A DNA stretch of 64,000 bases from an uncultured delta proteobacterium (lineage in GTDB: Bacteria > Myxococcota > UBA727 > VGSZ01), in NCBI GenBank assembly GCA_963775425.1, contig CAVZJB010000005.1, forward strand, positions 96,001 to 160,000, given 5' to 3'. Position numbers and translations under genes: made by a program. Shown here one piece after another: positions 1 through 64,000 of the stretch. Numbering within the stretch: the stretch's first letter is position 1; every line of letters begins with the position of its first letter. The notes under the pieces were generated by a model. The model worked only from the letters and a program-made list of their open reading frames with translations. It had not been told where the DNA came from and did no database searches.

Positions 1-1
1 C

Positions 2-472
2 GGAAAAGGGGTGCGGGTCGCGTTCGTGCCACCCGTGTTCCTGAGCGCGTTCTACGCGCCACCCACCCGGGCCGGGCTCGACTTCCTCTTCGATTGCGAG
101 CGCGAGTGGGTCGCGGACCTGCCGCACTTCTGCGCCATCGCGTTCGTCGACCTGCGCGTGGGCAAGGAGATGCCGTCGGACGCGCGGGCGCGCGCCAAGG
201 AGATCACCGAGCAGTTCGGCGATCGCATGCTCTGCACCATCACCGTCGTCGAGGGGACGGGCTTCTTCCCCGCGCTCGTGCGCAGCGTGCTCGCGGGCAT
301 CCAGCTCCTGTCGCGCTCGTCGTCGGCGATGTACGTCACGCCCAACCTCGAGGACGCGCTCGAGCGCGTCCACGCCGTCGCCGCCCCCCGCGGCCTCGTC
401 ATCGATGACGCGGCCGTCGCCGCGGCCGCCGCGCGCATGCTCGCCGCGCCGGCCTCCACCCGCACCGCGTGA
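2..472 (+). CDS. Hypothetical protein, STAS/SpoIIAA-like small alpha/beta protein (probably 5'-truncated by the window edge)
   Basis: Frame is open from the window start. The pattern FVDLR...MPSDARARAKE...ITVVEGTGFFPALVRSVLAGI...LEDAL resembles myxobacterial STAS/SEC14-like proteins. Confidence 0.55.
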   Translation, partial: GKGVRVAFVPPVFLSAFYAPPTRAGLDFLFDCEREWVADLPHFCAIAFVDLRVGKEMPSDARARAKEITEQFGDRMLCTITVVEGTGFFPALVRSVLAGIQLLSRSSSAMYVTPNLEDALERVHAVAAPRGLVIDDAAVAAAAARMLAAPASTRTA

Positions 473-481
473 GGCCGCGGC

Positions 482-1597
482 TCACTTCGGCGGCACCAGC
501 ACCACGCGCTCGAACAGCCCGTCGACGGAGCGGACGTCGGCGCGCGCGTCCGTGGCGGCGCCCGCCGCGGTGAGGCCGGCGCCGGCGCCGGCCCAGATGG
601 CGCCGGCGAGCAGGTGGCGCGCGTCGAGGGGCGCCGCGGTGACGGTGCTCAGGCTCTTTTGCACCATGCCCGTGCCGTCGCGGATGGACTGCGAGCGGAA
701 CGCGGAGCGCGAGCGCAGGAGCTCCTCGAAGGGGCGGCCGTGCACGGTGGTGGCCTGCGCCGTCGACGACCACACCACGAGGCCCGCGCGCCGGGACAGC
801 GGCGTGCGGGCGACGCCGCCGAGGGACGCGCGCACGCCGATGCGGCCGAGGCGGATGACGGCGGCGTCGGCGTCGGCGACGGCGTCGGCGACGCCGGCGG
901 GCGCGGGGTGGGTCGAGGGGACGATGAGCGCGCGCTCGCCGTTTTCGCCGTCGGCGCGGACGGTGGGGCCGTCGCCGTCGAGGGCGAGCGCGGCGTCGTC
1001 GGCGAGGACGGCGCGCTCGACGTCGCCGGCGCGGTCGCCGGCGGCGGAGCGGAGGTCGGCGCGCGCGCGGGCGAGATCGGCGTCGCCGGCGTGGGTGGCG
1101 ACGAGGCAGCGCAACGTGAGCGCGTGGACGAGGACGGCGTCGCTGGTGTCGGCGCGCGAGGCCTTCACGTCGAAGAACGCCGCCTGGTGCAGCGCGGGGA
1201 GCGCGAGATCGCAGCGGCTGCGCTCGATGTCGAGGGCGGCGAGCAGCGCCTCGGCGAGCACGCGCTCATGCGGCCGGCCGCGGTAGGGCTTGTCGGCGTC
1301 GGAGGCGAAGGCCTCTTCGAGGGCGGGGCCGCCGACGAGCGGCGCGTCGACGGTGAGGTCGTCGAGGCGGGCGGCGGCGCGCTCGAGGCCCCAGCGGGCC
1401 TTGGTGTGGTTTCCGGCGCGAAGCGCGGCGAAGCCACGGTCGAGCGCGTCGAGCACGTCGTCCCCCGTGGACGCCGCCGCGGAGGCGGGCGCGGCGAGCG
1501 CGAGGGCGGTCCCCAGGAGCGCGGCGCCGGCGAGCGTGGTGCGGGCCGGGCCGCGACCCGGCGGCGTGCGTAGCGCGGTCGACGCGAAGGCGCGCAC
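482..1597 (-). CDS. COG3014-like TPR-type exported protein
   Basis: Signal peptide, helical repeats and motif YRGRPHERVLA. Last gene of an operon with LpoB- and YcfL-like genes, the usual COG3014 context. Confidence 0.6.
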   Translation of the reverse strand: MRAFASTALRTPPGRGPARTTLAGAALLGTALALAAPASAAASTGDDVLDALDRGFAALRAGNHTKARWGLERAAARLDDLTVDAPLVGGPALEEAFASDADKPYRGRPHERVLAEALLAALDIERSRCDLALPALHQAAFFDVKASRADTSDAVLVHALTLRCLVATHAGDADLARARADLRSAAGDRAGDVERAVLADDAALALDGDGPTVRADGENGERALIVPSTHPAPAGVADAVADADAAVIRLGRIGVRASLGGVARTPLSRRAGLVVWSSTAQATTVHGRPFEELLRSRSAFRSQSIRDGTGMVQKSLSTVTAAPLDARHLLAGAIWAGAGAGLTAAGAATDARADVRSVDGLFERVVLVPPK

Positions 1598-1600
1598 GGC

Positions 1601-2017
1601 TCAGCCCCGGGCGCGCAGGCGGATGACGAGCTTCTCGCCGTCGTCGACGTCCTGCCACAGCGTCAGCACGCTCTGCTGCCGCGGCGCGAGCGCCACGTCG
1701 TGGAAGCCGCTGCGGTCGGTGCGGGCGCCGGCCGCGCTGAAGGTCTCGAGCTGCACCTGCACCGCCACGGCCTCGAGCGTGTGGTTTTCGAGCGTCACCT
1801 CGATGGGGCCGCCGTGGACGTCGACGCGGGCGACGCCGACCTCCGAGCAGATCTGCCCCTCGCCGCACTCCACGCGGCCCCACGGGTACTCCTGCACCGT
1901 CTTCGGATCGAGCGCGTTTTCGGCGGCGATGCGCGCGTCCTTGGCGACGACGCAGCCGGTGCCGGCGGCGGCGAGGAGGGCGGCCGCGACCGCGGCGAGG
2001 GCGACGAGGGCTTTCAT
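1601..2017 (-). CDS. YcfL/DUF1425-like lipoprotein
   Basis: ATG at 2017 with GGAG RBS, lipobox AAAGTGC, Ig-like beta pattern (VTLENHT..VQVQLETFSAAG...LAPRQQSVL). Confidence 0.6.
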   Translation of the reverse strand: MKALVALAAVAAALLAAAGTGCVVAKDARIAAENALDPKTVQEYPWGRVECGEGQICSEVGVARVDVHGGPIEVTLENHTLEAVAVQVQLETFSAAGARTDRSGFHDVALAPRQQSVLTLWQDVDDGEKLVIRLRARG

Positions 2018-2033
2018 CGGTAGCTCCTGCAGA

Positions 2034-2597
2034 TCACTGGTAGATGACGTCGACGTCGCTCTTGCGCTTGGTCTCGAACATGCCGGACCAGAGCACCTCG
2101 CCGTCACCGGGGCGGCGCAGCGTGAACGCGTATTGGACGTAGTCGCTCGTCGTGGGGCCGTTGTCCTTGGTCAGCGAGCGGACCTGCGTGTACAGCGCCA
2201 TGTCGCCGCGGCTGTCGGCGGGGACGCCGTCGAGGCTGACGATGTGGAACGTGCCGCGGGAGCGCTCGACGAGGTCCTGCACCAGGCGGTTTTGCAGGAG
2301 CAGCGGATCCACGCGGAAGCGGGACAGGTTCTGCACCGGCATCACGACGATGCGGACGTCGGCTCTGTGCAGCGCGCGGATGCCGCGGGCGATCTGCTCG
2401 CTGGCGCCCCGGATGTCACCGCTCTCGACGCCCGTCCCGCCGAGGTCGTCGTCGGCGTCCGGGTCGAGCTGGACGGTGCGGCCCTGGGCGCTCTGGAGCG
2501 CGCAGGCGGGCGCCCCGACGGCGAAGCACAAAAGGACGAGCGCGCAGACGGTGAGCAGAAACGCGCGCTGAAGGACGTCGACGACGTCACGGACCAT
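2034..2597 (-). CDS. lpoB: Penicillin-binding protein activator LpoB-like lipoprotein
   Basis: Lipoprotein signal. Motifs LGGTGVESGDI, VQNLSRFRVD and YVQYAFTL...GEVLWS are typical of the LpoB/CsgG-like fold. Confidence 0.6.
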   Translation of the reverse strand: MVRDVVDVLQRAFLLTVCALVLLCFAVGAPACALQSAQGRTVQLDPDADDDLGGTGVESGDIRGASEQIARGIRALHRADVRIVVMPVQNLSRFRVDPLLLQNRLVQDLVERSRGTFHIVSLDGVPADSRGDMALYTQVRSLTKDNGPTTSDYVQYAFTLRRPGDGEVLWSGMFETKRKSDVDVIYQ

Positions 2598-2853
2598 GGC
2601 GAGCTCCAGGAAAGTCAGCGCTCCGACGCCACCCGGTGGCGACCTATTCGCACCTCGCCGTGTCCGACATCACCCTTCCGGGCGCGGAACATCAAAACCG
2701 GGGTCCGCGGGGGTCCGCATCGGATATTGGGGGCTGCCGCTTGTCGTCGTGGCGGACGTGGTGGTACCAACGAGCGTCAAATCCTTCGCATCCCAGGATG
2801 CGCGCGGCGCTCCGACCGAAGGGAAGGCGCGCAGCGGAATTTCGGAGGGCCCC

Positions 2854-4377
2854 ATGCAGGGGGACATCATCGGCATCGACCTCGGCACGACCAACTCGTG
2901 CGCTGCCATCGTCGAGGACGACGGGAACGTGAAGATCATCCCCTACCGGGGGGGTGAGACCACCATTCCGTCCATCTTCGCCATCGACGACAAGGGCAAC
3001 GAGCTCGTCGGCTACGAGGCCAAGCGCCAGTGGCTGCTCAACCCGCGGCGCACCGTCTACGGCGCCAAGCGCCTGGTGGGCCGCGACTACCAGGAGGGCT
3101 TCGTCAAGAAGATGGGCGAGTACTTCGCCTACGACATGAAGCCCGGCGGCGAGGGCAACGTCGAGATCGGCCTCGGCGACAAGCACTTCAACCTTCAGCA
3201 GGTCTCCTCGAAGATCCTGAACGTGGTGCGCACGGTGGCGTCGGACTACCTGAAGCGCCCCATCATGCGCGCCGTCGTCACGGTGCCCGCCTACTTCAAC
3301 GATCGCCAGCGCCAGGCCGTCAAGGAGGCCGGCGACATCATCGGCCTCGAGGTCGTGCGCATCATCAACGAGCCCACCGCCGCCGCCATGGCGTACGGCA
3401 TCCGGCGCAACCTCAACCAGACCGTCGCCATCTACGACCTCGGCGGCGGCACGTTCGACATGAGCGTCATCGACATCCGCGGCCGCACCTTCGAGGTGCG
3501 CGCCACGGGCGGCGACATCTTCCTCGGCGGCATCGACTGGGACAACGCGCTCATCCAGCACGTCATCACCGACTTCCAGCAGAAGCACGGCATCGATCTG
3601 TCCACGGATCCGATCGCCATGCAGCGCATCAAGGACCTCGCCGAGCGCACCAAGATCGATCTGTCGTCGAGGACGGAGGCGCCGTTCTCCATCCCGTTCG
3701 TGACCATGACCCCCGAGGGCACGCCCCTCGACATCAACATGGTCATCACGCGCAAGGTCTTCGAGGAGCTCACCGAGCCGCTCGTCAAGCGCACCATCGA
3801 GATCGCCGACATGGTGATCAAGGACGCCGGCATCCAGGTGCACCAGCTCGACGAGATCCTCCTCGTCGGTGGCCAGACCCGCTGGCCGGCGGTGCAGCGC
3901 TCGGTGCTCGAGTACTTCGGCAAGCCGCCCGCCAAGAGCGTGCACCCCGACGAGGCGGTGGCGGTGGGGGCGGCGCTGTACGCGCACTCCCTCGAGACCG
4001 ACGTCGTCGACCAGAAGGTGCAGCTCCTCGACGTCATCCCGATGGCCATCGGCATCGAGCGCGCCGACGGCGACATCCACGAGATCTTCAAGCGCAACGC
4101 CAGCGTGCCCAACCAGAAGTCGCTGACGTTCACGACGAGCTACGACGACCAGGCCGAGCTCACGATGCGCATCTACCAAGGCGGCCAGACGGAAGCGAAG
4201 AAGAACGAGCTCCTCGGGGAGTTCGAGTTCTCCGGCATCCGCCGCGGGCCCAAGGGCTCCGTGAAGGTCGAGGTCGTCTTCGACTGCAACGTCGAGGGCA
4301 TCCTCACCATGTCCGCCCACGACAAAGACACGGGCAAGGACATGAAGACCACGGTCAAGGTCCGCGGCGCGGCTTGA
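2854..4377 (+). CDS. Hsp70/DnaK family paralog lacking the C-terminal helical lid
   Basis: GIDLGTTNS, TVPAYFND, RIINEPTAAA, DLGGGTFD, LVGGQTR and PDEAVA motifs. ATG 2854 follows GGAGG. The protein ends right after the beta substrate-binding domain. Confidence 0.92.
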   Translation: MQGDIIGIDLGTTNSCAAIVEDDGNVKIIPYRGGETTIPSIFAIDDKGNELVGYEAKRQWLLNPRRTVYGAKRLVGRDYQEGFVKKMGEYFAYDMKPGGEGNVEIGLGDKHFNLQQVSSKILNVVRTVASDYLKRPIMRAVVTVPAYFNDRQRQAVKEAGDIIGLEVVRIINEPTAAAMAYGIRRNLNQTVAIYDLGGGTFDMSVIDIRGRTFEVRATGGDIFLGGIDWDNALIQHVITDFQQKHGIDLSTDPIAMQRIKDLAERTKIDLSSRTEAPFSIPFVTMTPEGTPLDINMVITRKVFEELTEPLVKRTIEIADMVIKDAGIQVHQLDEILLVGGQTRWPAVQRSVLEYFGKPPAKSVHPDEAVAVGAALYAHSLETDVVDQKVQLLDVIPMAIGIERADGDIHEIFKRNASVPNQKSLTFTTSYDDQAELTMRIYQGGQTEAKKNELLGEFEFSGIRRGPKGSVKVEVVFDCNVEGILTMSAHDKDTGKDMKTTVKVRGAA

Positions 4378-4387
4378 TTCTGTTCGC

Positions 4388-4581
4388 TGATTTTGTTCGC
4401 TCACGCTCACGAACAGCCGCGCCCTCCGGGCGCCCGGAGCTGATTTTGTTCGCTCACGCTCACGAACAGCCGCGCCCTCCGGGCGCCCGGAGCGGCGGAG
4501 GCAGCATCCGAAGGCGCTTGGGGCGCTCGGGCGGGTGAAGACGTCGCCGGGCGCCTTCGGTGGCTGCCTCCGCCGCGCTCC
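4388..4581. repeat. Intergenic 53-bp tandem duplication plus long imperfect inverted repeat (REP-like)
   Basis: TGATTTTGTTCGCTCACGCTCACGAACAGCCGCGCCCTCCGGGCGCCCGGAGC at 4388-4440 and 4441-4493. GGAGCGGCGGAGGCAGC..CCGAAGGCGC (4489-4517) pairs with 4551-4581. Confidence 0.85.
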
Positions 4582-4656
4582 TTTTGGGGCTTGGCGTCGT
4601 CGATTGCATGAGCGCGCAGGCCGAGACTTGATCGCCGCGGCGCTCCTTGGCCCCCC

Positions 4657-6543
4657 TCAGCGGTGGTGGCCTCGGGGGTGCGCGGGCGCCGGGGCCGCCT
4701 TCGACGAGCTCTTGCCCTTCGACTTGCCCTTCGACTTGCTCTTGGACTTGCCGTCGGACTTGCCGTCGGAAGGCGCGGGCTGGCCGGGAACGCCGACGGC
4801 CGGGCCGTAGGACGGGGCGCGCGCGGCGCCGCCGTAGGACGGGGCGCGCGTCGCGCCCCCATACGCTGGGGCGCGCGTGGCGCCGCCATAGGGCGAAGGC
4901 GCGTAGGGGCTGCCTCCCGGGCTCGGCTGGCGCCCGAAGTCGGGCTGGCGGCCCGGGGACCCATACGGCGCCGTCGCAGGCCCCCGGTCGGCGCCAGGCG
5001 CACGGTACGGGCTCGGGTACGGCGACGGGCCGTAGGGGTTGCGGTCCGGCCCGGGCGTCACCGGGCTGCGGTCGGGCACGCCGGGGTGGATGCCGTGGAC
5101 GAGGTCGGGGTCGATGGGCTGGTCGTCGCGCGGACGGACCACCTCGCCGTGGCCATACGGGCCGGCGTCCCCGCCAGCGGTGCCGCCCACGTCGCGGCCC
5201 GGCGTGTACGGGACCGGCGCCGGCTGCGCGTCGTCGCGCGAGCCCTGGAAGCGCCCGTTGCCATAGTCGCCGCGCGGCGTGATCGGGCGCGCGTTGTCGT
5301 CGACGACGCCGCGGCCCGTGTCGCCGCGCGTGTGCGGCACGCCGTGGCTGTTCACCACGCCGTCGGCGGGGTCCTCGCGCGGCGTGATGTCCACGGCGCG
5401 GCCCGGCGCGTTCGGGTCCAGGTCGTCGAGGCCGCTCGGACGCCCGCCACGCAGGTCGCGCGGAGGCGTGCGGCCGCTGTCGCCATAGCTGCCGACGTCG
5501 CCGCGCCCCCCCGCGCTGCCGTCGCTCGGCCTGCCGTCGCTCGGCCTGCCGTCGCTCGGCCTGCCGTCGCTCGGCCTGCCGTCGCTCGGGCGCCCACTGC
5601 TGCTGCCGTCGCTCGGGCGCCCGCTGCTGCCGCCGTCGTAGCCACCCCTGCCGTCGGAGGGCTGCCCGTCGCCCGGCCGGGGACGAGAGGTGCCGTCGGG
5701 GGCGCCGCTGTCGTGGCGGCCGCCGTCGTTGGCGCCACCGTCGTGGCCGGGCCGCGGGCGCGCGGTGCCCGAGGGCGGACGCGTCACGGGGTGGTCGCGG
5801 TCGGCGTCGCGCGCGGGGCGGTGGATGACGTGGCCGCCGTGGCTCACGACCTCGTGCTCGTCGGGGCCGCGGTAATAGCGCCGCCCGTGCACGTAGACGA
5901 CGTCACGCGAGGGGTACGTCGACACGTAGCAGTGGTGGTAGCCGTCGCCGACGATGATGGCGCTGCCGATGTACGCCGCGCCGAGCGCCGAGTAGCTGAC
6001 GAACACCCACGACGTCTCGTAGACCGAGTACGCCCCGCCGAAGTCCGCGCCGGGCGGCAGCGGCGCCCAGCCGACGTAGCCGCCGCCGGTGCGCCAACTG
6101 ACCCAGGCGGGCGCCCAGACCGTGCCGGGCACCCAGACCCAGCCGTAGCTCGAGTCGTAGAACCAGCGCCCGTAGTGGCCCGTGGCCCAGCCGAAGGGCG
6201 CGTGGCTGACCCACGTCCAACCCCACTCGGAGTACTCCCAGTGCCCGTCGGTGTACGGCCGGAAGCCGGCGCCGACGATGGCGCGGTTCGGCACGAAGAC
6301 GCGGCCGTAGCCCGGATACGCGACCCAGCTCCCGTACGGCGACAGGGGCTCGTAGAAGTCCGCGGGGCTCGCGATGCCCGCGCTCTGCTCGTAGGGCATC
6401 GCGTCGGGGGTGGCGGCCGACGCGGGCGCCGGCGAGGAAACGTCGTTGCGGCGGTCGTCGTCGACGACGTAGACCGTGCGGGTGACGCAGGACGCTCCGG
6501 TGACGGCAAGGACGAGCGCGGCGACGAGGGGGGCGGTGCGCAT
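4657..6543 (-). CDS. DUF6600-like Trp/Tyr-rich lipoprotein with long disordered Gly/Pro/Asp/Arg tail
   Basis: Lipobox VTGASC. FYEPLSPYGSWV...RPYTDGHWEYSEWGWTWVS..PFGWATGHYGRW...WAPAWVSWR...GWAPLPP. Confidence 0.8.
   Translation of the reverse strand: MRTAPLVAALVLAVTGASCVTRTVYVVDDDRRNDVSSPAPASAATPDAMPYEQSAGIASPADFYEPLSPYGSWVAYPGYGRVFVPNRAIVGAGFRPYTDGHWEYSEWGWTWVSHAPFGWATGHYGRWFYDSSYGWVWVPGTVWAPAWVSWRTGGGYVGWAPLPPGADFGGAYSVYETSWVFVSYSALGAAYIGSAIIVGDGYHHCYVSTYPSRDVVYVHGRRYYRGPDEHEVVSHGGHVIHRPARDADRDHPVTRPPSGTARPRPGHDGGANDGGRHDSGAPDGTSRPRPGDGQPSDGRGGYDGGSSGRPSDGSSSGRPSDGRPSDGRPSDGRPSDGRPSDGSAGGRGDVGSYGDSGRTPPRDLRGGRPSGLDDLDPNAPGRAVDITPREDPADGVVNSHGVPHTRGDTGRGVVDDNARPITPRGDYGNGRFQGSRDDAQPAPVPYTPGRDVGGTAGGDAGPYGHGEVVRPRDDQPIDPDLVHGIHPGVPDRSPVTPGPDRNPYGPSPYPSPYRAPGADRGPATAPYGSPGRQPDFGRQPSPGGSPYAPSPYGGATRAPAYGGATRAPSYGGAARAPSYGPAVGVPGQPAPSDGKSDGKSKSKSKGKSKGKSSSKAAPAPAHPRGHHR
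5516..5589. repeat. 15-bp coding tandem repeat (GRPSD) x~5
   Basis: CTGCCGTCGCTCGGC repeated head-to-tail. Confidence 0.9.
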
Positions 6544-6654
6544 AGGGTCTCCATCCTGTGCGGCGTGCCCTCCCGATGGCGGGCGCGCTGCGCGCATCCC
6601 TGCGGATGCCATACCCATGGGACGGTCATTGTCCCACCTGGATTCATAGAACGG

Positions 6655-7932
6655 ATGACCCCGCCCCGCCGCTCCCGGCCCCCAGGATCACACGCGCCCC
6701 CGCGGCCGCGGCCGCATGGGGCCGGGGCCGGGCGCCGGGAGATCTTCCGCGCCCCATGGATCCCGGCCGTCGTCGCCGCGCTCGCCGTCGCCGGCTGCAA
6801 GCCGCAGGGGCCGGTGCGCGCCACCCACGTGCTCGACGCTGCCGGCCGCCGGCCGCTCACGGCCCCCCTGGCCCTGCCCGAGGTGCTCGACGTCGACCTC
6901 GCCGCGCCGTCGGGCGGGGGGCGCGCCCGGCTCGTCGGCGCGCGGCTGCCGGGGCACGCGCGGCCGGGGGAGGTGGTGGCGGGGGAGCTGTTGTTCCTCG
7001 TCGAGCACGCGCTCGCCGCGGGGGCGCCGCAGGTCTTCGTGCACGCCGCCGCGCCGGGCGCCGAGGTGAACCAGGGCGGCGCCGACCACGCGCCGCCGGC
7101 GCCCGCGTCGACGTGGCAGGCCGGCGATCTGGTGCACGACCGCTTCACGCTGCGAATCCCGGAGGGCATCGGCGTCGACGCGCTCGTCGTGTACGCCGGG
7201 CTCTACGAGGGCAAGGCGCGCTGGGCGACGGCGCCGAAACAGGACGGCGACCGCGTCGAGATCGGCCGCGTCCACATCGACGGCGCGCCGCCGCTCGTGG
7301 TGCACGCCGCCGTGCACCGGCGGACCGGCGAGATCGTCGTCGACGGCAAGCTCGACGAGCCCGACTGGCAGCAGGCCGCGGTGCTCGGGCCGTTCGTCGC
7401 GTGGGACGGAAAGAGCCCCATCACGCGGCCGACGACGGCGAAGCTGTTGTGGGACGCCGACAACCTCTACCTCGCGTTTCGCGGCGAGGACCCGGACGTG
7501 TTCACGCCCTACACCCACGACGACGACCCGCTGTACGACAGCGAGGCCGTCGAGATCTTCATCGACGCCGACGGCGACAAGGACGTCTACGTGGAGCTGC
7601 AGGCGGCTCCGAAGAACGACCTGCACTTCGACGCCGCCTTCGCCGGCGGCCGTCGCAAGAACATGGATCGCGGCTACCACGCCGGCTACGTCACAAAGAC
7701 CGTCGTCGACGACACGGGCTTCACGTCGGAGTGGCGCATCCCGGTGAAGGACCTCAAGGACATCCCCGCCGGCGAGCCGCGCGCCGGGGCCACATGGCAC
7801 GTGAACCTCTTTCGCCTCGAGCGCGTCCGCGAAGGCGGCAGGGTCGTGAAGAACGAGGCCTCTGCGTGGTCGACGCCGCTGTCGGGCGACTTCCACAACC
7901 TCGATCGCTTCGGGACCATCACGTTCGATTGA
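6655..7932 (+). CDS. Carbohydrate-binding family 9-like (CBM9/DOMON-like) lipoprotein
   Basis: IVVDGKLDEPDW, AKLLWDADNLYLAF, DDPLYDSEAVEIFID, SEWRIP, WHVNLFR and FHNLDRFG motifs, lipobox-like AVAGC. Start codon uncertain. Confidence 0.8.
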   Translation: MTPPRRSRPPGSHAPPRPRPHGAGAGRREIFRAPWIPAVVAALAVAGCKPQGPVRATHVLDAAGRRPLTAPLALPEVLDVDLAAPSGGGRARLVGARLPGHARPGEVVAGELLFLVEHALAAGAPQVFVHAAAPGAEVNQGGADHAPPAPASTWQAGDLVHDRFTLRIPEGIGVDALVVYAGLYEGKARWATAPKQDGDRVEIGRVHIDGAPPLVVHAAVHRRTGEIVVDGKLDEPDWQQAAVLGPFVAWDGKSPITRPTTAKLLWDADNLYLAFRGEDPDVFTPYTHDDDPLYDSEAVEIFIDADGDKDVYVELQAAPKNDLHFDAAFAGGRRKNMDRGYHAGYVTKTVVDDTGFTSEWRIPVKDLKDIPAGEPRAGATWHVNLFRLERVREGGRVVKNEASAWSTPLSGDFHNLDRFGTITFD

Positions 7933-7938
7933 GCGGGA

Positions 7939-8946
7939 TCAGTCCGCGTGCGCGCGGCTTCGGTACTTCGCCGGCACGTCGTCGACGCTCTTGACGATGT
8001 GGCCGACGCCGTCGTCGTCGGTGTAGACCCAGTACTGCGCCGCCGGCGCCGTCGTCGGGGGCGTCGACGCAGGCGGCGGCGGGGGCGTCGACGCAGGCGG
8101 CGGGGTCGTCGGGGTCGGGGTCGGCGGCGGGATCGTCGGCGTGATCGGGACGGTGATCGGCACGATGACGGGCCCCACCGGGTATCGCGGGACCGTCGTC
8201 GGGGGCGCCGGCGGCGCCGTCGTCGGGGGCGTCGTCGGCGCCGTCGTCGGGGGCGCCGGCGGGGGCGTCGTCGGCGCCGGTTCGTGCCCGCCGACGAGCT
8301 TGACGACGTCGCGGACGACGCCGCCGACCTTCACCGCGCCGAAGGCGGCGCCGGCGACGACGACGACGGCCGCGAGGCCGACGACCACCGCGGCGCCGGT
8401 CTCGAGGCTCGTGCGCGGCTTGAAGCGGTGCACCCTCGTGCCCGCGAGGTAGTCGTGGAGGCAGCGCCGCTCGGGGCCGAGGATGAAGAGGAGGTCGAGC
8501 ACGGCGATGAACGGCCCGACGTAGGGGATGATGCAGAACAGGCCGAACACCCATGAGCGCAGCACGAGCGCGCGCAGCAGGTGCGCCCGCGCCAGGGTCT
8601 CCGCGTGCACGATGCGCACGCCGAACATGCGCATGCCGATCGTCGCGCTGTCGAGCGCGAGCAGCGCCCACTGATAGAGCAACAGCAACACGAGCGCGAC
8701 GAGCCCGAGCACGACGAAGACGGTCCCGAACAGACCGAGCGCGCCGCCGGCGATCTTCTCGAGCGCCGCGTCCCGCGCCACCCCGACGCCCGCGAGGACG
8801 CCGCCGCCCAGGAGCGGCAACAGCCCGATGGCGAGGAGGACTCCCGGCACGCAGGCGAACACCAGGTCCACGCCGGCGGCCGCGGCGCGGGAGAAACGGG
8901 AGGCAGGTCCGAAGTCTTCGCCCACCGTGCTTGAAACGTGCGCCAC
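7939..8946 (-). CDS. RDD family membrane protein with Pro/Thr-rich linker and small C-terminal DUF4124-like domain
   Basis: RFSRAAAAGVD, TIGMRMFGVRIV and RRCLHDYLAGTRV motifs. C-terminus YWVYTDDDGVGHIVKSVDDVPAKYR. Confidence 0.8.
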   Translation of the reverse strand: MAHVSSTVGEDFGPASRFSRAAAAGVDLVFACVPGVLLAIGLLPLLGGGVLAGVGVARDAALEKIAGGALGLFGTVFVVLGLVALVLLLLYQWALLALDSATIGMRMFGVRIVHAETLARAHLLRALVLRSWVFGLFCIIPYVGPFIAVLDLLFILGPERRCLHDYLAGTRVHRFKPRTSLETGAAVVVGLAAVVVVAGAAFGAVKVGGVVRDVVKLVGGHEPAPTTPPPAPPTTAPTTPPTTAPPAPPTTVPRYPVGPVIVPITVPITPTIPPPTPTPTTPPPASTPPPPPASTPPTTAPAAQYWVYTDDDGVGHIVKSVDDVPAKYRSRAHAD

Positions 8947-9110
8947 GCTGAAAAGATCTCACAGACGGCGGGCGACGGCGTCGACGGGTGTAGGCCGGTC
9001 CCGTTTTGTCCGGCGCCCGCGCCGTCCCCGGTGGCGCCGCGCGCGTCCCCGGTGGCGCGCCGCGCGCGTCCCCGGGCCGATGCCGCCGACCGCGCCCTCG
9101 ACGGCGACGC

Positions 9111-9809
<699 letters not shown>

Positions 9810-9980
9810 CGAGGGGGACTCCTGTGGTGCGGATGTTGACCCGGCACGAGCCCGGGCGCGAAAGCGGTTGTGAGCCGGGGCACGCGTCCGGGCGCGCCGG
9901 TCGAAGGCGCGCCCGGAGCCGAACGGATCACCGAACCGATCAGCGAACGGATCGGCGAACGGACGGGACGGCCGCGCCGA

Positions 9981-10787
9981 TCATCGGCGGCGGCGACGAC
10001 GGCGGACCGAAGCGAGGCCGAGCAGCGCCAGCGCGGCAGCCGGCGCGGCGGCGTCGCTGGCGGTGGTCGCGGCGCAGCCGCCCGTGTCGCCTTCGCCTTC
10101 GCCCTCGCCCTCGCCCTCGCCTTCACCGCCGTCACCCTCGCCTTCGCCTTCGCCTTCGCCTTCGCCGACGTCGCCTTCGCCTTCGCCTTCGCCTTCACCC
10201 TCGCCGATGCTTCCTTGCACGTCGAAGCTGAACGAGTCGACGCCGACGCGATCGCCGCCGCCCGAGCTCGAGCCGTTCACGTCGTTGGCCGCGACGAAGA
10301 TGTTGTGCGTGCCCGGCTGAAGGTTGGTGAGGTCGAAGTGGAACACCGCGACGCCGCTGCCATCGAAGGCCTTGCGCGCGCTGTGGCTGATCTGGTTGTC
10401 GTGCGTGGCGCAGGTGCCGCACGTGACGATCTTCGTGCCCGACTCCGCGATGGAGAAGTCGCCGGCGGTGTCCGTGGAGGCTTCGAAGCCGGCGCAGCGC
10501 GTGCCGCTGCAGCTCCCGGTCGAGCCCGACGTGTCGCCGACGCGCGTGATGGTCAGCGTGACGCTCGCCGTGTCACCGGCGTTGAGCGGCCCCTCGAGGC
10601 CGGTGACCGCGATGGTCGGCGGGGGGGTGTTGCTCCCGTGGCACTGGCGGCAGGTGTGCGCGCTGTCGTCGCCGTCCTCCCCGGAGCGGTTCGCCGGCGG
10701 CCCCGTGGAGTAGGCGAGCGCGGGCGCGGCGGCGACCACACAGGCAGCGACGACGACGAGGACAGGCAAAAGACGACGCATGTTCAT
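9981..10787 (-). CDS. MYXO-CTERM surface protein with CxxCH motif and Reeler-like domain (paralog 2)
   Basis: AYSTGPP..RSG...TCRQCH, AGFEAS, ISHSARK, FVAANDVNG...GDR, GE repeats, GGCAA...RRRRRR. Start is 10787 or 10781. Confidence 0.8.
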   Translation of the reverse strand: MNMRRLLPVLVVVAACVVAAAPALAYSTGPPANRSGEDGDDSAHTCRQCHGSNTPPPTIAVTGLEGPLNAGDTASVTLTITRVGDTSGSTGSCSGTRCAGFEASTDTAGDFSIAESGTKIVTCGTCATHDNQISHSARKAFDGSGVAVFHFDLTNLQPGTHNIFVAANDVNGSSSGGGDRVGVDSFSFDVQGSIGEGEGEGEGEGDVGEGEGEGEGEGDGGEGEGEGEGEGEGDTGGCAATTASDAAAPAAALALLGLASVRRRRRRR

Positions 10788-10985
10788 TCTCTCCTGGGAC
10801 AACGCGTGGCAATGAGACCGGCGACGGCGATCACGGCCCGAGCCGGGGCCCGGACGGCCATCGAGCCGGCACTTTGCCGCACCGCGACGGCGACTGCCAA
10901 CCGCGGCGCGGAGTCGAAGCGGACCGTGCCCCGTCTTCCGCCGCCATTCAGCGATCCGACCGCGCTCACCACCAGCGCGAGACCA

Positions 10986-12512
10986 TCACCGCGACACGCG
11001 ACGACGACGGCGGGGGCGCAGCGCCCCGAGCCCGACGAGGCCGAGCAACGCGAGCGCCGCCGTCGACGGTCCGGCATCGCTGCAATTGCAACCACCGCCT
11101 TCGCCTTCGCCCTCGCCCTCGCCCTCGCCTTCGCCTTCACCGGCGTCGCCCTCGCCCTCGCCTTCTCCCTCGCCTTCTCCCTCGCCTTCTCCCTCGCCTT
11201 CGCCTTCGCCCTCGCCCTCGCCTTCGCCTTCGCCGGCAGCGTCGTGGCACTCGATGCCGTTGCCGACGAGCGGCGGGTTGCACGTGCAGGTGAAGCCGTT
11301 TTCGAGGTCGGCGCAGGTGGCGTCGTTGGCGCAGTTGTCGGTGCCGGCGGCGCACTCGTCGACGCCGGGGGCGCACGCGTCCCCGGTGCCGTCGCCGTCG
11401 GCGTCTTCCTGGCCAGGGTTCGGCGCGGTGACGCAGTTGTCGCAGGCGTCGCCGACGCCGTCGTGGTCGGTGTCGTCCTGGTCGCCGACGCCCGCGGTGC
11501 CCGCCTGCGCGGCGCCGTTTTCGACCGTGGGGCAGTTGTCGCACGCGGTGCCGATGCCGTCGTTGTCGGCGTCGTTCTGCGCGACGTCGGTGGCGAGGGG
11601 GCAGTCGTCGCTCACGCCGTTGAAGCACACGTCTCCGGCGGGCGCGGGCTCGTTCGGGCCGTCGCAGAAGCCGTCGCCGTCGGTGTCGGCGAGGAGCGGA
11701 TCGGTGCCGGCGGCGGCTTCGGCGGCGGCGTCGAGGCCGTCGCCGTCGGGGTCGGGGTCGCAGATGTCGCCGGTGCCGTCGCCGTCGAGGTCGCTCTGGT
11801 CGGGGTTCGCGTCGCCGGGGCAGTTGTCGCAGGCGTCGCCGACGCCGTCGCCGTCGCCGTCGGCCTGGTTGTCGTTGGCGTCGTTCGGGCAGTTGTCGCA
11901 GGCGTCGCTTTCGGCGTCACCGTCCGCGTTGGCGGTGCCGCACACGTCGAAGGTGACGGTGGCGGTGGTGGGGCGGTCCCCGGTGGTGCTGCCGCCGTCG
12001 ACGTCGTTGGCGGCGATGAACAGCGTGTGGTGCCCGGGCTGGAGGTCCGTGAGGTTGACGTCGAAGTGCGCGTCTCCGTTTCCATCGAACGGGTTGCGCG
12101 TGGAGTGCGTGATGACGTTGTCGTGCGGCTTCTGGGTCGCGACGAACGCGAGCCGCTCCCCGGTGCCGGCGACGAAGTCGCCCGCGGAGTCCGTGGACAC
12201 CTCGAAGCCCGCGCAGCGGTTCGGGCACAGGTTGCCGATGTGCTGCGTGATGTCGTTGGAGTGGATGTTCACCGTGAACACCAGGCTCTGACCCGGGTCG
12301 TGCGGCCCGGCGACGCCGTCGACGGTGATGTCCGGCGTGGGGGTGTGCGCCGCGTGGCAGCGGACGCAGAAGTTCTGCCCGCTGTTGGCGCAGCTCTCGC
12401 CGGGCTCGTTGGTGCACACGGCGGGGGCGCCGCTGGAGTTGGCGTGGGCGGCGCCGTCGATACCGACGAGGACGACGACGAGGACGGCGGCGATGAGATA
12501 CGGGGTGCGCAT
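10986..12512 (-). CDS. MYXO-CTERM surface protein: CxxCH/Reeler-like domain, thrombospondin type 3 repeats, Ca-binding EGF-like domain (paralog 3)
   Basis: ANSSGAP...CVRCH, multiple DGDGVGDACDNCP repeats, DECAAGTDNCANDATC.D..NGFTCTC EGF, GE linker, GGCNC...RRRRR. Confidence 0.85.
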   Translation of the reverse strand: MRTPYLIAAVLVVVLVGIDGAAHANSSGAPAVCTNEPGESCANSGQNFCVRCHAAHTPTPDITVDGVAGPHDPGQSLVFTVNIHSNDITQHIGNLCPNRCAGFEVSTDSAGDFVAGTGERLAFVATQKPHDNVITHSTRNPFDGNGDAHFDVNLTDLQPGHHTLFIAANDVDGGSTTGDRPTTATVTFDVCGTANADGDAESDACDNCPNDANDNQADGDGDGVGDACDNCPGDANPDQSDLDGDGTGDICDPDPDGDGLDAAAEAAAGTDPLLADTDGDGFCDGPNEPAPAGDVCFNGVSDDCPLATDVAQNDADNDGIGTACDNCPTVENGAAQAGTAGVGDQDDTDHDGVGDACDNCVTAPNPGQEDADGDGTGDACAPGVDECAAGTDNCANDATCADLENGFTCTCNPPLVGNGIECHDAAGEGEGEGEGEGEGEGEGEGEGEGEGEGEGDAGEGEGEGEGEGEGEGGGCNCSDAGPSTAALALLGLVGLGALRPRRRRRVSR

Positions 12513-12550
12513 GGGGCCGCGACTCTACCCCGGTGCGCTCCGCGCGCCCA

Positions 12551-13657
12551 TCAACCGAACAGCTCTTTCACCTTGTCGAAGAACGACTTGTGCTCGGGGT
12601 GCACGTCGTCGCCGCTGGCGGCGGCGAACTTCTCGAGGTGGTCCTTCTGCTCGTCGTTCAAGTCGCGCGGGACCTCGATGCGCACGCGCACGAGCTGATC
12701 GCCGCGGCCGGAGCCGCGCAGCAGCGGGATGCCCTTGCCCTTCAGCCGGAACACGGCGCCGGGCTGGGTGCCCGCGGGGATCTTCATCTGCACCTTGCCG
12801 TCGAGCGTGGGCACCTCGAGCGCGCAGCCGAGCGCCGCCTGCGGGAACGACAGCGGCAGCTCGCAGAGCACGTTTTCCTCGTCGCGCTGAAAGAGCGGGT
12901 GCGGCTTGATGGACAAGACCACGTAGAGGTCGCCGCGCGGCCCGCCGCTCCTGCCGGCCTCGCCTTCGCCGACGAAGCGCAGCCGGGTGCCGTCGTTCAC
13001 GCCCGGGGGCACCTTCACCGACAAGGTGCGCTCGAGCTCGCGCTGGCCGCGGCCGCGGCAGTCCTCGCAGGGCTTGTCGACGATGCGGCCGGCGCCGCCG
13101 CAGGCGGGGCAGGTCTTGGCGATGGCGAAGAAGCCCTGGCTCACCCGGATCTCGCCGGCGCCGCCGCAGGTCTGGCACACCTTGGGCTTGCTGCCGGGCT
13201 TGGCGCCGGAGCCCGCGCACGTCGAGCACTCCTCGAGGCGCGGGATGGTGACCTCCTTGGCGGCGCCGAAGGCGGCCTCCTCGAAGGTGACCTCGAGGTG
13301 GTAGCGCAGGTCGCTGCCGCGCATGGCGCCGCCGCGGCGGCGGCCGCCTCCGAAGAGGTCGCCGAAGATGTCCCCGAAGATGTCCTGGATGTTGACCGCG
13401 CCGCCGCCGAAGCCCCCGAAGCCGCCCATGTCGCCGCCGGCGTGGCCGAAGCGGTCGTAGTGGGCGCGCTTTTCGGGGTCCGAGAGCACCGCGTATGCCT
13501 CGGAGGCCTCCTTGAATTTCTCCTCGGAGGCCTTGTCGCCGTCGTTCTTGTCCGGGTGGTGCTCGTGCGCGAGCTTGCGATACGCCTTCTTGATGGCGCG
13601 GTCGTCCGCGTCTTTCGAGACGCCGAGCACTTCGTAGTAGTCGCGCTTTTCAGCCAT
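12551..13657 (-). CDS. dnaJ: Chaperone DnaJ
   Basis: [12 protein letters not shown] motif, G/F region, four CxxCxGxG zinc-finger repeats and C-terminal domain. Confidence 0.97.
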
Positions 13658-13708
13658 GCTCACCATGGGGGAGTCCGCCCGCGCAACGTAGGCTCCGCAC
13701 CGCCGACG

Positions 13709-14842
13709 TCAACCCTGGGGCTGCAGGATGCGGTCGAGCGCTCCAGCGACGAGATCCACCGTGGACGCCGCGAGCTTCCCGTCCGTCAGGAGGTGGTGGT
13801 CGGCGCCCTTCACCTCGATGAAGGCGTCGGGGGCGAGGGCGCGGATGCGGACGCGGTCCTTGTCGCCGTACTGGACGTCCTTGTCGCCGAGGACGACGAC
13901 CTTGGGCGCCGGCACGGCGTCGACGAGCGCGGCGGTCCGCCCCGTGAGGTCCATCCATCCCTTCCAAAACGCGATGGTCGCGCCCTGCACGCGCGCGGTC
14001 GGTGCGAACCTGCCTGCCTTGATGGAGCGCAGCTCTGCCTGCCGGGTGCCTGCGAGGTTCTTCAGTTGGTTGGCCTCCTCGAGCAGCGTCGCCTTCTGCG
14101 CCGGATCCTTCGCGCTCCTGGCCGCGCGCTCGGCCTGGCGCGTGCGCGCCTTGAGCCCCTCGACGATGACGTCGTCGATGGCCCGGGGGATGGGCGCCGC
14201 CAGCACGATGGCCGCCGCCTCCTTCGCGCACGTCGACGCCAGCGCCACCTGTGCGGCCTGCGCGTGCGCGAAGAGCACGATGCGCCCGTCGAAGCCGGGC
14301 TCGTCCTTGACGAGCGCACAGGCGGCGTCGACGTCCTTCTCGAGGGCGCCCGGGCCCTCGGCGTCGATGTCGTCCTGGGGGTTCTTGGCGCAGAGCGGGT
14401 CGTCGTTGGGGCCGCAGGTGCGCTTGTCCCAGGTGAGGACGTTCATCCCGCGGGCGGCGAGGGCGTCCGCCCAGGCGAGCGAGACGTCGACGGGCTCCTG
14501 GTAGCGGGTGACGCCGTCGCCGGCGCGCGTGCCCTTGCGCGAGATGTCGCTCGAGCCGGGGACGATGAGCACGGCGGGGCCCTTGCCGCTCGCGGTGCGG
14601 AAGACGTCGGGGTGCGCGAGCAGCGCGCCGAGGTGGGCCTCCTGGTCGCCGACCGCCACCGTGATGGTGCGGTCCTCGTGGATGACCTGCACCGGCGGCG
14701 GCGGCGGTCCTTCGCCCTCGGGTCCGCCGAGGTGCGGACCGGCGCCGCGCGTGCCCGGGCAGCCGGCGAGCGCGACGGCGGCGACGACGGCGACGACGGT
14801 GACGACGACGACGACGACGGCGGGCCGGGGGGCGCGTCTCAC
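13709..14842 (-). CDS. Alpha/beta-hydrolase-fold lipoprotein, nucleophile Ser apparently absent
   Basis: Lipobox ALAGC, PAVLIVPGS, LTWDKR, elbow reads AHAQA instead of GHSQG, GDKDVQ, GADHHL. GTG start overlaps the upstream stop. Confidence 0.7.
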   Translation of the reverse strand: MRRAPRPAVVVVVVTVVAVVAAVALAGCPGTRGAGPHLGGPEGEGPPPPPVQVIHEDRTITVAVGDQEAHLGALLAHPDVFRTASGKGPAVLIVPGSSDISRKGTRAGDGVTRYQEPVDVSLAWADALAARGMNVLTWDKRTCGPNDDPLCAKNPQDDIDAEGPGALEKDVDAACALVKDEPGFDGRIVLFAHAQAAQVALASTCAKEAAAIVLAAPIPRAIDDVIVEGLKARTRQAERAARSAKDPAQKATLLEEANQLKNLAGTRQAELRSIKAGRFAPTARVQGATIAFWKGWMDLTGRTAALVDAVPAPKVVVLGDKDVQYGDKDRVRIRALAPDAFIEVKGADHHLLTDGKLAASTVDLVAGALDRILQPQG

Positions 14843-15336
14843 GCCGCTTCCCCGTCGAGGTCGCGGGGGGCCGCGCGGAAGGCGGCGCCGACGTCGAGGA
14901 CCTCGAGGCTCCCCTCGCCCGCGGAGAAGTCGGCGCCGTCTGCGAGGCCGGTGAGCTCCTGCAGGCCCTCGCCGACGAGCGGCCGCCCGCCGACGAAGAC
15001 GATGAGGCTGAGCGCGCCCTCGCCTGCGCCGTTGACGACGACGCCGGCGGCGGCCTTCAGGTGGCGCATGGCGAAGGTGAACACGTCGGAGCCCACGAAC
15101 CCGATGTCCTTGACGTCGTGGCCGCACAGCACGAGGCCGCGCACGAGGCCGTCGCGGGCGGCGAGGGAGTCGCCGTCGTCGCCGCGGGCCACGACCACGA
15201 CGCTCTTGCCGCCGGAGGTGCGCCGGCGCACCAGGGTGCCGAGCGCGCGTCCGAGGCGCGCCGACGCGCCGGCGTCGAGGTGTTGCACGTCGCCGCGGAG
15301 GCTCGAGCCGCGCAGGAGGGTGGCGAACGCCGTCAT
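14839..15336 (-). CDS. Stand-alone phosphomannomutase/phosphoglucomutase domain I homolog without the phosphoserine loop
   Basis: Aligns by eye to the AlgC N-terminus (LRG...LGRALG...VVVAR...LVRGLVLCGHDVKDIG...F.M......GVVV) but has VNGAGEG in place of TGSHNP. Only 165 aa. Confidence 0.7.
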   Translation of the reverse strand: MTAFATLLRGSSLRGDVQHLDAGASARLGRALGTLVRRRTSGGKSVVVVARGDDGDSLAARDGLVRGLVLCGHDVKDIGFVGSDVFTFAMRHLKAAAGVVVNGAGEGALSLIVFVGGRPLVGEGLQELTGLADGADFSAGEGSLEVLDVGAAFRAAPRDLDGEAA

Positions 15337-15393
15337 GCGGCGGGTGCTAGCACGGCGCGCGGAGCGGCGCGACGGCGGCGTCGGCGGCGCGCG

Positions 15394-16611
15394 TCAGTCG
15401 GGCACGGACGCCGGCTCGGCGTGCGCGTGGGCGTCGGTGTGCAGGAGCATCACGTAGGTCTTGAGCTTGATGTCGAAGGGGACGTCGACCTGGAAGCCCT
15501 TGGGCGTGATGTCGAAGCCGGCGCCGGTGAGGAGCGCGGTGGGCGGCACCATGGTCCACGTCGCGCGGAAGCGCCACGTCGAGCTGAAGCTGCGCCCGTG
15601 GTGCACGCGCGCCGGCGGCGGGTCGCGCATGGCGTCGACGGCGGTGGTGATGGCGTCCTTCACGCCCTCGTCGATGCCCGGGTGCCCCGACGACAGCGGG
15701 AGCTCGACGGTGACCACCTTGCCGTCGGGGCCCTGCGTGAGGACCACCTCGGTGATGGCGTGGAAGCGGAACGCGCCCCTGCGGCTGCGCATGAGCTCGC
15801 GCAGGCGCTCGATGCGCCTGGGCTCGAGCGACGGGCGCTCGCCCTGCGCGTACTGCTTGGCCAGGTCGAGGTACGCGAGCCACATCTCGTTCCACGCCAC
15901 GCGGCCGTCGTCGTCGACGAAGCCCTTGAGCATGCCGAGCTGCGTGACGGCCTTGCCACCGTCGTTGAGCTCCTTCATCGCCGGGCGCCAGTTGGTCTCC
16001 ACGCGGTTCTTCAGCTCGCGGAAGTAGTCGTCCGCGAGACCGACGGTGACCTCGTCGTCGCTCAGGTCCGTCTCGAGGTACCGGCGCGCGTTCGTCGCCG
16101 CGCGCCGGGCGTCGCTCATGGGGCCGTCCGCGCGGGCGTCGAGCGATCGCTCGAGGGTGGTGGCCGACGGACCGAGCGCGCCGCCGGTGCCGAGGATCTT
16201 GCCGATCACGCCGTCGCCCTTCGGGAGACGCACCAGGCTCTCGCCCCCGTTGTCGTCGACGGCGGGCGGCGCCGCCGCCACCGGCGCCTCGACGTGATCT
16301 GCCTCGGGGCTCGTCGTCGCCGGTGTCGTCGTCGGCGGGGGCGTCGCCGGGGGCGTCGTCGTCGTCGGCGGCGCTGTCGTCGGGGGCGTCGCCGGCGGGG
16401 GCGGCGTCGTCGTCGGCGCTGTCGTCGGGGGCGTCGCCGGCGGGCGCCCTTCAGCCCGGCGCGGCGTCACGATCTCCACCTCGACCACCTGCCGCTCCCC
16501 CTCGTGAAACATGCGGCGCGTGGGCGTCCAGGCCGCGACCACGAGGAGCGCCGCGTGCACCGCCAGGGCGCCGGCGAGGGCGGCGAGGTCACGGCGGCGT
16601 TGGGCGCGCAT
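15394..16611 (-). CDS. TonB/TolA-like membrane-anchored protein (Pro/Thr-rich stalk, TonB-C-like domain)
   Basis: N-terminal ALAVHAALL anchor, PPTT repeats, YFRELKNRVETNW and SSGHPGIDE motifs. Confidence 0.6.
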   Translation of the reverse strand: MRAQRRRDLAALAGALAVHAALLVVAAWTPTRRMFHEGERQVVEVEIVTPRRAEGRPPATPPTTAPTTTPPPPATPPTTAPPTTTTPPATPPPTTTPATTSPEADHVEAPVAAAPPAVDDNGGESLVRLPKGDGVIGKILGTGGALGPSATTLERSLDARADGPMSDARRAATNARRYLETDLSDDEVTVGLADDYFRELKNRVETNWRPAMKELNDGGKAVTQLGMLKGFVDDDGRVAWNEMWLAYLDLAKQYAQGERPSLEPRRIERLRELMRSRRGAFRFHAITEVVLTQGPDGKVVTVELPLSSGHPGIDEGVKDAITTAVDAMRDPPPARVHHGRSFSSTWRFRATWTMVPPTALLTGAGFDITPKGFQVDVPFDIKLKTYVMLLHTDAHAHAEPASVPD

Positions 16612-16800
16612 CGCCGCCGATCCTATCGACAAACCGCCGCGACCCTGCGGGCGCCGGTCACGCCGCCCGCGCGGCCGACGGCGCGCCGGTGTCCGTGCGG
16701 GCGTTGCCCCGGGGCCGCGCGCTGCGCACCGCCGGTGCGACCCGCGCTCGCGGCGACGGCGGCCGTCGTCTCAGGCGGTTCTCGATGCTACCGTCGTCAC

Positions 16801-17223
16801 GTGAGCGATGAGCTGGTCAGGAACGTGGCGTCGGCGCTCGCGCCCATCGAAGGCGTGCGCGTCGCATACGTCTTCGGTTCGCAGGTGACCGGGCGCGCCA
16901 CGCCGCGCAGCGATCTCGACGTCGCGGTCGCCTACGCGCGCGCGCTCGACGCTGCGGGACGCGAGGACGCGCGTCGCGCCGCCGTCGCCGCGCTCACGGA
17001 CGCCCTTGGCCGCGTCGGGGAGCGCGCCGACCTCGCGGACCTCGAGCGCTGCGACAGCGGCGTGGCTTTCCGCGCGATTCGCGACGGAGCCCTCGTGCTC
17101 GCTCGCTCCGAGCGCGAGCGAATCGACGTAGAGTGCCTCGTCGTCCGGCGCTATGACGACGATGCCCCTCGGCGCGCGCTCTACCTCGAAGCGGCCCGGA
17201 GGCTCGCGCATGGTCGCCCTTGA
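16801..17223 (+). CDS. mntA: Type VII TA antitoxin, MntA-family minimal nucleotidyltransferase
   Basis: AYVFGS-QVTGRATPRS-DLD matches GSx10DxD. Overlaps the downstream HEPN gene. Confidence 0.88.
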   Translation: MSDELVRNVASALAPIEGVRVAYVFGSQVTGRATPRSDLDVAVAYARALDAAGREDARRAAVAALTDALGRVGERADLADLERCDSGVAFRAIRDGALVLARSERERIDVECLVVRRYDDDAPRRALYLEAARRLAHGRP

Positions 17224-17647
17224 CGCTGTCGTCGTCGGTCGGCGCCTGCTCGCGCTGAACGAGGCCCTGGAGGAGCTGTCGCGACCCGAGGCCGGAGACC
17301 CAGCGCGCCTCATCGCAGACCGAGTCCTGCGCGCCGCCGTGGAGCGCTGGCTCCAGGTCGCCATCGAGGCCTGCATCGACGTCGCCGACCACGTCATCGC
17401 CGCCGAGGGCTGGACGCCGCCCGAGAGCGGCCGCGCCGCCATGATGGCCCTCGCGGGCCACGGCCTCATCTCCGCCGACCTCGCCCGCAACCTTGCGCTC
17501 GCCGTCGGGATGCGGAACCTCCTCGTGCACCAATACGCGAGCGTGGATCTCACGCTCGTCGCGCGCGCCGTGCGCGAGGATGTCGGCGATCTCCAGGCGT
17601 TTGCCGGTACTGCGGCGTCGTGGCTGGCGCCCGCGAGCTCACCCTGA
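17210..17647 (+). CDS. hepT: Type VII TA toxin, HepT/DUF86 HEPN ribonuclease
   Basis: AVERWLQVAIEACIDVA, and RNLLVHQY matches Rx4HxY. Confidence 0.9.
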   Translation: MVALDAVVVGRRLLALNEALEELSRPEAGDPARLIADRVLRAAVERWLQVAIEACIDVADHVIAAEGWTPPESGRAAMMALAGHGLISADLARNLALAVGMRNLLVHQYASVDLTLVARAVREDVGDLQAFAGTAASWLAPASSP

Positions 17648-17656
17648 GCGTGTCGC

Positions 17657-17792
17657 CGGTGACGAGAGCGGCTCTTGCGGCTCGCGCAAAGACCGACTGG
17701 CTCTCGTCGACGGCGCCGCGACGTGGCTGCAGCCATCCTCGCGTTGGCGCAGAGCGCGTCGACGAGTGCGCTGACGCTAGCGCTCTGAGCGC
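17657..17792. terminator. Two imperfect hairpins between convergent genes
   Basis: GACGAGAGC...GCTCTCGTC and CAGAGCGC...GCGCTCTG stems. No poly-T tail. Confidence 0.35.
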
Positions 17793-17847
17793 ATGCCGCG
17801 ATGCGTGCTTCGATGGTGAAACGAGCCGGATCTGCACTCGCGCTTGA

Positions 17848-19275
17848 TCATTGTCGCCCCGCCGAATCGGATTCGAGGACCTCGATCTTGACGCCGGGCT
17901 TCAACAGGCGCGCCGCCGCCAGCGAGAGCTGCAGGTGCTCGCTCGGCAGGGTGCTGCCCTCGGCGAGCTTCAAGCGCTCGGGGCCGGCGGGGAACTGGCC
18001 GAACGTGGGGTCGGCGGGAACGAAGCCCTCGCCGTCGAGGTACACCTCGACCCACTCGTGGTAGCCGGCCCGCGTGCCGTCGATGATCACGCCGTCGACG
18101 AGGCGCGTGGGGAAGCCGCGGGCGCGCAACAGCGCCGACAGCAGCACGCTGTGCTCCGTGCAGTCGCCCGCGCGGCTCTCCAGGGTGGACACCGCCGGCG
18201 CGTAGCCGCGGTCGAGGCCCTTTTGCTTCACGTAGTGGAAGACGAAGTCGTTGAGCTTCTTCACCTCGTCCTTCTTCGAGGTCGCGCCCTTGGCCGCCTC
18301 GTCCGCGGTCCTCTTGATGCGCGGGTCGTTCACCTCTTCGTAGGGCGTGGCGCTCAGCAGCTCCGCCCGGCGCGCCGGCGTGAGCTTGCCGGTGAACGTG
18401 TCCCCTGCCTTCACCTCGACGATGACCGCGTCCCTGGTGCGCTTCTTCACCTTCTGCCGCGCGTCCTCGGGGACGTCGAAGTGCTTGGCGTCCGGCGCCA
18501 CCACCCGGTAGAGCACGCGCGACACCGGCGGCCGCACCTCCTTGGTGATCCACGTCGACAGCTTCAACAGGTCCGACGTGCCCGCCACGATGTCCTTGGG
18601 CGCGTGCCCCGGCGGATACGCCACGATGCCCATCGACGGCGTCCGCGCGACGATGGTCTCGCCCTTGGCGTTCATCTCCTCGTCGGTCTCGAGCTTCATG
18701 AAGGTGGACTTCACCATGAAGCCGTCGCCCTTCTTCTCGATCTCCACGTGCATGTCGACGGGCGCGCCCATCTCCTCGATGACCACGGGCTTGTCGAATT
18801 TCTCGCCGGCTTTGAGGTGCTCGCGCGTCTCGTGCTCGACGGCGACGGAGAAGGTGGTGCCCGGCTTCACCGGCAGCGAGTTTTTCACCGTGGAGCCGTT
18901 TTGCGTGGAGGTGAGCTCGAGGGTGTTGCCGACGATGCGCCCCTCGGTGACCAGGGTGCCCGAGGCGTCGGTGCGCTCGTAGCGGTACTTCACCGGCGTG
19001 CCGTCGGGCTTGAGGGTCACCAGGGTCTTGGTGAGCATGTCGTTGGTGGTGGCGCCGCGCGTGACGTGCAGCTTGGTGACGCGCGACAGCTCGATGCCCG
19101 ACGCCGTCTCTTTGTCGAGCGCCTCGATGGTGCCCACCTCCTGCCCACCGAGCGACACGACGAGCGTCTGGTTGAGCAGCGTGTCGTCCGCGCGCGCGCC
19201 CGCGGTTTGCGAGGCGAGCGCGACGACGACGGTGAGCCAGGCGGCGATGGGGGCGGCGGCGAGCGAGCGTTTCAT
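17848..19275 (-). CDS. Exported transglutaminase-like (Cys-His-Asp) domain protein
   Basis: Signal peptide. GDCTEHS, YHEWVEVY and PADPT motifs in the C-terminal domain. Confidence 0.88.
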   Translation of the reverse strand: MKRSLAAAPIAAWLTVVVALASQTAGARADDTLLNQTLVVSLGGQEVGTIEALDKETASGIELSRVTKLHVTRGATTNDMLTKTLVTLKPDGTPVKYRYERTDASGTLVTEGRIVGNTLELTSTQNGSTVKNSLPVKPGTTFSVAVEHETREHLKAGEKFDKPVVIEEMGAPVDMHVEIEKKGDGFMVKSTFMKLETDEEMNAKGETIVARTPSMGIVAYPPGHAPKDIVAGTSDLLKLSTWITKEVRPPVSRVLYRVVAPDAKHFDVPEDARQKVKKRTRDAVIVEVKAGDTFTGKLTPARRAELLSATPYEEVNDPRIKRTADEAAKGATSKKDEVKKLNDFVFHYVKQKGLDRGYAPAVSTLESRAGDCTEHSVLLSALLRARGFPTRLVDGVIIDGTRAGYHEWVEVYLDGEGFVPADPTFGQFPAGPERLKLAEGSTLPSEHLQLSLAAARLLKPGVKIEVLESDSAGRQ

Positions 19276-19409
19276 GCGCGGGAACCTAGCATCGAGACGG
19301 CCGGCGGCGACGGCGCATTCAGCAGCGGCGCGCGCCGCTCGCGCGCCGCCGGCGCGCGGGCCGCGGCGGATCCGTCGACGACGGCGACCCGCCGCGGGGG
19401 CCGCGCCCG

Positions 19410-19802
19410 CTACGCGGCCTTCTTGCCGGCGACCGCGTCCGCGGTGCGCTGCACGAGCTCGCTCACGCCTTCGCCGGCGTTCTTGCCCGTCGACACGCCG
19501 CTGTTGGTGACGCTCTCGCCCGCCGCGATGAACGCGAGCGTGAGGTGATCGACGCGGGCGACCACCCTGCGCAGCAGGCGCAGGCTCCCCTGCTGCAGGT
19601 CGTCGACGAAGTCGATGGCGCTCGAGGTGCGGGTGAACACCTCGCCGTGCACGTCGCGCAACGCGCCGAAGCAGGCGTCGCCGGTCTTCTGCGCCAGCTC
19701 GGCGCCGGCCTGCACGACGGCGGGCAACAACGCGCGCTCGCCTTCGAGGCGCACGGGCTTGTCGGTGGACTTTTCGATCTTCTCGGGGTTCTTCTCGGCC
19801 AT
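19410..19802 (-). CDS. Hypothetical amphipathic helical protein (phasin-like)
   Basis: ATG after GGAGG, helical composition, no signal peptide. Confidence 0.55.
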   Translation of the reverse strand: MAEKNPEKIEKSTDKPVRLEGERALLPAVVQAGAELAQKTGDACFGALRDVHGEVFTRTSSAIDFVDDLQQGSLRLLRRVVARVDHLTLAFIAAGESVTNSGVSTGKNAGEGVSELVQRTADAVAGKKAA

Positions 19803-19859
19803 GGTGACGTTCCTCCCGGCGGCGCTCCGTCCGCCCTGCCGGAGACCATGCCGACGCAC

Positions 19860-19879
19860 TGTGTCATTCGTGTGACACA
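19860..19879. promoter_or_regulatory. Perfect 7-6-7 inverted repeat, putative operator
   Basis: TGTGTCA-TTCGTG-TGACACA in an AT-richer intergenic region upstream of the 19802 gene. Confidence 0.6.
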
Positions 19880-19938
19880 ATGCGTTAATCTTTGGTCACG
19901 ACGTCGAGACCGCCGGGTGTGAGCACGCCCGCCCGTGC

Positions 19939-21432
19939 TCAGGCGCGGCCGACGGCGCGCGCCCACGTGGCGAGCTTCTTGTCGCGCGCGGCGGCCGGCA
20001 TCGACGGCGAGAACGTGGCCTGCTCGCGCCAGACGCGGCGCACGTCGTCTTTGGACTTGAACACGCCGACGGCGAGCCCGGCGAGCGCGGCCGAGCCGAG
20101 CGCCGTGGTCTCGATGACCTCGGGGCGCACGCAGCGCACGTCGAGGAGATCGGCCTGCATCTGCATGAGGAGGTCGTTGGCGGAGGCGCCGCCGTCGACC
20201 TTCAACACGGTGAGCGCGCCGGCGTCCTTCTTCATGGCGTTCAGGATGTCCACGTTTTGCAGGGCGATGCCCTCGAGGACGGCGCGCGCGACGTGGCCCT
20301 TGGTGGTGTCGCGCGTGAGGCCGCAGAGGAGGCCGCGCGCCTCGGGGCGCCAGTGCGGCGCGCCGAGGCCGGCGAGGGCGGGGACGAAGCACACGTCGCC
20401 GGCGTCGTCGACGGTGCGCGCGAGCCCCTCGATCTCGGTGGCGCGCGTGATGATGCCGAGGCCGTCGCGCAGCCACTGCACCGCCGCGCCCGCAATGAAC
20501 GCGGCGCCTTCGAGCGCGTACGTGACGTCGAGACCCTCGCCGTCCGCCTTGGGGAACGCGCACGCCACGGTGGTCAACAGGCCGTTCGACGACGGCACCG
20601 GGCGCGCGCCCGTGTTGAGCAACATGAAGGCGCCGGTGCCGTAGGTGCACTTGGCCTCGCCGGCGTCGAAGCAGGCTTGACCGAACAGCGCCGCCTGCTG
20701 ATCGCCGGCGATGCCCGCGACGGGGATGCCGTCGGGGAGGAACGACAACCCCGCGGTGCGCCCGTAGACCTCGCTCGACGAGCGCACCTCGGGGAGCGCC
20801 TGCCGCGGCACCTGGAAGAGGTCGCACAGCTCCTTGTCCCAGGTGCACGACTCGAGGTCCATGAGCAGCGTACGCGACGCGTTGGTGGCGTCGGTGATGA
20901 AGCTCTTGCCGCCGGTGAGCCGGTAGACGAGCCACGTGTCGATGGTGCCGAACAGCGCCTTGCCGCTCGCGGCCTTTTCGCGCGCGCCGGGGACGTTTTC
21001 GAGGAGCCACTCCATCTTGGTGCCGGCGAAGTACGGGTCGAAGATGAGCCCGGTCTTTCGCTTCAACATCGACTCGAGCCCGCGGCTCTTGAGCTCCGCG
21101 CAGCGCGCCGAGGTGCGGCGGTCCTGCCAGACGATGAAGTTGTGGAGGGGCGCGCCGCTGCCCGGCTCGAACAGGCAGGTGGTCTCGCGCTGGTTGGTGA
21201 TGCCGATGCCGGCGATGCTCTTCGGGTCGATGCCCGCGTCGGCGATGGCACCGGCGACGGCGGCCTCCACCGACTCCCAAATGGCCGTGGCCTCGTGCTC
21301 GACCCAGCTCGGCCGCGGAAAGACCTGCCGGAACTCCCGCGTGGCGCGGCCGCGGATGGCGAGCGCTTTGTCGACGACGAGCGCGGTGGTTCCCGTGGTG
21401 CCCTGATCGATGGCGAGGATGGTCTGTTCCAT
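19939..21432 (-). CDS. glpK: Glycerol kinase
   Basis: AIDQGTTGT, GITNQRET, IVWQDRRT, DPYFAGTK, TNASRT, GDQQAALFGQ, KCTYGTG, YALEG, VDGGAS and ETTALG motifs. Confidence 0.97.
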   Translation of the reverse strand: MEQTILAIDQGTTGTTALVVDKALAIRGRATREFRQVFPRPSWVEHEATAIWESVEAAVAGAIADAGIDPKSIAGIGITNQRETTCLFEPGSGAPLHNFIVWQDRRTSARCAELKSRGLESMLKRKTGLIFDPYFAGTKMEWLLENVPGAREKAASGKALFGTIDTWLVYRLTGGKSFITDATNASRTLLMDLESCTWDKELCDLFQVPRQALPEVRSSSEVYGRTAGLSFLPDGIPVAGIAGDQQAALFGQACFDAGEAKCTYGTGAFMLLNTGARPVPSSNGLLTTVACAFPKADGEGLDVTYALEGAAFIAGAAVQWLRDGLGIITRATEIEGLARTVDDAGDVCFVPALAGLGAPHWRPEARGLLCGLTRDTTKGHVARAVLEGIALQNVDILNAMKKDAGALTVLKVDGGASANDLLMQMQADLLDVRCVRPEVIETTALGSAALAGLAVGVFKSKDDVRRVWREQATFSPSMPAAARDKKLATWARAVGRA

Positions 21433-21626
21433 GGCGGCAGACGTTCGGCGAAGACCCCCGGACATTCAAGGGGGCGAGGCGGCGTCGGCGCCCCACGGAG
21501 CACGACGCTCTTCCAGGCGCGCGCGGCGCCGTCGTCGGCGCGCGCGAGGTCGAGGGCGAGCGGCGGCAGATGCGGCGCGCCTCGAGGGCCGACGCGGGGA
21601 AGGGAGCGCCCCGCGCCGGCCGGTTG

Positions 21627-22463
21627 TCAGCCGTCGCTCGGCGGCGGCGCGTTCGGCGGCGGCGGCGCGTTCGGCGGCGGCGGGATGAAGGGCAGGGGCT
21701 CCCCGTCGCGCACGAGCTGTTGCATGGCCGCGCGGAACGTCGCGCGCTCGTCGGCGTCGAGCGCGCCGTCGCCGTCGTCATCCCACGTGGCGATGAACGC
21801 GGCGCGCGCGGCGTCGCGCTCGTCGGCCGAGATGGCGCCGTCGCCGTCGGTGTCGAGGGCGGCGCGGTCGGCCTCGCGCTGTGCATCGAGGGACGCCTTG
21901 GCCGCGTCCCACTCGCCCTGCTCGAGGAGGCCTGAGCCGTCGGCGTCGAAGTCGGCGAGCAGCCTGGCGTTTCGGGCCTCGCAGCCGGCGGCGAGGTCGG
22001 CCTGGAGCTTGGCGCGCTCGGCGGCGTCGAGGTCGTGGGACTCGTCCTCGTCGTAGACGAGCATCAGCGGGCCGCCCGGGCCGGGCGGGCCGGCGCCGTC
22101 GTGCGGAGGAGCGCCGTGTGGCGGCGGAGCGCCGTCCGGGGGAGGAGCGCCGTCCGGTGGCGGGGCGCCGTCTTGCGGGGGCGCGCCCATGCCGCCGCCG
22201 CACGCTCCGCCGCCGCCGCCGGGAGCGGGCGGCGCGCCGAGGTCGACGCCGTCGGCGACCGGTGGCGCGCACATCGGCGGCGGGGCGTGATGGGACGACG
22301 TCGACGACCCGCTGCCGTCGGCGAGCGCCTGCTGCGCCGTCGACGTCAGGTTGCCGACGGAGTCGCACGCGACCAGCGCCGCGGCCGCCGCGAGCGTCGT
22401 CGCGGCCGCGCGCCACATCGAGCGCGCACCGCGCTTGTCTGTCTCTCTCTCTCGTTTCTTCAT
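21627..22463 (-). CDS. EF-hand-like calcium-binding lipoprotein with Pro-rich repeats
   Basis: Lipobox LVAC. DxDxDG loops (FDADGSGLLEQGE, LDTDGDGAISADE, WDDDGDGALDADE) and GAPPP repeats. Confidence 0.75.
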   Translation of the reverse strand: MKKRERETDKRGARSMWRAAATTLAAAAALVACDSVGNLTSTAQQALADGSGSSTSSHHAPPPMCAPPVADGVDLGAPPAPGGGGGACGGGMGAPPQDGAPPPDGAPPPDGAPPPHGAPPHDGAGPPGPGGPLMLVYDEDESHDLDAAERAKLQADLAAGCEARNARLLADFDADGSGLLEQGEWDAAKASLDAQREADRAALDTDGDGAISADERDAARAAFIATWDDDGDGALDADERATFRAAMQQLVRDGEPLPFIPPPPNAPPPPNAPPPSDG

Positions 22464-22665
22464 CGGATCCTCCCCGGCGCGCCCGCGGGGCTGCGCGCTG
22501 CGCCGTCACGAAGGAGTCGTTCGCGCGCGCCTGATCCGTCCCGGTGACGACGTGACGGCGCCGACACATCGCGCGTGAACGAACGCGAGCTCCGGCGTCA
22601 CCGCTCGACGGTCGTCGGGCGGCGCGCGGCGTGAACGTGCGCGGGCGTCGCGCGCGAGGTGCTTG

Positions 22666-24168
22666 TCAGGAGGAGAGCTTCACCGTCACCGTCGTGCCTC
22701 GGCCGGGATCGCTCGTCACCGACACCGTGCCGCCGTGCGCTTCGATGATGCGCTTGGACAGGACCAGGCCGAGCCCGACGCCGCCGCCTTTGCGCGAGCG
22801 GCTCCTCTCCGCGCGGAAGAAGGGCGTGAACAGGCGGGCGAGATCCTCGGGCGCGATCCCGACGCCGTGATCTTCGACGACGACGACGGCGCTCGCGCCT
22901 TCGCGGTGCGCGCGCAGGCGCACCTCGCTGCCGGCGTCGGAGTACTTGCCGGCGTTGTCGAGGAAGTTGTCGAGCGCGCGCCGCACGAGGACGGCGTCGA
23001 GCGCCAGCGACGGCGCGCCCTCGATGACCCCGATGTCGACGACGAGCACGTGCCCGGGGTGCGCCGCGCGGAACCGCGCCGCCGCGTCCTCGACGAGCGA
23101 CGCCAGCGCGACGGGCGCGGTGCGCAGCGGTGTGGTGCCGACGGCGTCGAGGCGCGCGGCGGTGAGGATGTCGCCGACGAGCTGCTCGAGCTCGCCGAGG
23201 TCCTGCTCGATGTCCGACAGCGACTCCCGCGCGGCGCCGGCGTCTCCCTCCGCCGCGAGATCGAGCGCCACGCGGATCCGCGACAGCGGCGTGCGCAGCT
23301 CGTGCGAGACGTTCGCGAGCAGCTCGCGCTCTGCCCGCCGCGCCGAGCTCACGCGCCCGGCCATCTCGTTGAACGCCTTCGCGAGCTCTGCGAAGGCGCC
23401 GGCCCTGGCGGGGTCTGCGCGCGCGTCGACGTCGCCGTCGCCGAAGGCCTGCGTGGCGCGCGCGACCTCGGCGAGCGGCCGCGACAGCGTGAACGCGAAC
23501 GCCACCGACACCAGGCCGAGGAGCACGAGCACCGCGGCCGCCAGGAGCGCGAGCTTGGTGCTCTCGTGCACGCCCGGCACCGCGACGACGGCGACGAAGC
23601 GCGCGCCCGACGGCGCCATCAGCCCGAGCGCGTAGGCGTCCTCGAGGCCGCGCACGCCCGGCGGCGGCCGGTGGTCGTCGCCGGGACCGAGGAGCCCGGG
23701 CAGGAGCGGCGGCGGCGCGTGGAGGGGGCGGTCGTCGGCGCGCGGTGCGCGATTGGGGCGACGCCGATCGAACGGGCCGTCCCGCGGCGGCCGCGGGCCG
23801 TCGCGCGCCGGGGGGGGCGGCAACGGCGGGCGCGGACCGTCGATGCCGGGCGGGGGCGGCGGCGGGCGCGCGTCGAAGGGGGGACGGAAGCGCGGCGGGT
23901 CGTCGGTGTTGGCGGCGACGAGGTGGGCGTCGTCGTCGTAGAGCGCGAGCGCGAGGCCGGCGTCGCTCTTGAGGCGCTCCACCTCGGCTGTGCGGGCGGC
24001 GGGATCGTCGAGCGCCGCCGCCAGCGGCACGAGCGCGGCGCGCACGATGCCTGGCGACGGCGGCGGCGGCGACGAGCGCGCCACGACGATGGACGCGACC
24101 ACGGCGAGCGCCACCGAGCCGAGGGCGAGCAGATAGAGGCGCCGCAGCAGGCGCTGCCACGTCGTCAC
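22666..24168 (-). CDS. HAMP-domain sensor histidine kinase
   Basis: Two TM segments, HAMP, H-box VSHELRTPL, N-box NAGKYS, DHGVGI, FTPFFR and GGVGLGL. Confidence 0.95.
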   Translation of the reverse strand: MTTWQRLLRRLYLLALGSVALAVVASIVVARSSPPPPSPGIVRAALVPLAAALDDPAARTAEVERLKSDAGLALALYDDDAHLVAANTDDPPRFRPPFDARPPPPPPGIDGPRPPLPPPPARDGPRPPRDGPFDRRRPNRAPRADDRPLHAPPPLLPGLLGPGDDHRPPPGVRGLEDAYALGLMAPSGARFVAVVAVPGVHESTKLALLAAAVLVLLGLVSVAFAFTLSRPLAEVARATQAFGDGDVDARADPARAGAFAELAKAFNEMAGRVSSARRAERELLANVSHELRTPLSRIRVALDLAAEGDAGAARESLSDIEQDLGELEQLVGDILTAARLDAVGTTPLRTAPVALASLVEDAAARFRAAHPGHVLVVDIGVIEGAPSLALDAVLVRRALDNFLDNAGKYSDAGSEVRLRAHREGASAVVVVEDHGVGIAPEDLARLFTPFFRAERSRSRKGGGVGLGLVLSKRIIEAHGGTVSVTSDPGRGTTVTVKLSS

Positions 24169-24914
24169 GCGTCCTCCGGCCCTTCGCGCTCGCTGTCGCT
24201 CACGCCCGCGAGCGCGAGCACGTAGCCTGCGCCGCGCACCGTCTTCAACAGGCGCGGGCGCTTCGGGTCGTCGCCGAGCTTCTGGCGCAGGCGCGAGATG
24301 CGTACGTCGATGGAGCGGTCGAACGCGTCCTCGGCGCTCCCCTTGGCGAGGTCGAGCAGCGCCTCCCGGGAGAGCACGCGGCCCGCGCGCTCCGCCAGCG
24401 CGCGCAGGAGCGCGAACTCGTAGGCCGTGAGCGCGACCGGTCTCCCGTCGAGCGTCGCCGACAGCGCCCCCGCGTCGAGCCGCAGCGGGCCCGCCTCGAC
24501 GACCTCGCTCTTGCCCGGCCCGCTGCCGCCGCGCGCGCGCCGCACTTGTGCGCGCACCCGCGCGAGCAGCTCGCGCGACGAGAAGGGCTTGGCGATGTAG
24601 TCGTCGGCGCCGCCCTCGAGCCCAAGCACGCGGTCGGCCTCCTCGCCGCGCGCCGTCACCATGAGGATGGGCACGTCGCTGCGCGCGCGCAGCAGCCGGC
24701 AGACCTCCACGCCGTCCTTGCCGGGCAGCATGAGGTCGAGGAGCACGGCGTCGAACGCGGCCTTCCTCTCGAGCGCCAGCGCGGTGTCGCCGTCGCCCGC
24801 GACGGTGACGACGAGGCCGTGGCTCTCGAGGTACTTCGCGGTCAAGCGCGCGAGCTTCTCGTCGTCCTCGACGAGCAGCACGCGGATGGGCGCACCGGAG
24901 CTCTCCACGCTCAC
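24165..24914 (-). CDS. OmpR/PhoB-family response regulator
   Basis: VLLVEDD, LLDLMLP, ADDYIAKPF and RSIDVRISRLRQKL...KTVRGAGY. Confidence 0.95.
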   Translation of the reverse strand: MSVESSGAPIRVLLVEDDEKLARLTAKYLESHGLVVTVAGDGDTALALERKAAFDAVLLDLMLPGKDGVEVCRLLRARSDVPILMVTARGEEADRVLGLEGGADDYIAKPFSSRELLARVRAQVRRARGGSGPGKSEVVEAGPLRLDAGALSATLDGRPVALTAYEFALLRALAERAGRVLSREALLDLAKGSAEDAFDRSIDVRISRLRQKLGDDPKRPRLLKTVRGAGYVLALAGVSDSEREGPEDA

Positions 24915-25498
24915 CACTGTAGTGCCTCGAGGGCGCGGCGCGCCCGCCGCCGCCCGCGGTGCAGGCGGGACTCGACGGTGCCGACGGCGACACCCAGCGC
25001 GGCCGCGATCTCCCGTGCCGAGAGCCCCTCCGCGTGAAGCACGAGCACCGCGCGCTGGCCCGCGGGCAGCGACGCGAGCGCGCGCTCGAGGTGCGCGCGG
25101 TCCTCCGACGACGCCGCGCGCTGGTGGACCGACGGCGCCTCGTCGACGACGTCGTCGAGGTCGTCGCCGATCAACACTGCGCGCTCGCGCGAGAGGGTGC
25201 GCAGGCGATCGACGGCGGCGTGGTGCGCGATACGCGCGATCCAGCCCTGGAGCGCGCGCGGATCGCGCAGCCCGGTGAGGCCCTCGTACACGCGCGCGTA
25301 CGTCTCCTGCATGACGTCCTCGGCGTCGGCCTCGTTGCGCATCACCCGCAGCGCCACGGCGCGCACCCTCCGGCACGACGTCGCCACCAGCTCCGCGAAC
25401 GCGGCGCCTCCTGTGGGCGCGCCCCCGGGGCCCCTCGGGGCGCGCGGCGCGCCGCCGTCTCTGTCGGCTCCGGGCTTCGGCGGCGTCTGCTTGCGCAT
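24911..25498 (-). CDS. ECF-family RNA polymerase sigma factor
   Basis: DAEDVMQET, WIARIA (region 2) and EGLSAREIAAALGVAVGTVESRLHRGR (region 4). Confidence 0.93.
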   Translation of the reverse strand: MRKQTPPKPGADRDGGAPRAPRGPGGAPTGGAAFAELVATSCRRVRAVALRVMRNEADAEDVMQETYARVYEGLTGLRDPRALQGWIARIAHHAAVDRLRTLSRERAVLIGDDLDDVVDEAPSVHQRAASSEDRAHLERALASLPAGQRAVLVLHAEGLSAREIAAALGVAVGTVESRLHRGRRRARRALEALQW

Positions 25499-25643
25499 GC
25501 GGGCACCGTACGAAGGGCGCGTTTCAGCAACGTTTCGGCTCGATGTCGTGTTGTGCCGTGACCCGGCGCACGGCGTCGGACCGGGCGCGCCGCGCGCGGA
25601 TGCTCGCGATCGCTTGCCGCGCTGCGTGAGCTAGGCTGCCCCC

Positions 25644-25958
25644 ATGAGCCTCGAGCCTTCGTCGGCGGCGGCGGCGCCCTCCGGCCTGCCCACACAGCAC
25701 AAGGGCGTACACGTCCCCGACGTGCCCACCCACCTCGCGGCTTCGGTGCTCTCCGCGCTCTTCTGCGTGGGCGACGGCGACCCCGAGGGCGCCCGCGACG
25801 CCTCGCGCAAGGCGCGCCTGTGGTTGTTCGCCGGGCCGGTCGCGGGGGCGGTGTGCATGTGCGTGGTCGCGGCCGTCACGCTCCTCGATCAAACGCGGCC
25901 GCTCCCTCCGGTCGCTGATCAGCTCCTCGGCGAGCACCTCTCCGGTTTGCACCCGTGA
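25644..25958 (+). CDS. CD225/dispanin-family protein, apparently internally deleted
   Basis: PTHLAASVLSALFC and GDPEGARDASRKARLW are present, but the central CLPxGIVAIxYA hydrophobic block is missing. Paired with DUF2752. Confidence 0.55.
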   Translation: MSLEPSSAAAAPSGLPTQHKGVHVPDVPTHLAASVLSALFCVGDGDPEGARDASRKARLWLFAGPVAGAVCMCVVAAVTLLDQTRPLPPVADQLLGEHLSGLHP

Positions 25959-26371
25959 CGCCCCGCGCGCGCCGGGCCCTCGTCGTCGCCTGCGCCGCCG
26001 CCGGGTGCGCGGTCGTCCTCGCGCTCGTGTACGCCTACGATCCGTCGACGACGAAGGGCTTGTTCCCGCCCTGCATCTTCCACTGGGCCACGGGGCTTCA
26101 GTGCCCCGGCTGCGGCGCCACGCGCGCGATGCACGCGCTCCTGCACGGCGACGTTCGCACCGCCTTCGCCTTCAACCCGCTCTTCGTCGTCGCGCTGCCG
26201 TTCGCGCTCGCGTGGGGCGTCCGTGAGGCCATCTCGATCCTCGCCGCCGCTCCCGCGCGTCGCCGCCTGTCGCCGCGCGCCGTCGGCGTGACGATCGTCG
26301 TGCTCATCGCGTACGGCGTGGTGCGCAACATCCTCCACGTGTGATCAGCGCGGCCGCTCCCTCCGGTCGCT
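25894..26371. repeat. 23-bp direct repeat pair (hairpin-forming, REP-like)
   Basis: CGCGGCCGCTCCCTCCGGTCGCT at 25894-25916 and 26349-26371. Confidence 0.8.
25955..26344 (+). CDS. DUF2752 membrane protein
   Basis: FPPCIFHWATGLQCPGCGATRAMHALLHGD...AFAFNPL and C-terminal YGVVRNI. Confidence 0.9.
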   Translation: MTPRARRALVVACAAAGCAVVLALVYAYDPSTTKGLFPPCIFHWATGLQCPGCGATRAMHALLHGDVRTAFAFNPLFVVALPFALAWGVREAISILAAAPARRRLSPRAVGVTIVVLIAYGVVRNILHV

Positions 26372-26405
26372 TGACTCAGGGCGCTGATCTCCGCGGGTTT
26401 CACGT

Positions 26406-27245
26406 ATGATCGCGCATGCCCGGCCGGAACCGCAGATGACGCTCGCCGCCGCCCTCGTCTTCGCCCTCGTCGCCCAGGCCCCGCCCGCCGACGCCGCTGC
26501 CCCGTCCGCCGCCGCGTCGCCGCCCGCTGCGCCGCCCGCCCCCGAGCGCTGCAAGATCGTCGTGCTGAACCTCGTCGGGCGCTCGTTGCCGCCGGCGGAC
26601 AAGGATCTACCCGCGCTCCTCACCGAGACGCTCGCGAGCGAGGTCGAGACGGCGTCGGGTTGCGGCGTCGTCAGCCAGGCCGACATCGTGTCGATGCTCG
26701 ACTACGAAAAGCAAAAGGCCGTCTGCTCCGACGGCAGCGACTCGTGCCTCGCCGAGATCGGTCAGGCGCTCGGCGCCGACCGCGTGGTGGCCGGCACCGT
26801 CGGCAAGCTCGGCGCGGAGACCATCCTCACGGCGCGCTTGATGAACGTGAAGAAGGGCGTGGTCGAGCAGCGCGCGGAGCAGACGGTGCAGGGCGCCCCC
26901 GAGAAGCTCCGGCGCGCGGCGAAGAACGTCGGCCGCAGGCTGTTCGGCGTCGCCGACCTCCCCGACGACGCCAAGGTCGACGACACCCCGCTGTCGAGCG
27001 GCGCGTCGTCGGGCGGCGGCGCGCTCGTGTGGACGGGCGTCGTCGTCGGCGGCGCCGGCGTCGTCGCCGTCGCCGTCGGAGGGACGCTCGCTGTCCTCGC
27101 GGAGAACCAGCTCGCCGACCCCCACGTCTCCGGCAAGAACAAGACGGAGGCCCACGACGAAGGCCTCATCGCCCTCGGCGTGGCCGGCGCTGGCGCCCTC
27201 GTCGGCGTCGGCGGCGCCGTCGTCGCCCTCGTGTCCATGGAGTGA
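26406..27245 (+). CDS. Exported protein with TolB-N/CsgG-like domain and C-terminal hydrophobic segments
   Basis: Signal peptide and IVVLNL...LLTETLASE...SCLAEIGQALGADRVVAGTVGKLG...LTARLM. Confidence 0.6.
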   Translation: MIAHARPEPQMTLAAALVFALVAQAPPADAAAPSAAASPPAAPPAPERCKIVVLNLVGRSLPPADKDLPALLTETLASEVETASGCGVVSQADIVSMLDYEKQKAVCSDGSDSCLAEIGQALGADRVVAGTVGKLGAETILTARLMNVKKGVVEQRAEQTVQGAPEKLRRAAKNVGRRLFGVADLPDDAKVDDTPLSSGASSGGGALVWTGVVVGGAGVVAVAVGGTLAVLAENQLADPHVSGKNKTEAHDEGLIALGVAGAGALVGVGGAVVALVSME

Positions 27246-28543
27246 TGCGCATGCAGATTCCCGCGTCCCCCTCTCGTCTCCTGCTCGCGTCGTGCGCGGT
27301 CGTCGCGCTCGCGCCGGGCTGCCGCTTGCTCGGCTTCCAAGGCGACGCCTGCGATCCCGCCGACGCCACCACCTGCCCGAGCGCCGAGGTGTGCAACCAG
27401 AACGGCGAGTGCGTGCGCGCCGGCGGCGAAGGCGAAGGCGAAGGCGAGGGAGAGGGCGAAGGCGAAGGCGAAGGCGAAGGCGAAGGCGAAGGCGACGGGC
27501 CGATCACCACCGTCGACGGCGAGGCCAACGTCACGCTCCTCGCCGTCACCAGCGACGGCACGCTGTTTTGGGCGACGGGCGCGGCGCCGGGGTGCATCCG
27601 GCGGCTGCCGCTCGGGGGGACGGCGGAGAACGTCGCGTGCGAGGCGTCGCTGCCCGTCAGCGGGCTGACGCTCATCGACGACGACGTCGTCTGGGCCGCC
27701 GACGGCGCGGGCGTCGCCGACTTCGTGCGCGCGACGCCGCAGGACGCGGCGGCGAGCGACACGCCCACGGTGCTCGCCACCGACATCGACGTCGCGCCGC
27801 TGTCGCGCGGCCCCAACGCGCTCGACGCGGCCGATCACGGCGACGGCACGCAGTCGATCCTCGTGGCGCGTGAGGGCAGCGACGCCAACGCCACGCGCAT
27901 CGTCCGCGCCCCCGGCGGGGCGGCGCAGTACCGCATCGACTACTTCGACACCGGCATCTTCTTCAACGACGCCACCGCCGCCGTGATGCTCCCCGACGGC
28001 ACCGCCGACGCAGGCGGCGCGGCGTTCGTCGGCTGCAACTTCGAGGGCGGCGCGACGTTCGCGTTCCGCGCGACGCGCGGCGAGGACTCTCAAGGCGGGT
28101 TCAACTTCGACGGCACCGCGGATCAGACGCCGGCGAATTCGCCGCCGGGGCAGGTCGTCGCCGTGGCACCCCTCGACGACAACCATGCCAACATCGTGTT
28201 CGCCACCGTGAACGACGACGACAGCGGCGCCCTCGTGAAGATGAGCACGGGCGACACCTTCAACCCCGTCGAGCTCGCGGCCGCCGCGGACCCCGACAAC
28301 CCGCGCGTGCACGCCTCCGGCCTCGCGACGGACGGCTTCTTCGTCTACTACCCCACCGCCGGCACCGTGGCGGGCGGCCACAGCTTCGGCGTGTTCCGCC
28401 TCGACCTCTTCACCGCCGGCGCCGTGCCCGAGCGCCTCGCCGACATCGACGTCGAGGGCGGCGGCGTCGCCGTGGACCGCGGCACGCTCTACTGGGCCGA
28501 GCCCGGCGCCAACCGCATCCGCCAGCTCACGCTCTCGCCGTAG
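27245..28543 (+). CDS. Lipoprotein with Cys-rich module, (GE)n linker and beta-propeller-like domain
   Basis: Lipobox LAPGC, CDP....TCPSAEVCNQNGECV, and LFWA / VVWA / LAT..FVYY / VAVD..TLYWA blade motifs. Confidence 0.7.
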   Translation: MRMQIPASPSRLLLASCAVVALAPGCRLLGFQGDACDPADATTCPSAEVCNQNGECVRAGGEGEGEGEGEGEGEGEGEGEGEGDGPITTVDGEANVTLLAVTSDGTLFWATGAAPGCIRRLPLGGTAENVACEASLPVSGLTLIDDDVVWAADGAGVADFVRATPQDAAASDTPTVLATDIDVAPLSRGPNALDAADHGDGTQSILVAREGSDANATRIVRAPGGAAQYRIDYFDTGIFFNDATAAVMLPDGTADAGGAAFVGCNFEGGATFAFRATRGEDSQGGFNFDGTADQTPANSPPGQVVAVAPLDDNHANIVFATVNDDDSGALVKMSTGDTFNPVELAAAADPDNPRVHASGLATDGFFVYYPTAGTVAGGHSFGVFRLDLFTAGAVPERLADIDVEGGGVAVDRGTLYWAEPGANRIRQLTLSP

Positions 28544-28556
28544 GGGAGCGCCGCCC

Positions 28557-29300
28557 CTACCTCTGTGGTGAGGGCGCCAGCGGGACACCGAGGCGGGCGG
28601 CGACGGCGCGGGCCCGATCGACGCGCTCGCGGGCGGTGCGGCCCGCGGCGGGCATCGAGCGAAGCGCCTCCATCGCCTCCAAGGCGATCGCGCGCGCCGT
28701 GCCCGCCGGCCCGCTTCGGGCCTCGCCGAGGGCGACGAACGCGGCGAGCACCGCGTCGACGCGGGCGGGGTCGGCGTCGAGCCAGGCGCCGACGGGGCGC
28801 GCCTGTTCGAGGCCGAGCGCGTTCACGGCGAGGATGAAGGCGTACTTGGCGACCAGCTCGGTCTCGAGCGCAGAAAAGCCGTGCAGCTCCACGCACGGCA
28901 CGTCGAGCGCGCGCTGCGCCTCGCAGATGAATCCGGCGTGGCGCCCGAACACGTGCGTGGCGCGGCCGACCTCGACGGGGCGGCCCTTCTTCACGGTCGA
29001 CCACACGACGGCGATGGTGGGCTCGGCGTCGCCGAGCGCCGCCTGCCACACCTCCGGGAAGAGCTCGTTTTGCACGAGCACGACGTCGCCGCGCCGCTCG
29101 ATGGGCACCTGCGCGAGCACGCCGGGCAGCGCAGCCTCGCCGACGGCCACGACGATTGGCGCCCCAGGCGCCACATCCGCGAGCGCCACGACGATGGAGT
29201 CCCCGCGCCGCACCGGCGTCACGCGCACGCCGCAGGCGACGGCCCCGCCGGCGAAGAACCGCCCGAGCTGGCCGACGCCGACGATCACGCAATCGCGCAC
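28557..29300 (-). CDS. Rossmann-like (ketopantoate-reductase-like) hypothetical protein
   Basis: VIVGVGQLG dinucleotide-binding motif, VLVQNEL, ELVAKYAFILAVNALG. Confidence 0.55.
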   Translation of the reverse strand: MRDCVIVGVGQLGRFFAGGAVACGVRVTPVRRGDSIVVALADVAPGAPIVVAVGEAALPGVLAQVPIERRGDVVLVQNELFPEVWQAALGDAEPTIAVVWSTVKKGRPVEVGRATHVFGRHAGFICEAQRALDVPCVELHGFSALETELVAKYAFILAVNALGLEQARPVGAWLDADPARVDAVLAAFVALGEARSGPAGTARAIALEAMEALRSMPAAGRTARERVDRARAVAARLGVPLAPSPQR

Positions 29301-29367
29301 TTCAAGCCCCCACCGGCTCCCCGCGGCGGACGCGCCGCCGCGCCACGTGCAGGGAGCGCCGCGGCCA

Positions 29368-31923
<2,556 letters not shown>

Positions 31924-32177
31924 TCAGTGCGCGGTGACGTCGTGGATGTAGCAAGATCGGCCTCGAAAACACAGTGAAATTCGCCGCGCGAAGACCCCGG
32001 TCTTCCGTCGACAAACCCACGGTTGGGCCCTTGACTTTTGCGCGCGCTGCGGCTCCGAAAATGCGGCCTCCATGAGCGCCCGTCGAGGCCCCGTCGTGGT
32101 GGCGCGCGCGTGCGTGCCTGCCGCGATCGACGCGTGGGTCGCGAGCGGCGGCCGCGCAGAGGAGTCGCCGCGCTCGA

Positions 32178-33209
32178 TCAACGAGGCCTGCGCGCGAGGC
32201 GGGCGCACAGGTCCAGGGCGGCGCTCATCGACGACGCCGAGGCCGTCCCGCGCCCCGCGAGGGCGTCGGCGGTGCCGTGGTCCGGGCTCGTGCGCGGCAC
32301 GCGCGCGCCCCAGGTGACGTTGATGCCGGTGCCGCCCACGAGGAGCTTGTAGGGCCCGAGCCCCTGGTCGTGGTGCATCGCGAGCACCGCGTCCGCGGGG
32401 GCGCGCGTGCCCTGCGCGCGCGCGACGTCGGCGAAGAAGCCGTCCGCGGGGAGCGGTCCGCGCGCGTCGAGGCCGGCGGCGACGGCGCGGGCGACGGCGG
32501 GCGCGACGACGTCGATCTCCTCCCGCCCGAACATGCCGCCCTCGCCCGCGTGCGGGTTCACCCCGAGCACGGCGATGCGCGGCGCGCGGCGCAGCCGGAG
32601 GATCGCGCGCGCCGCCGCGTCGAGCCGGAGCAGCGCGCCGTCGAGCAGCGCGGGCGTCACCGCGCCCGCGACGTCCTTGAGCGCGACGTGCACCGTGGAG
32701 AGCCCGAGCACGAACGGCGCGCCGGCAAACACCATGAGCACCCCCGGCGGCGGCGCGGGTCGCCGGCGTCCCGGCTCGCCGGCGGGTGCCGTCGCTTGTC
32801 TCGCGCCGCCGAGGAAGCGCTCGACGATCTCCGTTTGCCCCGGGTACGCCACGCCGTCGACGACGAGGGCCCTCTTGCGCACGGGCGCGGTCACGATGCC
32901 GTCGAGCGCGCCGCGCCGCGCCCACGCACACGCGAGCAGCAGCGCCGCGCGCTGGCTCTCGAGCGCGGCGTCGTCGACGGCGCCGGGCCTGACGCGGGCG
33001 CCGGGGTCGTCGACGTCGGCGACGGCGCACTCGATGCGGGCGAGCCGCGCCGGCCGCACGCGCGCCCGGCGGGCCCCCTCGAGGAGCTGCGCGCGCGACG
33101 CCATCCACACGAAGCGCACGCCCGGCGCGCGCGTCTCGGCGAGCGCGCGCGCGGCCACCTCGGGCCCGATGCCCGCGGGACACCCCGGGGTGACGCCGAC
33201 GCGAGTCAC
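32178..33209 (-). CDS. pdxA: 4-hydroxythreonine-4-phosphate dehydrogenase PdxA family
   Basis: PAGIGPE, VTAPV, STVHVAL, NPHAGEGGMFGREE, GPLPAD, HDQGL and RTSPDHGTA. Confidence 0.9.
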   Translation of the reverse strand: MTRVGVTPGCPAGIGPEVAARALAETRAPGVRFVWMASRAQLLEGARRARVRPARLARIECAVADVDDPGARVRPGAVDDAALESQRAALLLACAWARRGALDGIVTAPVRKRALVVDGVAYPGQTEIVERFLGGARQATAPAGEPGRRRPAPPPGVLMVFAGAPFVLGLSTVHVALKDVAGAVTPALLDGALLRLDAAARAILRLRRAPRIAVLGVNPHAGEGGMFGREEIDVVAPAVARAVAAGLDARGPLPADGFFADVARAQGTRAPADAVLAMHHDQGLGPYKLLVGGTGINVTWGARVPRTSPDHGTADALAGRGTASASSMSAALDLCARLARRPR

Positions 33210-33221
33210 GCGGCGCGCGGG

Positions 33222-33551
33222 CTACACGACGTCGAAGGCGGAGCGGCCCTGGCGCAAGATGGCGACGCGCGTGCCGTCCTCGAGGACCACGTGCGGCCCC
33301 TGCGAGCGGTTGGCCTCGACGTGCCACGTGTCGCCCTGCTTGAGTACGCGCACGACGCCGTCCCGCATGAAGCGCAGCGAGCCCGAGAGCACCTTGCCGT
33401 TTTCCTCGCTCGGGTGCGTGAGGGCCGGGATGATCACGCCCTGCGCCGCCTCGATGACCTCGAGGGTCTTGCCGTCGACCTGGCCCAGCCGGGCGATCCG
33501 CAAGCCGCGCATACCGGGGATCTCGACGAAGGCGTTGTTTTCGACGTGCAT
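33222..33551 (-). CDS. Cupin-domain protein
   Basis: HPSEENGKVLSG.L.F...VLKQGDTWHV.AN..GPH cupin pattern. Confidence 0.7.
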   Translation of the reverse strand: MHVENNAFVEIPGMRGLRIARLGQVDGKTLEVIEAAQGVIIPALTHPSEENGKVLSGSLRFMRDGVVRVLKQGDTWHVEANRSQGPHVVLEDGTRVAILRQGRSAFDVV

Positions 33552-33600
33552 AGGGTGCGGAGCCTATCAGGGCGAAGCCACCGCGCGATAACATTGCCGC

Positions 33601-34221
33601 GTGCTGTTGCGGGCGCTCCCCCTCGTCGCCCTCTTTGTCTCGGGCATCCCGGTCGGAGACGACGGGCTGCCCGAAGAGAGCCCCTGGGCCGCCCGCGACG
33701 CCGCTGCGCCCGAGGCGGCGTGCGCCCCGCCGGTGCCGGGCTTTCTCACCCTCGAGACCAAGCCGTGGACCATCGTCTACGTCGACGGCCTCTACGCCGG
33801 CTCGACGCCGCTGTTCCGCGAGCGGCTCACCGCCGGCACGCACACGCTCACGCTGGTCAACGAGGCGCGCGCCATCTCCAGGAACGAGGACGTCGTCATC
33901 GAAGAGGGCAGGGCGCGCAAGCTCAAGCTCGTGCTCGCCGTCGACGACAGCGCGGCCGCCCTCGACAACACCACCGTCGTAGGACTGACGCCGGAGGACT
34001 GCGCGCTGCCGCCCGACGAGGCTGCGAGCCTCAGCGTCGATACGCAGCCGTGGTCGCGCGTCTTCGTCGACGGTCGGCTGGTCGGATCCACGCCGCTGTT
34101 CAAGTACGCGATCGCCGCCGGCGACCACGTTGTGCGCCTCGTGCGCGCCGACGGCAGGGCCGCCTTCGCCCGCTTCAACGCCGCCGCCGGCGAGACCGTC
34201 AAGCTCGCCCTCGCCCTGTAG
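33601..34221 (+). CDS. Exported tandem PEGA-domain protein
   Basis: Two repeats: LTLETKPWTIVYVDG..AGSTPL...AGTHTLTL and LSVDTQPWSRVFVDG..VGSTPL...AGDHVVRL. Confidence 0.85.
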   Translation: MLLRALPLVALFVSGIPVGDDGLPEESPWAARDAAAPEAACAPPVPGFLTLETKPWTIVYVDGLYAGSTPLFRERLTAGTHTLTLVNEARAISRNEDVVIEEGRARKLKLVLAVDDSAAALDNTTVVGLTPEDCALPPDEAASLSVDTQPWSRVFVDGRLVGSTPLFKYAIAAGDHVVRLVRADGRAAFARFNAAAGETVKLALAL

Positions 34222-34230
34222 GAGAAACGC

Positions 34231-34259
34231 GCACCGGATCCGCCGCAATGCCGATAACC
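34231..34259 (+). promoter_or_regulatory. Putative sigma28 (FliA/WhiG)-type promoter
   Basis: GCAC-N15-GCCGATAACC. GCCGATAA is the canonical sigma28 -10 box and ends 20 nt before the 34278 ATG. Confidence 0.6.
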
Positions 34260-34277
34260 GAGTGCCGGGAGGTTTCG

Positions 34278-35075
34278 ATGTCCACGATGTCCCTGACGCA
34301 CAACCCCGTCTCCGACCTGATGCACCTGCGCTGGGGCGTGAGCTCCGTGAAGACGGCGCAGGCGACCATCCAGGCGCAAAACGTCCGCGGCGTCGGGTCC
34401 TTCCTGCAGAGCTTCGGCGTCAGCGGCTCCACGCTCGAGCGCCTCGGCATGAGCTCGGTGAACGCCCAGGCGGTGCTCGGGGCCGAGGGGTGGCGCGGCA
34501 GCGTCAACGTCTCGCGCCAGCTCTCCCAGAGCCTCACGTCCACCCGCCCGGTGTCGACGCTGCTCGAGAGCGTGCGCAACGGCTGGGGCTCGTTCGAGAC
34601 CCAGATGCCCCGGCTCTCCGGCGCGGCCAAGAGCGCCGCCGGCGTCTGCAAGTCCGCGGCGACGGGGCTCGCCGGCGGCTGCAAGAGCGCGCTGGCGGCC
34701 GCCAAGTCGAGCGGCTTCTTCGGGAGCATCTTCAACGGCGTCAGCGGCCTGATGTCGAGCGTGGGGCGCGTCGCGGGACCGATCCTCGGGCCGCTGGCCA
34801 AGATCGCCGCGCCCATCACCAACGCGCTCAAGGGCGTCGGCAACTTCATGCGGATGATCCCGGGGCTCAACCTGATCTTCGCCGCCACCGACACCTTCAA
34901 GGCCGTCACCTCCCTGTTCGACCCGAACAAGAGCTGGAGCGAGAAGCTCGCCAACCTCGGCAAGGCCGCGCTGTCCATCGGCGCCGCCCTCCCCATCCCG
35001 GGCGCCTCGCTCCTCGGCGGCGCCCGCGGCGCCTGGGCCATCGGCGACGCGGCCGGGAGCCTGCTCGGGAAGTGA
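34278..35075 (+). CDS. Hypothetical Ser/Gly/Ala-rich amphipathic protein without signal peptide (candidate secreted effector/translocator)
   Basis: GGAGG RBS, Ser/Thr-rich N-terminus, hydrophobic/amphipathic C-terminal half (IPGLNLIFAATDTFKAV...ALSIGAALPIPG). Confidence 0.75.
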   Translation: MSTMSLTHNPVSDLMHLRWGVSSVKTAQATIQAQNVRGVGSFLQSFGVSGSTLERLGMSSVNAQAVLGAEGWRGSVNVSRQLSQSLTSTRPVSTLLESVRNGWGSFETQMPRLSGAAKSAAGVCKSAATGLAGGCKSALAAAKSSGFFGSIFNGVSGLMSSVGRVAGPILGPLAKIAAPITNALKGVGNFMRMIPGLNLIFAATDTFKAVTSLFDPNKSWSEKLANLGKAALSIGAALPIPGASLLGGARGAWAIGDAAGSLLGK

Positions 35076-35096
35076 CGACCCGCGTATAGTTCGCGC

Positions 35097-36128
35097 GTGG
35101 CGTTCAACCTCAAAGACGACCCCCGGATGCGGCAGCGCCTCGAGGGCGCTGTCGGGCTCTCCCCCAAGGACATCGACGCGCCGGCGGCGGAGCTGCCGCC
35201 GCTGTCGTCCATCTCCGTCAAGCTCTCGGTCCCCGACCCTCCCGGCGAGATGGAGATCCTCGAGCGCTACCGCCAGAAGCTCCGCGACCTCGCGGTCATC
35301 ACGTCGAAGAAGCCCGGCGAGCCGGTGGCCCTCGGCGACGAGGTCTGCGTGTGCACCGTCGGGCACATCGCCGGCGCCATCTTCGCGGGCAGCATCAGGA
35401 ACAACCACTGGATGGAGATGGTCCCCGACGACTCGCTGCCGGGCTTCGTCGAGCAGCTCGCGGGCATGCCCGTCGGCGGCGCCGGCGTCATCCCCGTCGT
35501 CGTCGGCGACAAGGTCGCCGCCATGGCCGTCCGCGTCGCCGCCGCGCAGAGCGTCGACATGCCGGACCCCGAGGACCCCGCGTCCCTCGGCGTCGCCGAC
35601 ACCCTCGAGGGCACCCTGGAGGTCGTCGGACGCGAGCTGTTGCAGGAGGCCGAAGAGGCGACGCCGCTTCGGGCGATGAACGCGGTGATGAAGGAGCTCG
35701 CGACGCGCGCCGTCGTCGAGGTCCCGTCGACCGCCGTCGACGCGGAGATCCAGCGCGTCTGGCGCCTCGCCGAGGGCGACGCCTGCATCGCGCTCGGCCT
35801 CACCGTCGACGAGCAGCAGGAGGCGCTCAAGCTGTGGCTCGCCGACGCCGGCGTCCGCGCCGAGGCCACCGAGCGGCTCAAGAGCTGGGCGGCGCTCAAG
35901 GCGGTCGTGGCCAACGACGCGCTCACGCCGACGCCCGAGGGCTGGCGCCGCTTCCTTCAGTCCTTCGCGCCCGTGCTCGGGCAGACGCGGGAATTCCTCC
36001 AGGCGGAGATCGACAAGGACCCGAAGGTGAAGGCGGAGCTCGCCGAGCTCGCGTTCCAGATGCAAGTGGTCGACCACGTCATGGAGAGCGTGCGCGTCGA
36101 GATCGTGGAAAAAGCAACGGGCCCGTGA
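35097..36128 (+). CDS. Trigger-factor-like chaperone lacking the N-terminal ribosome-binding domain
   Basis: FKBP-like GDEV...GHIAG..F.GS...LPGFVEQLAGMPVG and SurA-like C-domain VEVPSTAVDAEI. No GFRxGxxP motif. Confidence 0.75.
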   Translation: MAFNLKDDPRMRQRLEGAVGLSPKDIDAPAAELPPLSSISVKLSVPDPPGEMEILERYRQKLRDLAVITSKKPGEPVALGDEVCVCTVGHIAGAIFAGSIRNNHWMEMVPDDSLPGFVEQLAGMPVGGAGVIPVVVGDKVAAMAVRVAAAQSVDMPDPEDPASLGVADTLEGTLEVVGRELLQEAEEATPLRAMNAVMKELATRAVVEVPSTAVDAEIQRVWRLAEGDACIALGLTVDEQQEALKLWLADAGVRAEATERLKSWAALKAVVANDALTPTPEGWRRFLQSFAPVLGQTREFLQAEIDKDPKVKAELAELAFQMQVVDHVMESVRVEIVEKATGP

Positions 36129-36162
36129 GGGCCCGCTGCAGTCCCACGGGTGTCGCTGCCGG

Positions 36163-36516
36163 TCACTCGATCCAGTTGGCGAACTGCGCGGCGGTGGCGT
36201 AGCCGGCGGCCCCGCCGATGGGGCCGAACGCGCTGCCGGCGACGGTGCCGCCGACGAGGGCGCCGAGGCCCACGGTGCCGCGCGCCACGTTGAGCGGGCC
36301 CTCGGCGAGGTCACCGACCATGCCCAGCGTGCCCTTGATGGCGTCGCCGGGGATGGAGGTCCAGTTGAGGGTCAGGAAGTCCTTGGCGACGGTGCCCACG
36401 GTCTTGAGCCCGTCCCACGCGGCCTTGAAGGGGCTGATGATCGTCTGGCCGACGCCCTTGACGATGTCTCCGATGCCCTTGAACGGCGCGCTGACGAGGT
36501 TGCTGAAGAAGCCCAT
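36163..36516 (-). CDS. Small Gly-rich amphipathic / glycine-zipper protein without signal peptide
   Basis: GGGAGG RBS, MGFFSNLVSAPFKGIGDIVKGVG..., C-terminal GLGALVGGTVAGSAFGPIGGAAG. Confidence 0.75.
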   Translation of the reverse strand: MGFFSNLVSAPFKGIGDIVKGVGQTIISPFKAAWDGLKTVGTVAKDFLTLNWTSIPGDAIKGTLGMVGDLAEGPLNVARGTVGLGALVGGTVAGSAFGPIGGAAGYATAAQFANWIE

Positions 36517-36558
36517 GGTGTCGCCTCCCTGATCGTGTGTGTGTGTTGGATGCGCGTT

Positions 36559-36587
36559 GGTTATCGGCGCGGGGGCCTCGGGGATGC
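36559..36587 (-). promoter_or_regulatory. Putative sigma28 (FliA/WhiG)-type promoter
   Basis: Minus strand GCAT-N15-GCCGATAACC, with the same spacing as the motif at 34231. Confidence 0.6.
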
Positions 36588-36618
36588 CTACCTCCACGCA
36601 GATCCGCGCCTACCGACG

Positions 36619-37155
36619 TCAGATGCGGCGGGGCCCCTTGCCGAGCTGGTCCGGCCGCAGCGCCCCCTCGGGCGGTTTGTCCCCCACTTTCGCGGGGATG
36701 GGACGGTCCTTGCCGCCGGTCACGGCGGTGGCGGCGACGGTGGCGGACTGCTGCTCGAAGCGCGCCTTGGTGTCCATGTCGACCAACTGGTAGCGCAGCA
36801 CCGCCTCGTTGATGAGGATCACGAGGCCGGTCGCCAGGTCGTTTTTGTGCATCTTCTGGTGGAGAAAAGCCGCCATCAACAGGAGGTCGTCGAGGGCCTT
36901 TCTGTGGGTGCTCGCCGTGCGGGCGGCGTCGAGCTGCTTCCACCAATCCGCCGCGATCTCCGGGGTCCATTGGTCGCGAAAGCCCTGGCCGTCGTCCGTG
37001 AGGAGCATCGTGAGCGTGCGCAGACAGATGTCGTGGACGCCGCGGTCCTTGAACATCTTCTCGAGCTCCGCCCACTTGGCGTCGAGCTGGGACTTCTCTT
37101 CGGGGCTGAAGCTTTCGTCGGCGCCCGGGGCGCCACCCTTGGGATCATCGGTCAT
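36619..37155 (-). CDS. Hypothetical helical cytoplasmic protein
   Basis: Coding-like codon bias, 14 nt downstream of the PP2C fusion gene. No recognisable motif. Confidence 0.7.
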   Translation of the reverse strand: MTDDPKGGAPGADESFSPEEKSQLDAKWAELEKMFKDRGVHDICLRTLTMLLTDDGQGFRDQWTPEIAADWWKQLDAARTASTHRKALDDLLLMAAFLHQKMHKNDLATGLVILINEAVLRYQLVDMDTKARFEQQSATVAATAVTGGKDRPIPAKVGDKPPEGALRPDQLGKGPRRI

Positions 37156-37169
37156 GGCGTGAGCCTACC

Positions 37170-39356
37170 TCATTGCACGGGGTGAACGGCGACGACGACG
37201 CAGGAGATGTTGTCGAATCCTCCCGCGCGGTTCGCGAGCACCACGAGCTCGAACGCGGCGCGCGCGGGGTCCTCGAATTCGAGGAGCGTCTCGAGCATCT
37301 TGAGATCGGTGTCGTTGGGGGGCGCGCCGGGGCCGGCGGCGAAGTCGGCGATGCCGTCGCTGCAGATGAGGATGCGGTCGCCGGGGAGCAGGCGCAGACG
37401 GAACGCCTCTGGCTCGAAGGGGTCGGGCCGGGTGGTGCCGTCGTCGTCGACGATGACGCGGCCGACGACGCGGGTGAGCGCGGTGCCCATCTGCACCTGC
37501 GCGGCCTCGCGGAAGGTGAGGCCCATGCGCAGCGCGTCGGTGGTGCGGTCGTGGTCGATGGTGATCTGCTCGATGACGCCGTCGCGGATGAGGTACGCGC
37601 GGGAGTCGCCGAGGTTGCCGATGGTGGCCTCGCCGTGGACCACGAACATCGCGCACATGGTGGCGCTCATGACCTGGTTGGGCTCGTTGGCGACGGGCGC
37701 GTACTTGGCGTTGACCTCGGCGCTGATGCGCTTGCCGGCGCTGCGCGAGATCTGCTTCATGATGTCGGCGCGCTGCCCGTGGTTGAGCTCGAGGGCCGCC
37801 TGGCCGCCCTTCTCGAGGCCCGTCCAGCGCTGCAGCGCCGCGATCTCCACCTGCTCCGCGGCGAAGGCGCCGTCGCCGAACTTCGAGCGCGAGACGCCGT
37901 CGGAGATCATGTAGAGGCCGATGCGCGCGTTCTCGTCGGTGACGGAGAGCGCGCGGTCCTGTTGGCCCGAGCCGCGGCGCGCCTTGGCGAGACCGGTGTG
38001 CTGCTCGGCCCACGCCTCGAGGACGACGTCGGACTGGCTCTCCGCCGCGCGCGCCTCCTCGATGAGGCGCGTGCGCGCCTGCTCGAGCGCGCGCTTGAGG
38101 GCGCGCGCCCAGCCGACGCGGCGGGCGGGGTTGGGCTCGAGGCACGGGCGCAGATACGGCCAGATGCCGAGCGGGCACTCCGGGCGGAACACGCGCGGCG
38201 ACACGAGCATCGCGGGCTCGACGTCGGTCTCGAGCGGCGCGCGCTTGGCGAGCAGCGCGTACAACAGGAGCGCCACCGAATACACGTCGCTGTGCGCGCC
38301 CATGCGGTACGTCATGCGCCGCCGCACCTCGGGCGCGCAAAACAGGCCGAGGGCGCCGGTGGGCAGCGCCCCGGCGCCGTACAGGCCGCTCACGGCGTAG
38401 AAGCGGACGCGCCCGCCCCGCTCGATGACGATCTGGCTCGGGTCGAGGTCGTAGATGAACTGCCCGGCGCCGTGGAGGCTCTCGAGCAGCTCCGCCAGCT
38501 CGATGCCGAGCTCGAGCGTGGCCATGGCGGGGAGGATGCGCTCGTCGTCGTTGAGGTAGTCGACGACGGTGTTTCCCTTGGGCCGCTCGAAGACGCGTAC
38601 CGCAGCGCGCTCGAGGGTGACGCGGCAGCGCGGGCGCACCACGCGCGGATCGGGGAGGTGCGGCCAGGGCGGCTCCGGCATGGTGGTGGCCGTCCACACC
38701 GCGGTGAACGCCTGCTCCTCTCCCTCGAGCCGGGCTCGATAGAAGACGCTGCCGTTCTGCTCGCCGAGGGAGTCCTCGAGCTTGACCACCAGGCCGTCGT
38801 CGGCCCGGAGCGGCTCGCCGGGCTCCGGGGGCAGGGGGCCGACGTCGGTGCCGGCGTCCTCGACGATGGGCGCGCCCTCGACGGTGGCGCCGTCCTCCAC
38901 GGGCTCTTGATCGTTCGACTTCTCGTCCTGCGTGCCGGGGCCCCGGAGGGGAATCTCGAGATCCGCGGTCTTCTCCTGCAGGGGGTCGTTGTCGTCGCTG
39001 TATGCCGGGAGCGACGCCGCCGTGAGCTCGTCGAAGGGCAGCGCCGCGACGTCGCCGGGCGGGAGCGTGGCCGCTGCCTCGACGACGGCCTCGAGGACGT
39101 CGGGCGGCCCGATGTTCGCCGCGGCGGGGGGGACGGGGTCATCGGCCCCATCGAGGGCGGCCAGCAAGGGCTTGCTGACCTCGGCCGTGGGCCCCTCGAA
39201 GGGATCGCCGCTGACGAGATCTCCGAGCGGATCCGACGAGGGCATCGTCGCGCGGTGCGCGATGCTCGGGCGCTCCGTGGTGGCCTCGGACAACACCTCC
39301 ACCTGCGCCGGCACGGGTCCGGTCGTCGGCTTCTTGTTGTCCGGAGGGTTCGTCAC
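37170..39356 (-). CDS. Pseudokinase - PP2C/SpoIIE-type Ser/Thr phosphatase fusion with acidic disordered N-terminus
   Basis: PP2C motifs SDG, GDSRAY, CSDG and DNIS are intact. The kinase-like part keeps APE and SDVYS but reads IYDLDPSQ and has no VAIK/DFG. Confidence 0.8.
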   Translation of the reverse strand: MTNPPDNKKPTTGPVPAQVEVLSEATTERPSIAHRATMPSSDPLGDLVSGDPFEGPTAEVSKPLLAALDGADDPVPPAAANIGPPDVLEAVVEAAATLPPGDVAALPFDELTAASLPAYSDDNDPLQEKTADLEIPLRGPGTQDEKSNDQEPVEDGATVEGAPIVEDAGTDVGPLPPEPGEPLRADDGLVVKLEDSLGEQNGSVFYRARLEGEEQAFTAVWTATTMPEPPWPHLPDPRVVRPRCRVTLERAAVRVFERPKGNTVVDYLNDDERILPAMATLELGIELAELLESLHGAGQFIYDLDPSQIVIERGGRVRFYAVSGLYGAGALPTGALGLFCAPEVRRRMTYRMGAHSDVYSVALLLYALLAKRAPLETDVEPAMLVSPRVFRPECPLGIWPYLRPCLEPNPARRVGWARALKRALEQARTRLIEEARAAESQSDVVLEAWAEQHTGLAKARRGSGQQDRALSVTDENARIGLYMISDGVSRSKFGDGAFAAEQVEIAALQRWTGLEKGGQAALELNHGQRADIMKQISRSAGKRISAEVNAKYAPVANEPNQVMSATMCAMFVVHGEATIGNLGDSRAYLIRDGVIEQITIDHDRTTDALRMGLTFREAAQVQMGTALTRVVGRVIVDDDGTTRPDPFEPEAFRLRLLPGDRILICSDGIADFAAGPGAPPNDTDLKMLETLLEFEDPARAAFELVVLANRAGGFDNISCVVVAVHPVQ

Positions 39357-39433
39357 CGATTGGTTTTGACACAGCGGGACGCTAGGAATCCACCCCGTAG
39401 GTCCGCTGTTTACTTCGGCCCAGGAGACCCCTC

Positions 39434-40363
39434 GTGCATCCCGTCCTCTTTCGCATCCCCGGCGTCGACTGGCCGTTGCACACCTACGGGGTGCTCATCG
39501 TCACCGGCTTTCTGCTCGCCATGTACGTCGCCCACCGGGAGGCCAGGCGGCAGGGCCGCTACGCCGACGAGGTGCTCGACTTCGCCTTCTGGGCGCTCCT
39601 CGGCGGCATGATCGGCGCCCGCGTCGTCTTCATCATCGTCAACTGGCACGAGTACTTCGTCGATCACCCGATCGACCACGTCTTCGGCATCCCCATCCCG
39701 TCGGTCCTCGTCATCTGGAAGGGCGGCCTCGTGTTCTACGGGGCGGCGCTCGGCGGCTTCGCGGCCTTCATGTGGTACACGAACAAGCACGGCATCCGCG
39801 GCGTGGACAAGCTCTTCCTCGCCGACATTCTGGTCGTCGGCGTCCCTCTCGCGCACGTGTTCGGTCGCCTCGGCTGCGTCTCCGCCGGGTGCTGCTGGGG
39901 CGACCTCGCCGGTCACCTCGACGCCGCCGGCCACGTCGTGCAGACGTTCCCGCTGGGCATCCGCTTCCCCGAGGGCGCGCTCGCCTACCAGAGCCTGATC
40001 GGCAGCGTGGATCCCGACGTGGCGTCGTGGATGCGCGAGCACCACAGCACCTTGCCGCTCATCCCCACGCAGCTCATGGAGAGCTTCGGTGAGGGGTGCG
40101 TCTTCATGATCTTGATGGTGGTGCGCTCGCGGAAGTGGTTCCACGGCCAGGTGCTCCTCACCTACGGCATCCTCTACCCCATCCTGCGCTCCATCATGGA
40201 GATGATGCGCGGCGACACCGAGCGCGGCTATGTCATCCCCGGCCTGCTGTCGACGAGCCAGTTCATCTCGATCGGCGTGGCGCTCGCTTCGCTCGTCACC
40301 ATCCTGGTGCTGCGCAAGCGCGGGATGACGAGCGCGGCGGCGCCGGTCGCGCCCGCCGAATAG
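39434..40363 (+). CDS. lgt: Prolipoprotein diacylglyceryl transferase
   Basis: MHPVLF..., TYG, IGAR, WKGGLVFYG, GRLGC..AGCCWG, PTQL and R..ME..RGD. Confidence 0.95.
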   Translation: MHPVLFRIPGVDWPLHTYGVLIVTGFLLAMYVAHREARRQGRYADEVLDFAFWALLGGMIGARVVFIIVNWHEYFVDHPIDHVFGIPIPSVLVIWKGGLVFYGAALGGFAAFMWYTNKHGIRGVDKLFLADILVVGVPLAHVFGRLGCVSAGCCWGDLAGHLDAAGHVVQTFPLGIRFPEGALAYQSLIGSVDPDVASWMREHHSTLPLIPTQLMESFGEGCVFMILMVVRSRKWFHGQVLLTYGILYPILRSIMEMMRGDTERGYVIPGLLSTSQFISIGVALASLVTILVLRKRGMTSAAAPVAPAE

Positions 40364-40397
40364 CGCACCACCTTCGTGGTGCGCGTGCCCCCGTGGG

Positions 40398-40844
40398 CTA
40401 CTCGACGACGATCTTGCGCGACGCGAGGACGGTGTCGCCGCGGAGCACTTGCATCTCCCACGTGCCGGGCCTGGACGCGGTGGTCTGCTTGTAGTTGGAG
40501 TAGCCGGTCCACGAGTCGTGGAGCGTGAAGTCGGACGTCGAGCGGACCTCGCCGTTCAACAGGAACTTCACTTTGAGGTCTTCGTACTTGCCCCCTTTGG
40601 GCACAAAGAACTTCACGAACGCGATGAGGGGATCGCCCTTGTTGGCCTTGTCCGCGTGCGGCTCCAGGCAGGCGAGGCGTCCCTCGTCGTTCTTCCCGGT
40701 CTTTTTGCATGCCACGAAGTCCATCAGCACCGGGCCGGCGTCGGCGCCGTGGAGGTAGTACGCGGTGACCTTCTTGATCTCGTCGGCGGTCGGCGCGGGC
40801 GGCGCCGGGTCGGCGAGGGCGAGGATGAGCGCGAGGCAGAGCAT
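40398..40844 (-). CDS. Exported hypothetical protein (DUF2914-like Ig fold)
   Basis: Signal peptide and C-terminal PGTWEMQVL.GD.VLA beta motif. Confidence 0.55.
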   Translation of the reverse strand: MLCLALILALADPAPPAPTADEIKKVTAYYLHGADAGPVLMDFVACKKTGKNDEGRLACLEPHADKANKGDPLIAFVKFFVPKGGKYEDLKVKFLLNGEVRSTSDFTLHDSWTGYSNYKQTTASRPGTWEMQVLRGDTVLASRKIVVE

Positions 40845-40905
40845 TCAGGGACACTAGCGCGGATCGCGGCGCAGTCGTGATACGCATCACAACAGGAGGC
40901 CGCCC

Positions 40906-42078
40906 ATGAAGGTCGCAACAACGCTCAGGACGGGAAGCGCGGAGTCGGTGGCGCGGGACGGCGCCGCGGCGCTGAAGGCCGATCTGGCGGCGGCGCCGGC
41001 GTTCGTGATGGCGTTTTCGTCGACGAAGCAGCCGCTCGGCGAGGTGCTCGCGGGGCTCGCGCGCGATCTCCCCGAGGCGCTCGTGCTCGGCGCCTCGACG
41101 TCCGGCGAGTTCACCGAGGAGGGCGACGCCAAGGGCAGCACCTCGCTGTTCGCCGTCGCGGGCGAGATCAAGGCGTTCGCCGGCTTCGCCACCGACCTCG
41201 CCAAGGACCCCGAGGCGGCGGTGCGCTCCGCGGCCGCGCAACTGCCGAAGGCGGTGGACGGCTACCCCCACCGCACGGCCATCGTGCTCCTCGACGCGCT
41301 CTCGGGCGTCTCCGAGGAGACCACGCTCCTCGTCGCCGACGCGCTCGGCGCCGACGTCCGCCTCGCCGGCGGCGCCGCCGGCGACGATTTCCTCTTCAAG
41401 ACGCCGCTGGTCGGCGTCGGCGGCAAGACGGGCAACGACGCGCTCGCGCTCGCGGTGCTGTTCACCAAGAAGCCGCTCGGCGTCGGCGTGTGCCACGGAC
41501 ACAAGGCGCTCAGCCCGCCGCACAAGATCACACGCTCGAAGGGCGCCGTCGTCTACGAGGTGGACGGCAAGCCCGCGTGGGACGTGTGGCGCGCGGAGAC
41601 CCGCGAGGCCGCCAAGGCGCGCGGCATCGACATCGACACCATCGCCGACGCCGACGTCGGCGCGTACCTCCTGCAGTTCGAGGCCGGCCTCGACGCCGGC
41701 GCGGTCCCGAAGATCCGCGCGCCGTTGTCGCGCGCCGCGGACGGCTCGCTCTCGTTCGCGTGCGGCATCCCCGAGGGCTCGGTGATCCGCATCCACGAGA
41801 GCCAGCCCGAGCCGCAGATCGACAGCGCGCGCGAGGCCGCGCGCCGGGCGAAGGCGCAGATCGGCGGCGGGCCGATCGCGGGCGCGCTGGTCTTCGACTG
41901 CATCTGCCGCAACCTCATCCTCGGCGATCGCTTCGGCGAGGCGGTGCGCGGCATCCGCGACGAGCTCGGCGGCGTGCCGCTCGCGGGCTTCGAGACCTAC
42001 GGAGAGGTCGCCCTCGGGGCGGGCGACATGTCCGGCTTCCACAACACCACGTCAGTCGTCCTTGCTTTCGGGGGTTGA
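40906..42078 (+). CDS. FIST signal-transduction protein
   Basis: GASTSGEF, AGGAAGDD, VYEVDGKPA, IPEGS, FDCICR, GFETYGE and FHNTT. Confidence 0.92.
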   Translation: MKVATTLRTGSAESVARDGAAALKADLAAAPAFVMAFSSTKQPLGEVLAGLARDLPEALVLGASTSGEFTEEGDAKGSTSLFAVAGEIKAFAGFATDLAKDPEAAVRSAAAQLPKAVDGYPHRTAIVLLDALSGVSEETTLLVADALGADVRLAGGAAGDDFLFKTPLVGVGGKTGNDALALAVLFTKKPLGVGVCHGHKALSPPHKITRSKGAVVYEVDGKPAWDVWRAETREAAKARGIDIDTIADADVGAYLLQFEAGLDAGAVPKIRAPLSRAADGSLSFACGIPEGSVIRIHESQPEPQIDSAREAARRAKAQIGGGPIAGALVFDCICRNLILGDRFGEAVRGIRDELGGVPLAGFETYGEVALGAGDMSGFHNTTSVVLAFGG

Positions 42079-42087
42079 GGTCCACGC

Positions 42088-42321
42088 GTGAGCCACCCAC
42101 ACGCCCGCACCGAGCTCGCCTCGCTCCTCAGCCAGAACCTGGGGACGGAGAAGGCCAATGAGCTGGTCTCCGCCGCCGCGCGTGAGCTCGGCTTCGGCGA
42201 CCCGCTGTCCACGTCCCAGTGCCTCGAGATCCTCGAGCGCGTCGCTGCGCAACCGGGCCTCGTCGGCATCGCCGCCCGGTTCGCCAAGAGCCGCGTGCTC
42301 TTGCGGTGGTCGGGCGGGTAG
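42088..42321 (+). CDS. Small hypothetical protein coupled to the FIST gene
   Basis: GAGG RBS, 9 nt after the FIST stop, helical (LGTEKANELV...PGLVGIAARFAK). Confidence 0.7.
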   Translation: MSHPHARTELASLLSQNLGTEKANELVSAAARELGFGDPLSTSQCLEILERVAAQPGLVGIAARFAKSRVLLRWSGG

Positions 42322-42324
42322 AGG

Positions 42325-43050
42325 TCACCTCCCGCGCACGCGCACGGCAACGACGAGCTTGGCCAGGTCCCTGGCCACCCGCGGCACGCGGCGCACCAGC
42401 GCGATGGGCGGGCTGCGCTGCTCCTCGAGCTCGATGGGGATCTCCTGGACGCGCAGGCCCGCGCGGCCCGCCCGGATGACGAGCTCGCTGGCGAACAGGT
42501 CCTTGTCGACGACGCAACTGTTCACCACCGGCAGGAGCGGCGCCTTGAGGAACGCCTTGAGCCCGTGCGTGTCCGTGCCCTGGAAGCCGAGAGACACCCA
42601 CAGCGCCGTGTTGATCATCTTGGTGGCCACGCGCCGCGTGAACGGCCGCCGGTCGCGCGCGCCGGGCATGGCCTTGCTCCCGACGACCATCTCGCACTCG
42701 TCGTGATCGAGGCGGCGGAGCGCGCGGCGGTGGAAGTCCACGTCGCACATGTCGATCTCGTCGCAGAGGATGATCTTTCCCCGGGCGGCCTCGATGCCCA
42801 GGCGCAGCGCCGCCCCGTAGTTCGGCTCGGAGATCTCGAGCACCGCGATCTCCGGCAGCTCGCGCATGAGCTCCTGCGCGATGGGCACCGTCTGATCGAC
42901 GCAGCCGTTGGCGCAGACCAGCAGCTCGAAGGGCCGCTTGAGCCCGCGTAGATCGCCGACGAAGCGGCGGAGCTGGCGCTCGAGGATCGCCTCCTCGTTG
43001 TAGACGGGGATGACGACGCTGAGCTCGGTGGCTTTCCGCTTGGCCGGCAC
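42325..43050 (-). CDS. Glycosyltransferase family 2 (Dol-P-Man synthase-like)
   Basis: LSVVIPVYNEE, NGCVDQT, YGAALRLG, CDEID, VVGSK and DTHGLKAF. Confidence 0.88.
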   Translation of the reverse strand: MPAKRKATELSVVIPVYNEEAILERQLRRFVGDLRGLKRPFELLVCANGCVDQTVPIAQELMRELPEIAVLEISEPNYGAALRLGIEAARGKIILCDEIDMCDVDFHRRALRRLDHDECEMVVGSKAMPGARDRRPFTRRVATKMINTALWVSLGFQGTDTHGLKAFLKAPLLPVVNSCVVDKDLFASELVIRAGRAGLRVQEIPIELEEQRSPPIALVRRVPRVARDLAKLVVAVRVRGR

Positions 43051-43592
43051 TAGAAGCTCATCGCCGTCTGCACGCCGAGCTGCGCCCGCAGCTTGGCGTT
43101 GTACTCGTCCGAGAGGCGCTTCAGCCCGGCGGCGTCGACGGGCGACTCCTCCTCGAGATACGGCAGCCCCGCGATGAGGCCGCCGGCGCCGAGGCCGACG
43201 GGACAAAGGCACGAGCCGGCGAGCGCGGAGATGACCGCGGCCGGCGCCGCCCACCCGATCACGCTCGGATCCGTCGACGTGGAGCCGTAGATGGTGAGGC
43301 CGACGAACGCGCCCCACCCCGCGGCGCACAGGCCGGCGCCGGTGACGCCGAGGCCGATGCCGAGGCCGAGGCCGCTGCTCTGGGCGTCCTTCACCTTGTC
43401 GACGAGGTCCTTCCTGCCGATCTCGGCGAAGAACGCCGACAACGGGACCTCCGCGTGGTTGCGCAACACCTTGTCGCCCTGGACCTCGAAGCGCCGCTGC
43501 GCGTATTCGCGCGCCGCGTCGTCCGCGCGCGCGGGGGCGGCGGCGAGGGCGGCGGCGACGACGGCGGCGAGGGCCGTGCTGCGAAGGCGCAT
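43050..43592 (-). CDS. Hypothetical exported/membrane protein
   Basis: Signal peptide and two Gly-rich hydrophobic segments. Stop overlaps the GT2 start. Confidence 0.65.
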   Translation of the reverse strand: MRLRSTALAAVVAAALAAAPARADDAAREYAQRRFEVQGDKVLRNHAEVPLSAFFAEIGRKDLVDKVKDAQSSGLGLGIGLGVTGAGLCAAGWGAFVGLTIYGSTSTDPSVIGWAAPAAVISALAGSCLCPVGLGAGGLIAGLPYLEEESPVDAAGLKRLSDEYNAKLRAQLGVQTAMSF

Positions 43593-43751
43593 CGATTCGC
43601 CTTAGCGAATACGCGGGGCCGCGGGAAGGTCCCTGAGCGAACACTTGAAGGTCCGTCGTCAACGGCGCGTTTTCCGGGTCCCTTCCGGCGCGCGCCCGCG
43701 CGCGGTCGACGAGCGCTCGCCGGAGGGGCCCGGCGAGGTTAGAAGGGCCGC

Positions 43752-47480
<3,729 letters not shown>

Positions 47481-47521
47481 GACGCGGCGGCGACGGCGCA
47501 AATTTCGGGCGGGTCGCGCGG

Positions 47522-48571
47522 ATGTCCTTCATGGGCATGCGCGTCGTGTTCTTCTCCGATACCCACCTCGGCCTCGACACCCCCGCGCGGCCGCGGGTGG
47601 ACCGGCGTCGCCGCGGCGAGGACTTCTTCGACAACTTCGAGCGCGTGCTGTCGTTCGCCGCCGCCGAGCGCGTGAGCCTCGTGCTCCACGGCGGTGACCT
47701 CTTTTTTCGCTCACGCGTGCCGCCGTTCATCGTCGACCGGGTCTACCAGCGGCTGCTGCGCTTCGCCGACGGCGGCGTCTGCGTCGGCCTCATCGCGGGG
47801 AACCACGAGCGCTCGGTGCTCCCGCCGTCGCTCTTGCTCGCGCACCCGCGGATCCACGTGTTCGCCGCGCCGAGCACGCACGTGTTCGACGTCGACGGCG
47901 GCACGCTCGCCGTCACCGGTGTGCCCTTCATCGGCGACGGCGCGCGCTTCGTCGGCTCGCTGCACGGGGCGCACGCTTCGCATGCGGCCTCGGCGGGGGG
48001 CGGCGGCGCGGACGCGCACGTGCTCCTCGCACACGAAGCCTTCGACGGCGCCGCCTGCGGGCCCGGAGACTTCGTCTTCCGTGCGCGCGGCCCGGGCACC
48101 GGGGGCCACGCCGACGTCGTGCCCGTGGGCCCGCTCCCCAATCGCTTCGACGCCGTCTTGTCGGGCCACATCCACCGCCGGCAGGTCTTGTGGCGCGCGC
48201 GGCGCCGGCCAGACGAGCGGCGCGTGCCCGTGATCTACGCCGGCTCCGTGGAGCGCACGAGCTTCGCGGAGATGGGCGAGCAAAAGGCGTTCGCCGTGAT
48301 CGAGCTGAACGGCGCCGGCGCCGGCGGCCGCGTCCGCTTCGTGCCGCTGCCGGCGCGCCCCATGCTCGACGTGGGCGCGCCCCGCGACGACGACGACGAC
48401 GACGACGACGACGCCCTCTTCGCCGCCCTCGCGGGCGTGCCCGACGACGCCATCGTCCGCGTCACCTGCGACGAGGCCCTCGCGGTCCGCGTCCGCGCCT
48501 GGGCGCGCGGCGGCGGCACGCGTGCGACGCTCGCGTTCGCCGGGCGCGTGAGCGGCGGGCCGCGGCGGTGA
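47522..48571 (+). CDS. SbcD/Mre11-like metallophosphoesterase nuclease
   Basis: SDTHLG, GGDLF, AGNHE, LAHE, SGHIH and YAGSVERTSFAE. Contains a (GAC)9 poly-Asp tract. Confidence 0.85.
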   Translation: MSFMGMRVVFFSDTHLGLDTPARPRVDRRRRGEDFFDNFERVLSFAAAERVSLVLHGGDLFFRSRVPPFIVDRVYQRLLRFADGGVCVGLIAGNHERSVLPPSLLLAHPRIHVFAAPSTHVFDVDGGTLAVTGVPFIGDGARFVGSLHGAHASHAASAGGGGADAHVLLAHEAFDGAACGPGDFVFRARGPGTGGHADVVPVGPLPNRFDAVLSGHIHRRQVLWRARRRPDERRVPVIYAGSVERTSFAEMGEQKAFAVIELNGAGAGGRVRFVPLPARPMLDVGAPRDDDDDDDDDALFAALAGVPDDAIVRVTCDEALAVRVRAWARGGGTRATLAFAGRVSGGPRR

Positions 48572-48583
48572 TACGGTCACGAC

Positions 48584-49044
48584 GTGCCTGCGAGGAAGAA
48601 GCCCGCGACGCCAGCCACGTACACCACGCTCTTTCCGCAACACCTCGTGAAGACCCTCGTCGGCGTCGTCGACGGACAGCCGCTGCGCTGCGTCCTCGGG
48701 CGCGCGAACGCACAGAGCGACTTCGCGCGTTTTGTGTGCCTCATCGCGCGCATGCTCGTCACGTACAAGGGCACCGTCGGGGCGTGGAACAAGCAGCGTG
48801 GCGCCGCCGACCGCATCGTTGCGAGCCCGTGGACCCAGGTGCTCGCCGGCGAGCGCGGGACGCCGCAGCACTTCTTCCGGCCGCTGCCGCCCGACCTCGT
48901 GCGCGCGCTGCGTTACGACGGGGTGAAGGGTCCGCGCGCGCGATCGACGACGAGGGGAAGCTCAGGAAGGCCATCAGCGTCGACGGCGTGTTTCGCTTGA
49001 TGCCCGACAGCGGGGACGAGCTCACCTGGCTGTCGTGGATCTGA
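48584..49044 (+). pseudogene. Hypothetical protein split by an apparent frameshift at a (CG)5 tract
   Basis: Coding-like codons switch frame at 48933-48942. Removing one CG gives ...GPRAIDDEGKLRKAISVDGVFRLMPDSGDELTWLSWI*. Confidence 0.55.
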
Positions 49045-49109
49045 CGAGCGCCGGCGGGCCGCGAAGCTCGGACGCGGCTCAGCGTGATGGGCGAGCGGGC
49101 AGCGGCTAG

Positions 49110-49931
49110 CTAGAGGGCGACGCCGCGCTTCATGCGCCGCGACGCCCGCTCGACGATGCCGGCGAACGCCGCGTGTGGGACCAGGCGCTTGAACAGCCAG
49201 GCGGCGGCCGCGTCTCGGTGGGTGAGCACCAGGAAGTCGCCGCGCTCGATGGCGCGGAAGGCGCGGCCCGCGACGAGCTCGGCGCTCACCGAAGAGCCGG
49301 TGACCATGCGCTCGGTCATGGCGACGACGTCCGGCGCCGACGTCTCCGCGAGCGACTTTGCGAGGTCGGTCTTGAAGAACGACGGGCACACCACGCTCAC
49401 CTTGATGCCGTCGGCGGCGAGCTCGGTCTGAAGCGTCTCGGAGAGCGCGACCACCGCCGCCTTGGTGGCGTTGTACGTGGCCATGAACGGCAAATGCACG
49501 AGGCCCGCCATCGACGCGACGTTGACGAGGTGGCCGGCGCGCTGTCGCTTGAAGATCGGCACGAACGCCTTGCAGCCGTGCACCACGCCCATGAGGTTGA
49601 CGTCGATGACCCTGCGCCACTCCTCGAGCGGGACGTCGTCGAGCGCGCCGCCGCTGGCGACGCCGGCGTTGTTCACCACCACGTCCACGCCGCCCCAGTC
49701 GTCGACCAGCGAGCGCGCGGCGCCCTCGAGGTCCTCGGCGCGCGTGACGTCGCAGGGGACGAAGCGCGCGCCGAGCGCGGACGCCGCCTCTTCGCCGCGC
49801 GCCGGGTCCTTGTCGCCGATCGCGACGCGGGCGCCGGCCTTGGCCCAGCGCGCGGCGAGGGCGCGGCCGAACCCCGAGGCGCCGCCGGTGATGAAGACGC
49901 GGCTCGGTTGCGAGGCGGAGGGCTTGGTCAT
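49110..49931 (-). CDS. Short-chain dehydrogenase/reductase
   Basis: ITGGASGFG, NNAG, VASMAG and YNATK. Confidence 0.93.
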   Translation of the reverse strand: MTKPSASQPSRVFITGGASGFGRALAARWAKAGARVAIGDKDPARGEEAASALGARFVPCDVTRAEDLEGAARSLVDDWGGVDVVVNNAGVASGGALDDVPLEEWRRVIDVNLMGVVHGCKAFVPIFKRQRAGHLVNVASMAGLVHLPFMATYNATKAAVVALSETLQTELAADGIKVSVVCPSFFKTDLAKSLAETSAPDVVAMTERMVTGSSVSAELVAGRAFRAIERGDFLVLTHRDAAAAWLFKRLVPHAAFAGIVERASRRMKRGVAL

Positions 49932-51073
49932 CGGAGGGCTCCTTCGAGCAGGCGGGCGGTGTCGACGAGGGCGGCGCGGCAGGCGGGGCTGATACCGGCG
50001 AGGTTGGCGAAGCCGTGCACGAGGCTGTCGTAGCGGCGCAGCGTGGCGTCGACGCCCGCCTCCGCGAGCGCGCGGGCGTACTCCTCGCCCTCGTCGCGCA
50101 GCGGGTCGAACCCCGCCGTGACGACGACGGTGCGCGGCATGCGCCCGCGTCGCTCTCCCAGGGCGCCGAGCGCGTCGAGCGGCTGCAGCCGGAGGTCGCC
50201 GCCGCCGACGTGGCCGGAGTAGTGCCGTTCGAACGCGTCGATGTCGGCGCGCTCGAGGAGGAAGCCGCGCGCGAACAGCTCCAGGGACGGGCGCACGCGC
50301 CGCCGGCACGTGGGGGGATACAGGAGGAGCTGCGCGGCGGGGACGGCCTCGCCGTCGCGGACGGCGTCCTGCACGGCGACCGCCGTGAGGTGCGCGCCGG
50401 CGCTGTCGCCGCCGACGGCGATGCGCTCGGGGTCGACGCCGAGGGCGGCGGCGTTGTCGAACGCCCAGCGCAGCGCCTGTCGTGCGTCTGCGAGCGCGGC
50501 GGGGAAGGGCGCCTCGGGCGCGAGCCGGTAGTCGACGGACAGCACGTCGACGCCGGCGTGGCGGCAGAGCGCGCGGCACACGCCGTCGTGGGTGTCGATA
50601 TCGCCGAGCACGAAGCCGCCGCCGTGGAAGAACACGAGGAGCGGCGCCGGCCGCCGCGCACCGCTGCGGTAGTGGCGCGCGCGCAGGGCGCGCTCGGGCC
50701 CGACGAGGACCACGTCGCGTGCGCCGTCGACGTCGACGCGACCGCCCTGGTGTACGAGGCAGTCGCGGCGGAACCGGCGCCGCGCGTCATCCACGGGGCC
50801 GTCGGTCATGCGGCCGCCGCCGAGCCGCTCGCGCAGGGCCAGCATGAGCTGCATCTCGGGGTGCAGCGTCAGCCCGTCGACGACGACGGGCGCGCCGCCG
50901 GCCATCTTGCGCTGCACCCCGGGCGGCAGGCTGAAGATGGCGCGGGCGAGCGCGCCCTCCACGCGATCGTTCCCGGCGACGAGGTGGCGCACGCGCGCCC
51001 TGAGCGAGCTCTTGCCGCTCGCGGTGTGCGCAGCCTGGGGGCGGGCGCCGCTCGAGGCGGTGGGGGCGTTCAC
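49928..51073 (-). CDS. HSL-family (family IV) lipase/esterase
   Basis: HGGG, DYRLAPE, GDSAG, DPLRDE and HGF. Confidence 0.93.
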   Translation of the reverse strand: MNAPTASSGARPQAAHTASGKSSLRARVRHLVAGNDRVEGALARAIFSLPPGVQRKMAGGAPVVVDGLTLHPEMQLMLALRERLGGGRMTDGPVDDARRRFRRDCLVHQGGRVDVDGARDVVLVGPERALRARHYRSGARRPAPLLVFFHGGGFVLGDIDTHDGVCRALCRHAGVDVLSVDYRLAPEAPFPAALADARQALRWAFDNAAALGVDPERIAVGGDSAGAHLTAVAVQDAVRDGEAVPAAQLLLYPPTCRRRVRPSLELFARGFLLERADIDAFERHYSGHVGGGDLRLQPLDALGALGERRGRMPRTVVVTAGFDPLRDEGEEYARALAEAGVDATLRRYDSLVHGFANLAGISPACRAALVDTARLLEGALR

Positions 51074-52566
51074 GGGGCACCTCCTGCGCAGACGTAGTCG
51101 GCACCGCGAAACGCCGCGCGCTTCTTGAACGCGCGCGGCGAGCGGGGCCACAGCGTGGAATTGCGGCCGCTGCCGTCGAGGTACCAGCTCGAGCAGCCGC
51201 CGCTCACCCAGACCGTGCCGCGCATCTTGTTGTCGACGTCGGCGAGGAAGCGGGCGGTGGCCTCTTCGGTGGGCTCGATGGCGCCGTGCGCGGCGATGTG
51301 GCCGACGGCGTCGACGACGTGGTCGAGCTGCGCTTCGATCATGGTGAGCACCGAGGTGTGGCCGAGCCCCGTGTTGGGTCCCTGCAGCAGGAAGAAATTC
51401 GGAAAGCCCGGGATCGTGGTGCCGACGTGGGCGAACGGCGTGTCGCCCCAGCGCTCCTTGAGCGTGCGCCCGTCGCGGCCGAACACAGTGCGCGCCATGG
51501 GCGGGTCGGTGACGCGGAAGCCCGTGGCGAGCACGATGACGTCGACGTCGCGGGCGACGCCTGCGCCGTCGACGATGGAGCGCTCGCGCACCTCGGAGAC
51601 GCCGTCGACGACGAGCTCGACGTTGTCGCGCTGGAGGGCGGCGTAGTAGTCGTCGCTCATCAAGATGCGCTTGCAGCCGACGGCGTAGCCGGGCGTGAGC
51701 TTTGCGCGGAGCGCCGGGTCCTTCACGCTCGCCCGCAGGTAGCGCAGGGCCAGCCTGCGCAGCAGGCGCTCGGCGCGCGCGTCGATGAAGCCCGCGAGGA
51801 GCACCCCGCGCATGGACGAGACGGCGCCGCGCACCATGCGCTGCAGCACCGGCGCACGCGCGTAGGCCCGCTTTCTCCGCTCGGAGATGGGTCGATCGTT
51901 GCGCGGAAAGATCCACGGCGGCGTGCGCTGGTGCACCGTGAGCCCGCCCACGAGCGGCGCGATGGCCGGGATGATCTGGATGGCCGACGCGCCCGTGCCG
52001 ACGACCGCCACGTTGCGCCCGCGCAGGTCGACGTCGTGGTTCCAGCGCGCGGAGTGCATGACGTCGCCGGTGAAGCGCTCGATGCCCGGCAGCGACGGCA
52101 CCGCGGGCTCGCTGAGCGCGCCCTGGGCGCCGACGACGACGTCGGCGACGAACGCGCCGCGCGAGGTTTCGATGTGCCACGCGCCGTCCCGCCAGCGCAG
52201 GGCCTTCACCTCGTGGTGGAAGCGCGGGCGCACGCCGCGCGCGGCGGCTACGCGCTTGAGGTACGCGAAGATCTCGGGCTGCGACGAGTAGGAGCGCGTC
52301 CACGACGGGTTGGGCGCGAAGGAGAGCGAGTACAGGTGCGACTGCACGTCGCACGCGCAGCCCGGGTAGGTGTTGTCGCGCCAGACGCCGCCGACGTCGC
52401 CGGCGCGCTCGAGGATGGTGACGTCGTGAAAGCCGGCCTCGCGCAGGCGCACGGCGGCGCCGATGCCGGCGAAGCCCGCGCCGATGACGGCGATGCGCGG
52501 GGACGACGGGGACGACGCCGCAGCGGGGCGGCCGGGGTCGAGCGCGGAGCGGATCGCCGGTACCAT
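51070..52566 (-). CDS. Baeyer-Villiger-type flavin monooxygenase
   Basis: GAGFAG, GGVW..NTYPG, FTGDVMHSARW (FxGxxxHxxxW), GTGAS and ATGF. Confidence 0.94.
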   Translation of the reverse strand: MVPAIRSALDPGRPAAASSPSSPRIAVIGAGFAGIGAAVRLREAGFHDVTILERAGDVGGVWRDNTYPGCACDVQSHLYSLSFAPNPSWTRSYSSQPEIFAYLKRVAAARGVRPRFHHEVKALRWRDGAWHIETSRGAFVADVVVGAQGALSEPAVPSLPGIERFTGDVMHSARWNHDVDLRGRNVAVVGTGASAIQIIPAIAPLVGGLTVHQRTPPWIFPRNDRPISERRKRAYARAPVLQRMVRGAVSSMRGVLLAGFIDARAERLLRRLALRYLRASVKDPALRAKLTPGYAVGCKRILMSDDYYAALQRDNVELVVDGVSEVRERSIVDGAGVARDVDVIVLATGFRVTDPPMARTVFGRDGRTLKERWGDTPFAHVGTTIPGFPNFFLLQGPNTGLGHTSVLTMIEAQLDHVVDAVGHIAAHGAIEPTEEATARFLADVDNKMRGTVWVSGGCSSWYLDGSGRNSTLWPRSPRAFKKRAAFRGADYVCAGGAP

Positions 52567-52597
52567 TCAGTACCAAGCTATGGTACGGTTCGGTACC
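52559..52597. promoter_or_regulatory. Symmetric TetR operator filling the divergent intergenic gap
   Basis: GGTACC-ATTCA-GTACCA-AGCTA-TGGTAC-GGTTC-GGTACC: four GTAC-core boxes in dyad symmetry. Confidence 0.75.
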
Positions 52598-53191
52598 ATG
52601 CAAGCGCTTTCGTCCCCGCTCCCGTCCGAAGCCGCCGTTCGTCTGGTCGCGGGGATGCTCGACGCCATCGAGGACAAGGGCTACGGCGCGCTCACAATCA
52701 GCGACGTGGTCCGCCACGCCCGCGTGAGCAAGCGGACGTTCTACGAGCACTTCAAGACCAAGGAGGAGTGCTTCCTGGCCGCCTATGCCGCCGCGTCCGA
52801 GGAGACCCTGCGCGTCATCGAGGCCGCCGCCGACGGCGCCGCCACGTGGGGCGCGGGCGTGGACGCCTCGGTGCGCGCGTACCTCGAGCTCCTCGAGGAC
52901 AAGCGCGCGCTCACGCGCACGTTCCTCCTCGAGATCCACGCCGCCGGCCCCGCCGCCCTCGCCGCCCGCCGCGCCGTGCACGGGCGCTTCGCGGAGCTGC
53001 TGCGCCGGCTGGTGGCCAAGGCGCGGCGCGATCGCAGCGACGTGAAGGCGCTGTCACCCAAGCTCGCCGTCGCGCTCGTCGGCGGCATCAACGAGCTGGT
53101 GCTGGTGGCGCTCGAGCAGGACGGCGAGCGCCTGTGGGCGTTGCAGGGCGCCGCCACCGAGCTCGTGCGCGCGGTGGTGATGCGCCCCTGA
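52598..53191 (+). CDS. TetR/AcrR family transcriptional regulator
   Basis: KGYGALTISDVVRHARVSKRTFYEHFKTKEECF helix-turn-helix. Confidence 0.93.
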   Translation: MQALSSPLPSEAAVRLVAGMLDAIEDKGYGALTISDVVRHARVSKRTFYEHFKTKEECFLAAYAAASEETLRVIEAAADGAATWGAGVDASVRAYLELLEDKRALTRTFLLEIHAAGPAALAARRAVHGRFAELLRRLVAKARRDRSDVKALSPKLAVALVGGINELVLVALEQDGERLWALQGAATELVRAVVMRP

Positions 53192-53194
53192 CGT

Positions 53195-53989
53195 TCAGGG
53201 CATCAGCGCCGTGAAGCCCACGAGCGACATGCCGCCGTCGACGGCGACGACGGAGCCCGTGACGTAGCCCGCGCCGCCGGAGCAGAGGAACAGCGCCATC
53301 TCGGCGATGTCCTCGTCTTGCGCGAAGCGCCCGAGCGGGAGCGTGGACGTGAGCTTGTTGCGCGCCTCTTCGTTGGGCGTCAGGCGCGCCATCCCTTCGG
53401 TGCCGTCGACGGCGCCGGGCCAGATGGCGTTCACCCGCACGCCGAGCGGGCCCCACTCGAGGGCGAGCGCCTTGGTCATCATGTCGACGCCCGCCTTGGC
53501 CGCGCACACGTGGGCCTGCAGCGGCGCCGGGCACCCGGCTTGCGGCGCGCTGACGTTGAGGATGCAGGCGCCGGGCTTGTTCAGGTGCTCGAAGGCGAGG
53601 CGGCAGGCGTTGAAGGTGCCGAGCACGTCGATGTCGACGACGGCCTTGAAGCCGTTGGGCGACATGCCGAGCGCCGGCGCGGGGAAGTTGCCCGCGGCGC
53701 CGCACACGAGGACGTCGAGGGGCCCGAGCTCCGCGGCGCCCTTGGCGATGGCGTCGCCGAGGGCCTTCGGATCGCGCACGTCGGCGACGAGCGGGACGGC
53801 CTTGGCCCCCTGGCGCGCGGCGGCGAGGGACGCGGCGGCGGCGGCGGCCTTGTCGGGGTTTCTCCCGAGGACCGCGACGTCGGCGCCGGCCTCGACGAAG
53901 CGCCTGGCGATGCCGAGGTTGATGCCGCCGGTGCCGCCGGTGACGAGCGCGGTCTTTCCGAGGAGGACGTCGTCTTTCAGGGTGCGCAT
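53195..53989 (-). CDS. SDR, 2,4-dienoyl-CoA reductase-like
   Basis: GGTGGINLGIA, CGAAGNF, SPNGFKAVVDID, HVCAAKAGV, EWGP and PLGR. Confidence 0.88.
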   Translation of the reverse strand: MRTLKDDVLLGKTALVTGGTGGINLGIARRFVEAGADVAVLGRNPDKAAAAAASLAAARQGAKAVPLVADVRDPKALGDAIAKGAAELGPLDVLVCGAAGNFPAPALGMSPNGFKAVVDIDVLGTFNACRLAFEHLNKPGACILNVSAPQAGCPAPLQAHVCAAKAGVDMMTKALALEWGPLGVRVNAIWPGAVDGTEGMARLTPNEEARNKLTSTLPLGRFAQDEDIAEMALFLCSGGAGYVTGSVVAVDGGMSLVGFTALMP

Positions 53990-54094
53990 GGGCGCGACCC
54001 TAAAGAGCTGCTCCCGTTCCGGGAAGACAGGTCGGCCGGCTCCGGCGCGGCGGCGGCGCGCCCGCCGGCTCGAAGCGCGGGACGACGACGCCCG

Positions 54095-54427
54095 CTACTT
54101 CCCGGGGAGCTTTTCGAGGATGGCGTCGAAGGTCTCGAGCTGCGGGGGCCCGAGGTAGACGTCCTTGAGCGACGACCCGCCCTCGCGCGCGGCGGCGTGC
54201 GCTTTGACGAACGCCTCCGACTGCGTCCAGGCCTCGAAGGCGGCCTTGCTCGCCCAGACCGTGTGCGTGGCGAAGAGCGTGGCGTCGTCGCCCTTGGGCC
54301 CGCGCAGGAGGTGGAAGCTCACGAAGCCGGGGACGCCGTCGAGGTGGCTGTCGCGCTTGTTCCAGACCTCTTCGAAGGTCTCTTCCTGGCCGGGGCGAAT
54401 GCGGAAGCGGTTCATGGCGATGTACAT
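54095..54427 (-). CDS. Antibiotic-biosynthesis-monooxygenase family (IsdG/HmoA-like heme-degrading) protein
   Basis: MYIAMNRF, FEEVW..R...L..VPGF, W.SK.AFEAW..SEAF..AH. Confidence 0.85.
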   Translation of the reverse strand: MYIAMNRFRIRPGQEETFEEVWNKRDSHLDGVPGFVSFHLLRGPKGDDATLFATHTVWASKAAFEAWTQSEAFVKAHAAAREGGSSLKDVYLGPPQLETFDAILEKLPGK

Positions 54428-54524
54428 GCCGCCGTCCTGTCCCACGCGGACCCGCTCGTCAACGATCGCCGCGCCCGCCGCGAGGCCGCGGTGGCCGGCA
54501 CGAGCGTGTGTACGCGTGAGGTCT

Positions 54525-56132
54525 TCAGGCGGCTTTGGACGCCGCCGGAGAACTCTTCACGTCGCGCGCGGCGCCGTCCTGCCCGTCCTCGGCGCGCAGC
54601 TCGATGACGAACGTGGCGCCCTTGTCGGGCTCGCTCTCGACGTGGATCTTGCCGCCGTTGCCTTCGATGATGGCGCGGGTGATGGCGAGGCCGAGGCCGC
54701 TGCCCGCCTGTTTGCGCGAGAGCAGGCCGCCCGCCTGGTAGAAGCGCTCGAACACGCGCGCGTGCTCGCCCTTGGGCAGGCCCGGGCCGTTGTCGCGCAC
54801 CCCGATCTGCACGCGGCCTCGCTTGCCCGGGCGCGCGAACACCGTGATCTCCTTTTGCGGCCCCGTGTACTTGTAGGCGTTGGAGACGAGGTTCAGGAGC
54901 GCCTCGACGAGGGCCTCGCGGTCGGCGTGCACCGGCGGCAGGCCGCCGTCCACCTCGGTGGTGAGCGCGAGGCGCGCGGTCTCCTCGTCCCCGGTGCCGA
55001 GCTGGATTTGCTGCGCGCGGAACGCGTCGAGCGCCTCGTCGACGACGGCGCTGACCGGCACCGGCGTGGGGTTGAACAGCCGGCGGCCGGCGCGCAGGCG
55101 CGCGTAGCCGAGCACGCGCTCGATCATCTCGCTGAGCCGCTCCGTCTCCTTGGCGAGGAGGTCGAGGCACTCCTGTTGCTCCTCTTCGCTGGCGCGGTGC
55201 AGGCGGAGGGTGTCGATGAACATGCGGATGGACGTGAGCGGCGTGCGCAGCTCGTGAGACATGTGGCTGACGAAGTCCGTCTTGAGGCGTGACAGCCGCG
55301 TCTCCTGCCAGATGAGCCGCGCGGTGATGACCACGCCGGTGATGAGCGTGGCGAGGAAGAGCACGAGCGACACGATGTACGCGATGAGCGTGATGTGAGA
55401 GCCGGGCGACGCCGACTCCACGACGACGGTGAAGCGGTCGAACGGCGCCTCGAGGCGGTGGGCGACCAGCTCGCTGTCCTCGGGCCGGGAGCGCACGTAC
55501 TCGAGCAACCGATCGACGGCGTTCGGCACCGGCTCTTCGTCGAAGCGCGTGGTGCGGATGTGCAGGAGCATGTTGTGGGAGTCGACGGCGGCGCGCACGG
55601 CGTCGTCGAGCTTCTTGTCGTCGATGGCGTAGACGACGGCGCGGCCGTCCTCGGCGCGTTGGATGGAGACGACGCCGACGAAGCCACCCTCGTCGACGGC
55701 GGCGTGCGCGGGCCGGCGCGGGGCGGTGCGCTCGGCCAGGTGGGCGAGGTGCTCGAGGACGGCGGGGGTGTCGACGAAGGGCGGGCTGCCGAACAGCGGG
55801 GCGCCGTTCGGGTCGAGCACGAGGTAGCTGCCCACGGGCGCGGCGCTCCTGGCGAGGGCGGCGAAGGCGGCCGACGGCGACGGCTCGTCGAGCGCGCGCA
55901 TGGCGGCGCGGTCCGTGGTGTCGAGCAGGCCGCCGAGCGCCTCCTCGGCCTGGCGGGACACCGCGGCGGCCTCGTCGTGGCGGCGCTGCTTCTCGGCCTG
56001 GCGCTCGTTCAAGATGGCGATGACGCCGAAGCCCGACAGGAACAGCGCCGGCACGAGGACCAGCGTGCAGAAGAGCACGAAGATCCGGGTGAACCCGATG
56101 ACGTCCGTCTGCTGTCCTCTGGCCTTCGGCAT
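54525..56132 (-). CDS. Membrane sensor histidine kinase (no adjacent regulator)
   Basis: Two TM segments, KTDFVSHMSHELRTPL, NLVSNAYKY, DNGPG, FERFYQ and GSGLGL. Confidence 0.93.
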   Translation of the reverse strand: MPKARGQQTDVIGFTRIFVLFCTLVLVPALFLSGFGVIAILNERQAEKQRRHDEAAAVSRQAEEALGGLLDTTDRAAMRALDEPSPSAAFAALARSAAPVGSYLVLDPNGAPLFGSPPFVDTPAVLEHLAHLAERTAPRRPAHAAVDEGGFVGVVSIQRAEDGRAVVYAIDDKKLDDAVRAAVDSHNMLLHIRTTRFDEEPVPNAVDRLLEYVRSRPEDSELVAHRLEAPFDRFTVVVESASPGSHITLIAYIVSLVLFLATLITGVVITARLIWQETRLSRLKTDFVSHMSHELRTPLTSIRMFIDTLRLHRASEEEQQECLDLLAKETERLSEMIERVLGYARLRAGRRLFNPTPVPVSAVVDEALDAFRAQQIQLGTGDEETARLALTTEVDGGLPPVHADREALVEALLNLVSNAYKYTGPQKEITVFARPGKRGRVQIGVRDNGPGLPKGEHARVFERFYQAGGLLSRKQAGSGLGLAITRAIIEGNGGKIHVESEPDKGATFVIELRAEDGQDGAARDVKSSPAASKAA

Positions 56133-56162
56133 TGGCCGACCTCGTGATGCGTTGCTAGCGTC

Positions 56163-56693
56163 ATGGACTCGAGGTCGCCATTGGGCTCCCGCATCTTCCG
56201 CATCGCCCTGAGAACGGTCGGCATCGCCGGCCTGCTCGGCATCCTGGTGGCCATCCTCGTCGGACACGGCGCGCCCCTCGAGGAGGGCGACAAGGCCCCC
56301 GCGGTCACGGCGACAGGCCTCGACGGCGCCGCCGTCGACGTCGGCCTCGGCGACGGCCGCCTCACCGTGGTCAACATCTGGGGCACCTGGTGCCCGCCCT
56401 GCTTGCAGGAGCTCCCGGAGCTCGTGAAGGCCGCCCACCGCTACGAGGGCAAGGTGCGCTTCGTGGGGCTGGCGCTCGAGAGCCGCCGGGAGGACGTGGT
56501 CAGGGTCGCGGGCAACCTCGCCATCCCCTACGACCTCGCCCGCATCGACGGCCCCACCGCCGCCCGCTGGCACGCGGACGCGGTGCCCGACACCTACATC
56601 ATCGACGGCAAGGGGATCGTGCGCTGGTCCGTCGCCGGCGGCATCGACGGCGCCATCCTCGATGAGCACCTCGCGCCCCTGCTCGCCCCGTAG
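56163..56693 (+). CDS. TlpA/ResA-family thiol-disulfide oxidoreductase
   Basis: N-terminal anchor, NIWGTWCPPCLQELP and VPDTYIIDGKG. Confidence 0.9.
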   Translation: MDSRSPLGSRIFRIALRTVGIAGLLGILVAILVGHGAPLEEGDKAPAVTATGLDGAAVDVGLGDGRLTVVNIWGTWCPPCLQELPELVKAAHRYEGKVRFVGLALESRREDVVRVAGNLAIPYDLARIDGPTAARWHADAVPDTYIIDGKGIVRWSVAGGIDGAILDEHLAPLLAP

Positions 56694-56788
56694 CGGCGCA
56701 CGGGGAAGCGCGGGGTGCGCAGGTCACGCGGCGCCGCTTTCCACCGCGGGCGACAGTGGGGTCCATGGGCGTGAAAGGACATCACCCC

Positions 56789-57775
56789 ATGCAAAAGCTG
56801 CTCGCCCTTGCCTCCCTCGGATGCGTCGCCGCCCTCGCCACCGCCTGCGGAGGCGCCGCCCAGTTCCGCGCCGCCGTGCCCACGCGCGACGAGGTGCGGA
56901 TGCGGGTGCCCGCGTCGTCGGCGAGCGCGCTCTCCGTCGGTGAGGAGGCGGACCTGTACAAGCAGTCGGTGGCCATCGCCACCGGGGTGAACGGTGGGGT
57001 GCTGTGGGTGTTCGACGTCATCGACGCCATCTTGAAGCAGCCGCCCACCACCGCCGACGACACCACCGCCGTGTGGGGCCCCACCGAGCCGCGCGGCCTC
57101 GACCGGCTCTCCATCCAGTTCACCGTGGTGAAGCTCGCCGACGACGACTTCTCCTACAAGCTCGAGGCGCGCAAGAAGGGCGACGCCGGCGACTTCACCG
57201 AGATCTTCTCGGGTGAGGCGCACCCCGGCAGCGAGCCCAACCGCGGCACCGGCACGCTCACCTACCACCTCGGCTCGTTGCGCAGCCTCGACGACAGCCA
57301 GTGCCTCGAGGGTGACATCGACGTCCAGTACGACGCCGCCAGCGACCCGCGCACCCTCGACGTCACGTTCCACGCCTTCGACGACGCGTGCAACGACCCG
57401 CACCCGACCGACGCGCACTACACCTACGTCGAAAACAGCGACAAGAGCGGCTCGATGGACTTCGCCTTCCAGGCGAACCTCCACAAGCCCGAGGAGAACA
57501 AGCCGCTCGAGGAGGTCATGAGCGTGCGCACGCGTTGGCTGGCGACGGGCGCGGGGCGCTCCGACGTGCAGGTGAGCGGCGGTGAGATCCCCGGCGACCT
57601 CGCGGCCAACGGCATCGACGCGACCACCGTGGAGATCGCGGAGTGCTGGGACGACACGTTCAACCTCGTGTACGCCGACACCAACCCCGACGAGCTCGAG
57701 CCGCACCTCGGCCACGAAAACACCGGCGACGCCTCCCAGTGCGCCTTCGCCGACGCCTCGTTCGCCCAACTGTGA
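56789..57775 (+). CDS. Hypothetical acidic lipoprotein
   Basis: Lipobox LATAC, beta-rich body, conserved-looking ECWD...C.F C-terminus. Confidence 0.75.
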   Translation: MQKLLALASLGCVAALATACGGAAQFRAAVPTRDEVRMRVPASSASALSVGEEADLYKQSVAIATGVNGGVLWVFDVIDAILKQPPTTADDTTAVWGPTEPRGLDRLSIQFTVVKLADDDFSYKLEARKKGDAGDFTEIFSGEAHPGSEPNRGTGTLTYHLGSLRSLDDSQCLEGDIDVQYDAASDPRTLDVTFHAFDDACNDPHPTDAHYTYVENSDKSGSMDFAFQANLHKPEENKPLEEVMSVRTRWLATGAGRSDVQVSGGEIPGDLAANGIDATTVEIAECWDDTFNLVYADTNPDELEPHLGHENTGDASQCAFADASFAQL

Positions 57776-57802
57776 GGCCAGGCGCCGCGATACAGTGACC
57801 CC

Positions 57803-58750
57803 GTGCTCGCCCTCGTGGTCCTCTGCCTCGCGGCGCCACCCACAGACCCGATCGACGACGCTGCGCCGGCGATTCCGCCGGCGCACGTGCGCGTGCTGAG
57901 CGTCAACGGCGTCGCTCTCGAGCCCACCGCGCGCCGGCCGCGCATCTGGCCGCTCGACGACGTCGTCGTCGGCGTCTCCGTCCCCGCCGGCGCGCACGGG
58001 GTCAAGGTGCACTGGGTCCTGCGGGAGCGACCGCCGGCGTCCACCGTGGAGCTCGCGGCGCCTGACGCCTTCCGCACAGGCTTCGCCTTCCACCTCGGCC
58101 GCCGCGACGTCGCCGGCCTCGACGAGGAGGGGGACTACCGGCTGCAGGTCGTCGTCAGCGACGCCGCCGGCGCCCCGGTGGGGCAGGCCGAGGAGCGCAT
58201 CCACGTGGCGCTCCCCGGCCCGCAGAAGCGACATGGCAAGGCGCGCGCGTCCGCCTTGGACAAAAAGGCGCGCGCCGCCGCGGCCGCCAGGGCGCAGGTG
58301 CCGCTCGCCTCCATGACCGGCTGCGGCGCCGCCGGCTGCGCGTCGTGCCTCGCCGGCTGCGCGGGGGCCGCCCTCCCGGGCATCGGGCCCGTCGTCCTGG
58401 CCTGCGGCCTGGTCGGCTGCATGCCCTGCGGCACCGCCGGCGCCGTCGTCGGCGCGGGCTACGGCGAATACAAGGCGTCGGTGATGCCGTGGTCGCTGTC
58501 GCCCTGGTTGCTCGTCGGCGTCGGCCTCGAGGTGGCCGGCATGTCGATCCTGGTCACCTCGCTCGTCGCCACCGCCGCCTTGCCGCCGCCGTTGCCCTCG
58601 CTGCCGGCGCAACTGCAGCCGAGCGTCGACCCGTCGCTGGCGTCCCTCGGCTTCCTCGCCGGCTCGGGCGCGATGCTCGCCGGCGCGCCCGTCACCCTCC
58701 TCATCGCCTGGGCCACCTCGTCCGCGCCGGACGACGCCAAGACGCGGTAG
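57803..58750 (+). CDS. Hypothetical protein: Ig/PKD-like domain plus Cys/Gly-rich membrane region
   Basis: WVLRERPPAST...LDEEGDYRLQVVVSD followed by hydrophobic segments. Confidence 0.55.
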   Translation: MLALVVLCLAAPPTDPIDDAAPAIPPAHVRVLSVNGVALEPTARRPRIWPLDDVVVGVSVPAGAHGVKVHWVLRERPPASTVELAAPDAFRTGFAFHLGRRDVAGLDEEGDYRLQVVVSDAAGAPVGQAEERIHVALPGPQKRHGKARASALDKKARAAAAARAQVPLASMTGCGAAGCASCLAGCAGAALPGIGPVVLACGLVGCMPCGTAGAVVGAGYGEYKASVMPWSLSPWLLVGVGLEVAGMSILVTSLVATAALPPPLPSLPAQLQPSVDPSLASLGFLAGSGAMLAGAPVTLLIAWATSSAPDDAKTR

Positions 58751-58758
58751 AAACGATC

Positions 58759-60066
58759 ATGCTCCCGCTCGCCGTGCTCGCCGCCGCCGCCGCGCTGTCG
58801 CCGCTCTCGCCGGCGCAGCAGCGTCGGGAGACGCCCATCGTGGACGTGGTGCGCGACGAGTCCGAGGGCGTCGTCGCCATCACCGCCACCCACGTCGTCA
58901 CCGAGAGCGCGTCCGTGTTCGACGTGTTCGCGGTGCCGCGCCGGGTGCAGAAGAGCTCCATCGGCTCGGGGACGGTGATCCACCCGTCGGGCTACGTCCT
59001 CACCAACGCCCACGTCGTCGCCCTGGCCAGCGAGCTCAGCGTGATGATGAAGGGCGGCAAGGAGTGGCCGGCGCACGTGGTGGCGTCGCTGCCCGCGGAG
59101 GACATCGCCATCGTCAAGGCCGAGGTCCCGCCGGGCACGGTGCTTCACGCGGTGAAGCTCGGCGAGAGCGACGACGTCATGGTGGGCGAGACGGTGATCG
59201 CCATCGGCGCGCCCGTGGGCCTGGCGCACACGGTGACGTCGGGGATCGTGTCCGCGCTCGACCGCGAGATCGAGCCCGCCGAGGGCGTCGACTTCAAGGG
59301 CATCCTGCAGACCGACGCCGCCATCAACCCCGGCAACTCCGGCGGTCCGTTGTTCAACGTCCTCGGCGAGCAGATCGGCGTGAACACCGCCATCCGCGGC
59401 GACGCGCAGAACGTCGGCTTCGCCATCCCCATCGACCGCGTGAAGGGGCTGTTGCCCCGCCTCCTCGCCGTCGAGCAGCGCGGGCGCGTGAGCCTGGGCC
59501 TGCGCCTCGGGCGCTTCAACGCCAAGAAGGGCGGCATCGTCATCGACGACGTCGCGCGCGGCTCGCCCGCCGACAAGGCCGGGCTCGTCCCGGGCATGGT
59601 CATCACCTCCGTGGACGACGACGCCACGCCGACGTTGGTGGACGCGCTGGTGGCGTTCCTCGAGGAGCCGGCGGGAGAGCCGTTCGTCGTGCGCGCGGTG
59701 CTTCCGGAGGGGACCACCGACATCTTCCACGTGACCCTCGCCGATCGTCCGCGGCCCGACGGCGCGGCGCTGGCACGCAAGCAGCTCGGCCTCGACGTCG
59801 CCGACCTCGACGCCGTCACCGCGGCGCGCCTCGGGCTGCGCGACGGCGCGGGCGTCGTCGTGAAAGCGGTCGACAAGAAGAGCCTCGCGGCCAAAAAGGG
59901 CGTTCAGCCCGGCGACCTCGTCACCCGTGTGGGCCCGTACGGCATTCGCCACGTAACGGATCTCGTCGTGCTCCAGGACGTCGTCGCCGGCGCCCGCATC
60001 CCGGTGCGGATCGTGCGCATCGGCCGCGGCCGCGTGCTCCAGACCGAGGTCCTCCTCGGGCGCTGA
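58759..60066 (+). CDS. HtrA/DegP-family serine protease with two PDZ domains
   Basis: GSGTVI, LTNAHVV, EDIAIVK, QTDAAINPGNSGGPL and SPADKAGL. Confidence 0.95.
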   Translation: MLPLAVLAAAAALSPLSPAQQRRETPIVDVVRDESEGVVAITATHVVTESASVFDVFAVPRRVQKSSIGSGTVIHPSGYVLTNAHVVALASELSVMMKGGKEWPAHVVASLPAEDIAIVKAEVPPGTVLHAVKLGESDDVMVGETVIAIGAPVGLAHTVTSGIVSALDREIEPAEGVDFKGILQTDAAINPGNSGGPLFNVLGEQIGVNTAIRGDAQNVGFAIPIDRVKGLLPRLLAVEQRGRVSLGLRLGRFNAKKGGIVIDDVARGSPADKAGLVPGMVITSVDDDATPTLVDALVAFLEEPAGEPFVVRAVLPEGTTDIFHVTLADRPRPDGAALARKQLGLDVADLDAVTAARLGLRDGAGVVVKAVDKKSLAAKKGVQPGDLVTRVGPYGIRHVTDLVVLQDVVAGARIPVRIVRIGRGRVLQTEVLLGR

Positions 60067-60155
60067 CGCTCCGCCGTTCGACGTCGGGCAGCGGGCGGAA
60101 CGGCGCACGAGAAAACCCCGTCGAGGAGCGCGGAGGCGGGTGCTATGACTGCCGG

Positions 60156-61511
60156 ATGCGCTTTGCTCTCGCCGTGCTCGTGTCGTGCCTGTCCCTCGCC
60201 GTCGGGTGCGAGGGCTGCGGCCCGGCGTCCACCCAGGACATCAAAGGCTGCACGCTCGACGACGGGCGCTTCCTGAACGTCGGCGAGTCCGCGACCGTGA
60301 GCTGCAACGACTGCGTGTGCAGCATCGACTTCTCGCTTCGCTGCACCGAGCGCGCGTGCGACGACGCCGGGCCGGGGCAGGCCGACGCGGGGCCGCCCGC
60401 GGACGCCGGCACCCCCGAGGACGCCGGCGTCGACGCGGGGGTCGTCGACGAGGGCCCCTGCCACGACAGCGACGGCGACGGCTTCTACGACTGCATCGAT
60501 CCCGATCACCCCGAGCGGCCGCAGGTGGTCGACTGCGACGACGAGCGCTTCCACGTGCAGCCCGGCGGCATCGAGTTCGCGGACACGCCCGAGGACGACA
60601 ACTGCAACGGCCGGAACGACGACTTCGACACCTGCGACTGCGGCGGCTCCGCGTCCAACGCCGCCGACCTCGGCAGCGGCATGGACATCTGCGGCGACAC
60701 CGTCACCTCGGCCACCAAGAACGGCGGCGCCATCCAGTTCGGCGTCGTCGACGCGTACCGCGGCGTCATCGGCCCGCGCCGGCGCGCGCGCCAGGACGAT
60801 CCGGATCGGCCGCCGGTGATCATCGGCAACAACTGCCTCGCCACGCTGTCCTCCGGCGACGCCACCGGCACCCAGACCGGCGTCGACGTCGACGGCGGCT
60901 TCTGCAATTTCAGCGACCCAGACCCGGCGCACGCGGATCCGAACCCCACCATCTGCGACCTCGCGCAGCTCCACTTCACGCTGCACGTGCCGCCCAACGC
61001 CAAGGGCTTCGCGTTCGACTTCATGTTCATGTCGCAGGAGTGGCCCGAGTACCTCTGCCTCGTCTACAACGACACCTTCTACGCCATCGTCGACGGCGAC
61101 GACGCCGTGAACCAGGGCGTCGCCACCAACGCCGCGTTCGACTTCGCCAACCGGCCCATCACCGTGAACGTCGGCTTCTTCGAAGACCCGGCGCAGTGGA
61201 CCGTCCCGCTCGACGGCACGCCGTATGGCGAGAGCGACAGCTTCGTCAGTTGCCCCTCGCCCGGCGACCTCGACTTCCAGGACGGCTGCCGCCTGCCCAC
61301 CTATTGCAGCGACCCGAACCTCGACGTGCGCACCGGCTCCGGCAGCGGTTGGCTCACCACGAGCGTCCCCGCCACGCCCGGGGAGACCATCACGCTCACC
61401 CTCTCCATCCACGACGAGTTCGACGGCTTCTTCGACTCGCTCGTGCTGCTCGACGCGTTCCGCTGGTTGCCCTTCGAGCCCGAGCTGCAGACGGCCAAGG
61501 AGGAGCCCTGA
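60156..61511 (+). CDS. Lipoprotein: pacifastin/VWC-like Cys module, DxDGDG/DCDD metal-binding repeat, choice-of-anchor L-like domain
   Basis: CNDCVC-x7-CTERAC, DSDGDGF...DCDD...DDNCNG, and FDFMFMSQEWPEY....YNDTF...GWLTT..P..PGE....L.IHDE.D...DS.VLLD.F.W. Confidence 0.75.
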   Translation: MRFALAVLVSCLSLAVGCEGCGPASTQDIKGCTLDDGRFLNVGESATVSCNDCVCSIDFSLRCTERACDDAGPGQADAGPPADAGTPEDAGVDAGVVDEGPCHDSDGDGFYDCIDPDHPERPQVVDCDDERFHVQPGGIEFADTPEDDNCNGRNDDFDTCDCGGSASNAADLGSGMDICGDTVTSATKNGGAIQFGVVDAYRGVIGPRRRARQDDPDRPPVIIGNNCLATLSSGDATGTQTGVDVDGGFCNFSDPDPAHADPNPTICDLAQLHFTLHVPPNAKGFAFDFMFMSQEWPEYLCLVYNDTFYAIVDGDDAVNQGVATNAAFDFANRPITVNVGFFEDPAQWTVPLDGTPYGESDSFVSCPSPGDLDFQDGCRLPTYCSDPNLDVRTGSGSGWLTTSVPATPGETITLTLSIHDEFDGFFDSLVLLDAFRWLPFEPELQTAKEEP

Positions 61512-61532
61512 GCTCCCTCCGCCCGCGGTCCG

Positions 61533-62210
61533 TCAGCAGCCGGGGTCGGTGTCCGGGCAGAAGTGCGCTTCGCAGTTCATGTCGCGCGTGAGCGTGACGT
61601 CGGCGGGGCCGGTGCCCTGACAGTCGAGCTTCCAGCCGGAAAAGACGCTGCCGGCGTCGGGGACGGGCGTGAGCGTCTCCTGCTCGCTGTCGAAGTAGCC
61701 GGCGGTGCACTTGTCGGGACAGTCGATGCGCGGGCCGTTGTCTCCCGCGGCGCTGCCGGTGACGTGGCCGCTGCCCTGGCCGGAGAACACGACGAGGATG
61801 GTCCAGAGCTGGCGGAAGCTGGCGGTGCAGGTGACGTCGAGGCTCGCGGGGTCGTCGTCGGTGAAGCGGACGTCCGTGGTGGCGACGACCTGGGAGGGCA
61901 GGGCCTCGCCGCTCCGGGTCTCGTCGCAGCTCCAGCTCTCGAACAGCGCGTCGCGGGCGGGCGTGGCCTTGAGCGTGAACGTGGTGGCCTCGGCCGGGAA
62001 CACGACGTCCTGCGCGTCGCACAGGGCGCCGCAGTCGACGAGCTCGGGATCGCTCTTGAGGGCGCCGTGGCCGTCGCCGCCCTTGAGGACGTGGACCGAG
62101 GCGCCCGGTGGCGGGCCGGCGTCGGCGGGCGGTGCCGTGGGCGGCGGGCACCCGGCGGCGAGCGCCGTGAGGCAGGCGGCGCCGACGAGCGTGCGCGCGA
62201 AGCGGGTCAT
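61533..62210 (-). CDS. Lipoprotein with two divergent InlB-B-repeat-like domains
   Basis: Lipobox LAAGC, G.G.G.V.....IDC...C.A......TLTP.PD.GS.F.GW..DC.G. Confidence 0.7.
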   Translation of the reverse strand: MTRFARTLVGAACLTALAAGCPPPTAPPADAGPPPGASVHVLKGGDGHGALKSDPELVDCGALCDAQDVVFPAEATTFTLKATPARDALFESWSCDETRSGEALPSQVVATTDVRFTDDDPASLDVTCTASFRQLWTILVVFSGQGSGHVTGSAAGDNGPRIDCPDKCTAGYFDSEQETLTPVPDAGSVFSGWKLDCQGTGPADVTLTRDMNCEAHFCPDTDPGC

Positions 62211-62788
62211 GGGGGCTCCACGTTCGCGTCGAAGGGGTCGCCTCCGCCGCACAGCTCGCCGAGGTTGGTGCAGCCGTCGCCGGCGGCGCCGTTGCAACTG
62301 TTGTCGACGTCGCACACGGGGACGTCGTTGCCGTCGATGTGCACGGTCTCGCTGCCGGAGACCTGGTCGACGCTGACGTCGAGGCAGCCGAAGAGGCTCA
62401 CCTGGTCGTCGCTGACGTTGAACGCCTCCTCCGCGTTCTGCTCGTTGCTGAGGTCGAGCGTGTCGCGCGCCTGGGCGAGGATGAGATCGATGTCGTGCGC
62501 GTCGTCGTGCACGAACCAATCGAGGGTGAGCGTGCGCTTTCGCCCGGGCCGCGTGTTGCACGATCCCGTGGTGGTGCCCGCCGCGAGGTCGACGTCGAGC
62601 GCGCACGGATTGGCGCTGCCGCTGATCCACAGCCGCGCCTGCAGGTCGGGCGTGGCCGCGCAGGCAAGCGCCTGCGGCGTCTGCAGGGTGACGCTGTCGG
62701 CGTCGAGCTCGCCCGCGCACGCCGTGAGCGCGCACGCGGCGAGCGCGGCCGCGAGGCTGGCGGCGGTGCGCGCGGCCGCGGGCCTCAC
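62207..62788 (-). CDS. Hypothetical Cys-containing lipoprotein
   Basis: Lipobox ALTAC. Overlaps both neighbours by 4 nt. Confidence 0.7.
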   Translation of the reverse strand: MRPAAARTAASLAAALAACALTACAGELDADSVTLQTPQALACAATPDLQARLWISGSANPCALDVDLAAGTTTGSCNTRPGRKRTLTLDWFVHDDAHDIDLILAQARDTLDLSNEQNAEEAFNVSDDQVSLFGCLDVSVDQVSGSETVHIDGNDVPVCDVDNSCNGAAGDGCTNLGELCGGGDPFDANVEPP

Positions 62789-63414
62789 GGGGCGAGCCCC
62801 ACGGGCGTGGGCGCCTTGACCTTGATGGCGACGACCTCCGGGGCCGCGGGCCGCAGCGCGTACAGGAGGTAGCCGCCGCCGACGACGGCGCCGACGACGA
62901 TGACGGCGCCGACCGCGATGCCCGCGCCGATGAGCGCGCCCGAGGGCCCATCGTCCTCGGGCGGCGGGGGCGGCGGCGGAGGAGGAGGAGGCTTGTCCTC
63001 GACGGTGGGGACGTCGCGCACGACCTTGACGGGATCGTCCTCGCTGCCGACGCGGGCGGGTCCGTTCCCGTTCTTGTCGAACGCCTCGATGATGTACTCG
63101 ACATCGCCGCCGAGGAGCGCCTTGGGCACCTCCGCCGTGTAGACGTCCTGGGCGCCCGCCTTGGGCGTCATGGTGACGCGCGTGAACTGGGCGGTTCCGG
63201 CGGCGCGCACGAGGAGGGTGGGCTCGAAGACGCCGCTCTTGTCGTCGGTGATGTGGGCCTCGACGATCAGGGGGCCGACGCCGTCGTGCTTGTCGATCGG
63301 GGTGTGCTGGATGACCGGCGCCTTGGTGTCCTTGGCCGGCCGCGCGCGCGCGGCGGCAGGGCCGGCCGCGACGACGACCGCGAACGCCAGGAGGACAGCT
63401 CCGGTGCCGCGCAT
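62785..63414 (-). CDS. Hypothetical exported protein with Ig-like domain, poly-Pro linker and C-terminal TM
   Basis: DTKAPVIQHTP...ITD..SGV...VEYIIEAFDKNGN followed by PPPPPPPPP. Confidence 0.7.
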   Translation of the reverse strand: MRGTGAVLLAFAVVVAAGPAAARARPAKDTKAPVIQHTPIDKHDGVGPLIVEAHITDDKSGVFEPTLLVRAAGTAQFTRVTMTPKAGAQDVYTAEVPKALLGGDVEYIIEAFDKNGNGPARVGSEDDPVKVVRDVPTVEDKPPPPPPPPPPPEDDGPSGALIGAGIAVGAVIVVGAVVGGGYLLYALRPAAPEVVAIKVKAPTPVGLAP

Positions 63415-63466
63415 TCTTCCGCGACTGTAGCGGGCCTGCTATCGGGACGTCGAGAAAGGCGGACCC

Positions 63467-64000
63467 ATGTCAAAGACCATCGGTGTGATCCTCTCCGGAG
63501 CGGGCTTCCTCGACGGCGCGGAGATCCAGGAGGCGGTCCTGGCGCTCCTGGCCATCGATCGCGCGGGCGCGGTGGCCCGCATCTACGCGCCCGACGTCAC
63601 CCTGTTGGAGATCGACCACCGCACCGGCGAGCCCACCGGGGCCGAGCGCAGCGTGCTCGCGGAGTCCGCGCGCATCGCCCGCGGCAAGATCGGCGACCTG
63701 GCGTCCGTGAAGGGCACCGACGTCGACGGCTGGGTGCTGCCGGGCGGGTACGGCGCCGCGAAGAACCTCTCCGACTTCGCGTCCAGGGGCGCGCAGGCCA
63801 CGGTGAACAAGGACGTCTCCCGCGTGCTCCGCGAGGCGCTCGCCGCACACATCCCGGTCGGCGCCTGCTGCATCGCGCCCGCCGTCGTGGCGGCGGCGGC
63901 CAAGCAGGCCTCCACGCGGCTGCGCTTGACCATCGGCAACGATCCCGACACGGCCAAGCAGATCGCGTCCATGGGCCACACCCACGTCGAGTGCCCCGTC
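63467..64000 (+). CDS. elbB: ElbB/ES1 DJ-1/PfpI-family glyoxalase (3'-truncated by the window)
   Basis: MSKTIGVILSGAGFLDGAEIQEAV, VLAESARIARG, PGGYGAAKNLSDFA, CIAP and LTIGND. Not in the supplied ORF list because no stop occurs in the window. Confidence 0.92.
   Translation, partial: MSKTIGVILSGAGFLDGAEIQEAVLALLAIDRAGAVARIYAPDVTLLEIDHRTGEPTGAERSVLAESARIARGKIGDLASVKGTDVDGWVLPGGYGAAKNLSDFASRGAQATVNKDVSRVLREALAAHIPVGACCIAPAVVAAAAKQASTRLRLTIGNDPDTAKQIASMGHTHVECPV

Follow-up and report, generated by a model that had tools for sequence, protein, structure and literature searches.

Gene pairs behind a sigma28-type promoter box in an uncultured member of the Myxococcota, and the possible type III-type export of their products

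Introduction

What is the task of two small proteins, glycine-rich and devoid of export signals, that are encoded on either side of a trigger factor lacking its ribosome-docking domain, and which sigma factor reads the promoter-like box that precedes both? The question is raised by a locus in a 64,000-nucleotide stretch of DNA (the window) from an uncultured member of the Myxococcota. An earlier note on the window took the two proteins, the products of genes A and C, for an orphan cassette of membrane-active secreted proteins, with the trigger-factor (TF) homologue as their export chaperone. Here the locus is examined together with the rest of the genome, related genomes and metagenome contigs. 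The features of the locus are collected in Table 1.

Table 1. Positions of genes and signals in the locus, numbered from the first letter of the window.
Feature	Position	Strand	Remarks
Promoter-like box GCCGATAACC before gene A	34250-34259	+	sigma28 -10 consensus GCCGATAA plus CC
Gene A ribosome-binding site GGGAGG	34267-34272	+	ATG 5 nt further on
Gene A	34278-35075	+	265 aa, signal-less, cationic
TF paralogue	35097-36128	+	343 aa; FKBP-like and C-terminal arm domains, no N domain
Intrinsic-terminator-like hairpin	36114-36139	-	just past gene C; 11 pairs, 9 GC, then TTTTT
Gene C	36163-36516	-	117 aa, signal-less, Gly 19%
Gene C ribosome-binding site GGGAGG (CCTCCC on + strand)	36524-36529	-	
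Promoter-like box GCCGATAACC before gene C	36559-36568	-	based on sequence and genome-wide enrichment
Gene D	36619-37155	-	178 aa, helical, mildly acidic

Results

Products of genes A and C

Neither product begins with a hydrophobic stretch. Within their first 40 amino acids, the Kyte-Doolittle mean over 10 residues peaks at 0.35 (A) and 1.3 (C), and the absence of a signal from both was judged by this hydropathy measure, which is a heuristic. The KD19 maximum, 1.41 in A and 1.44 in C, stays below the usual transmembrane threshold, and by this measure neither protein shows a clear transmembrane segment. By composition, the product of gene A carries a net charge of +14 and consists of G+A+S to 40%; the product of gene C has a glycine-zipper-like C-terminal half. 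GC3 reaches 0.99 in gene A and 0.97 in gene C. Homology between A and C is ruled out, with an hhalign probability of 0.9%. The description in the earlier note of two signal-less, mutually unrelated proteins, rich in Gly, Ala and Ser and encoded behind strong ribosome-binding sites, holds.

Both genes are conserved, as judged from metagenome relatives: ten for gene A at 45-71% identity and three for gene C at 66-68%. The C-terminal module of A, GKAALSIGAALPIPGASLLGG, is strongly conserved. Searches of Pfam and NCBIfam profiles gave no family match for A and no known family for C, Rfam had no match over 33500-37500, and all ESM Atlas matches for A and C were below threshold. Genes A and C and the TF-like gene were not found in the species-representative genome collection or in 60 relatives, the only trace of A in these 60 being a single weak match with stop codons. 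A profile search with the gene A alignment over metagenome and genome contigs returned no related locus. The AlphaFold model of A is helical and of low confidence (pLDDT 42.4). Given the helper-like gene beside each and the box that they share, A and C are plausible candidates for secreted proteins.

Trigger-factor paralogues and their neighbors

The gene downstream of A matches only Trigger_C in Pfam (36.4 bits), and scores 80.4 bits against TIGR00115 (tig), below the equivalog cut-off of 180.2. The latter alignment spans positions 103-409 of the 410 in the profile, so that positions 1-102 are missing. Foldseek, run with the AlphaFold model (pLDDT 77.9), returned trigger factors as all of its top eight matches, the best being E. 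coli 1w26_A (E 8.6e-14); model and search together confirm a fold of FKBP-like and arm domains. The mid-locus gene is thus, as claimed before, a TF homologue without the ribosome-docking domain. A nearly invariant N-terminal peptide of 35 aa (AFNLKDDPRM..KDIDAP) replaces the N domain, and a search for it across the genome found only the TF paralogue gene itself. This gene starts with GTG 21 nt past the stop codon of A and has no Shine-Dalgarno sequence, which makes co-transcription with A probable.

Homologues of A and of the TF paralogue were both found on contigs of equal size (38,935 and 2,710 bp). The 1.6-kb metagenome locus L014 encodes an A-type C-terminus and then a protein that begins with the same N-terminal peptide, over 33 aa, and is not a TF. 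When the alignment of the TF paralogue was used as a profile, it found no locus in genome contigs and L014 alone in metagenome contigs.

One complete tig (C16:847471-848694, 349 bits) and two N-less TF copies make up the tally for the genome. The second N-less copy, at C7:240037-241320, comes after a Q/G-rich protein that is unrelated and has no signal; of the 9 loci examined in relatives, 8 preserve this second cassette in synteny. A glycine-rich protein without a signal ahead of an N-less TF is accordingly a family-conserved arrangement, and the locus is not the orphan cassette that it had been called. Neighborhood conservation of N-truncated TFs, proposed as a check, is found for this second copy in these 8 relatives. 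Homology of gene A to the client of this second cassette (cassette 2) was ruled out by comparison. The C-terminus of the cassette-2 client may resemble a needle protein.

Gene D and its pairing with gene C

Gene D, upstream of gene C on the same strand, was left out of the earlier reading of the module. It has no known family in Pfam or NCBIfam. Neither its profile nor that of the cassette-2 client has a meaningful match among PDB sequences, and for both this comparison includes solved translocators and needle proteins, with no match by sequence or profile. A small, distantly C-like gene adjoins the D homologue in 4 of 8 D-family loci; hhalign relates C to these C-like genes with a probability of 72% and an E-value of 3.4e-5. 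D is likely to be a dedicated partner of C, of a chaperone or immunity-like kind, as far as gene order and sequence tell.

The hairpin directly after gene C suggests that C forms a monocistronic unit. With its own promoter and terminator, and with D at its side in relatives, C does not fit the earlier view that the TF serves it as well as A. Homologues of A and of the TF-like gene occur together on other contigs, and D-C pairs recur in relatives. The TF paralogue would, on gene order, pair with A only.

The promoter-like box

The locus contains GCAC-N15-GCCGATAACC at 34231-34259 (+) and GCAT-N15-GCCGATAACC at 36587-36559 (-). In both, eight of eight positions agree with the sigma28 -10 consensus, GCCGATAA, at 34250-34257 (+) and 36568-36561 (-); the consensus and its register (-15 to -8) are those stated in passages of PMC12784957. 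From this register, transcription of gene A would start near 34265, with a leader of about 13 nt, and that of gene C near 36553, with a leader of about 37 nt.

Two copies of GCCGATAA in the window, where 0.46 are expected, are not significant by themselves, since 12 of 100 shuffles of the window reach two or more. That the 10-mer common to A and C is a functionless coincidence, which these shuffles would allow, is nevertheless barely credible given the genome scan, on which the significance of the box rests. The genome holds 23 copies of CCGATAAC, 13 of which are oriented upstream of genes, compared with 2 for the reverse complement. Upstream here means non-coding sequence up to 120 nt before gene starts; two of the 13 copies are those of A and C themselves, genes added by hand to our GC3-based gene calls. 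For upstream placement CCGATAAC ranks 3rd of 1,120 permutations of the same composition (mean 2.08). The pattern CCGATAA[CT] lies upstream at 18 of its 33 sites, mostly 19-53 nt ahead of the start codon. Related boxes are also found in other genera, ahead of C-like genes and of cassette-2 orthologues, which again speaks against coincidence. On this evidence the box behaves as a real, orientation-specific promoter-like element.

Its upstream half is another matter. Over the 18 box sites no upstream column exceeds 0.51 bits, and the canonical TAAA(G) -35 element, about 15 nt upstream, is absent; A and C have GCAC and GCAT there instead. The motif GCAY-N15 plus box, which the earlier note had taken as a unit, survives in its -10-like part, but GCAY cannot count as a conserved -35 element. 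According to passages of PMC12784957, -35 contacts are essential for promoter recognition by sigma28.

In relatives the box varies. The C-like genes of relative G002 have CCGATAGCC and GCGATAACC 24-25 nt upstream. Cassette 2 is preceded by GGAAACC-N14-GCGATACT with identical spacing in four genomes; in a further relative, G003, GAAAC-N16-CGATAACC takes its place. Copies of CCGATAAC do not exceed those of a reversed-pattern control in 4 of 5 relatives, the exception being the lower-GC G014 (155 against 68), and those in relatives are mostly intragenic, among six sites sampled per genome. Two sites like TAAA-N15-CCGATAAC in G014 were considered as flagellar promoters and rejected, as neither precedes flagellar genes.

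Genes headed by the box

About 18 further genes are headed by a box of the A/C type, and for most of them the product acts outside the cytoplasm; roughly half of these products have neither a Sec nor a Tat signal. Eight of the approximately 19 box-headed genes encode no signal, yet their products have peptidoglycan-binding, lysozyme, LysM or lipid-phosphatase domains. By Pfam, these signal-less proteins include PG_binding_1 + Phage_lysozyme2, 2x PG_binding_1, a LysM protein of 1,450 aa and an APP1 lipid phosphatase. In place of the box, the orthologue of the lysozyme protein in relative G009 carries TCGATACT, and APP1 orthologues in genus g3 carry GCCGAAAC. Some seven of the genes behind the box code for products with a Sec, Tat or lipoprotein signal, and a Tat-signal phosphoesterase and several lipoproteins are found in the set, which is therefore not restricted to signal-less proteins. 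The N-termini of nine signal-less candidates, a set picked by hand, are richer in S/T/N/P/Q than the background (0.324 and 0.242; resampling p 0.025), which lends weak support to export.

Sigma factors and export machinery

A genome-wide check for a sigma28 factor and type III or flagellar export, proposed along with the original reading, finds both. Three FliA/WhiG-type sigmas are encoded, with TIGR02479 scores of 210.4 (over the cut-off), 186-188 and 154 bits, and one of them, on contig C13, is an orphan, non-flagellar sigma. Each member of the family has retained the orphan FliA/WhiG-type sigma (E 1e-40 or better). The flagellar gene set is complete, and besides it there are paralogous SctN/R/Q/J/V/U genes, the dispersed parts of a needle-less T3SS*. 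The core genes of type III export are located on contigs C9, C4 and C16; C5, the contig of the locus, has none. The earlier observation that the window has no secretion machinery agrees with a tblastn search in which 13 of the genome's flagellar proteins found no paralogue on C5; no T3SS* locus includes or adjoins genes A, TF, C or D.

The box does not belong to the flagellar genes. In the flagellar cluster (C9:329-384 kb) no CCGATAA-like box precedes any flagellar gene, and no CGATA core precedes flagellin, flgM, flgKL, fliDS or motAB; the sequences ahead of flagellin and flgM differ from the box in appearance. Two weak CGATA-core sites in the cluster (scores 5/9 and 6/9) precede other genes, and the remaining matches of at least 7/9 have other cores and lie mostly in upstream coding sequence. 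A weak match, AAC-N15-GCGATA, precedes by 55 nt the FHA gene with which the sctN operon begins. Relative G006 has no flagellin, no FliA above the cut-off and no FliI, and keeps the cassette-2 promoter, the orphan sigma and one T3S ATPase. Retention of a related box in a relative without flagella favors the orphan WhiG-like sigma together with T3SS* over FliA together with the flagellum.

The absence of the box from flagellar genes would suit a -10 element of some factor outside the sigma28 family, for instance one of ECF type acting on AAC-N16-CGATA, a form that we take to resemble ECF-type promoters; the regulon would then concern the envelope and secretome without any flagellar or type III link. 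The conserved cassette-2 promoter can be written GGAAAC-N16-CGATAC, 15 of the 61 AAC-N15-17-CGATA sites precede genes (25%, compared with 14% and 12% at control spacings), and the seven or so box-headed genes with Sec, Tat or lipoprotein signals suit such a regulon. We nonetheless regard this as distinctly unlikely: the sigma28 consensus is exact before both A and C, just a few of the 18 sites have AAC at the proper distance, and the orphan FliA/WhiG-type sigma persists throughout the family.

Genes A and C, small, signal-less and glycine-rich, each with a partner gene adjacent, might also encode pore-forming toxins with glycine zippers that belong to type VI secretion or another contact-dependent system, with immunity proteins as neighbors, and we presume some resemblance to effectors of the Tse4/Ssp6 type. 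This is very improbable, since PF05943 (TssC/VipB) has no match in the genome, which is 94.5% complete, and since the partner of A has a soluble chaperone fold rather than that of a membrane immunity protein.

Discussion

The reading that we favor, tentatively, is one of two client-partner modules under sigma28-type promoters, with type III-type export of A and C. The locus of this flagellated organism would consist of two convergent modules, each a client with a dedicated cytosolic partner: A followed by the N-less TF paralogue, co-transcribed, and D followed by C, the latter with a promoter and terminator of its own. The -10 element of both the A and C promoters, (G)CCGATAAC(C), would be of the FliA/WhiG (sigma28) type and read by one of the three such sigmas, most plausibly the orphan on C13. 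The TF paralogue and D would hold the aggregation-prone, glycine-rich clients in the cytoplasm until their export through a type III-type system, for which the needle-less T3SS* is a likelier candidate than the flagellum; outside, the clients would act on membranes. Export, membrane activity and chaperone binding of A and C are predictions from their sequences and surroundings. A bolder version, which we consider improbable, has a FliA/WhiG sigma uncoupled from the flagellum driving a set of signal-less proteins directed at cell wall and membrane, which would be the long-sought T3SS* substrates of the Myxococcota, with N-less TFs and D-type proteins as new type III chaperones and the 35-aa peptide as a docking tag for the export gate.

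N-less TF paralogues and sigma28 regulons that reach beyond flagella are both already described. FliA of Bdellovibrio controls about 77% of attack-phase genes, a Tad operon among them (PMC5430801, in excerpt), and in Campylobacter jejuni non-flagellar proteins are secreted through the flagellar export apparatus (PMC5223770, in excerpt). The present genome resembles these cases in having GCCGATAA-type -10 elements before non-flagellar genes, FliA-type sigmas and flagellar export. It differs from them in its box-free flagellar genes, the lack of a TAAA -35 element, its three paralogous sigmas and the persistence of a related promoter in a relative without flagella.

One complete tig with N-less copies is also the arrangement of bacteria with multiple TFs such as Myxococcus xanthus (MXAN_1178, 1713 and 6153), where, in the passages of PMC11559001 at hand, knock-outs of three N-less paralogues show general-chaperone behavior and leave predation intact. 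PceT, by comparison, is a TF-family chaperone for one neighboring client (excerpts of PMC8905343). At our loci the clients are glycine-rich and have no signal, whereas that of PceT/RdhT is a Tat-signal enzyme, and the copy at the locus differs from M. xanthus-type and PceT homologues in its conserved N-terminal peptide. Conserved pairing with an upstream client is not described for N-less TFs or PceT in the excerpts of PMC11559001 and PMC8905343.

The M. xanthus work bears on a further alternative, in which A and C stay inside the cell or at the inner membrane and serve a developmental or stress programme under a WhiG-like sigma, as in Streptomyces sporulation, while the TF is a sub-functionalised general chaperone that is co-transcribed with A incidentally. 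N-terminally deficient TF homologues are indeed general, sub-functionalised chaperones according to passages of PMC11559001, which report sporulation and stress phenotypes and no predation defect for the M. xanthus mutants; in Actinomycetota, non-flagellar development has recruited the sigma28 family (excerpts of PMC13595943); and A and C have no export signal, no secretion-system neighbor and no known effector domain. Against this, the peptidoglycan-binding, lysozyme and LysM domains of several signal-less box-headed proteins have no substrate in the cytoplasm, and the association of two unrelated clients each with an N-less TF, together with the recurring D-C pairs, points to partners that are dedicated rather than general. 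We rate this alternative as unlikely, if still a serious contender, and prefer export.

In passages of PMC10849154 the T3SS* of M. xanthus is required for prey lysis, and no substrates of it are named there. The dispersed SctN/R/Q/J/V/U paralogues of our genome are like this needle-less system; the genes of the locus lie outside T3SS* loci, and the weak AAC-N15-GCGATA before the sctN operon is the sole link.

Type III translocators with their class II chaperones, and harpins, presumably share with our modules a signal-less, amphipathic, glycine-rich protein beside a cytosolic partner. The modules differ from translocators in that the partner is a TF or a protein of unknown fold, not a TPR chaperone, and in having no clear transmembrane segment by hydropathy.

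The pairings suggest that N-less TFs, described as general chaperones, can be tied to single neighboring clients. Even if A and C were not exported, the box-headed genes would form a regulon of a sigma28-family factor separate from the flagellar genes, for which no description in this phylum was found in the literature searched (one library). Together with the 18 or so other box-headed genes, the locus offers a short list of candidate T3SS* substrates, and the promoter box combined with a missing signal peptide offers a handle for finding more.

Two small genes and their separate probable partners

Genes A and C (coordinates in the table) lie in a host genome of 8.26 Mb and 72% GC, assembled in 18 contigs. 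Their codon usage marks both as real genes, and homologs occur in metagenomes, with ten relatives for A at 45-71% identity and three for C at 66-68%. Scans against Pfam and NCBIfam gave no family match to either protein, and no N-terminal hydrophobic stretch was found in either by a heuristic measure. Gly, Ala and Ser are abundant in both proteins, A is strongly cationic with a net charge of +14, and the same ribosome site, GGGAGG, precedes each gene. Homology between A and C was ruled out by hhalign (probability 0.9%). The earlier note's description of two unrelated, signal-less, Gly/Ala/Ser-rich small proteins with strong ribosome sites is borne out by these results. In the proposed reading, A and C would be exported and membrane-active.

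Features discussed in the text. Positions without a prefix are those of the window, and G000 is the host genome.
Feature	Position	Strand or locus	Description
Box upstream of A	34231-34259	+	GCAC-N15-GCCGATAACC
Gene A	34278-35075	+	265 aa; GC3 0.99
TF paralogue	35097-36128	+	343 aa; trigger-factor-like; between A and C; ribosome-binding domain missing
Hairpin of C	36139-36114		terminator-like
Gene C	36163-36516	-	117 aa; GC3 0.97
Box upstream of C	36587-36559	-	GCAT-N15-GCCGATAACC
Gene D	36619-37155	-
PP2C protein	37170-39356	-	728 aa
Orphan FHIPEP	G000:C4:94355-96505	L008	FlhA/SctV-like
Cassette 2	G000:C7:238519-241320	L093:219-3020	client, then N-less TF paralogue
TF paralogue of cassette 2	G000:C7:240037-241320
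T3SS*-type operon	G000:C9:110084-122671	-	FHA protein, SctN, several small genes, SctQ, FliO-like (possible), SctR, SctS, SctT
Flagellar cluster	G000:C9:329947-381252	L011:447-19576, L012:13-18376, L013:9-13552	FliS, FliD, flagellin, FlgL/K/I/H/G, FlhA/F/G, MotA/B, FlgC/E/D, FliE/F/H/I/L/M/N/O/P/Q/R, FlhB
Divergent box pair	G000:C12:106585-106710	L024:169-294	between PG_binding_1 genes
Orphan sigma	G000:C13:131332-132138		non-flagellar FliA/WhiG-type
Metagenome locus		L014:58-1431	A-type C-terminus, then gene with TF-paralogue N-terminal peptide

The gene between A and C had been called a trigger-factor homolog without its ribosome-docking domain, and all searches agree. Pfam finds Trigger_C alone, and the tig model TIGR00115 scores 80.4 bits (cut-off 180.2), matching at profile positions 103-409 of 410. 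The AlphaFold model (pLDDT 77.9, residues 1-22 disordered) has trigger factors as its top eight Foldseek matches, the best being 1w26_A (E 8.6e-14). The gene starts with GTG, without a Shine-Dalgarno sequence, 21 nt past the stop codon of A. Homologs of A and of the TF paralogue come from contigs of equal size in two cases, 38,935 bp (P0002/P0019) and 2,710 bp (P0006/P0017), and therefore appear to be co-located. At the metagenome locus L014, the gene that follows the A-type C-terminus opens with 33 residues (MAFNLKDDPRM..KDI..PAA) that match the nearly invariant 35-aa N-terminal peptide of the TF paralogue, while its body beyond the peptide is acyl-CoA-dehydrogenase-C-like and helical. The peptide thus behaves as a portable N-terminal module.

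Homologs of D, at 25-31% identity, occur at seven loci in five relatives, and a C-like gene (103-117 aa) adjoins the D family in four of eight loci, the host's included. The C-like genes match the C family by hhalign with 72% probability (E 3.4e-5). Because this pairing recurs, and because C has its own box and terminator-like hairpin, the genomic arrangement points to the TF paralogue as the probable partner of A, which it would bind, and D as the likely partner of C, again with binding presumed. Two separate pairs thus replace the single chaperone that had been proposed to serve both A and C. C-like genes in the relative G002 carry CCGATAGCC and GCGATAACC 24-25 nt upstream, and the box copy in G004 is degenerate. 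Directly upstream of D, with a gap of 14 nt, is a protein that joins a PP2C phosphatase domain to a protein-kinase match that is very weak at 19 bits and falls short of the cut-off.

A second trigger-factor cassette

Besides a single complete tig, the host genome encodes another N-less TF paralogue, on contig C7, 28% identical to that of the window. It is preceded by a signal-less, Q/G-rich client of 486 aa; comparison ruled out a relationship of this client to A. The C7 paralogue is present in nine of ten family genomes, with the client upstream in eight of the nine loci examined among 12 non-self loci. The client's C-terminus is very conserved (..QMQQAMSNVLNTMDELAKSAIRHIKAG). The promoter GGAAACC-N14-GCGATACT has identical spacing in the host and in G002, G004 and G006, and is replaced in G003 by GAAAC-N16-CGATAACC. 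The cassette in the window is therefore not the orphan that the earlier note took it for, since a second client and N-less TF paralogue are syntenic across the family.

N-terminally deficient TF homologs beside one complete TF are described in PMC11559001, a pattern that the host genome shares; those of M. xanthus are reported there not to bind ribosomes, and their deletion to cause no predation defect. PceT is described as a chaperone of the TF type that serves a single client (PMC8905343). A literature search of limited scope found neither cassettes of a TF paralogue with a client nor a sigma28-type regulon in Myxococcota.

A promoter-like box

GCCGATAA occurs twice in the window against 0.46 expected, and 12 of 100 shuffles reach two, so the count is not significant window-wide; it becomes so genome-wide. 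For the whole genome we used a crude GC3-based gene caller (5,927 genes, 86.6% coding), which missed A and over-extended C; both were corrected by hand. Of 23 copies of CCGATAAC, 13 fall in oriented non-coding upstream segments (at most 120 nt; 4,314 segments), A and C accounting for two. The reverse complement occurs twice in the same segments, and CCGATAAC ranks third by count among 1,120 same-letter permutations, whose mean is 2.08. Among 8-mers with at least eight upstream matches it groups with TAG-containing words, taken as putative housekeeping -10 boxes. For CCGATAA[CT], 18 of 33 sites are upstream, most of them 19-53 nt ahead of the start codon and three just 5-7 nt ahead, as leaderless transcripts would give. 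The promoter-like box is real, and all eight of its bases agree with the -10 consensus of sigma28 at -15..-8 as given in PMC12784957, a source that also stresses the importance of -35 contacts for sigma28. No conserved upstream column was found across box sites (maximum 0.51 bits), and the canonical TAAA -35 is absent from them. Chance, or at most a slight AC preference, therefore probably explains the GCAY shared by A and C. Of the motif first proposed, GCAY-N15 plus box, both copies are as described and the box has its upstream bias genome-wide, but GCAY is not a conserved -35 element.

Genes headed by the box

Pfam searches of 16 downstream proteins, with inspection of N-termini, place several signal-less proteins behind the box (A; C; APP1-type lipid phosphatase; PG_binding_1 + Phage_lysozyme2 protein; 2x PG_binding_1 protein; 1,450-aa LysM protein; 146-aa Gly-rich protein; 268-aa protein). 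About seven others bear a Sec, Tat or lipoprotein signal, one being a Tat-signal phosphoesterase, and a few are apparently cytoplasmic. The expectation that the box would stand before signal-less proteins is thus upheld for eight but does not describe the whole set. The set is mostly extracytoplasmic, and several domains that need an extracellular location come without a signal. Signal-less N-termini show a modest enrichment in S/T/N/P/Q (0.324 vs 0.242, p 0.025; n=9, a self-chosen set).

The G009 ortholog of the lysozyme protein carries the related TCGATACT instead. APP1 orthologs in three genus-g3 genomes (G004, G006, G002; L074, L075, L076) share a conserved GCCGAAAC, placed precisely 7 nt ahead of the ATG, as might be expected if a related -10 box gave a leaderless transcript. 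Two divergent paralogous PG_binding_1 genes on contig C12 share an intergenic region with a CCGATAA box facing each way.

Sigma factors and type III genes

The flagellar set on contig C9 is complete (Pfam, 49 proteins). Two FliA paralogues, 40% identical to each other, flank flhA-flhF-flhG. By TIGR02479 one reaches 210.4 bits, which exceeds the cut-off, and the other 186-188 bits; the two genes occupy C9:343362-344087 and C9:348363-349076 (coordinates in contig order, not in order of score). The first keeps YAxIRIRGA..DWxPRSV of Pseudomonas FliA (147 bits to 9wsm_F), and the second is further diverged from it (105 bits). The third FliA/WhiG-type sigma, the orphan, scores 154 bits. Further genes of the flagellar cluster encode two sigma54 activators and a PilT-like ATPase, situated before flbD-motAB.

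A second, dispersed type III set comprises paralogues of SctN, SctR, SctQ, SctJ, SctV and SctU. The FliO-like member of the T3SS*-type operon, T3SS* being a needle-less type III system, is placed by position alone. The orphan FHIPEP is 34% identical to flagellar FlhA and remote from other type III genes, with sugar-nucleotide, glycosyltransferase and ABC-transporter neighbors judged by eye. A search of the genome for TssC found none. Since the genome has both sigma28-family factors and type III and flagellar export genes, the sigma28 reading survives the refutation that the earlier note proposed, that these be absent. A combination of sigma28, type III and chaperone is plausible, with export, membrane activity and binding as its conjectural parts.

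Which sigma factor may read the box

No CCGATAA-like box was found at genes of the flagellar cluster, and the upstream regions of flagellin and flgM differ from it, so the regulon is not a flagellar one. Sigma28 regulons are described as reaching past flagella in Campylobacter (PMC5223770) and in Bdellovibrio, whose FliA is reported to govern about 77% of the attack-phase genes (PMC5430801). The relative G006 (20 contigs, 92% complete) lacks flagellin and any FliA scoring above about 156 bits, and it has a single type III ATPase in place of the two of its relatives, yet it still has the cassette 2 promoter and the orphan sigma. This favors the orphan WhiG-like sigma with the T3SS* route over FliA and the flagellum as what would serve the box, although G006 may have lost its flagella recently. 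PMC10849154 reports that prey lysis requires T3SS*.

Box counts in relatives, like the changed sequences at the lysozyme and APP1 orthologs, also speak against a classical flagellar regulon. In four of five, copies of CCGATAAC do not outnumber a reversed-pattern control; the lower-GC G014 alone exceeds it (155 vs 68 copies). Most sampled sites (six per genome) are intragenic. The relatives of the same order include 21 genomes of 0.3-3.4 Mb (family f6), unexpected beside an 8-Mb genome, and order-level comparison therefore says little on this lineage.

A live rival to the orphan WhiG-like sigma is that AAC-N16-CGATA is an ECF-type promoter; 25% of its sites stand in front of genes, compared with 12-14% for control spacings. 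A link to T3SS* that is weak by itself is one AAC-N15-GCGATA site, 55 nt ahead of the FHA gene with which the sctN operon begins.
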